Shown: piece after piece, positions 1-31,148 of the stretch | Position numbering within the stretch: the first letter of the stretch is position 1 | Layout of the letters: every line of letters begins with the position of its first letter | Origin: Candidatus Kaiserbacteria bacterium RIFCSPLOWO2_01_FULL_54_13 | Lineage (GTDB): Bacteria > Patescibacteriota > Minisyncoccia > Phycocordibacterales > UBA2100 | Assembly: GCA_001781685.1 (NCBI GenBank) | Contig: MFLZ01000015.1 | Coordinates: 41,042-72,189 of the forward strand | Direction of reading: 5' to 3' | DNA length: 31,148 nucleotides | Program-made: the position numbers and the translations under genes | The notes under the pieces: model-generated | Databases searched by the model: none | Seen by the model: the letters and a program-made list of their open reading frames with translations, nothing else | Told to the model about the DNA's origin: nothing

Positions 1-1
1 C

Positions 2-127
2 AACAACCGCTCGCAGGTTTTGAGCGGACGCAACAAGCGCTGGACGAAAGTCGACAACAAAACCGGCCGCTTCATGGATCAGATGTCGCGCAGAGGCCGT
101 GCGTTCAAAGGTGTACGGATGAAGTAG
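2..127 (+). CDS. 3' end of a small basic hypothetical protein (5'-partial)
   Basis: Open frame from base 2 to TAG 125-127: NNRSQVLSGRNKRWTKVDNKTGRFMDQMSRRGRAFKGVRMK. The RSQ..WxKxD..TGRFMD..FKGVR pattern resembles a widespread small uncharacterised family (recalled, not searched). Confidence 0.65.
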   Translation, partial: NNRSQVLSGRNKRWTKVDNKTGRFMDQMSRRGRAFKGVRMK

Positions 128-128
128 T

Positions 129-157
129 TTGACTTCTGGCAGCTTTTACTGCTTAAT
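129..157 (+). promoter_or_regulatory. Possible sigma70 promoter for the csp-like gene
   Basis: TTGACT (129-134), 17 nt, CTTAAT (152-157). Predicted start near 164, where the hairpin begins. The -10 is weak. Confidence 0.35.
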
Positions 158-167
158 GCAAGCGGGC

Positions 168-259
168 TTCTCCTCCAGTCTTACGCGCATCAGGAAGGTG
201 CGCGGAAATCCTGGAAGGAGAGGGTAGCTCCTTCACATGATTATGCGGCACAACTACCC
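168..259 (+). promoter_or_regulatory. Structured leader with alternative helices
   Basis: 168-178/211-222 (11 bp, one bulge) encloses 184-191/197-204 (8 bp, AGGAA loop). 214-220 GAAGGAG can instead pair with 228-234 CTCCTTC; 222-227 GGGTAG pairs with 254-259 CTACCC. Confidence 0.45.
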
Positions 260-273
260 AGGGAATTAGAACA

Positions 274-504
274 ATGCCCGGAAAGTCGAACATTCCGCGT
301 CAGCGCGGCTGTATCTGTCAGCTCCCTAAGGTTCGGACGAAGTATATTGCTTTCGAGCAGGGCGGCCGCAGCATCAAAATTGCTGCTTCGGCCCTTCGGG
401 CCTGCGAGTTCGAGCTCAACGAAGGCAAGAAGATATCCTTCAGCATTCGGCGTGGCAGGGCCGGAGCGGACGAGGCAGTGGATCTCAGGGAGGTCCACGA
501 CTAG
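274..504 (+). CDS. Degenerate cold-shock-domain (OB-fold)-like small protein, 76 aa
   Basis: C-terminal ASAL..ELNEGKKISFSIRRGRAGADEAVDL matches the CSD pattern SAI..LxEGxxVxFxIxxGxxGxxAxxV. Length fits; RNP aromatic residues are absent. Confidence 0.55.
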   Translation: MPGKSNIPRQRGCICQLPKVRTKYIAFEQGGRSIKIAASALRACEFELNEGKKISFSIRRGRAGADEAVDLREVHD

Positions 505-646
505 AAGTCTGCCCCGCCGGCTCAGATAGTTAGCTGCGGAAACTCCGCCTGATGAGGACGCCGATTGCGACTCCTCCGCCGCGCTGGGAGCCGGTCGGTT
601 TCTCGGCGGACAGCCAGCGTAGCGACCGCCGCTCGGCAACACAAGT

Positions 647-687
647 GCCGCGCCCCTCGATACGTTGGGGGCGCGGCGCGTTTTTTT
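647..687 (+). terminator. Rho-independent terminator
   Basis: GCCGCGCCCCT (647-657) / GGGGGCGCGGC (667-677) stem, then GCG and T7 (681-687). Confidence 0.8.
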
Positions 688-742
688 AGGAATTAATCTT
701 TTTAGAACCTGGTCGCTTTGTTTGGGAGATAATCGGATACTG

Positions 743-748
743 TATACT
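743..748 (+). promoter_or_regulatory. -10 box, leaderless geometry
   Basis: TATACT, 7 nt, ATG at 756. Confidence 0.55.
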
Positions 749-755
749 AGCGCAA

Positions 756-1343
756 ATGACAGGTCGAGATCTCGAATTTCTGTACGAGATTGGCTCCTTG
801 CGCAACATTCCGCGCGCGTGGATTCAGCACCTCGCTACGGATTGTTCCTCAACTCTTGAGCACACGCTTCGCGTCGTGTTCCTATCGCTTCTCATCGCGC
901 GGAAGGAAGGCGTGAAGAACGAAGAGAAGCTAATCAAGATGGCACTCGTGCACGATCTCGCCGAGACGCGCACCGCGGACTTGGCGTACGTGCACAAGGT
1001 CTACACCACAAGCGACGATGCGCGCGCAGCACGCGATCTTTTTGCAGGAACGGTATTTGCTGATCTCGAGGAAATTCTGAAGGAATACGAAAAGCGTGCT
1101 TCAAAGGAGGCAAAGATCGTGAAGGACGCAGACAATCTCGACGTCGATCTAGAACTTCGGGAGCTGCGTGAGCGCGGGAATCAAGTAGCGGTGAAAAAAC
1201 AGCCTCTGCGCAAGCTCGTCCGCGACAAGAAACTCTACACCAAGACGGCGCGGAAACTCTGGGATGAAATCCAAAAGTCCGACCCTTCGAGTTGGCATCT
1301 CTCGGCAAACAAGTGGCTCAAGGTGCCGAAGGCGGGGCAGTAA
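756..1343 (+). CDS. HD-domain phosphohydrolase (YfbR/HDDC2-like 5'-deoxynucleotidase family)
   Basis: EHTLRV...MALVHDLAE...D and KDADNLD give the H..HD..D metal motif; 195 aa. Confidence 0.85.
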   Translation: MTGRDLEFLYEIGSLRNIPRAWIQHLATDCSSTLEHTLRVVFLSLLIARKEGVKNEEKLIKMALVHDLAETRTADLAYVHKVYTTSDDARAARDLFAGTVFADLEEILKEYEKRASKEAKIVKDADNLDVDLELRELRERGNQVAVKKQPLRKLVRDKKLYTKTARKLWDEIQKSDPSSWHLSANKWLKVPKAGQ

Positions 1344-1345
1344 TT

Positions 1346-1354
1346 TGCTATACT
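1346..1354 (+). promoter_or_regulatory. Extended -10 box, leaderless geometry
   Basis: TGC-TATACT, 6 nt, ATG at 1361. Confidence 0.6.
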
Positions 1355-1360
1355 GCGCCC

Positions 1361-2434
1361 ATGCTCCAAGCTCCCATTTACGATCCCAACAAAACGTACT
1401 ATGAGAACTGGGAGGAGGGACCGTTCGGGGGTTTCCGAGATGGCGTCACGATTCCTGTCGGCACTTCCCGCTTTGATTTTCTCGGACAAAAACTAAGCTA
1501 TCCGCTCGGCATTCCCTCGGGGCCGCTCTTGAACGGCAAGTACATAAAGGCCGCGCTCGACAAAGGATTCGACGTGCCGGTGTATAAAACGGTGCGGAGC
1601 CGAAAGTATCCCTGCAACGAGTGGCCGAATGTCTTGGGCGCGGATCTTGAGGGAGATCTCACGCTCGCGCGCGCTCAAAAGCCCGTCGTGGTGAGGAACG
1701 AATACCGCGAGCCGCTCTCCATCACGAACTCGTTCGGCGTTCCTGCGTATGAGCCGGAGATCTGGCAACGAGATCTCAAAGATTGCATTGCCTATGCGAA
1801 GCCGGGCCAGCTCGTCATGTGCAGTTTCGAGGGAACTGCGTGGGAAGGTGCATCGCACGCGGACTATATCGCCGATTGGGCAAATGGAATGAAGGCGCTC
1901 AAAGATCTCGGCGTCAAAGTAGTCGAAGCGAATTTCAGTTGTCCTAACGAAGGCATCGCAGGACTTCTGTGCTTCGATGTTCCCAAAGTGAAGTTGATAT
2001 CGGAGGCTATCAAGGAAAAAATTGGCGACACGCCGCTCGTCGCAAAGCTCGCATACTTTGGCGCGGATGAACTGCGCGAGCTCGTAAAGGAGACTGGCAA
2101 TCTTATCGACGGTTACGCGGCGATCAACACCATTCCTGCCACCGTCGTGAAGCCCGATGGCACGCAAGCTCTTCCGGGCGGAGAGAGGCGCAAAAAGAGC
2201 GGCATCTGCGGGGCGGCGATCAAATGGGCGGGCCTCGACATGGTGCGCCGCCTCAAAGCACTGCGTGAGGAGCTCGGCATGAAGTACGCGATTGTGGGTG
2301 TCGGTGGCGTCACCACTCCGAAGGATTTCAAGGAATATCGCGATGCGGGCGCCGATATCGTCATGAGCGCAACCGGCGCCATGTGGAACCCCTATCTCGC
2401 AAAAGAAATCAAAGATACCTATCCGGACGCATAG
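1361..2434 (+). CDS. Dihydroorotate dehydrogenase / dihydropyrimidine dehydrogenase-like FMN TIM-barrel protein (357 aa)
   Basis: GIPSGP, KTV, NSFG, EANFSCPN (active-site Cys loop), AKL, INT, SG, GVGGV and SATG motifs. Start set at ATG 1361, after the HD stop and next to a -10 box. Confidence 0.8.
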   Translation: MLQAPIYDPNKTYYENWEEGPFGGFRDGVTIPVGTSRFDFLGQKLSYPLGIPSGPLLNGKYIKAALDKGFDVPVYKTVRSRKYPCNEWPNVLGADLEGDLTLARAQKPVVVRNEYREPLSITNSFGVPAYEPEIWQRDLKDCIAYAKPGQLVMCSFEGTAWEGASHADYIADWANGMKALKDLGVKVVEANFSCPNEGIAGLLCFDVPKVKLISEAIKEKIGDTPLVAKLAYFGADELRELVKETGNLIDGYAAINTIPATVVKPDGTQALPGGERRKKSGICGAAIKWAGLDMVRRLKALREELGMKYAIVGVGGVTTPKDFKEYRDAGADIVMSATGAMWNPYLAKEIKDTYPDA

Positions 2435-2533
2435 CTGGGATTTCAGACGACGATTACCGTCTTCTGTCCACGCCGCGCGTGGGTGTATAGTTTTGGGAGC
2501 CCTTATACATTTATAAAAATAATTTTGAGATTC

Positions 2534-3673
2534 ATGAATAAACTCACGTGGGTAGTAGTTGCGATAATCGTAATCGCAGGCGGCTGGTGGCTTTTGTCGA
2601 ATTCACAACAGGGCCCCACGGAGACCGGCCCGATTAAGATCGGTGTCATCGGGCCGTATACAGGTGACGCAGCAGCCTATGGCGAGCCGATGCGCAACAC
2701 TGTTCAACTTGCGGTTGATGAGATTAATGCAGCAGGAGGTGTGAGAGGGCGACTGATTGAAATTATTTTCGAGGATGGTAAGTGTGACAGTACAGCTGCG
2801 GTTTCCGCAGCACAGAAGCTCATCAACGCAGACGGTGTGAAGGCTGTCATAGGCGGATTCTGCAGCGGCGAGACGATTCCGGTCGTACCGATTGCCGAGT
2901 CAGCAAAGATGGTTTTGCTCTCGCCCTCGGCGTCGAGCCCGCTTCTGACAAACGCAGGTCCACACTTTTTCCGCGATTACCCAAGTGATTCAGCGCAAGG
3001 GAAAGTTCTTGCGGAGATCGCATATAACACCAAGCAATGGAAGAAAGTGGCTTTCATTCAAGAGCAGACAGATTACGCGAAAGGAGTTTTTGACGCGTTC
3101 GAGGCAGCCTTCAAGCCTCTCGGCGGCACGACAGTGAACCAGGCGTTTCCCTCGACGACGAACGACTTCCGCTCACTTCTCACGAAGCTGAAGGCGGAGA
3201 ATCCGGACGCACTCTTCGTCGACACGCAGGCGCCCGCGGCGGCCCAACGGATCTTGAAACAGGCGGGAGAACTTGGCTGGAAGCCCAACATTATCCTCAA
3301 CGACGTGGGCGGCGGCGATAAAGAAACGGTGAGCACCTACGCCTCTCAACTCGAGGGCGCCATTACGGCCGAGTTCGTTCCGAACGAGAACAATCCGAAA
3401 CTCCAAAAACTCGTCGCTGACTACAAGGCGAGGTACAACGAGGACCTTCCGTACCATGGGTACATGTCCACGACCTACGACGCAGTCTATCTTCTCGCTG
3501 AAGGCATCAAGGTTGTCGGATATGATGGAGAAAAACTTGCCGCGTGGTCTCGCACTATCAGGAATTGGGACGGTGCCTCCGGCTCAATCACGATTGGTTC
3601 CGATGGCGACCGCGTGAGCGGACACACCGCTGAGGAGATCAAAGGCGGCAAGACGCAGCTTCTCGCTCGGTAG
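2534..3673 (+). CDS. Branched-chain amino acid ABC substrate-binding protein 1 (LivJ/LivK-like), N-terminal TM anchor
   Basis: PIKIGVIGPYTGDAAAYG, EDGKC..AVIGGFCSG (LivJ-type Cys pair), QTDYAKG, YDAVYLLA. Hydrophobic N-terminus without a lipobox Cys. Confidence 0.9.
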   Translation: MNKLTWVVVAIIVIAGGWWLLSNSQQGPTETGPIKIGVIGPYTGDAAAYGEPMRNTVQLAVDEINAAGGVRGRLIEIIFEDGKCDSTAAVSAAQKLINADGVKAVIGGFCSGETIPVVPIAESAKMVLLSPSASSPLLTNAGPHFFRDYPSDSAQGKVLAEIAYNTKQWKKVAFIQEQTDYAKGVFDAFEAAFKPLGGTTVNQAFPSTTNDFRSLLTKLKAENPDALFVDTQAPAAAQRILKQAGELGWKPNIILNDVGGGDKETVSTYASQLEGAITAEFVPNENNPKLQKLVADYKARYNEDLPYHGYMSTTYDAVYLLAEGIKVVGYDGEKLAAWSRTIRNWDGASGSITIGSDGDRVSGHTAEEIKGGKTQLLAR

Positions 3674-3686
3674 TCAGGACGTACGC

Positions 3687-3718
3687 ACAAGTCCCCGAAT
3701 ATCCGGGGACTTTGTTTC
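3687..3718. terminator. Probable bidirectional terminator between convergent genes
   Basis: AAGTCCCCG (3689-3697) / CGGGGACTT (3704-3712), followed by TGTTT. Confidence 0.7.
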
Positions 3719-3726
3719 GCGTCCGA

Positions 3727-4494
3727 CTATGCGGCTTTTTCCGCGATGAAGTCGAAGAGTGTTTTCATCATGTCTGATATTGCCTCGTCCTCAATGATGA
3801 CGGCTATCGGGTTTTCGCGCGCATACGAGACGACTGCAACCTTGTTGTCATAGATGCTGATGTCGCCGTCAAATGTATATTTCGCTGGAAGGAATTTTGT
3901 TGTGCGTATGTACTTGTGGTCATCGGCTTTGCTTCGGCGTCCGCTTTCGGTTTCCGGAACGATGTCAATACAGCGTATGCCGAGGCGCGTTCGCTTTTCA
4001 AGAAACGCTGTTACCCATTTGTTGTCGAGGTTCTCATACACAGCATCCATGCCGGTGATGCCGCGCAGAAGTTTTTCTTTGTTGTTCTCCGCTACGTCAT
4101 CGTATGCCTGTGTGACGCCCTCTTCTCCCTCAAAGAACTGTACTTTTGGGAGAGATTTTCCGCGAGTACGCAGCAGTTTGATCTGCGGGATCATCTCGGC
4201 GATATGCCGTTTACTTTCTGCGAGTTCTTCGCGCTGTCGCTCGATCCAGCTCGGGAGCAGTTCGACAGCGATCGCCTGATACCGCGTGACGCCGTCTTTT
4301 TCAACGCGCGACACGAGCGCTTTCTCCGAAAGCTCGCGGACGATGTCGTAGATTGTTGTTCTATTGAGCTTTGTTGCTCGGGCGAGGGATGAGACGAGCA
4401 TGGGGCTCCCGCTCTCAATCAGCGCTTCCAAGACGGTTATCTCCTTCTTCTTTAGGCCCGCACTCTCCAAGGGCTTTCTGAGCGACAGTATCAT
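3727..4494 (-). CDS. TrmB-family transcriptional regulator (N-terminal wHTH, C-terminal effector domain)
   Basis: GLKKKEITVLEAL..SSLARATKLNRTTIYDIVRELSEKALV wHTH, coiled coil, VQFFEGEEGV, DISIYDNKVAVVS..AVIIED. Confidence 0.85.
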   Translation of the reverse strand: MILSLRKPLESAGLKKKEITVLEALIESGSPMLVSSLARATKLNRTTIYDIVRELSEKALVSRVEKDGVTRYQAIAVELLPSWIERQREELAESKRHIAEMIPQIKLLRTRGKSLPKVQFFEGEEGVTQAYDDVAENNKEKLLRGITGMDAVYENLDNKWVTAFLEKRTRLGIRCIDIVPETESGRRSKADDHKYIRTTKFLPAKYTFDGDISIYDNKVAVVSYARENPIAVIIEDEAISDMMKTLFDFIAEKAA

Positions 4495-4517
4495 GATTGT
4501 TGTGGCAATTCGTCGAC

Positions 4518-4546
4518 AGTTTATTCCAGATAGCCTTGACTGTCAA
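4518..4546 (-). promoter_or_regulatory. sigma70 promoter of the TrmB-like gene
   Basis: Minus strand TTGACA (4546-4541), 17 nt, TAAACT (4523-4518). Confidence 0.75.
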
Positions 4547-4563
4547 GTATATAAGGCTATTAT
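4536..4563 (+). promoter_or_regulatory. sigma70 promoter of SBP2
   Basis: TTGACT (4536-4541), 16 nt, TATTAT (4558-4563). Confidence 0.6.
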
Positions 4564-4614
4564 GTCGCCGCGAGATACTGACAACTTTATCACTTTGTAA
4601 ATACAACAACACAT

Positions 4615-5736
4615 ATGAATACTAAAAGCAAGGCTGTGGTGGGAATTGTGGCGGTTCTCCTTCTCATTGCCGGTTGGTGGATTCTCGGTGTACAAGGCAC
4701 TCCGGAAGGGAAGGGACCGATAAAAATCGGCGCGTCGCTTCCGCTGACGGGCGAGGCGGCAAGCTATGGCGAAATGACGAAACCGGGCATTGATCTTGCC
4801 GTGAGGGAAATCAACGATTCGGGTGGCATCGAAGGTCGGCCAATCGAGATAGTGTATGAAGACGACAAGTGCTCAAGCGAGGGAGGAAGCAGCGCCTTCA
4901 ATAAGCTCGTTGCGGTTGATAAGGTTGCAGCTGTCATCGGTCCAGTGTGCTCGGTTGCGGCAAGTGCAGCCTTGCCGATAGCTCAGAAGAGCGGGGTGCC
5001 GACTCTTATCATCGCATCTGCTCCCGGGCTCACAAAAATCGGCGATTACATCTTTCGTGTCTATCCTTCTGATTCTCTCCAAGGGAAATTTGCCGCCGAG
5101 TACGTGTTCAACACGCTCGGCAAACACGCTGTCGCTATTCTCTATGTCAAAAACGACTGGGGTGAAGGACTTAAAGACACTTTCAATCGGAGGTTTACAG
5201 AACTCGGCGGGACCGTCACACTTTCGGAGGGGATTGTTCAGGGTAGAACGGATGTGCGGACCGAGCTGACAAAGATAAAGGCGTCTAGTCCTCAACTGAT
5301 CTACATACCTCTACAACCCGACAGCGGCGTTGCTGTCGCGAAGCAGGCGAAAGCTCTTGGTATCAACGCTCCGCTTTTCGGAGGAGACTTTTTCGACACC
5401 AAAGAATTTACCACACCATCGGAAACTGCGGGAATTCTCTTCACAATCGGTAAGTTCAATAATCCTGAGGAGTTCAAGGCGAGGATAAAGTCTGAAACGG
5501 GTGCCGACTCAGCAATACTCACTCCTTTGGGGTACGACGCTCTCAAGGTTTTCGCGTACGTCATCGGGGAGGCAGGAATCGATCCACAGGCAATGCAACG
5601 TGAGCTCTCAGATCTTTCGTACACGGACGGCGAGTCGCAGCCACTCATCTCGTTCGACAAAGACGGGGATCTTGAGGCGGCCCAGTTTGAGGTGCGCGTT
5701 GTCAAAAGCGGAAAGTCGGAACCGTTCGAGAAGTGA
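4615..5736 (+). CDS. Branched-chain amino acid ABC substrate-binding protein 2 (LivJ/LivK-like), N-terminal TM anchor
   Basis: PIKIGASLPLTGEAASYG, EDDKC..AVIGPVCS, KNDWGEG, GYDALKVFA. No lipobox. Confidence 0.9.
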   Translation: MNTKSKAVVGIVAVLLLIAGWWILGVQGTPEGKGPIKIGASLPLTGEAASYGEMTKPGIDLAVREINDSGGIEGRPIEIVYEDDKCSSEGGSSAFNKLVAVDKVAAVIGPVCSVAASAALPIAQKSGVPTLIIASAPGLTKIGDYIFRVYPSDSLQGKFAAEYVFNTLGKHAVAILYVKNDWGEGLKDTFNRRFTELGGTVTLSEGIVQGRTDVRTELTKIKASSPQLIYIPLQPDSGVAVAKQAKALGINAPLFGGDFFDTKEFTTPSETAGILFTIGKFNNPEEFKARIKSETGADSAILTPLGYDALKVFAYVIGEAGIDPQAMQRELSDLSYTDGESQPLISFDKDGDLEAAQFEVRVVKSGKSEPFEK

Positions 5737-5759
5737 TATTCTGTGGTGCAGGATTGCGG

Positions 5760-5765
5760 TATACT
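5760..5765 (+). promoter_or_regulatory. -10 box, leaderless geometry (internal promoter for livH)
   Basis: TATACT, 7 nt, ATG at 5773. Confidence 0.55.
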
Positions 5766-5772
5766 TTTTGCG

Positions 5773-6639
5773 ATGGACATCGCGGCGCAGCTTATCCTGA
5801 ACGCGATCATCGCAGGGGCGATCTATTCGCTTCTTGCACTTGGGTTCAATCTTCTCTACAGTACGGCGCGCTTTTTCGATCTCGGCTACGGCGCGATGAG
5901 CGTTGCTGGCGCGTACGTTGCGTACACGTTTTATAATCTTCTTGATTTGAGCGTGCCGATTGCCGTTCTTGCCGGCGTGCTTGCTGCAGGTACGCTCGGA
6001 TTTGTGGTTGAGAAACTCGTGTATCGACCGCTTCGTGCGCGCAAGGCAACTCACACGGTGCTCCTAATCGCATCTCTTGGTGTTTTGATAGTTATTCAAG
6101 CTGTTATTTCCATTATCTTCTCGAGTCAATTCAAAATACTCTCGAAGGACGTGAACCTCGAGCCTGTATTCAATGTATTTGGTGGCGCTATCACACAGAC
6201 TCAGGTCATTATCCTCGTAGCGGCACTCCTAATCATGGTTGCACTCGCGCTTACTCTCAAGTACACCCTCTTTGGAAAGGCGGTGAACGCGATTGCGGAC
6301 GACGAGGAAGTGGCGCGCGTCGTGGGCGTGAACAGCGAGCGCGTCATCGGCGTTGTGTTTTTTGTCGGATCCGCAATCGGTGGTGCGGCAGGCATCGCGA
6401 CTGCGTTCGACTCGGGCATCTATCCCACGATAGGTCTCCCGCTCCTTCTCAATGGCGTTATCGCCTTTATCGTGGGCGGTGTTGGTAATGTGTATGGCGC
6501 GGTGTTGGGCGCATTCGCACTTGCAATCACGGAAAACGCGGCCGCGTGGTTCCTTCCCGGTGAGTGGAAATTCGCGATTGCGTTCCTCGTGCTTATCATC
6601 TTTCTTATCTTTCGTCCGCAGGGGATTCTGCCGAAATGA
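5773..6639 (+). CDS. livH: Branched-chain amino acid ABC permease LivH
   Basis: QLILNAIIAGAIYSLLALGFNL, GKAVNAIADDEEVARVVGVN, FIVGGVGNVYGAVLG, RPQGIL. Confidence 0.92.
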   Translation: MDIAAQLILNAIIAGAIYSLLALGFNLLYSTARFFDLGYGAMSVAGAYVAYTFYNLLDLSVPIAVLAGVLAAGTLGFVVEKLVYRPLRARKATHTVLLIASLGVLIVIQAVISIIFSSQFKILSKDVNLEPVFNVFGGAITQTQVIILVAALLIMVALALTLKYTLFGKAVNAIADDEEVARVVGVNSERVIGVVFFVGSAIGGAAGIATAFDSGIYPTIGLPLLLNGVIAFIVGGVGNVYGAVLGAFALAITENAAAWFLPGEWKFAIAFLVLIIFLIFRPQGILPK

Positions 6640-6640
6640 T

Positions 6641-7507
6641 ATGGAGTACCTGATTCACATTGCGGTTCTCGCGTGCATATATGGGATACTCGGTATTTCT
6701 CTCAACCTCGTAATGGGAGAAACAGGGCTCATATCGGTGACGCACGCGGCCTTTTACGGACTCGGAGCATATGCAGTCGCATTCCTTCTAGTTGGTTTTG
6801 GCATCAATTTTTTTCTCGCGACACTCGCGGGAATGATTCTCGCATCCGGTGTTGCATTTGCAATCGGCGTTGTTTTTCTGCGGCTCAAAGAGGTGTATTA
6901 CGTGCTCGGAACAGTGGGTTCCAACGTGATACTCTTCAGCGTCCTTTTGAACTGGAACAGTGTGACGCGCGGGCCTTTAGGAATCGGGGGGATTCCGCGG
7001 CCTGAGATTTTCGGCTTCCGATTCTCAGAGAACGAAGCGTTTCTTCTTCTCGTACTTGCCGCAGTAGCTATCACGTATGCGATCTCCGTTTTGATAACGC
7101 GCTCTTCGTTCGGACGCGTGTTGAACGCGATCCGCGAAGACGAGGATGTTGTCTCTGTTTTCGGCTATTCCGTCTATCATTACAAGCTCGTCATCTTTAC
7201 AATCGGTGCAGCGTTTGCAGCGCTCGCGGGAGCATTTCTCGCTTCCTATCTCACGTATATCAGCCCGTTCAGTTTTACGGTTGTGGAGTCCATCTTTATT
7301 CTCTCGATTGTTGTTCTTGGAGGACTTGGCTCTGGGCGGGGGGCGCTCATCGCTGCAGGTATTCTCGTCATTACGCCGGAGGCACTTCGCTTCGTCGGCT
7401 TTACGCCCGATATCGCAGCCCAGATGCGGCAGGTACTCTACGGACTCATTCTTATTCTTCTTATGTTGTATCGGCCGCAGGGACTCTTGGGTAGATTTCG
7501 CATATGA
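6641..7507 (+). CDS. livM: Branched-chain amino acid ABC permease LivM
   Basis: ISLNLVMGETGLISVTHAAFYGLGAY, TRGPLGIGGIPRP, FGRVLNAIREDE, VVLGGLGS, PEALRF, RPQGLLG. ATG at 6641, 1 nt after the livH stop. Confidence 0.92.
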   Translation: MEYLIHIAVLACIYGILGISLNLVMGETGLISVTHAAFYGLGAYAVAFLLVGFGINFFLATLAGMILASGVAFAIGVVFLRLKEVYYVLGTVGSNVILFSVLLNWNSVTRGPLGIGGIPRPEIFGFRFSENEAFLLLVLAAVAITYAISVLITRSSFGRVLNAIREDEDVVSVFGYSVYHYKLVIFTIGAAFAALAGAFLASYLTYISPFSFTVVESIFILSIVVLGGLGSGRGALIAAGILVITPEALRFVGFTPDIAAQMRQVLYGLILILLMLYRPQGLLGRFRI

Positions 7508-8238
7508 AGACACTACTTTCGACGCGAAGATTAGTAAAGCGGTTCGGCGGGGTGCATGCTGTGGATCATGTTGATCTCTCGCTTGAGGGCGGCAAAATTA
7601 CAGCCTTGATCGGGCCGAACGGTTCGGGGAAAACAACGCTCATCAATGTTGTTACAGGAATGCTCGCTATAGATGGAGGAGATATTGTTATCGATTCCGT
7701 GAGGCTCCAGCGCATACGGCCGTCTGACGTTGCCTCATACGGGATCACGCGCACGTTCCAGAACTTGCGACTCATTCAACAGATGAGCGTCTTGGATAAT
7801 ATTTTGCTTGTTCTTACGGAGCGCAACATCTGGGGTGCGCTTTTCGAGCAGCACACAAAATTTCATCTCGCAACTGCAGAGGAGATACTAAAGAAGGTCG
7901 GATTATGGGAGAAGCGCAACGAGAACGCCGAGAGTCTCTCGTATGGCCAGCGCAAGCTCTTGGAAATCGCACGTGCTGTTTCTATGGAGGCGCGTATTTA
8001 TTTTTTCGACGAGCCATTTGCGGGATTGTTTCCGGAGATGGTAAGGATTGTCTCTGGAATTATACGTGAATTGCGAGCGAGTGGCGCGGCCGTTGTACTC
8101 GTCGAGCACGACATGCTTCTCGTGCGAGAACTTGCGGATTACTGCTACGTCTTGGACAGCGGAAAGGTTATTGCCGAAGGCACTCCAGAACATGTTCTGA
8201 AGCAACAGAATGTCGTTGAAGCGTATTTGGGGAAATAA
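7504..8238 (+). CDS. livG: Branched-chain amino acid ABC ATPase LivG
   Basis: Walker A GPNGSGKT, RTFQ, LSYGQRK, DEP, VEHDM, VVEAYLG. ATGA overlap with livM. Confidence 0.92.
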   Translation: MKTLLSTRRLVKRFGGVHAVDHVDLSLEGGKITALIGPNGSGKTTLINVVTGMLAIDGGDIVIDSVRLQRIRPSDVASYGITRTFQNLRLIQQMSVLDNILLVLTERNIWGALFEQHTKFHLATAEEILKKVGLWEKRNENAESLSYGQRKLLEIARAVSMEARIYFFDEPFAGLFPEMVRIVSGIIRELRASGAAVVLVEHDMLLVRELADYCYVLDSGKVIAEGTPEHVLKQQNVVEAYLGK

Positions 8239-8963
8239 TGAGAATTATGAAAGAAATCTTGCTTACTCTCCGAAACGCATCGGTGCACTATGGTGGCGTG
8301 AAAGCTCTCGACAGTGTGACGATTACGGTTGATGAGGGAGAAATCATCGCCCTCATGGGTCCCAATGGCGCGGGGAAATCGACCGCACTCAAGGCTATTT
8401 TTGGTCTTGCGCCGCTTACGCACGGCAGTGTGCTATGGCACGATGAGGAAATTGTACCCGTCTCGCACGAAATGGCCGCGAGCGGCATCGCGTACGTGCC
8501 GCAGGGAAGGCAGGTGTTTAAAAGTTTGAGTGTGTATGAAAATCTCGAGCTCGGCGGCTATTCGCTCCCGAATCGCAAGGACATTAAAAACAATATCGAT
8601 GCCGTCTTGCATCTCTTTCCGGCACTTAAGGAGAAACTCTCAACGAAAGCGGGGCTGCTCTCCGGCGGGCAGCAGCAGATGCTCACCATCGGGCGCGGGC
8701 TTGTAGCCGACCCGCGCGTGCTCTTGCTCGACGAACCATCGCTCGGGCTTGCACCGAAAGTCGTAAAAGAAGTTTTTGAGAAGATTCGAGAGATAAATAA
8801 GATGCGCAATATTGCCATCATCGTTGTAGAGCACAGCATCAAATCGATTTTAGGCATCGCACACCGGACGTACGTTCTAGCAAACGGCAGGATTGCCGCA
8901 GAGGGAAAGGGCGAGTCTATCGAGCAAAGCAAAATCTTAGAGAAGATCTTTTTTGCTTTCTGA
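8238..8963 (+). CDS. livF: Branched-chain amino acid ABC ATPase LivF
   Basis: GPNGAGKS, YVPQGRQVF, LSGGQQQM, LLDEPSLGLAP. TAATG overlap with livG (start may be ATG 8247). Confidence 0.92.
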   Translation: MRIMKEILLTLRNASVHYGGVKALDSVTITVDEGEIIALMGPNGAGKSTALKAIFGLAPLTHGSVLWHDEEIVPVSHEMAASGIAYVPQGRQVFKSLSVYENLELGGYSLPNRKDIKNNIDAVLHLFPALKEKLSTKAGLLSGGQQQMLTIGRGLVADPRVLLLDEPSLGLAPKVVKEVFEKIREINKMRNIAIIVVEHSIKSILGIAHRTYVLANGRIAAEGKGESIEQSKILEKIFFAF

Positions 8964-9016
8964 GTCTCGGAGATCGGGCTGTTTTGCAGCAAATGTGCTA
9001 CATTGTGCCTCTATAT

Positions 9017-10870
9017 ATGTGCGGGATTTTTGCGTATACGGGGAGGAATGGCAAGGATGCGGCGAAGGTCCTCCTTGATGGGCTCGTATCGCTCGAGTAC
9101 CGAGGCTACGACTCCGCGGGGATCTTTACGCCGGAGAGTGGCGCTGTCAAAACTCCCGGCGCGGTTCTCGAATTGAAAAAGAAAGTCCCGAAAGGTTTTA
9201 AGGGAAAAAGCGGAATTGCGCATTTGCGCTGGGCGACGCATGGCGAGCCCACAGAAATAAACGCGCATCCGCACTCGGACTGCGAGGGAGAGGTGTGGGT
9301 TGCGCACAACGGCATCATTGAGAATTTCAAAGAGCTCAAGAAGAAACTCTCAGCAAAGGGACACACGTTTGTTTCCGAATCCGACACGGAAGTTCTCGCG
9401 CATTTGATTGAAGAGCATCTGACCATTCTTCGCCGAGGCTCCGGTGTGGCGAAGAAAGATGTTTTCGAGAGGGCAGTGCTTGCCGCCTTGAATGAAGTGC
9501 GCGGCACATACGGAGTCGCCATTCAGTACAAGGGAGAGCCGGAAAAGCTCATCGCAGGGCGGATGGGCTCGCCCATCGTCTTGGGCCTCGGGAAAAAAGA
9601 GCACTTTATCGCCTCTGATCCTTCTCCGATCCTGAAGCACACGAAGAAGGTCGTGTTTCTCAATGACGGCGATGTTGCAGTTCTTACGCCGAAGTCGCAC
9701 ACGATATACAAACTCTCTAGCGAGCTCGTGAATCGCGAGCCGGAGGAGTTGGACTGGAACGCGGAGGAAGCGCAGAAGGGCGGATACGAGCATTTCATGT
9801 TGAAAGAAGTCATGGAAGCGCCGGAGGTGATCGAGAATACGCTCCGCGGCCGAGTAATTGCCGAAAAAGGTCTCGCGAAGCTCGGCGGACTCGAGTCGGT
9901 GGCGAAGGAGCTCGAGAAAATCGAGCGTATCATCATCGTCGCGTGCGGCACCGCCTACTACGCGGGATTGGTGGGGGAGTACATGCTCGAGGAATTTGCG
10001 GGGATTCCCGTCGAGGTGGAGCTTGGAAGTGAATTCCGCTATCGGAGCCCAGTCTTGAATCAGAGAACGGCTGTTCTCGCAATCTCGCAGTCGGGGGAAA
10101 CCGCCGATACGCTTGCAGCTGTGCGCGAAGGGAAGAAAAAGGGAGCGCTCACGCTCGGCATCGTGAATGCCGTGGGCTCGACAATCGCACGCGAGACGGA
10201 CGCGGGCGTGTACAACCACGCGGGGCCGGAGATCAGCGTCGTTTCGACGAAAGCACTTCTCTCGCAACTTACAGCACTTGCACTACTTACGATGTTTCTT
10301 GGGCGGCAGCGTAAGATGTCCGCGAAGATCGGGAAGGATATAGCGAGAGAGCTGCGGAATCTCCCCGAAAAACTTGAGAAGATTCTCGCGTGGCGCGCAG
10401 AGGTCGAGAAGCTTGCCAAGAAATACGCGGGAACGCGGGATTTCATGTTTATTGGTCGTAAGTACAACTATCCGATCGCCTTTGAAGGGGCGCTCAAATT
10501 GAAGGAATGTTCGTACGTGCACGCGGAAGGTTGCGGCGCGGGCGAGCTCAAGCACGGGCATTTGGCAATGATTTTCGAGGATTTTCCGACGGTCGCGCTT
10601 GTGACCAAAGACAGCGTATATGAAAAGGTTTTTTCAAACATTCAGCAGGTCAAAGCGCGCAAGGGCCCCGTCATCGCTGTCGCGACAGAAGGGGACGAGG
10701 AAATTGCGAAACTTGCCGATGATGTATTCTACGTCCCCAAAACTCTCGAAATGCTCTCGCCGATTTTGAACGTGGTTCCGCTTCAACTCTTCGCCTACTA
10801 CTTCGCACGCGACAAGGGACTCAACGTCGACCGCCCCCGCAACCTCGCGAAGTCGGTTACAGTCGAGTAA
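9017..10870 (+). CDS. glmS: Glutamine--fructose-6-phosphate aminotransferase
   Basis: N-terminal MCGIF (Ntn Cys), EYRGYDSAG, HLRWATHG, HNGIIEN, SQSGETADT, EGALKLKE, DRPRNLAKSVTVE. Confidence 0.98.
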   Translation: MCGIFAYTGRNGKDAAKVLLDGLVSLEYRGYDSAGIFTPESGAVKTPGAVLELKKKVPKGFKGKSGIAHLRWATHGEPTEINAHPHSDCEGEVWVAHNGIIENFKELKKKLSAKGHTFVSESDTEVLAHLIEEHLTILRRGSGVAKKDVFERAVLAALNEVRGTYGVAIQYKGEPEKLIAGRMGSPIVLGLGKKEHFIASDPSPILKHTKKVVFLNDGDVAVLTPKSHTIYKLSSELVNREPEELDWNAEEAQKGGYEHFMLKEVMEAPEVIENTLRGRVIAEKGLAKLGGLESVAKELEKIERIIIVACGTAYYAGLVGEYMLEEFAGIPVEVELGSEFRYRSPVLNQRTAVLAISQSGETADTLAAVREGKKKGALTLGIVNAVGSTIARETDAGVYNHAGPEISVVSTKALLSQLTALALLTMFLGRQRKMSAKIGKDIARELRNLPEKLEKILAWRAEVEKLAKKYAGTRDFMFIGRKYNYPIAFEGALKLKECSYVHAEGCGAGELKHGHLAMIFEDFPTVALVTKDSVYEKVFSNIQQVKARKGPVIAVATEGDEEIAKLADDVFYVPKTLEMLSPILNVVPLQLFAYYFARDKGLNVDRPRNLAKSVTVE

Positions 10871-10874
10871 GTCG

Positions 10875-11927
10875 CTAGATTTTTATAATTTCTTCCCAAG
10901 GCCTTCCGTCAACGCCGAAGTGGCCGTAGGCCGCGGTGTCTTGGTAAATAGGGCGGCGCAGGTCGAGTCGCTCTATGATGGCGCGCGGGCGGAAGTCGAA
11001 GTGTTTCGTGACGACGCTGGTCAGGTTCTTTCCTTTCTCATTGAATGCTTCCACCATCACAGGCTCCGCTCTCCCGATCGCGTAGGCTACCGTGACGAGG
11101 CACTTCTTGCCGTAGCCATTCTTGACGAGATTCTTTGCGACAAAGCGGCACATGTATGCGGCGGAGCGGTCTACCTTTGTCGGGTCTTTTCCGGAGAAGC
11201 AGCCGCCGCCGTGTGGGATGAGGCCGCCATAGGTGTCTACCATTATTTTGCGACCGGTGAGGCCAGCGTCCGCCGTGAATCCCCCGATCTCGAATTTGCC
11301 AGTCGGGTTCACGAGTATCTCGACTCCTCTCACGGAACCAAGCACCGGCTTGAAAAGATGTTTGATGAGTGCCTCACGGATATCTTCCTGAGAGACGTTT
11401 TTCGCGTGTTGAGTAGAGGCGAGCGCGGTGATCACCCTCCCTTTGCCTATCGTCACCTGTGTTTTTCCGTCAGGACGCAACCACGTGAGTTTCTTGTCAC
11501 GACGGAGTTTCTCGAGCCGACGAGCGAGCGCGTGCGCAAGCACAACTCCGCGCGGAAGCATTTCTTTAGTCTCGTCCGTTGCGTACCCATACATGATGCC
11601 TTGGTCGCCGGCGCCTTCTTTGTCTACTCCCATCGCGATGTCGGGAGATTGCTGCGCCACACGCACGATGATATTTAGCTTTTCGGTGTAGCCGATCTTG
11701 CGATACACGCGCTCGGCTATTTTTTTATAGCTGATGCGGGCTCTCGTCGTCACTTCGCCGCCGATCATAAGTGTTCCGTGCGACCCGAATGTTTCGACTG
11801 CGACGCGGCTCTTTGGGTCCTGTGCAAGACAAGCATCCAAAATCGCGTCCGAGATCTGGTCGCACACTTTGTCGGGATGACCCGACGTTACGCTCTCTGT
11901 CGTATAACGGTCCAGCAAGTGGAACAT
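10875..11927 (-). CDS. metK: S-adenosylmethionine synthetase
   Basis: TESVTSGHPDK, GAGDQG, PDGKTQV, DAGLTGRK, GGGCFSGKDPTKVDRSAAY, AAYGHFG. Preceded by a SAM-I riboswitch. Confidence 0.97.
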   Translation of the reverse strand: MFHLLDRYTTESVTSGHPDKVCDQISDAILDACLAQDPKSRVAVETFGSHGTLMIGGEVTTRARISYKKIAERVYRKIGYTEKLNIIVRVAQQSPDIAMGVDKEGAGDQGIMYGYATDETKEMLPRGVVLAHALARRLEKLRRDKKLTWLRPDGKTQVTIGKGRVITALASTQHAKNVSQEDIREALIKHLFKPVLGSVRGVEILVNPTGKFEIGGFTADAGLTGRKIMVDTYGGLIPHGGGCFSGKDPTKVDRSAAYMCRFVAKNLVKNGYGKKCLVTVAYAIGRAEPVMVEAFNEKGKNLTSVVTKHFDFRPRAIIERLDLRRPIYQDTAAYGHFGVDGRPWEEIIKI

Positions 11928-11936
11928 GAGGAGTAA

Positions 11937-11964
11937 GTCAAAAGTCAAAAATCAAAAGGCAAAA
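11937..11964. repeat. Tandem heptamer array (4 units) in the metK leader
   Basis: GTCAAAA GTCAAAA ATCAAAA GGCAAAA, ending 9 nt from the metK ATG. Confidence 0.8.
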
Positions 11965-11980
11965 TGATCTTGACGCTCAT

Positions 11981-12015
11981 AAAACCGAATATCTCCCTTT
12001 GGGGAGATAGCATTC
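11981..12015 (-). terminator. Expression-platform terminator of the SAM-I riboswitch
   Basis: Minus strand UAUCUCCC-CAAA-GGGAGAUA, then UUCGGUUUU. The left-arm UAUCU can alternatively pair with the P1 3' strand AGAUA (antiterminator). Confidence 0.75.
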
Positions 12016-12021
12016 GACGAA

Positions 12022-12113
12022 GTATCTGCCCCTCTCGGGTCTGAAAGCACTTTACCTTCTCGGCAAGTTGCTGGCGGGTCGTCGATTCAGGTATCTCGCC
12101 GCACTCTTGATAC
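12022..12113 (-). ncRNA. SAM-I (S-box) riboswitch
   Basis: Minus strand GUAUCAAGAG-UGCGGC-GAG-AUACCUGAAUC-GACGA-CCCGCC-AGCAAC-UUGCC-GAGA-AGGUAA-AGUGCU-UUCAG-ACCC-GAGA-GGGG-CAGAUAC: P1 GUAUC/GAUAC, kink-turn GAG..GACGA, P3 AGCAAC/GUGCU, pseudoknot CUGA/UCAG. Directly upstream of metK. Confidence 0.92.
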
Positions 12114-12132
12114 GATATTCAGTTGTGTCTGC

Positions 12133-12160
12133 ATCATAGCAAGGCAAGAATAGGATGCAA
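12133..12160 (-). promoter_or_regulatory. Promoter of the riboswitch-metK transcript
   Basis: TTGCAT (12160-12155), 16 nt ending in TGC, TATGAT (12138-12133). Confidence 0.65.
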
Positions 12161-12215
12161 ATCGTTCGTTGCGAATACCTCAATGAAGGTATACAGTGAG
12201 CCATCCTTTGTATGA

Positions 12216-12285
12216 ATCCCGTTAGAAATCACGTCCGCGCTAACGCGCCCGAAGACCCTTCGGGTCAGGCTATTTCTAACGGGAT
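12216..12285. repeat. Y-shaped inverted-repeat element, copy 1 (REP/MITE-like)
   Basis: Perfect 14-bp arms ATCCCGTTAGAAAT (12216-12229) / ATTTCTAACGGGAT (12272-12285) enclosing GCGC-TAAC-GCGC and GACCC-TTC-GGGTC hairpins. Confidence 0.8.
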
Positions 12286-13231
12286 GAAAAAGGTCGTCAC
12301 GATCGGCGGAGGGACGGGAAGCTATGTGGTCTTGCGTGGGCTGAAAGAGTTTCCGCTCGATATTACCGCTGTCGTTTCGATGTTCGATTCCGGCGGCTCT
12401 TCGGGTGTTCTCCGAGACGAGTTTGGCGTGCTTCCGCCGGGCGACGTGCGCCGCTGTCTCGTCGCGCTCTCGGATGGGAAGCGCGCCGAGATCTTGCGTG
12501 AGCTTTTCAATTTCCGCTTTGAGAACGGCGGCACTCTGAAGGGGCACAGCTTCGGAAATCTATTACTCGTCGCACTATCTTCTATCTACAAGGGTGAAAT
12601 CGAAGGCATACGCAAGGCGTCCGAGCTTCTGGACATCAAGGGGACAGTACTTCCGGTGTCGCTCGACAAAGCAGAACTGCACGCGGTTCTTGAAGACGGG
12701 ACGGAAATAGTTGGCGAAACGAATATCGATATTCCCAAGCACGATGGAGCGGTGCGAATACAGAAAGTATTCTTGAATCCTCCCGCGTCGCTCTTTGAGG
12801 AAACTGGTCGGGCTGTAAAAGACGCAGATCTCGTCGTGATCGGGCCGGGCGATCCATACACCTCGATAATCCCCAATCTCCTCGTCGAAGGTATGCAGGA
12901 AGCTTTGCGCGAGAGCAAGGGAAAGAAAATCGCAATAACGAATCTCATGAGCAAGTGGGGCGAGACACATGGCTTTGCCGCCTCGGATATGGTGCGCGAG
13001 CTACTTTCGTACAGCGGCATCCCTAAATTCGACTACATCATCTGCAATACAGGCGAGATGGACCCGGAGCTTGTTGCAGTTTACGCGAAAGAAAATAAGC
13101 ATCCGATCCATCTCGACGACAAACTCAAAGAATACGCATCGGAAGTGATCACTGGCAATTTCTTTTCAGAAGCCGATATCGCGCGCCACGACTCTGAGAA
13201 GATTGCGGGTGTCATAGCGAAGCTCTCGTAG
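12284..13231 (+). CDS. yvcK: YvcK/GlmR (UPF0052, CofD-like) gluconeogenesis / cell-wall factor
   Basis: KVVTIGGGTG, DSGGSSGVLRDEFGVLPPGDVRRCL, GHSFGNL, DLVVIGPGDPYTSIIPNLLV, RHDSEKIA. Confidence 0.92.
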   Translation: MKKVVTIGGGTGSYVVLRGLKEFPLDITAVVSMFDSGGSSGVLRDEFGVLPPGDVRRCLVALSDGKRAEILRELFNFRFENGGTLKGHSFGNLLLVALSSIYKGEIEGIRKASELLDIKGTVLPVSLDKAELHAVLEDGTEIVGETNIDIPKHDGAVRIQKVFLNPPASLFEETGRAVKDADLVVIGPGDPYTSIIPNLLVEGMQEALRESKGKKIAITNLMSKWGETHGFAASDMVRELLSYSGIPKFDYIICNTGEMDPELVAVYAKENKHPIHLDDKLKEYASEVITGNFFSEADIARHDSEKIAGVIAKLS

Positions 13232-13257
13232 GAGGCAAGTGACCGATTTGTCGCACG

Positions 13258-13266
13258 TGCTATAGT
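13258..13266 (+). promoter_or_regulatory. Extended -10 box, leaderless geometry
   Basis: TGC-TATAGT, 7 nt, ATG at 13274. Confidence 0.6.
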
Positions 13267-13273
13267 AGTGCAT

Positions 13274-13735
13274 ATGAATGGGCGCTTGGGATGGTCAATC
13301 GTAGTTGTTCTTGCGGTAATTATCGTTGCTTTGGCGGTATTTCTTTTTGCGGGCCCCACGTCTGCTCCGAGTTCGGACAATACATTCGTGTCGCCCTTTC
13401 CCTCGCAGCCATTCGAGTCCGAAAATGTGAACGTGACCTCGCCCTTGCCGAATGCGATGGTCGCGAAGAAGTTTACAGTTGTTGGTGAAGCGCGCGGCTT
13501 GTGGTATTTCGAAGCGTCGTTTCCTGTGCAGGTACGAGATCCGCAAAACAACCTTGTCGGGCAAGGGATCGCGCAGGCGGGGGATGAATGGATGACCACT
13601 GAATTCGTTCCGTTCACAGCTCCTGTCACGGTCACTGGTTACTCTGGTCCTGCGGATCTTGTGTTGCTGAAAGACAATCCCTCTGGTTTGCCCGAGCACG
13701 ACGACGCCGTGCTCTTCCCGATCGTAGTGCAATGA
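13274..13735 (+). CDS. Membrane-anchored Gmad2-type immunoglobulin-like domain protein
   Basis: N-terminal TM, then VTSPLPNA..VVGEARGLWYFEASFPVQV..AQAGDEWMTTEFVPF..KDNPSGLPE. Confidence 0.75.
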   Translation: MNGRLGWSIVVVLAVIIVALAVFLFAGPTSAPSSDNTFVSPFPSQPFESENVNVTSPLPNAMVAKKFTVVGEARGLWYFEASFPVQVRDPQNNLVGQGIAQAGDEWMTTEFVPFTAPVTVTGYSGPADLVLLKDNPSGLPEHDDAVLFPIVVQ

Positions 13736-14391
13736 GGAAAGTATTTGAGCGACGTGTTCGTGCAAAAAAGATTGTCGCATATCTCAGGAAGGTTTATCCG
13801 AGACCGAAAAGCGAACTGAAATATAAGACACCGTTTCAGTTCGTCGTTTCGGTGATTCTTTCGGCGCAGTGCACGGACAAGGCGGTGAATAAGGCGGCGG
13901 AGCCGTTGTTCAAGAAATATAAAACAGCGAGAGATTTTTCATTCCTAAGTTCTCAAGAACTTAGGAATAGGATCTCGTCCATTCCGTTTTTCAGGAACAA
14001 GACCAAGGCTATAATCACTGCCGCGAAAGACATTGTCGAAAAACACGGCGGCAAAGTTCCAAGGACCGCAAAAGAACTTCAGGAGCTGCACGGCGTGGGT
14101 TACAAAACCGCGCACGTCATCTTGGGAGAGTTGTTTAACATTTGGGAGGGAATTCCCACGGATACGCACGTGAAGCGCTTCGCGTATCGTTTTGATCTCT
14201 CAGATAACACTGACCTCAAGAAAATCTCGCATGATCTCGAAGCGCTCGTTCCGAAGAAGGACTGGAAGTTTGTCAACAACGGCCTCATTCTCTACGGCCG
14301 CTACGTCTGCCCCGCGCGGGTGCACGAATGCTCGGAGCACCCGCTCACGAAGCTTTGGCCACCAGCCGCTAAGCGCTGGTCTCGGGTGTGA
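13732..14391 (+). CDS. nth: Endonuclease III (HhH-GPD glycosylase) with degenerate Fe-S motif
   Basis: VILSAQCTDKAVN, HhH LQELHGVGYKTA (catalytic Lys), TDTHVKR (catalytic Asp). C-terminal CX6CX2HX5W. Confidence 0.9.
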   Translation: MRKVFERRVRAKKIVAYLRKVYPRPKSELKYKTPFQFVVSVILSAQCTDKAVNKAAEPLFKKYKTARDFSFLSSQELRNRISSIPFFRNKTKAIITAAKDIVEKHGGKVPRTAKELQELHGVGYKTAHVILGELFNIWEGIPTDTHVKRFAYRFDLSDNTDLKKISHDLEALVPKKDWKFVNNGLILYGRYVCPARVHECSEHPLTKLWPPAAKRWSRV

Positions 14392-14402
14392 TATCAAGAA
14401 CT

Positions 14403-14446
14403 TGTATTGCACTATAAAACGCGCCCGCGTAGCAAAGTGTAATACA
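14403..14446. terminator. Hairpin between convergent nth and ddl
   Basis: TGTATTGCACT (14403-14413) / AGTGTAATACA (14436-14446), one G-U, with an inner ACGC/GCGT. No clear U tract. Confidence 0.45.
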
Positions 14447-14461
14447 TTGTCGGATTGGCCG

Positions 14462-16828
14462 TTAGTATCCTTTGTTCTTGATGAGCATTTCCAAGAGCTC
14501 TCGCGGATAGATCGGCTTATTCTCTGCGAGTGCCTGGTGGTAGAGCACCGTCGAGGGTGTGAGGCCCGGAAGAGTATTGACTTCGATCACGAGGAGCTCG
14601 CCAGTGCGGATATGCGCAAAGGCGTCAACGCGCGAGTATCCCGTAATCCCGAGCTCCCGCGCGAGTTTCTCTGTTCGCTCGCGGATTTTTTGAACGACCA
14701 GCGGCTTCATCACAGAGGGCGGCGGCGGCGTGAGGTTGACGCCCGTTCCACCTTGGAATTTCTCCTCGACGGAGAGCACCTCGCCTTCGGCAATCGTTAT
14801 TGAAGGATTCAAGGCGTGGATACGGCCCTCTTTTTCGACGACGCCGACCGTAATCTCGACGAAGCCGCTTTTCTTTGTGTGCTTGAGCGAATTATTGCGC
14901 ACGCGCAAGACGTCTGTTTCCACGAATCGCTCGAATATCAAATACTCGGGCGTTTCAGGCGGCATCTCGATGATGTTCGTTTGACTCCTAAAGGTGCCGA
15001 GTGATGCATGCGCCACTTTGCGCCTTAGGACATCGAGGTAGGAGCGCAAGTCAGTCGCAGTATAGAGATGCACAACGCCCGTTGAACATCCGTCGCTGCG
15101 AGGTTTTACCACGAGAGAGCGGGCCGAAAGCGTCTTTTTTATACCGCTCCAGAATCTATTGACGGCACTTTCGTTCATAGCAAGGAGCGCCTTCGTCCCA
15201 GCGATGGTGCCCACTGTGGCTCCAACGCCTTCAATGTTCGCTCTTCGAATGTGTTCCGCTGTCGCCCACTTGTCCATGCAGAGTTTCGACGTGCGGGCCC
15301 CCGGCCCGTTGAAGGGAATCTTGTGTTTCGCCAAGCGCATTTGAAGCGTTCCGTCTTCTCCTTCGCCACCGTGGAGCGCGTTGAAAAGGAAGCGGCTTTC
15401 GCCCGTGAGTTCGTCGAGAGTCATCCGAATAGGGTCGAAGAACTCTCGTGCATTCTTTTTGGCCGAGAAGCCGAGGTGCAGACGCGCTCGCTCCTCGTAC
15501 ATTTCCAAGCGCTTTTTCGCGCTCTCGTAGTTCCTGCAATTCTCGGCGATCTCTTCGACCGTGTGGTTAAGCGTCAGATGATAGGGGAGTCTCCAGACGG
15601 TCTTCCCGTCGGTCTCCAAGAGGTATGGATTCGGTTCGTAGAGCTGCGATCTGCGGAGTTTCAGCCACACGTTGGTGCCGCTCATCAAAGAAACCTGCCG
15701 CTCGGAAGTGGGGCCGCCGAAGAGTATGCGCACCGGCTTTCTCACATGGCGGACGAACGATTCCTCGGGCAAGGTGATTCCATATCTTCGCGCGGCGCTC
15801 TCGAGAATGAAGTGCAGGACCCCGCGGTGGCTCATGCCCACGCGCGAGCCCTGCTGGAAGAGAAAACTGTTCTGCTCCATACCGGAGACGATGTTGAAGT
15901 CACAAAACCAGATCTCGCCCCCCGGAAGTATCCAGCCGTCGAAGCGCGCGAAATCGCGCATCCCGAAAAGCGCAAAGAGTTGCTCAGCCTGCGCCTGAAT
16001 GCGCTCGATCGCGAAGTCGTCGAAACGTGGCGGGCTGTGATACGTGACATGACGGGTAGGGAGGTACTTTTTCCTGAAATCGAATATCTGATGCTCTGAG
16101 TAATCGATTTCCATCTCCGTCGGGGGAAGTGCCACTGGAAGTCCGAATCTGTTTTGCAGAATGATGACAGTGAATTCTTTTCCCTCGGCAAATTGTTCAA
16201 CCACTACTCGCGTGTCGGCCCGCTTGGAAAAGAGATACCGTACTCTCTCGAGAGCTTGCTCGGGGGTTGAGACGGAGAATACGCCGATCGAAGAGCCGCC
16301 ACTTGCGGGCTTCACTACGGCGCGCTTGATTGCATGCTCTTTGAAAAAGTCTCGAATGATCTTGGGATGGTCCTTTCCGTAGATTTTTAAAAGTGCGGAT
16401 GGAAGCGTAAAGAAGCCGTTTTGTTTGATAAACTCGTTCCCCGCGTATTTGTCGAATGCCTGCTTGCAACTTCGTGAGCTGGAACCCACGAACGGTATCT
16501 GATGCTTTTCGAGGAACTGCTGGATGCCGCCGTCCTCACCGTAGGCTCCGTGCATCGTGGGAAATACGATGCCTGTTTCCCTGAGAGCGCGGACAAATTG
16601 TTTGGTAGTGAGTGGATGTGCAGCGTGCTTCAGTTTGAAGTCGAAGTCGGATGGCGTGTTGCTGTAGAGCTGAGCGGGGGAAATACTGTAGGCGTTTCTT
16701 TTTTGATCAAGGTAAAAAGGCACAATCTCCATCGAATCTGATGAAAGGTGGTCCAAGACGGAACGCGCGGAATTGAGCGAGATCCCCCTCTCAGGGGAAG
16801 GACCGCCGCAGATAAGTCCGATTTTCAC
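14462..16828 (-). CDS. ddl: Tandem two-module D-alanine--D-alanine ligase (ATP-grasp), 788 aa
   Basis: GTG start. Module 1: CGGPSPERGISLNS, HGAYGEDG, VKPASGGSSIG, FRKKY, ARFD. Module 2: FGGPTSERQVSLMSG, HGGEGEDG, VKPRSDGCSTG, EEKF, SRVD, EVNTLPG. Confidence 0.9.
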   Translation of the reverse strand: MKIGLICGGPSPERGISLNSARSVLDHLSSDSMEIVPFYLDQKRNAYSISPAQLYSNTPSDFDFKLKHAAHPLTTKQFVRALRETGIVFPTMHGAYGEDGGIQQFLEKHQIPFVGSSSRSCKQAFDKYAGNEFIKQNGFFTLPSALLKIYGKDHPKIIRDFFKEHAIKRAVVKPASGGSSIGVFSVSTPEQALERVRYLFSKRADTRVVVEQFAEGKEFTVIILQNRFGLPVALPPTEMEIDYSEHQIFDFRKKYLPTRHVTYHSPPRFDDFAIERIQAQAEQLFALFGMRDFARFDGWILPGGEIWFCDFNIVSGMEQNSFLFQQGSRVGMSHRGVLHFILESAARRYGITLPEESFVRHVRKPVRILFGGPTSERQVSLMSGTNVWLKLRRSQLYEPNPYLLETDGKTVWRLPYHLTLNHTVEEIAENCRNYESAKKRLEMYEERARLHLGFSAKKNAREFFDPIRMTLDELTGESRFLFNALHGGEGEDGTLQMRLAKHKIPFNGPGARTSKLCMDKWATAEHIRRANIEGVGATVGTIAGTKALLAMNESAVNRFWSGIKKTLSARSLVVKPRSDGCSTGVVHLYTATDLRSYLDVLRRKVAHASLGTFRSQTNIIEMPPETPEYLIFERFVETDVLRVRNNSLKHTKKSGFVEITVGVVEKEGRIHALNPSITIAEGEVLSVEEKFQGGTGVNLTPPPPSVMKPLVVQKIRERTEKLARELGITGYSRVDAFAHIRTGELLVIEVNTLPGLTPSTVLYHQALAENKPIYPRELLEMLIKNKGY

Positions 16829-16949
16829 AGTTCTAAGTGATTTTTATAATGTATTTAAGCCAAGAAACGGAGGTTACTCCTCCAAATGATACAGAATCGT
16901 CAAGTTTTTTGCAAGAAATATCCACTGCTGTTCTTACGCGCGGACAGTC

Positions 16950-16958
16950 TGGTAGGAT
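16950..16958 (+). promoter_or_regulatory. Extended -10 box, leaderless geometry
   Basis: TGG-TAGGAT, 7 nt, ATG at 16966. Confidence 0.55.
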
Positions 16959-16965
16959 GAAGCCA

Positions 16966-17661
16966 ATGAGAGAGAAGAAGCAGAAAGTAGCGGTATTTGA
17001 CGTGGATGGCACCATCTTTCGCTCGAGTCTTTTGATACAGCTTGTAAATAGATTGATAGAAGACGGCGCGTTCCCAAAGGAGGCGCGCAGAGTATATGAG
17101 AGGGAATACGAGAAGTGGCTCAACCGCGAGGGCGGCTATCAGGAGTACATTCAGGCAGTGATTCAAGCATTCAATAAATATCTCAAGGGCGTACATTACG
17201 GCGCGTTTGCGGATGCCGCAGAAGAAGTTGTAGAGGAGCAGTGGAAGCGCGTATACCGCTACACGCGCGACTTGATACGCGAGCTCAAAGAGTGTGACTA
17301 CTATCTTCTCGCGGTCTCGCACTCGCCGAAAACCGTGCTCGACAAGTTCTGCCCGCGCATGGGCTTCGACAAAGCGTACGGCATCGTCTACGAGATAGGA
17401 CCTCAGGAGTGTTTTACTGGGAGTGTAGTAGACGAGCATCTTATTCTCAACAAGGCGGCGATTCTAAAACGCGCAGTTGAGAAAGAAGGCCTCACACTCG
17501 CACATTCGGTAGGCATCGGCGACACTGAATCCGACATCCCGTTTCTCGAGCTCGTCGCGAAACCGATCTGCTTCAATCCCAATTCGCATTTGTATAGGTA
17601 TGCAAAAAGGATGAAATGGAAAGTCGTCGTTGAACGCAAGGACGTGGTGTATGAGCTTTAG
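16966..17661 (+). CDS. HAD-superfamily phosphatase (subfamily IB, SerB/PSP-like)
   Basis: VFDVDGT (motif I), VSHS (II), K (III), IGDTESD (IV), KPICFNPN. Start set at ATG 16966. Confidence 0.88.
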   Translation: MREKKQKVAVFDVDGTIFRSSLLIQLVNRLIEDGAFPKEARRVYEREYEKWLNREGGYQEYIQAVIQAFNKYLKGVHYGAFADAAEEVVEEQWKRVYRYTRDLIRELKECDYYLLAVSHSPKTVLDKFCPRMGFDKAYGIVYEIGPQECFTGSVVDEHLILNKAAILKRAVEKEGLTLAHSVGIGDTESDIPFLELVAKPICFNPNSHLYRYAKRMKWKVVVERKDVVYEL

Positions 17662-17845
17662 CGTCGCGCCCCACACTCGTCATATGAAAGTCGAAGGCTC
17701 GTCTCATGCGAGCATAGTGATTTCTTTGTCAGCCAAAAAGGGAAGTGCCAGGTCGCCTAAGATATATTGCAGTTTGATACGCGGCCGCGTGTGATAGTGA
17801 AATAGACACAAAAGACAAGGCGGCAAAAGAACGCGCCGCGAGAGG

Positions 17846-19723
17846 TCAAACACTGACAATAACGGGAATCACGATAGGACGCTTCAGGGTGCGCTGGAGG
17901 AGGAAGCGGGAGACGGAGTCGGCGAGGTCTTCGCGCGCGGCGTCGAGGTCGGCCGAGCGAGGGTTCTTGAGCGATTGCTCAACGCTCTTTCTGATGATGA
18001 GTCTCGTCTGGTCCATCAGTTCTTTGTTGTCGCGCAAATACACGAATCCGCGCGAGATGATGTCGGGCGATTTGTGCAAGCGGCCCGTGCGACGATCTAC
18101 CGTGGCGACGACAACACAGAACCCTTCTTGCCCGAGCGCTTTTCTATCGCGCATAAGCACATCCGAGAGTTCCGTCACGGTGTTGCCCTCGACGACGCGG
18201 AGCTCGGCGGGAGCTTTTATCGGCAACTTCACGATCTTTTCTCCGTTTTGGATTTCGATAATCGAACCGTTGTCGGGAATCGCGATGTTCTTAGGATGCA
18301 CGCCCTGCTCTACGGCAAGGTCTGCGTGTACGCGAAGCATGTAGTGATAGCCGTGGATGGGCACGAAAAACTTCGGCTTGACCTGCCGATGGATCCACGC
18401 GGCCTCTTCGCGGTTGCCGTGGCCAGAGGCATGCACGTCGCTCGCGTGGTACGTGATGATGTGCGCACCCTGGCGAGAAAGGTTATCTTTCAGTTTCTGC
18501 ACCGCGCGCTCGTTCCCCGGAATTACGGAAGATGAGAGCACGACGGTGTCGGTGGGTGTGAGCCGGATGAATTTGTGTGTCTTGTCGCCGATGCGCGCGA
18601 GCGAGGCGAACTCGTCGCCCTGCGCACCTGTTGCGAGAATAATCAATTTGTCCGGAGGATACTGCGCCATGTTTTCCACGGCAATCACCGTTTCGTCTTT
18701 GTACTTGATGAGTCCGAGCTCGCGCGCGATCTCGATGTTGGTGCGCATGCTTCTTCCGTCGATGACGACTTTCTTGCCGTATTGCTCGGCGAAGCTCATG
18801 ACGCGGATCAGGCGCTCCAGGTGTGAGGCGAACATCGCGACGATGAGGCGGCCCTTGGAGTTCTTGATGATCCCGTCGAGCGTGCGATAGACGGTCGACT
18901 CCGGAATCGAGAAGCCCGGCTGCCAGACGTTCGTGGAGTCCATGAGGAGGAGAAGCGTGTTGCGCTTTTTGAAGATTGAGAATTCCTGGTGTTCTTCTTC
19001 GGTCGGCTCGCCGCTCTCGTGGTCAAGCTTGATGTCGCCGGTAAAGACGACGTCTCCCCACGGAGTTTCGATGATGATGCCCATAGAGTCCGGCACGGTG
19101 TGCGTCACGGAGAAGAAGCGGACCGTAGCAGCCCCGAGGCGCACCGACTCGTCGCTTTCGACTTCGCGGATCTGGAGCTCCGGCACATGCGTGAATTCTT
19201 CCTGGCGTTTTCGAATCATCTTTCCGGTGAGTTTGCGCGTATAGATCACGGGGTTCCCAATGCGATCGATGATGTAGGGAATGCCTCCGATATGGTCGAG
19301 GTGTCCGTGTGATACGAGGAGCCCGCGGATTTTTCCCCGTCGCTCTTCTAGGTAGCTAGTATTCGGCAGGATGTAGTCTATGCCCGGTGTCTCTTCCTCG
19401 CGAAATTGGAAGCCGCAGTCAAGAATGAAGATGTCTCCGCCGAATTCAATCGCCGTCATGTTGCGCCCGATTTCTTCGACGCCCCCGAGGGGAATAATTC
19501 TGATCGAATTTGGCGCGGGTTCGGGTATGGGCGGAGCGCTCATGCGCGCTCCTCGTGGATGGTGCTCAACGCGCGTTTTACTCGGCCGGCGCGGGTGCGG
19601 AGGTCTTCCGCCAAAACGCCGACCTCCGCGGGATGGTCCGCGATGCGGCGCTTCGCGATGTCGCGCGGGGTGTGAGGGAGCGGGCTGCACTGAATTTAGG
19701 AGAGGTGAAGGGTCTGCACTCAT
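17846..19723 (-). CDS. rnj: Ribonuclease J with Arg/Pro/Gly-rich N-terminal extension
   Basis: IIPLGGVEEIGRNM, SHGHLDHIGG, FTGDIKLD, ATGAQGD, VIPGNE, HASGHG, PIHG. Confidence 0.95.
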   Translation of the reverse strand: MSADPSPLLNSVQPAPSHPARHREAPHRGPSRGGRRFGGRPPHPRRPSKTRVEHHPRGARMSAPPIPEPAPNSIRIIPLGGVEEIGRNMTAIEFGGDIFILDCGFQFREEETPGIDYILPNTSYLEERRGKIRGLLVSHGHLDHIGGIPYIIDRIGNPVIYTRKLTGKMIRKRQEEFTHVPELQIREVESDESVRLGAATVRFFSVTHTVPDSMGIIIETPWGDVVFTGDIKLDHESGEPTEEEHQEFSIFKKRNTLLLLMDSTNVWQPGFSIPESTVYRTLDGIIKNSKGRLIVAMFASHLERLIRVMSFAEQYGKKVVIDGRSMRTNIEIARELGLIKYKDETVIAVENMAQYPPDKLIILATGAQGDEFASLARIGDKTHKFIRLTPTDTVVLSSSVIPGNERAVQKLKDNLSRQGAHIITYHASDVHASGHGNREEAAWIHRQVKPKFFVPIHGYHYMLRVHADLAVEQGVHPKNIAIPDNGSIIEIQNGEKIVKLPIKAPAELRVVEGNTVTELSDVLMRDRKALGQEGFCVVVATVDRRTGRLHKSPDIISRGFVYLRDNKELMDQTRLIIRKSVEQSLKNPRSADLDAAREDLADSVSRFLLQRTLKRPIVIPVIVSV

Positions 19724-19730
19724 ATAATGG

Positions 19731-21545
19731 TTACTCTTCGGTCTTATTAGTAAAGATATTCCACACTCGTTCGGTGTCGGTGTACCATTCGTACACGTTG
19801 AGATATCGCTCCGAAGGCTGTGTGAGGGCGCCGAGCTTTACTCCTCCGAGGCCTTCGGGCACCATGTAGATGAACTCGGGTGCGTAGAGAAATACGGCCG
19901 GCTGGTCTTTGGATACGAGCTCGGCGAATTGCCGGTAGAGTTTCTCTCTCTCGCGCCTGTTGGTGGTCGCACGTGCTTTCGCAAGCAGACTGTCGGCCTT
20001 TGTGTTGGTGTAGAGCGCGAGGTTTAGGCCGGGATCATTCCTCTGGCTCGAGTGCCAAAAGGCGAAGAGATCGAGTGTCCGGCCCACGACCTCTCCGAAC
20101 AGGACCGCGTCGTAATTTCGGGGTCTCAAGACGACAGAGTTAAGTTCCGAAAGCGGATAGACGTGCGTCTCGACTTTGATTCCGGCGGCCTGCCATGCAG
20201 TTGCCACTATCTGGGCGGTCTCTGAAAGCGTTGGCTCATCGGCTGTTGCGAGCGTGAGTTCTAGCGCCGTCTTCTTTTTCTTCCACACTTGTTCTTTTTC
20301 ATCAAATGACCAGCCGCCTCGGGAAAGTGCCGCCCGTGCTTTCTCTGCATTTCCATCTGGACTTGACGTTGCACTTTCCCGAGTTCCTTTTCTGAGTGGT
20401 GCGGGCTCTGAAGCCTGCACAGCACCCAAAACGCCCGGCGGTATGGGGCCATCGAGCACAGCACCATATCCCTTCAATATCTCACTCACGATATGTTCTT
20501 TTTCGATCGCAAGGTCGAGCGCGGAGCGCACAGCGCTGTCGGCGAGGGCGGGGTTTTTGTTCTGATTGAAGAATATCCCGAAAGTGCGCGGGAGGGGCGC
20601 CCGCACGATGTACGCGTCTTTGCGCGTAAGGTTTTCTACCTCGGCTGGCGGCATACCGGCGAGGCTATCAATCCGACCTGCATTAAAGGCGGACATGAGT
20701 GCTTCTTCGTTCGCGAAGAAGAGGAATGTGAATTTCTTGATGTACGGTTCTCCGAGTGCAAATCGCGAGAACGACGAAAGTTCGTAGCGCGTGACGGCGC
20801 CAGCCGCACTGGTATCTGGAGCCTTTGCGCGGTACGGGCCGCTCCCGACGGGGTGCGTGTTGAGAGGGTGGAAAGCAAATTCTTCGGTCGAGACGCTTTC
20901 CCACAGATGTTTGGGCAGAATGCCGAGTGTCGTGTTCTCAAGGAAGGGAGCATACGCATGCGGGAGCGTAAAGACGATCGTTTGCGCGTCGGGCGCTCCC
21001 GCCACGACTCCTTCCCAGTCTGCGCGCCGCGAGCTCTTCACGTCGGGGTTTTGCGCACGCTGGATCGTGAAAAGCACATCTTCGGAAGTAAGTGGGGCGC
21101 CGTCGTGGAACGTGAGATTACTCTTCAATGTGAAGGTATATGTGGTGCCGTCTTCTGATATTTCATACTGGCTCGCCAGATCTGGAATGAGGTCGCCTTC
21201 GGGAGTTGCTCGCATGAGGCCGGAGTAGACGAGCGCCGTAAGATCTTTGTCGGGCTGTGAGAGCGCGAGGAGGGGATTAATGAATCGCGCAGGACCGACG
21301 ACGCCCTCCGTGAGGGAGCCGCCGTGTGAGGGGATAGTGACAGAGACGAGCGCGTTGGCACTCCCCAGGAGCGCGAGTGCGCTTATCCCAAGTACCGCTG
21401 TGAGTACATAGAGAGTGAGACGCTCGCCGGGAGAAAATACTCCGAGCGTTTTCTCGAATAGTGAAAGGCGCGGCATCTTGCGATGCTTCGTCAGTTTCGT
21501 TTTCAAGTCTTCTTGTTGCGAGTAGGAGTCGTAGTCCGAAATCAT
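19731..21545 (-). CDS. Peptide/nickel ABC substrate-binding protein (family 5, OppA/DppA-like), TM-anchored
   Basis: GGSLTEGVVG..INPL, LVYSGL, PDLA..SEDGTTYTFTL..FHDGAPLTSEDVLFT, PVGSGPY, FWHSSQ..GLNLALY. Start uncertain. Confidence 0.88.
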   Translation of the reverse strand: MISDYDSYSQQEDLKTKLTKHRKMPRLSLFEKTLGVFSPGERLTLYVLTAVLGISALALLGSANALVSVTIPSHGGSLTEGVVGPARFINPLLALSQPDKDLTALVYSGLMRATPEGDLIPDLASQYEISEDGTTYTFTLKSNLTFHDGAPLTSEDVLFTIQRAQNPDVKSSRRADWEGVVAGAPDAQTIVFTLPHAYAPFLENTTLGILPKHLWESVSTEEFAFHPLNTHPVGSGPYRAKAPDTSAAGAVTRYELSSFSRFALGEPYIKKFTFLFFANEEALMSAFNAGRIDSLAGMPPAEVENLTRKDAYIVRAPLPRTFGIFFNQNKNPALADSAVRSALDLAIEKEHIVSEILKGYGAVLDGPIPPGVLGAVQASEPAPLRKGTRESATSSPDGNAEKARAALSRGGWSFDEKEQVWKKKKTALELTLATADEPTLSETAQIVATAWQAAGIKVETHVYPLSELNSVVLRPRNYDAVLFGEVVGRTLDLFAFWHSSQRNDPGLNLALYTNTKADSLLAKARATTNRREREKLYRQFAELVSKDQPAVFLYAPEFIYMVPEGLGGVKLGALTQPSERYLNVYEWYTDTERVWNIFTNKTEE

Positions 21546-21596
21546 GGCGCGACTTACGCGCTCTCGCCGATCCGCCTTAGCGACCCGGCGTATGCG

Positions 21597-21830
21597 TTAG
21601 CTAATAACTAAATTAATGAGTGCCGAAATGGCGAAGAGGATACCAAGTGTTATCGTAGCGTAGAAAAGCATTTTCTCCAAGCCGCGACGGGTGTGGAAAC
21701 CCGAGGAAAAGTTGTCAGCGCCAAATGCCCCGCCCAGAGATGCGCCCGTGCGCTGGAGCACGATCGCTCCAATGAGGAGAACGGAGAGCCCGATCTGCAC
21801 GTAGGGCAGCACTGTCTGGAGAAAAACCAT
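21597..21830 (-). CDS. secG: Preprotein translocase subunit SecG
   Basis: 77 aa, two TMs, VLQRTGASLGGAFG..TRRGLEK. Confidence 0.9.
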   Translation of the reverse strand: MVFLQTVLPYVQIGLSVLLIGAIVLQRTGASLGGAFGADNFSSGFHTRRGLEKMLFYATITLGILFAISALINLVIS

Positions 21831-21837
21831 TGTATCG

Positions 21838-21846
21838 AGAATAGCA
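21838..21846 (-). promoter_or_regulatory. Extended -10 box, leaderless geometry (secG)
   Basis: Minus strand TGC-TATTCT, 7 nt, ATG at 21830. Confidence 0.55.
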
Positions 21847-21875
21847 CGGGCACGTGCGGGAATCAATTACAGAGC

Positions 21876-21904
21876 ACGATATCATAGTAAGGTTTTGAAG
21901 TCAA
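21876..21904 (-). promoter_or_regulatory. Second, upstream sigma70 promoter for secG
   Basis: Minus strand TTGACT, 17 nt ending in TGA, TATCGT. Confidence 0.5.
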
Positions 21905-22000
21905 GTTGCTATGGGCCGCCTTATCTTCTATATTACGTACGCTTGGTACAGCTTTTGCGGTGCGCCCAACAAACTTTTATAAAGCAATAATCTATTCGAT

Positions 22001-22321
22001 ATGAAAAAAGAAGCAAAGAAAACAAAAATCAACATTCAGCCTGTGGGCGACCGGATATTGGTTAAGCCTGAGGAGGTGGAGGACAAAAAATCACCGGGAG
22101 GCATCATAATTCCTGACACAGCGCAGAAGGAGAAGCCCGAGCGCGGGAGGGTGATCGCAGTGGGGCCGGGAAAACGCGGCGACGACAACGAACTCATCCC
22201 TGTTTCGGTCAAAGTGGGTGACAGAGTGATGTTTTCGAAGTACGGATACGATGAAGTGAAAATAGACGACGATGAGTACTACATCGTCTCAGAATCAAAC
22301 GTCTTGGCCGTCCTTAAATGA
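22001..22321 (+). CDS. groS: Co-chaperonin GroES
   Basis: IQPVGDRILVK, GGIIIPDTAQKEKP..GRVIAVGPG, VKVGDRVMFSKYG. Confidence 0.97.
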   Translation: MKKEAKKTKINIQPVGDRILVKPEEVEDKKSPGGIIIPDTAQKEKPERGRVIAVGPGKRGDDNELIPVSVKVGDRVMFSKYGYDEVKIDDDEYYIVSESNVLAVLK

Positions 22322-22334
22322 GTTTGGTGGATTT

Positions 22335-22369
22335 ACTACGTACTACACACTACTAACTACAAACTATTC
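22335..22369. repeat. Tandem heptamer array (5 units) before groEL
   Basis: ACTACGT ACTACAC ACTACTA ACTACAA ACTATTC, ending 2 nt before ATG 22372. Confidence 0.75.
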
Positions 22370-22371
22370 CT

Positions 22372-24027
22372 ATGGCAGGCAAACAAGTCATTTTCGATCA
22401 AGAAGTGCGCAGCGCTCTCAAGCGCGGCGTCGATATCGTCGCAGGAGCCGTGAAGGTAACACTCGGCCCGAAGGGCAGAAACGTTGCATTGAGCAAATCG
22501 TGGGGAGGCCCCACGATAACTAACGACGGCGTCTCGATCGCCAAGGAAATCTCTCTCGAGGACAAGTTCGAGGACATGGGAGCTTCGATCGTAAAAGAGG
22601 TCGCCACAAAAACCAACGACAAGGCGGGCGACGGCACCACGACTGCCGTCGTTCTCACGCAGGCGATCGTGCACGAGGGCCTGAAGCGCACAGCTCTGGG
22701 AGCGAACGCAATGATGGTTAGACACGGGATTGAAGCTGCGGCGAAAGACGCAGTAGAAGAACTCAGGAAGATGGCAAAGGATGTGAAGGGCAAAAGCGAG
22801 ATCCGGCAGGTTGCGTCGATTGCCGCAGAATCCGAGGAGCTCGGCGAGAAAATCGCGGAGGTCGTCGGCAAAGTGGGCAAAGATGGCGTTGTCACTGTCG
22901 AAGAGTCTCAAGCGACGGGGATTGATTCCGAGTACGTCGAGGGCATGGAATTCGACAAAGGCTATGTCTCGGCGTACATGATTACAAACGCGGAGCGGAT
23001 GGAAGCCGAAGTAAAAGACGCGCCGATTCTTGTGACCGACAAAAAGATTTCCACGATCAAGGATATCCTGCCGCTTTTAGAGAAAGTTGCACAGTCGGGG
23101 AAGAAAGATCTCTGCATCATCGCCGACGATGTGGACGGTGAGGCATTGGCCACGTTTGTCGTGAATAAACTTCGCGGCGTATTTAATGTGCTCGCGGTGA
23201 AGGCTCCGGGCTACGGCGACAGGAAGAAAGAAATGCTTGCAGATATCGCGATCACGGTGGGTGCACAGGTGATTTCCGAAGATCTCGGGCTCAAGCTCGA
23301 GAATGCGGAACTGAACATGCTCGGGCGCGCGTCGCGCGTTGTTGCCACCAAGGATTCTACCGTAATCGTCGGCGGCAAGGGAAAGAAGTCGGACATTGAG
23401 GCCCGCGTCGCATCTTTGCGCAAGCAGCTCGAAAACACCGATTCGAAATTCGATCGCGAGAAACTTGAAGAGCGCGTTGCAAAGCTCACGGGAGGCGTTG
23501 CGGTAATTCGCGTGGGCGCGGCGACGGAAACGGAAATGAAGTATCTCAAAGATAAAATTGAAGACGCAGTCAATGCGACTAAGGCCGCGATTGCGGAGGG
23601 GATCGTGCCCGGCGGAGGCGCCGCGCTCGCGAAAGCTGCCGAGAAACTCGGAAAAAAGATCAATACGAAGGCGCACGACGAGTACACGGTCGGCTATCGG
23701 ATACTTCTCTCTGCGCTCTCGGCGCCGCTTCTCCAGATCGCAGAAAACGCGGGGCGACAGGATTCCGCGGTCGTCTTGCAGGAAGTTGTGAAGCGAGGAG
23801 GAGCATTTGGGTTCAACGCTCTTGCCGAATCCGATGAGAACGCGATCGTCGACATGTATGAGGCGGGCATCATTGATCCCGTGAAGGTGACGAGGAGTTG
23901 TGTTGAGAATTCCGCCTCTGCGGCAGCAGTGCTTCTCACTACCGAAGCCGCCGTGGCCGAAATCCCCGAGAAGAAAAGCTCTGCCCCTTCTCAGAGCGGG
24001 ATGGGAGGTGGCATGGATGAGATGTGA
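22372..24027 (+). CDS. groL: Chaperonin GroEL
   Basis: VTLGPKGRNV, TNDG, AGDGTTTA, KAPGYGDRK, EGIVPGGG, GIIDPVKV, GGM tail. Confidence 0.98.
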   Translation: MAGKQVIFDQEVRSALKRGVDIVAGAVKVTLGPKGRNVALSKSWGGPTITNDGVSIAKEISLEDKFEDMGASIVKEVATKTNDKAGDGTTTAVVLTQAIVHEGLKRTALGANAMMVRHGIEAAAKDAVEELRKMAKDVKGKSEIRQVASIAAESEELGEKIAEVVGKVGKDGVVTVEESQATGIDSEYVEGMEFDKGYVSAYMITNAERMEAEVKDAPILVTDKKISTIKDILPLLEKVAQSGKKDLCIIADDVDGEALATFVVNKLRGVFNVLAVKAPGYGDRKKEMLADIAITVGAQVISEDLGLKLENAELNMLGRASRVVATKDSTVIVGGKGKKSDIEARVASLRKQLENTDSKFDREKLEERVAKLTGGVAVIRVGAATETEMKYLKDKIEDAVNATKAAIAEGIVPGGGAALAKAAEKLGKKINTKAHDEYTVGYRILLSALSAPLLQIAENAGRQDSAVVLQEVVKRGGAFGFNALAESDENAIVDMYEAGIIDPVKVTRSCVENSASAAAVLLTTEAAVAEIPEKKSSAPSQSGMGGGMDEM

Positions 24028-24068
24028 TAGAGAAATAAGGAGCTGCTGCGACTATATTTCTCATCATC

Positions 24069-24109
24069 CAGCACCATTTTGCGCTTTTGACATGCGCAAA
24101 ATGGTGCTG
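24069..24109. repeat. Perfect 16-9-16 inverted repeat downstream of groEL
   Basis: CAGCACCATTTTGCGC-TTTTGACAT-GCGCAAAATGGTGCTG. Confidence 0.85.
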
Positions 24110-24165
24110 TGGTAAGGCCTAATTCTGTATCTCGACTGGATATCTCGGCGTTAACTATTGCACTC

Positions 24166-24231
24166 GCCCCGTTAGAGAAAAGTCGCAATGCGGCTGAAGC
24201 GAAGCTCCTGCGGAGCGTTCTCTAATGGGGT
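24166..24231. repeat. Y-shaped inverted-repeat element, copy 2
   Basis: CCCCGTTAGAGAA (24167-24179) / TTCTCTAATGGGG (24218-24230) enclosing AGTCGC-AAT-GCGGCT and GCTCC-TGC-GGAGC hairpins. Confidence 0.8.
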
Positions 24232-24284
24232 TATCCCCCGAGATTCGGGCTAAATAGCCTCAGGACACGCTACTATATTGACGT

Positions 24285-27200
24285 ATGCCCACCTCTCGTG
24301 TTGCGGCAGTTTTTTTCGTTACCTTATTTCTGGTAGTGCCGCTTTTAGTCCGCGCGCAGGGTACGGTGGACATGACGGCTGACGCCAAATGCAAACCTGT
24401 GTTTCCTGAGTGCAGGTGCGGTCAGAAACCTAATCCGAATAAGAGCGCAAACGCACCGAAATGTGTTGGCGGCGAGAACATGAATCAATGTTTCTGCGAG
24501 AACGACAATGGACAGGCGGGCGGTATTTGCGTCGCGCTAAAGAACTGTAAGGGGACTTGGTATAGAGATTTGGATGGCGAGCGAATTGAAATCAAAGATC
24601 CTGCCAAGGCATGGCAGGAATTTCAGAATCAAGTCAAAGCAGCAACTCCGAAGCCTCCGGGCCCAGTGCCCGGCGGAGACTACTACAGTGAGGGGTTTGC
24701 ACTACCTCCCGGTTCGGGAGCAGGGACAACAGAGGGTGGCGCGCTTCAGGGTTTGGGCCCAGAGAATTTTGAGGACGTGACACCGATTACGCCGCAGCCG
24801 CAGATCCCATCAGGACCCAGTCTATTGGAGATGTTGGGACCATATTATTTTCGTCCGCAGGAAACCACACCCACATTTGAACCTCCTCCGCCAACAGGGC
24901 CCAATGTCGTGCCGGGTGTGAGCGGAGACACAACGGGGCTGGTGCAACCTAGCACAGCCAACCTTTTTAATTTTAATGAGGAGGGATTCACGGAGCAACC
25001 ATTCTCGGCGGACACATTCGGTGAAAGCACGCTCAAATCATCCTCGGCAGACAGTTGCGATGGCTTTTTTTACTGCGCATATAAAACCGTTGCGGATGGT
25101 TTCCAGGAGCTATTTGGAATTGGTCCTGCAGAGGCAAAGCCATTTTCGGGAACAGAGCCGATACGGATAGGGCCGGACGGTCGCATTAATGCTGTCGATT
25201 TTTACAACACAGCCCTGGAAAAATTTAAGGACTCTTCTCTAAATGGTTACGCGCCACCGGGGTTGAGACGGTTTGGAGTTGAGACCGGTAGCCCTGAAGA
25301 ATGGGCACGTTTAGCCACTATGGTCGCAATGCAAGAATCCAGTCTTCGCGTTGCTCCTGTAAACCCGGATGGGACATTGCAAAGATTCCCAACAACCCCA
25401 GCAGGAGAGCAATCCTACGGGCCGATGCAATTTACTAAAGGAGAGTATGGGCTTCAAACGTGGGCCGACGTGAACAATCCAGACAGAGTCATTGATGCGT
25501 TCGTACAAGTTGCCGAGCAAGGCCAATTGTTTAACTATTTTGGATCGTTGCAGAGACCTAACGAGACCTTGCAGCATAGGTCTTGGTTTCAAGCAAATGT
25601 TGCTCCGTACACAGCGGCCCAGCCGACATACGACGCAAATTCCGGCGGAACTGACACAAGTGGGTTCATTACCGCATTCGGCGGTGGAACACCGCCGACG
25701 GTGGCAAGTCTCGATCCTTCCGCAGGCATGGGATCTGCGTTCGACGAAGCCGGATTTACGAGCGCCTACTCCCGCAGTGCTGCTGGCAAGGTCGCCGACT
25801 TCGTCGGTCTTGGCGGCGTGTACGACACCGTTGCCGGGGGAGTAGTTGACGCGTACGGGACTGTTTCCACCGGTGCTACGGTTCTTGGACAAACCGTATC
25901 GGAGAAAGTCGCAGAAAGTGCCCAAACAGTAGGTAGCGCGATTGATGCGACGAGAGAATACATATCCGAACGTTTTGCGGACGGACTCCGGGTTGTTGAT
26001 GAGAATGTATTTGGAGGCATCGGTACGAAGAGGGGCCTTATTCCTCTTCCTCCACCCTCACCGGTAGCCGTGTACACACCCAGTGGCGAGCCACCATTTA
26101 CTACAGAAATTACCTACGCTGACAGGCCATACGATATCTACACTGAAGCCGACTTGTCTCCGCAGACTGCACGTCCCTTGACGTATGGAGAGCAATTGCG
26201 TGCAGGAATGCCGCTGATGCCAATATCGGGGCCAGCTATTGCGGCACGACTTCCAGAGACACCGTCTGGATCCATGGAATTCGCAGGATTAGAACCTACA
26301 AGATCGGATCTTGAGTTCGCAGGAACTCCACCCACGCGGCTCGGTGAGGGCGGCAGAGTGAGCGACCTCGTCGCTGTTCCCAATCAACCGGGAAATGTAC
26401 CACCTCCAGTTGCCAAATATACACCCAGTGGCGAGCCACCATTCCCCGAAATTTCCAATCCGGACAAGCCTTCCTCAGGGTACTATGACGCATTTGGGGG
26501 AGAGTACTCCACTCAAGCTGAGGCAACAGCCGCCGATTCTTTTTTTGAGAGGAATGCCACACGCATAAACGAACTTGAAGTGAAGGTGGATTCGTTGAGG
26601 CAAGGCATCGAAAAAGCCCAGACTGATTCTCTGCGGGATAGCTGGGTCGGCCGAGCTCTTGGAATGGAGCCCAACACAGATCCGCAAACACCGATACGAT
26701 CGTTTTGGGAATCTGAGTACATAAAGACCCAGAAGGAGCTTATTGGGTTGCGGAGGGCAGATCTGGAGCAGAAAATTTATTCTGCAACGACTCCAGAACA
26801 AATCAGCGAGCTCACCGCACAGCTGAATGCACAGACGGGAGAGCTCGAGAGCCTTCAGACACTGCAACAAACCATTAACAATACATTGAGCGACGGTAGT
26901 CTTGTGGGCGGGATGACGTCTGAGGAGCTGGCAGCCCGGTATAAAGCGACCCTTTCTGGGTTTGAGACTCAGGGAACCGACTGGCAGAGCATACTTGCAA
27001 ATGCACGGGATGGCAGACTATCCGGACTCGGTGATGTTATCGCTGCAAATGATCTAGCGCGAATGGGAGATGCGCTTGCGCAACGCCAATTTGATGTGGC
27101 CGCGATCGCGGATGGCACAAGTCCACTGTTGCAACCTTCACGAGTCGCAAGTCTTGATGGCGGTGGGACACCGCCGACGGTGGCAAGCCTCAATCCTCCC

Positions 27201-29276
27201 GCAGACATGGAATTGTTCAACGAAGCCTTCGGCCAAGTGTCTCCCGCAGAAGCTTTCTCAACAAATGAGTTTGCGGGATTTCCGTCCATACCACCCTCTC
27301 TCCTTGAACGTGCTACAGGATTCGTCGTTGAGGGGTACACCGGTGCCACGGATCTTGCGCAAAATGCTTTGGGGACAGTCACAGACACACTTTCGAACAT
27401 AGGGCAAAAGGCCCAAGAACTTTTGGCCAGTGGAAACAATTGGCTCGACAGCAATGTCCGCGGACCGCTTGTCGACCTTGGCGTGCTCTCTCCGGGGGTA
27501 CTCGGAAGCGATGTAGCTCCAGTAACAGTACCAACAACTGCCGCGGAAACAGGAGAGATCAACCTGCGTGGGGGAGGATATGTACCACCAGGGGAACAAC
27601 CAGAAGCAGGATTCCTTACCGCCTACGGCTTGGATCCCTTTGAGAAATCACTTGAGGCGCAAGAACAACCTGCAAACATCACGGAAGGCGCACCTGTCGA
27701 TCCTTCGGTCGAGCGAGAATTTGCCTTCCAGGCGGCCGCTGAACGTTCGCCGTACCGCCTACCTGCCGACCTCGAAAGGCAACAAATCGCACAGCGTCAG
27801 GCCGAGTTCCTCGCAGAAGAGCGCGCTGCTGCCCAGGCGGAGCAACCAGAAACGGCCCCTTCCAGATGGCAAACATTCACAGAGGGTGTGAGAAATTGGT
27901 TGGTCGGTCCGCCTGTTGAGAACGTTATCGAGAGATGGGTTGCAGAAAACAGATCAGAGCTGCTGCAGCCGTCCATGGAATTCGCAGGATTAGAACCTAC
28001 CAGATCGGATCTTGAGTTTGCAGGATCTCCGTCCACCCCACTCGGACAAAGTGGCATCGGAAGCGACGCGGCGCGTGTACCAGATCAACCGGGAAATGCG
28101 CCTCCTGCCTACGAAGGGAGGACGAAGTACGAGGGGCATTCCATCGTTGATACCCTGAAGGGCGATGGGCAGGGGTCTAGCTACGGTGAACGTAAAGTTC
28201 TTGCAAAGCAACTCGGCATCGCAAACTACCGTGGGACGGCGGCGCAAAATCTGCAGATGGTTGCACTCATGCGAGAGTGGAGCCCGGAATTCGGAGGACT
28301 AACAGCCCAACAACTACAGCCAGCGGTAACTTCTGGCGTGGATACTGGGTCAGGAGTCGGCGCATCACCTGCCTCTGGGCCAACTTCCTCTTTTGGAGAA
28401 GCTTTCAGGGGTGGTTACCAGAGTGCCAACGATCCTGTCACTGGGGCCGCGTTGGGCCTGTGGGAAGGCGGGAAATACCTCTATAATGCCACAGCAGATT
28501 GGGCGGCAAGAACGGGTACGATTCCTCAGTCTAGCGTCGATGAGGCAGGGTTCATGAATGCCTTTCTTGCGCCAGATAACTTGCAACAGTCAGTTGAGGC
28601 AATTGAGGATACTATTGCAGGATCTCAAGCGCCCGCTCCAGACTTCGGACCTGCGTTCAATGAAGCGTTCGGTACCGCGCCGCTGCCAAGCGCGTGCTAT
28701 GGCTCATCGGTTGCTGATTGCGTTGGAGCGTCTGGTGGCAATTGGAGCACCGAGAGGGCAAGACTTGCGGGGATAGTCGGCTGTGCTGCAGGTACCGCTA
28801 GCTGTAACACTGAAATCTTGCGTCGGATACAGGCGGGAGACTTAGTTGTTGCCTCACCTGCTACTTCGGGGAATGAGGCACCGTTGGGTCCGGCACCGAC
28901 AGTTTCCAGTGCCAATCCGGGCGCGGGTACTTCAGCGACAACGGCACCGCCACCAGATCCGATGACAAGGAATGCACAGGCTTTTCAGAACTCCTTAAGT
29001 AGACTGAATAGAAAAATGGATACGTTCTTGAATAATCCTACCGACCAGACTCTTCAAAGCCTAGCTCGGCAAGCACAAGCTGTTCAGAGATGGGCCAGCA
29101 TGTTCCCGAAAGACAGTTATATTCAATCTGAAGCAGCGAAGATTAGTGGGTTGCCGCAGGCATCAAACTATTTACCGGCGGTTGTTGCCACCGTACTTAC
29201 CCGTCAGTATGGGGCAATTTCGGCAGGGATTAGTACCGTCCGGACGCATCTCAGTAGAAATTACACCAAGAAGTAG
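24285..29276 (+). CDS. Giant secreted/surface protein (1663 aa): signal peptide, Cys-rich domain, lysozyme-like/lytic transglycosylase-like domain, repeats, coiled coil, two DUF3597-like modules
   Basis: Uninterrupted 5 kb ORF. Hydrophobic N-terminus ending VRA; AMQESS and SYGPMQF motifs; SIVDTL..SSYGERKVLAKQLGI..YRGTAAQN. Confidence 0.8.
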   Translation: MPTSRVAAVFFVTLFLVVPLLVRAQGTVDMTADAKCKPVFPECRCGQKPNPNKSANAPKCVGGENMNQCFCENDNGQAGGICVALKNCKGTWYRDLDGERIEIKDPAKAWQEFQNQVKAATPKPPGPVPGGDYYSEGFALPPGSGAGTTEGGALQGLGPENFEDVTPITPQPQIPSGPSLLEMLGPYYFRPQETTPTFEPPPPTGPNVVPGVSGDTTGLVQPSTANLFNFNEEGFTEQPFSADTFGESTLKSSSADSCDGFFYCAYKTVADGFQELFGIGPAEAKPFSGTEPIRIGPDGRINAVDFYNTALEKFKDSSLNGYAPPGLRRFGVETGSPEEWARLATMVAMQESSLRVAPVNPDGTLQRFPTTPAGEQSYGPMQFTKGEYGLQTWADVNNPDRVIDAFVQVAEQGQLFNYFGSLQRPNETLQHRSWFQANVAPYTAAQPTYDANSGGTDTSGFITAFGGGTPPTVASLDPSAGMGSAFDEAGFTSAYSRSAAGKVADFVGLGGVYDTVAGGVVDAYGTVSTGATVLGQTVSEKVAESAQTVGSAIDATREYISERFADGLRVVDENVFGGIGTKRGLIPLPPPSPVAVYTPSGEPPFTTEITYADRPYDIYTEADLSPQTARPLTYGEQLRAGMPLMPISGPAIAARLPETPSGSMEFAGLEPTRSDLEFAGTPPTRLGEGGRVSDLVAVPNQPGNVPPPVAKYTPSGEPPFPEISNPDKPSSGYYDAFGGEYSTQAEATAADSFFERNATRINELEVKVDSLRQGIEKAQTDSLRDSWVGRALGMEPNTDPQTPIRSFWESEYIKTQKELIGLRRADLEQKIYSATTPEQISELTAQLNAQTGELESLQTLQQTINNTLSDGSLVGGMTSEELAARYKATLSGFETQGTDWQSILANARDGRLSGLGDVIAANDLARMGDALAQRQFDVAAIADGTSPLLQPSRVASLDGGGTPPTVASLNPPADMELFNEAFGQVSPAEAFSTNEFAGFPSIPPSLLERATGFVVEGYTGATDLAQNALGTVTDTLSNIGQKAQELLASGNNWLDSNVRGPLVDLGVLSPGVLGSDVAPVTVPTTAAETGEINLRGGGYVPPGEQPEAGFLTAYGLDPFEKSLEAQEQPANITEGAPVDPSVEREFAFQAAAERSPYRLPADLERQQIAQRQAEFLAEERAAAQAEQPETAPSRWQTFTEGVRNWLVGPPVENVIERWVAENRSELLQPSMEFAGLEPTRSDLEFAGSPSTPLGQSGIGSDAARVPDQPGNAPPAYEGRTKYEGHSIVDTLKGDGQGSSYGERKVLAKQLGIANYRGTAAQNLQMVALMREWSPEFGGLTAQQLQPAVTSGVDTGSGVGASPASGPTSSFGEAFRGGYQSANDPVTGAALGLWEGGKYLYNATADWAARTGTIPQSSVDEAGFMNAFLAPDNLQQSVEAIEDTIAGSQAPAPDFGPAFNEAFGTAPLPSACYGSSVADCVGASGGNWSTERARLAGIVGCAAGTASCNTEILRRIQAGDLVVASPATSGNEAPLGPAPTVSSANPGAGTSATTAPPPDPMTRNAQAFQNSLSRLNRKMDTFLNNPTDQTLQSLARQAQAVQRWASMFPKDSYIQSEAAKISGLPQASNYLPAVVATVLTRQYGAISAGISTVRTHLSRNYTKK
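26271..28025 (+). repeat. Intragenic 54-nt duplication (26271-26324 and 27972-28025)
   Basis: Both encode SMEFAGLEPTRSDLEFAG; 2 mismatches, both synonymous. Further pairs: 25680-25712/27159-27191 (33 nt) and 26076-26098/26421-26443 (23 nt identical). Confidence 0.9.
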
Positions 29277-29318
29277 AAGGTATAGTCGTCGCCGTTTGTT
29301 CGCAGGAGGGGCGCGAGA

Positions 29319-29327
29319 TGATATAAT
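29319..29327 (+). promoter_or_regulatory. Consensus extended -10 box, leaderless geometry (lemA)
   Basis: TGA-TATAAT, 6 nt, ATG at 29334. Confidence 0.7.
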
Positions 29328-29333
29328 GCGCAC

Positions 29334-29894
29334 ATGACAACAGGCTGGGTACTTTTAGGAGCAGTTGCGGTAGTCGTCTTGTGGGCGATCTGGGCGTACA
29401 ACCGTTTCGTTCAACTCACGAATCGCTCGGAGGAAGCGTGGTCCGACATCGACGTGCAGCTCAAGCGTCGGTACGACCTCATTCCGAATCTCATCGAGAC
29501 AATTAAGGGCTACGTGACACACGAGCGGGGAACTCTGGAGAGCGTTACGAACGCGCGCACGAAGGCGATGGGAGCACAAAGTGTTGCCGAGCACGCGGCT
29601 GCGGAAAATATTCTGACTGGGGCACTCAAGACATTGTTTGCTGTTGCGGAGAATTATCCAAACCTGAAAGCGAATGAAAACTTTGTCGAGCTCCAGCGCG
29701 AGCTCTCCGACACCGAGAACAAAATTCAAGCAGCGCGCCGCTTCTACAACTCTGTCGTGCAAGAGCTACAGAACGCAATAGAAATGTTTCCCTCAAACCT
29801 CATTGCAAACATGTTCCGTTTCAAGACGCGCGATTTTTTCGCTCTTGATGAGAGCGAAAACGCAGCTCGTAATCCAGTGAAGGTCAGTTTCTAA
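29334..29894 (+). CDS. lemA: LemA family protein
   Basis: N-terminal TM, YNRFV, AWSDIDVQLKRRYDLIPNL, AVAENYPNLKANENF..LQ..ENKIQAARRFYN, FPSNLIA. Confidence 0.96.
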   Translation: MTTGWVLLGAVAVVVLWAIWAYNRFVQLTNRSEEAWSDIDVQLKRRYDLIPNLIETIKGYVTHERGTLESVTNARTKAMGAQSVAEHAAAENILTGALKTLFAVAENYPNLKANENFVELQRELSDTENKIQAARRFYNSVVQELQNAIEMFPSNLIANMFRFKTRDFFALDESENAARNPVKVSF

Positions 29895-29901
29895 ATGTGA
29901 A

Positions 29902-30504
29902 ATGAGGAAAAGGGACATTGAAGGGTTTCCGTCACGAAACAGAGGATCTACTGAACACCCCGAGAAAGAGTGGCATCCTCTTATAAGGTTCGTGGGCCCC
30001 GAGGGTTCGTTCGGGGAAGAAGCGAAGTTACACCTTAAAGAATTTGATGTTGAGGATGTCGACTGGTTTAAGTCGGCAGGGCAACAGGAAAATACCCATC
30101 ATATTATCAGTGGTATTAATTCTAGGCGTAAAGCATCGTCCGGATACCTTGTATGCACAGGCGTTGTGGCTTTGGGATTCAATCCAAAGTTACGAACCAA
30201 CGTGTCCTTCTTAACGCATCAGACCTCGTCCGCGTGGAAGTTTGACTTTGAATTCGTCAAGCAACTACGGTTCTCACTCCGGACTTTCGCTCGACAAACA
30301 GATGGGACCAAGCGGTCGCTTCTTATATTTACGCCGCCAATACGTGTGGAAAAAGATAGGGAGTCTCTCGAAATTATCAAGAGGATTATTCTTGAAGAAC
30401 TTGGAGTTGAATCGGATGTTGCCGAGATCAAAGAGGAGTTAATTGACGCTTTTGATGTTATGCTCGATACAGAACACGCACGGATTTTTATTACTTACAC
30501 TTAA
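29902..30504 (+). CDS. Hypothetical protein with a CheD/CNF1-like Cys..His motif, 200 aa
   Basis: Fills the lemA-htpX gap exactly. SSGYLVC85TGVVALG..SFLTH106Q; AT-rich. Confidence 0.65.
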   Translation: MRKRDIEGFPSRNRGSTEHPEKEWHPLIRFVGPEGSFGEEAKLHLKEFDVEDVDWFKSAGQQENTHHIISGINSRRKASSGYLVCTGVVALGFNPKLRTNVSFLTHQTSSAWKFDFEFVKQLRFSLRTFARQTDGTKRSLLIFTPPIRVEKDRESLEIIKRIILEELGVESDVAEIKEELIDAFDVMLDTEHARIFITYT

Positions 30505-30507
30505 GTT

Positions 30508-31148
30508 ATGGCATCTCTCTACACAGAGCAAGGAAAAAACATCCGCAAGACGTGGTTTTTGATGACCGGGTTTTTGGTCATTGTTATCGCGCTAGGGTGG
30601 ATCGTATCGCAAGTGTATGACAACGCCGGCATTCTCTACATCGCGGTCGCGTTCTCACTTTTCATGAATGTCACTGCGTACTGGTTCTCGGACAAGATTG
30701 CTCTTGCCGCGACGGGTGCCAAGGAGGCGGACGAACGCGAGTACCGCGAATTGCATCGTTTGCTCGAGAATCTCGCAATCACCGCGGGGCTCCCGAAGCC
30801 GCGGCTATATGTCATCAACGATCCGCAGCCGAACGCGTTTGCGGCAGGGCGCAATCCCAAACACGCGGTCGTCACTGTCACGACGGGACTTCTCTCACGG
30901 CTTGAACGCTCCGAGCTCGAAGGAGTAATTGCGCACGAGCTTTCGCACATCGGGAATCGCGACATTCTTGTGATGACGGTCGCTGTTGTCTTGGCGGGAT
31001 TCATCGCCATTATCTCAGATATCTTTTTGCGCATGAGTTTCTTCGGGAGCGGCAACAGGGAACATCGCAATCCAGTTCTCATGATCGCGGGCATCGTTGC
31101 AATTGTGATCGCGCCTCTCGCGGCGCAGCTCATTCAGCTAGCAGTTTC
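30508..31148 (+). CDS. htpX: Zinc metalloprotease HtpX (M48), 3'-partial
   Basis: Hand translation from ATG 30508: MASLYTEQGKNIRKTWFLM..YWFSDK..LPKPRLYVINDPQPNAFAAGRNP..TTGLL..EGVIAHELSH (HExxH). Not in the ORF track because it runs off the window. Confidence 0.95.
   Translation, partial: MASLYTEQGKNIRKTWFLMTGFLVIVIALGWIVSQVYDNAGILYIAVAFSLFMNVTAYWFSDKIALAATGAKEADEREYRELHRLLENLAITAGLPKPRLYVINDPQPNAFAAGRNPKHAVVTVTTGLLSRLERSELEGVIAHELSHIGNRDILVMTVAVVLAGFIAIISDIFLRMSFFGSGNREHRNPVLMIAGIVAIVIAPLAAQLIQLAV

What the first reader, a model, noticed from the sequence alone, without database searches (positions are those of the whole stretch)
24285..29276. Giant secreted protein built like a cell-wall-attacking tether
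The architecture read from the sequence is: signal peptide, 8-Cys domain, Pro-rich linker, lysozyme-like catalytic domain, about 800 aa of low-complexity repeats with a coiled coil, two DUF3597-like putative wall-binding modules, and a helical C-terminus. A catalytic head and binding modules on a long flexible spacer are what an episymbiont would need to grip and locally open a host wall. Alternatively it remodels its own wall around a secretion or pilus apparatus. It is flanked by a repeat element and by the lemA-htpX envelope locus with an extra putative deamidase. The function is inference; this is the best candidate for an undescribed system here.
Basis: partly seen in the sequence, partly recalled or inferred. 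Interest (0 to 1): 0.8.

Follow-up and report, generated by a model that had tools for sequence, protein, structure and literature searches.

The report
Giant secreted lysozyme-type wall enzyme
An uncultured ultra-small groundwater bacterium encodes a 1663-residue exported protein with a strongly diverged lysozyme-type cell-wall-cutting domain, a very long flexible middle and phage-lysin-like putative wall-binding units, in a chromosomal slot whose content differs between related genomes; whether it cuts its own wall or a partner cell's wall is not known.

Summary
The ORF (24285-29276, +, 1663 aa) is real, and most of the described architecture holds.

**Where the domain occurs.**
- Relatives of the domain-bearing protein carry PG_binding_1, M23, M15 or CHAP domains.
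- The domain is found in CPR chromosomes at two fixed positions: groESL-[giant]-lemA/htpX, and after the atp operon.
- It is also found in phage structural modules.

**The slot.** In congeners the groEL-lemA slot holds unrelated giant secreted proteins, some with other wall modules.

**Weaker points.**
- The coiled coil is unverified.
- Module 1 is below Pfam's DUF3597 cut-off but matches phage lysin families. Module 2 is only weakly similar to module 1.
- The "deamidase" has no support.
- No T4SS or pilus genes are adjacent.

**Verdict.** This is a new variant of modular peptidoglycan hydrolases. The target wall, host or self, is unresolved. This scan has reported the same slot family before, on other genomes.

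The parts
24285..29276 (+). Whole ORF, 1663 aa (P0001)
   Evidence: The same full-length protein is on 2 contigs in the protein collection.
24285..24356 (+). Sec-type signal peptide, aa 1-24 (n-region with Arg5, 17-residue hydrophobic core, VRA|QG). There is no lipobox Cys.
   Evidence: Only hydrophobic segment of the protein. Similar N-termini occur in slot proteins of G014 and G011. SignalP was not run.
24372..24569 (+). Small 8-Cys module, aa 30-95 (Cys 36, 43, 45, 60, 69, 71, 82, 88)
   Evidence: C36, C43, C71, C82 and C88 are invariant in 7 proteins. No Pfam, PHROG or Atlas match.
24612..24989 (+). Pro/Gly-rich linker, aa ~110-235
   Evidence: Composition.
25167..25619 (+). Lysozyme-superfamily catalytic domain, aa 295-445. 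Signature: W340-A-R, Q-E351-S, G-E375-x-S-Y-G379-x-x-Q382-F, Y418-F419-G-S-x-x-R424-P-x-E427.
25335..25337 (+). Codon of Glu351, the predicted general-acid catalytic residue
   Evidence: Invariant in 67/67 sequences. Aligned to hen lysozyme E35 and DslA E143. Lies at the C-terminal end of model helix 53-68.
25680..28079 (+). About 800-aa low-complexity spacer, aa 466-1265. It has three dispersed repeat pairs: C 466-496/959-992, B 591-622/706-736, A 626-707/1188-1274.
   Evidence: No family hits. The only similarity to a congener's slot protein is 24% identity over aa 733-936.
26550..26894 (+). Helix-prone stretch, aa 756-870, the claimed coiled coil (unverified)
   Evidence: Sub-threshold NPV_P10 and DUF16 hits. 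Pro-free runs.
28122..28280 (+). Module 1, aa 1280-1332: endolysin-associated, DUF3597-like putative wall-binding unit
   Evidence: DUF3597 at 24.4 bits, below the 29.8 cut-off. phrog_2307 E 2.1e-11 and phrog_5182 endolysin E 2.8e-5. Homologous C-terminal modules occur in G014 and G017 slot proteins.
28692..28832 (+). Module 2, aa 1470-1516: weakly similar 4-Cys copy of module 1
   Evidence: No BLASTP or Pfam match. Smith-Waterman score 39 against 20 +/- 3.7 for shuffles, reached by 0 of 2000 shuffles. It is the best non-self match to module 1 in the protein. Alignment A3.
28959..29261 (+). C-terminal helical domain, aa 1559-1659. No transmembrane segment.
   Evidence: Single-sequence AF2, pLDDT 80-88 here against 49.5 overall. 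Hydropathy. No homologues found.
22001..24027 (+). groES-groEL, the conserved left border of the slot
29334..31146 (+). lemA, a 200-aa ORF without family hits, and htpX (runs off the window): the conserved right border. A promoter-like site lies at 29299-29327.
24028..24284 (+). Structured groEL-giant intergenic region. It has a 16-bp perfect hairpin at 24070-24110 and a small element at 24166-24231 with inverted terminal arms, also present at 12216-12285.
   Evidence: fold z -4.65

Best explanation
The gene encodes a Sec-exported, roughly 170-kDa modular peptidoglycan glycosidase of a groundwater CPR bacterium (Paceibacteria/Parcubacteria type).

**Catalytic head.** Residues 295-445 form a strongly diverged lysozyme-superfamily domain, most like GH23 enzymes and Bdellovibrio DslA. 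Glu351 of a Q-E-S motif would protonate the glycosidic bond between MurNAc and GlcNAc. A second conserved acid (Asp362, Glu375 or Glu427) may make it a hydrolase rather than a lytic transglycosylase.

**Accessory parts.** An 8-Cys module and a Pro-rich linker precede the head. After it come about 800 residues of flexible, repeat-bearing spacer, two endolysin-type putative wall-binding modules and a helical end domain.

**Proposed mechanism (inferred).** After export, the binding modules hold the protein on a murein wall. The spacer lets the head reach and nick glycan strands at a distance.

**Locus.** The gene occupies a slot between groESL and lemA-htpX. In other CPR genomes this slot carries orthologous giants with the same head but unalignable tails. 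In congeners it carries other giant secreted wall proteins.

**Target.** I consider action on another cell's wall (host or partner) somewhat more likely than action on its own wall.

**Shown versus inferred.** Shown: export signal, fold, conserved catalytic signature, domain associations, synteny and slot variability. Inferred: enzymatic activity, wall binding, tethering and the target.
For: **Domain family**
- 178 clusters at E<=1e-3 and 38 at <=1e-30 among 1.84 billion representatives.
- E351, Q382 and F419 are invariant and S352 is present in 65/67.
- A family profile hits DslA (6TA9/6TAF, E 0.025) and c-type lysozymes, with E351 on the catalytic Glu.
- 18/67 members hit Pfam SLT and 11/67 hit Phage_lysozyme2.

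**Fold**
- AF2 model with pLDDT 92.5 and pTM 0.87.

**Domain associations**
- Homologues combine the domain with PG_binding_1, Peptidase_M23, M15 and CHAP.

**Synteny**
- The arrangement groES-groEL-[A1-domain giant]-lemA/htpX occurs in four further genomes.
- Slot content is variable in congeners, with PG_binding_1 and DPBB modules there.

**Lean towards an outward target**
- The domain was not found in 40 related genomes.
- The genome has its own MltG.
- The head is 64% identical to P0005, but the region downstream of the catalytic head is unalignable.
- The same domain sits in phage structural modules, once at the tape-measure position.
- DslA is a predator enzyme acting on prey wall (PMC7511926).

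**Binding module**
- Module 1 matches phage lysin PHROGs at E 2e-11.
Against: - No activity, binding or expression data exist, and no RNA run was listed.
- Pfam, NCBIfam and PHROGs do not recognise the catalytic domain in this protein.
- Foldseek E-values are all near 1.
- The DslA profile hit is marginal (E 0.025).
- The wall-binding role of DUF3597-type modules has never been tested experimentally (PMC11674121). Module 2 is barely detectable.
- The organism makes its own murein. Ddl and GlmS are in the window, and MltG and two CE4 deacetylases are in the genome. The binding modules and the enzyme could therefore serve its own wall.
- Shorter proteins with the same domain sit at a conserved position after the atp operon in Parcubacteria and Saccharibacteria, which looks like a housekeeping role.
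- The flanking genes are housekeeping genes.
- The host of this lineage is unknown.
Confidence: 0.45

Rival explanations
1. It is an autolysin or remodelling enzyme for the bacterium's own wall. The lysozyme-type head trims the cell's own glycan strands during growth, division or turnover. The binding modules anchor it non-covalently to its own murein, as in large modular Gram-positive autolysins. The variable spacer is simply unconstrained.
For: - The organism synthesises murein: Ddl and GlmS are in the window, and MltG and CE4 deacetylases are in the genome.
- The gene lies among housekeeping and envelope quality-control genes (groESL, lemA, htpX) at a position conserved across several CPR genomes.
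- Short same-domain proteins sit after the atp operon in two CPR classes.
- It is the only copy of this domain in the genome.
- The genome has 14 PG_binding_1 matches, so wall-anchored secreted proteins are common here.
Against: - The domain was not found in any of 24 same-genus or 16 same-order genomes searched, most of them over 90% complete. It is therefore dispensable for growth in close relatives.
- One congener has groEL directly followed by lemA.
- A housekeeping MltG is present.
- The extreme length and the unalignable tails are unusual for a core autolysin.
Confidence: 0.3
2. It is a non-catalytic surface adhesin or structural coat protein. The lysozyme-like domain only binds glycan, as alpha-lactalbumin-like or inactive lysozyme homologues do. 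The rest is a flexible fibril.
For: - Most of the protein is low-complexity without enzymatic domains.
- Pfam catalytic models do not score on it.
Against: - The general-acid Glu and its Ser neighbour are invariant or nearly so across 67 diverged sequences. Several further polar residues are strictly kept. Inactive lysozyme homologues typically lose this Glu (PMC7511926).
- Relatives pair the domain with other wall hydrolase domains.
Confidence: 0.1
3. It is a phage-derived gene, either a domesticated tail or tape-measure lysin or a prophage remnant, with no current cellular role. Alternatively it is an assembly chimera or an unexpressed ORF.
For: - The same domain occurs in phage structural modules, including the tape-measure position between tail-tube/chaperone and baseplate genes. 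It also occurs in 18 IMG/VR contigs, 9 of them with a recognisable capsid gene.
- Phage and cellular sequences are neighbours in the domain tree.
- Unitig breaks fall near internal repeats, and no single public contig spans the whole ORF.
Against: - No phage genes lie in the window. The flanks are conserved housekeeping genes.
- The chromosomal position is shared by four other genomes.
- All proteins with known cellular context fall in one group of 30 rows (SH-aLRT 93) that holds no sequence known to come from a phage or an IMG/VR contig; 22 of the 30 have unknown context.
- G+C content is like the surroundings.
- Depth is even at about 8 with overlapping unitigs, and exact fragments occur in other samples.
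- The 4992-nt frame is open with a conserved start.
Confidence: 0.08

Closest known systems
DslA (Bd0314) of Bdellovibrio bacteriovorus, deacetylation-specific lysozyme, PDB 6TA9 (PMC7511926)
   Same: - It is the best profile-sequence match, with the ES motif aligned on E143.
- It is a secreted lysozyme-superfamily enzyme with a modified fold, closest to GH23.
- It is used by a bacterium that lives on other bacteria.
   Different: - Identity is only about 15%, and the profile E-value is marginal at 0.025.
- DslA is a 254-aa single-domain enzyme.
- The position of its second catalytic Glu154 aligns with Asp362 here, which is present in only 32/67 family members.
- Equivalence of its Tyr228-Trp229 specificity motif to Tyr418-Phe419 could not be checked.
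- Substrate preference is unknown.
Family-1 (GH23) lytic transglycosylases and phage relatives: E. coli Slt70, MltE, P. aeruginosa MltF, phiKZ gp144 (Pfam SLT, PF01464)
   Same: - An E-S motif at the end of a helix.
- A G-x-x-Q motif corresponding to GLMQ.
- 18 of 67 family members score on Pfam SLT.
   Different: - This protein does not score on PF01464.
- There is no AYNxG-type third motif. The family instead has Y-F-G-S-x-x-R-P-x-E.
- A long beta-hairpin insert lies between motifs I and II.
- Further conserved acids leave a hydrolase mechanism open.
Virion-associated wall hydrolases of phages (lytic domains in tape-measure and tail proteins; phi29 gp13)
   Same: - The identical domain family occurs in large phage proteins together with M23 or CHAP. 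One case sits in the tape-measure position.
   Different: This gene lies in a conserved chromosomal neighbourhood with no phage genes. It has a Sec signal peptide and wall-binding-type modules, which virion proteins do not need.
Multidomain VirB1-type hydrolases of monoderm and Patescibacteria type IV secretion systems (PrgK, TraG of pIP501; PMC12102498)
   Same: Large secreted proteins that join a lysozyme/SLT-type domain with other wall-related modules. They have been reported in Patescibacteria, with extra M23 or LysM domains.
   Different: No VirB4-type ATPase was found in the genome, which is 87% complete. There are no secretion genes in the window.
Giant proteins of Omnitrophota with occasional SLT domains ('Archaeovorins', bioRxiv 10.1101/2023.11.21.568195) and large modular Gram-positive autolysins (own knowledge)
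   Same: Very long secreted proteins that carry a wall-cutting domain on extended non-enzymatic sequence. A role in attacking another cell's wall has been proposed for the former.
   Different: They come from a different phylum, are ten-fold larger and share no sequence relation with this protein. The autolysins act on the cell's own wall and use well-defined repeat domains.

Membership tests
Lysozyme-like superfamily (GH23-like fold) | Alpha+beta lysozyme fold with a beta-sheet floor and flanking helices | tested here: met
   [not shown]
Lysozyme-like superfamily (GH23-like fold) | General-acid Glu (E-S motif) at the C-terminal end of a helix | tested here: met
   E351 in 67/67 and S352 in 65/67 sequences. 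Aligned to HEWL E35 and DslA E143. Model helix 53-68 ends at the residue corresponding to E351.
Lysozyme-like superfamily (GH23-like fold) | Cleavage of the peptidoglycan glycan strand | not testable with these tools
   Needs enzyme assays.
Pfam SLT (PF01464) / family-1 lytic transglycosylases | Score above the Pfam gathering threshold | tested here: not met
   No hit for the protein or its segment at E<=10. No PF01464 match in the genome. 18/67 relatives hit at E<0.01.
Pfam SLT (PF01464) / family-1 lytic transglycosylases | Three motifs: ES, GLMQ and AYNxG | tested here: not met
   The ES and G-x-x-Q(F) motifs are present. There is no AYNxG motif. The conserved C-terminal signature is Y-F-G-S-x-x-R-P-x-E.
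DslA-type deacetylation-specific lysozymes | Second catalytic Glu on strand beta-1 (DslA E154) | tested here: inconclusive
   The HMM alignment places D362 there. This position is D in 32/67 and a gap in 25/67. It is invariant only in the close subgroup of 15.
DslA-type deacetylation-specific lysozymes | Strictly conserved Tyr-Trp motif (Y228-W229) that blocks N-acetyl groups | not testable with these tools
   No residue-level superposition was available. Y418 (52/67) and F419 (67/67) are candidates only.
DUF3597 (PF12200) | Score above the gathering threshold over the whole profile | tested here: not met
   Module 1 scores 24.4 bits against a cut-off of 29.8 and covers only profile positions 70-111 of 127. 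Module 2 has no hit. Module 1 does match phrog_2307 (E 2.1e-11) and the endolysin phrog_5182.
VirB1-type T4SS-associated hydrolase | Encoded with virB4 or other T4SS genes | tested here: not met
   No AAA_10 or CagE_TrbE_VirB match in the genome, which is 87% complete. Neighbours are groESL, lemA, htpX, RNase J and an SBP.
Phage tape-measure or tail lysin | Located in a phage structural gene module | tested here: not met
   No phage genes lie in the window. The chromosomal synteny is shared with four other cellular genomes.

The most novel reading that the evidence does not exclude
The groEL-lemA slot is a host-range cassette of Paceibacteria-type episymbionts. Each lineage would carry its own giant tethered lysin. 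The variable tail and binding modules would recognise a particular host surface. The DslA-like head would discriminate host from self wall chemistry, for example by N-acetylation state, so that the symbiont opens the partner's wall locally without harming its own. Exchange of the head domain with the phages of these bacteria would supply new variants.
Probability: 0.15. Interest if true: 0.8.

Novelty: new variant of a known kind. Interest (0 to 1): 0.5.

Why it matters
How ultra-small CPR bacteria attach to and draw resources from partner cells is largely unknown outside a few cultured Saccharibacteria.

This gene gives a concrete, testable candidate: a conserved but unannotated lysozyme-type domain family, shared between CPR chromosomes and phages. 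It is mounted on giant, fast-changing secreted proteins at a fixed chromosomal address.

If the enzyme acts on partner walls, the slot would be a marker for host specificity that can be read from metagenomes. If it acts on the cell's own wall, it defines a new class of autolysin for a huge, poorly understood part of bacterial diversity.

In either case the domain deserves a family model, because current libraries miss it.

Tried and rejected
**Searches that found nothing or too little**
- Direct Pfam, NCBIfam and PHROG scans of the whole protein and of eight segments found no catalytic family.
- A single-sequence PDB search of residues 280-470 gave only chance hits.
- Foldseek against the PDB gave no significant E-value. 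It needed the VIA-align second look and then the wide search.
- BLASTP of module 1 against module 2 found nothing. This was replaced by Smith-Waterman with shuffles.
- A homologue search with the C-terminal 404 residues found only the protein itself.
- The whole protein against 40 related genomes found only the N-terminal Cys module and module 1 elsewhere.
- An Atlas feature search of the Cys module gave no hit.
- A PDB search with module 1 gave only chance hits.
- The search for related loci with the 67-row alignment failed for lack of a conserved stretch. It was redone with 15 close rows.
- An RNA run search listed none.
- The single-sequence AF2 model of residues 1260-1663 is unreliable except for the last 100 residues.

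**Ideas rejected**
- T4SS VirB1 role: no VirB4 found.
- Prophage or tape-measure identity: the context is cellular.
- C-terminal membrane anchor or sortase signal: no hydrophobic segment and no LPXTG motif.
- Lipoprotein: no lipobox Cys.
Full report
**1. Is it there?**

A single open frame runs from 24285 to 29276 on the + strand and encodes 1663 aa (P0001). It starts at the most upstream possible start codon.

The window lies on a 73-kb contig of an 873-kb, 87%-complete genome. The genome came from a groundwater metagenome. The nearest named relatives of the protein are from 'Candidatus Paceibacterota', 'Parcubacteria group' and 'Candidatus Saccharibacteria' MAGs.

G+C content in the gene is like that of the rest of the window.

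On assembly:
- An independent assembler's unitigs from the source run tile the ORF with overlaps at an even depth of about 8.
- Exact fragments of both the enzymatic region and the middle region occur at low depth in further groundwater runs (X2 and X3, whose laid pieces are identical and may be one data set filed twice).
- No single public contig spans the whole gene.
- No RNA run was listed.

**2. Anatomy**

- **Residues 1-32.** This is the only strongly hydrophobic segment. It is followed by VRA|QG. There is no lipobox, no C-terminal transmembrane segment and no sortase motif.
- **Residues 36-88.** Eight Cys lie here. The module aligns with six other CPR proteins, with five Cys invariant. 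These include proteins at another locus in two congeners. No library recognises it.
- **Residues ~110-235.** Pro/Gly-rich linker.
- **Residues 295-445.** The key domain, described in section 3.
- **Residues 466-1265.** No family hits. The composition is low in complexity. Three dispersed repeat pairs occur in the order C-B-A-B-C-A, and they are also visible as DNA repeats of 78-89% identity. The claimed coiled coil is supported only by sub-threshold hits and two short Pro-free helix-prone runs.
- **Module 1 (1280-1332).**
  - It scores 24.4 bits on DUF3597, below the 29.8 cut-off, and covers only the C-terminal third of the profile.
  - It matches phage families annotated as L-Ala-D-Glu peptidase (E 2e-11) and endolysin (E 3e-5).
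  - It also matches the C-terminal modules of the slot proteins of two congeners.
- **Module 2 (1470-1516).** It is detectable only by Smith-Waterman, with z 5.2 and 0 of 2000 shuffles reaching the score. It is the best non-self match to module 1 in the protein.
- **Wall binding by DUF3597-type modules.** This has never been tested experimentally (PMC11674121).
- **Last ~100 residues.** Predicted helical with pLDDT 80-88 in an otherwise poor single-sequence model.

**3. The catalytic domain**

*Family and conservation.* A full HMMER scan of 1.84 billion representatives with residues 255-470 found 178 clusters, 38 of them at E<=1e-30. The hits are proteins of 145-2948 aa, with the domain at varying positions.

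In a 67-sequence alignment, E351, Q382 and F419 are invariant. S352, G379, G420, R424 and P399 are nearly so.

*Sequence links to known families.*
- The protein itself hits no Pfam model.
- 18 of 67 relatives hit SLT and 11 hit Phage_lysozyme2.
- The family profile hits DslA (E 0.025) and c-type lysozymes, with E351 on the catalytic Glu.

*Structure.* AlphaFold with this alignment gives pLDDT 92.5.
- Foldseek E-values are near 1, although the list is almost all lysozymes and transglycosylases.
- ESM Atlas shape matches are SLT clusters with TM 0.47-0.60.

The lysozyme fold and a conserved general acid are therefore supported.

*Family placement.* The family lacks the third motif of family-1 transglycosylases. 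It keeps several further acids (D362, E375, E427), so whether it is a hydrolase or a transglycosylase stays open.

DslA uses E143 and E154 and is specific for de-N-acetylated murein of prey (PMC7511926). Membership in that family is not established.

**4. Company the domain keeps**

Full-length relatives add PG_binding_1, Peptidase_M23, M15-type peptidase or CHAP domains. This is strong association evidence for a murein substrate.

**5. Genomic contexts**

- **Cellular position A.** The arrangement is groES-groEL-[giant with this domain]-lemA and/or htpX. It occurs in the window and in four other genomes, with proteins of 1149, 1476, 2663 and 2948 aa. One of these has a Y1 transposase at the slot border.
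- **Cellular position B.** Shorter proteins of 382-692 aa lie directly after the atp operon and before an RND/MMPL-type transporter. This occurs in Parcubacteria and Saccharibacteria MAGs.
- **Phage.**
  - An M23-plus-domain protein lies downstream of a capsid gene.
  - A CHAP-plus-domain protein lies between tail-tube/chaperone and baseplate genes, which is the tape-measure position.
  - 18 IMG/VR contigs carry the domain. Nine belong to one capsid-bearing lineage, and none has cellular marker genes.
- **Domain tree.** This was a quick IQ-TREE run with SH-aLRT support only. All proteins of known cellular context fall in one 30-row group (support 93), of which 22 rows have unknown context; no sequence known to come from a phage or an IMG/VR contig lies inside it. 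Three slot-A proteins form a 99-supported clade, with the window's protein beside them. The tree is unrooted, so the direction of transfer is open.

**6. The slot in close relatives**

The domain was not found in any of 24 same-genus or 16 same-order genomes. lemA is conserved at 62-83% identity and groEL at 81-89%.

Between groEL and lemA the congeners carry the following:

| Genome | Slot content |
|---|---|
| G014 | 1572-aa protein ending in a module-1-type unit |
| G016 | 832-aa protein with PG_binding_1 |
| G011 | 1904-aa protein |
| G020 | 826-aa plus 2389-aa proteins |
| G002 | 725-aa protein with PG_binding_1 and a sub-threshold DPBB domain, plus a 448-aa protein |
| G005 | Nothing; groEL is followed directly by lemA |
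| G017 | A truncated protein ending in a module-1-type unit |

Those whose N-terminus is intact begin with signal-peptide-like N-termini (G017's protein is cut by the contig end), and they share modules in a mosaic pattern.

The head of P0001 is 64% identical to its slot-A orthologue P0005, but the region downstream of the catalytic head cannot be aligned; the N-terminal Cys module is still recognisably similar (33% identity).

lemA has its own promoter-like site, so the giant gene is probably a separate transcription unit.

**7. Self or non-self?**

The genome has:
- its own MltG;
- two CE4 deacetylases;
- 14 PG_binding_1 matches;
- type IV pilus ATPases on other contigs;
- no VirB4-type ATPase.

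The window otherwise holds housekeeping genes.

Arguments for an outward target:
- The domain is dispensable in relatives.
- The head is conserved while the tail is hypervariable.
- The domain is shared with phages.
- It resembles a predator enzyme.
- The spacer gives a long reach.

Arguments for a self target:
- The organism has murein of its own.
- The position-B relatives look like housekeeping genes.
- The flanks are housekeeping genes.

My estimates are:
- about 0.75 that it is an exported murein glycosidase;
- about 0.45 that it is such an enzyme working mainly on another cell's wall;
- about 0.3 that it is an autolysin.

**8. Relation to earlier notes of this scan**

I had already established the synteny before I queried the notes. 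The notes showed that giant secreted lysozyme-type proteins in the groEL-lemA slot, and the short atp-linked form, were reported before on other genomes. I treat those notes as leads only. My own searches reproduce the slot and its variability for this genome.

**9. Verdict**

This is a real gene with a largely correct architecture. It is a new variant of modular peptidoglycan hydrolases, with an unannotated lysozyme-type domain family and an interesting hypervariable locus. The host-attack function is plausible but unproven.

Noticed in passing
window 24028-24284: The groEL-giant intergenic region is strongly structured (RNA fold z -4.65). It has a perfect 16-bp hairpin at 24070-24110 without a T-tail. 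A small element at 24166-24231 has inverted terminal arms (CCCGTTAGA...TCTAAYGGG) and a central CGAAG..CCT.CGG, and both features recur at 12216-12285.
   Followed up: partly
window 29902-30504: The 200-aa ORF between lemA and htpX has no Pfam or NCBIfam hit. It is not at this position in relatives: a DUF2207 protein lies there in L006, and nothing lies there in G017 or L017. The 'deamidase' label is unsupported.
   Followed up: partly
G000, several contigs (e.g. C15:7598-7777, C12:7477-9582, C28:6958-8269, C30:22495-22683): There are fourteen PG_binding_1 matches in about twelve ORFs of 126-1109 aa in an 873-kb genome. That is an unusually large set of putative wall-binding secreted proteins.
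   Followed up: no
L002:1492-3006 and L003:502-1890: The same signal peptide plus 8-Cys module heads otherwise unrelated 504-aa and 462-aa proteins in two congeners. Each follows a conserved 212-aa ORF. One locus is next to a LAGLIDADG endonuclease and a DNA polymerase A fragment.
   Followed up: partly
L008, L030, L031, L035-L041: A phage lineage has a conserved capsid gene and an 834-aa protein. These are followed by a 1000-1400-aa protein carrying the same lysozyme-type domain, and then by a protein of more than 2000 aa. These are possibly phages of CPR bacteria.
   Followed up: partly
L018:8001-10288, L019-L022: Short proteins (382-692 aa) with the same domain lie directly after the ATP synthase operon in Parcubacteria and Saccharibacteria MAGs. 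In L018 the next gene is an overlapping RNHCP zinc-ribbon gene, and an RND/MMPL transporter lies on the other strand.
   Followed up: partly
L016:3420-4160: An IS200/IS605-type Y1 transposase sits between groEL and the 2663-aa slot protein. This may be a hint at how slot content is exchanged.
   Followed up: no
I did not examine it, apart from noting that wall synthesis genes (GlmS at 8984-10870) are in the window.
   Followed up: no
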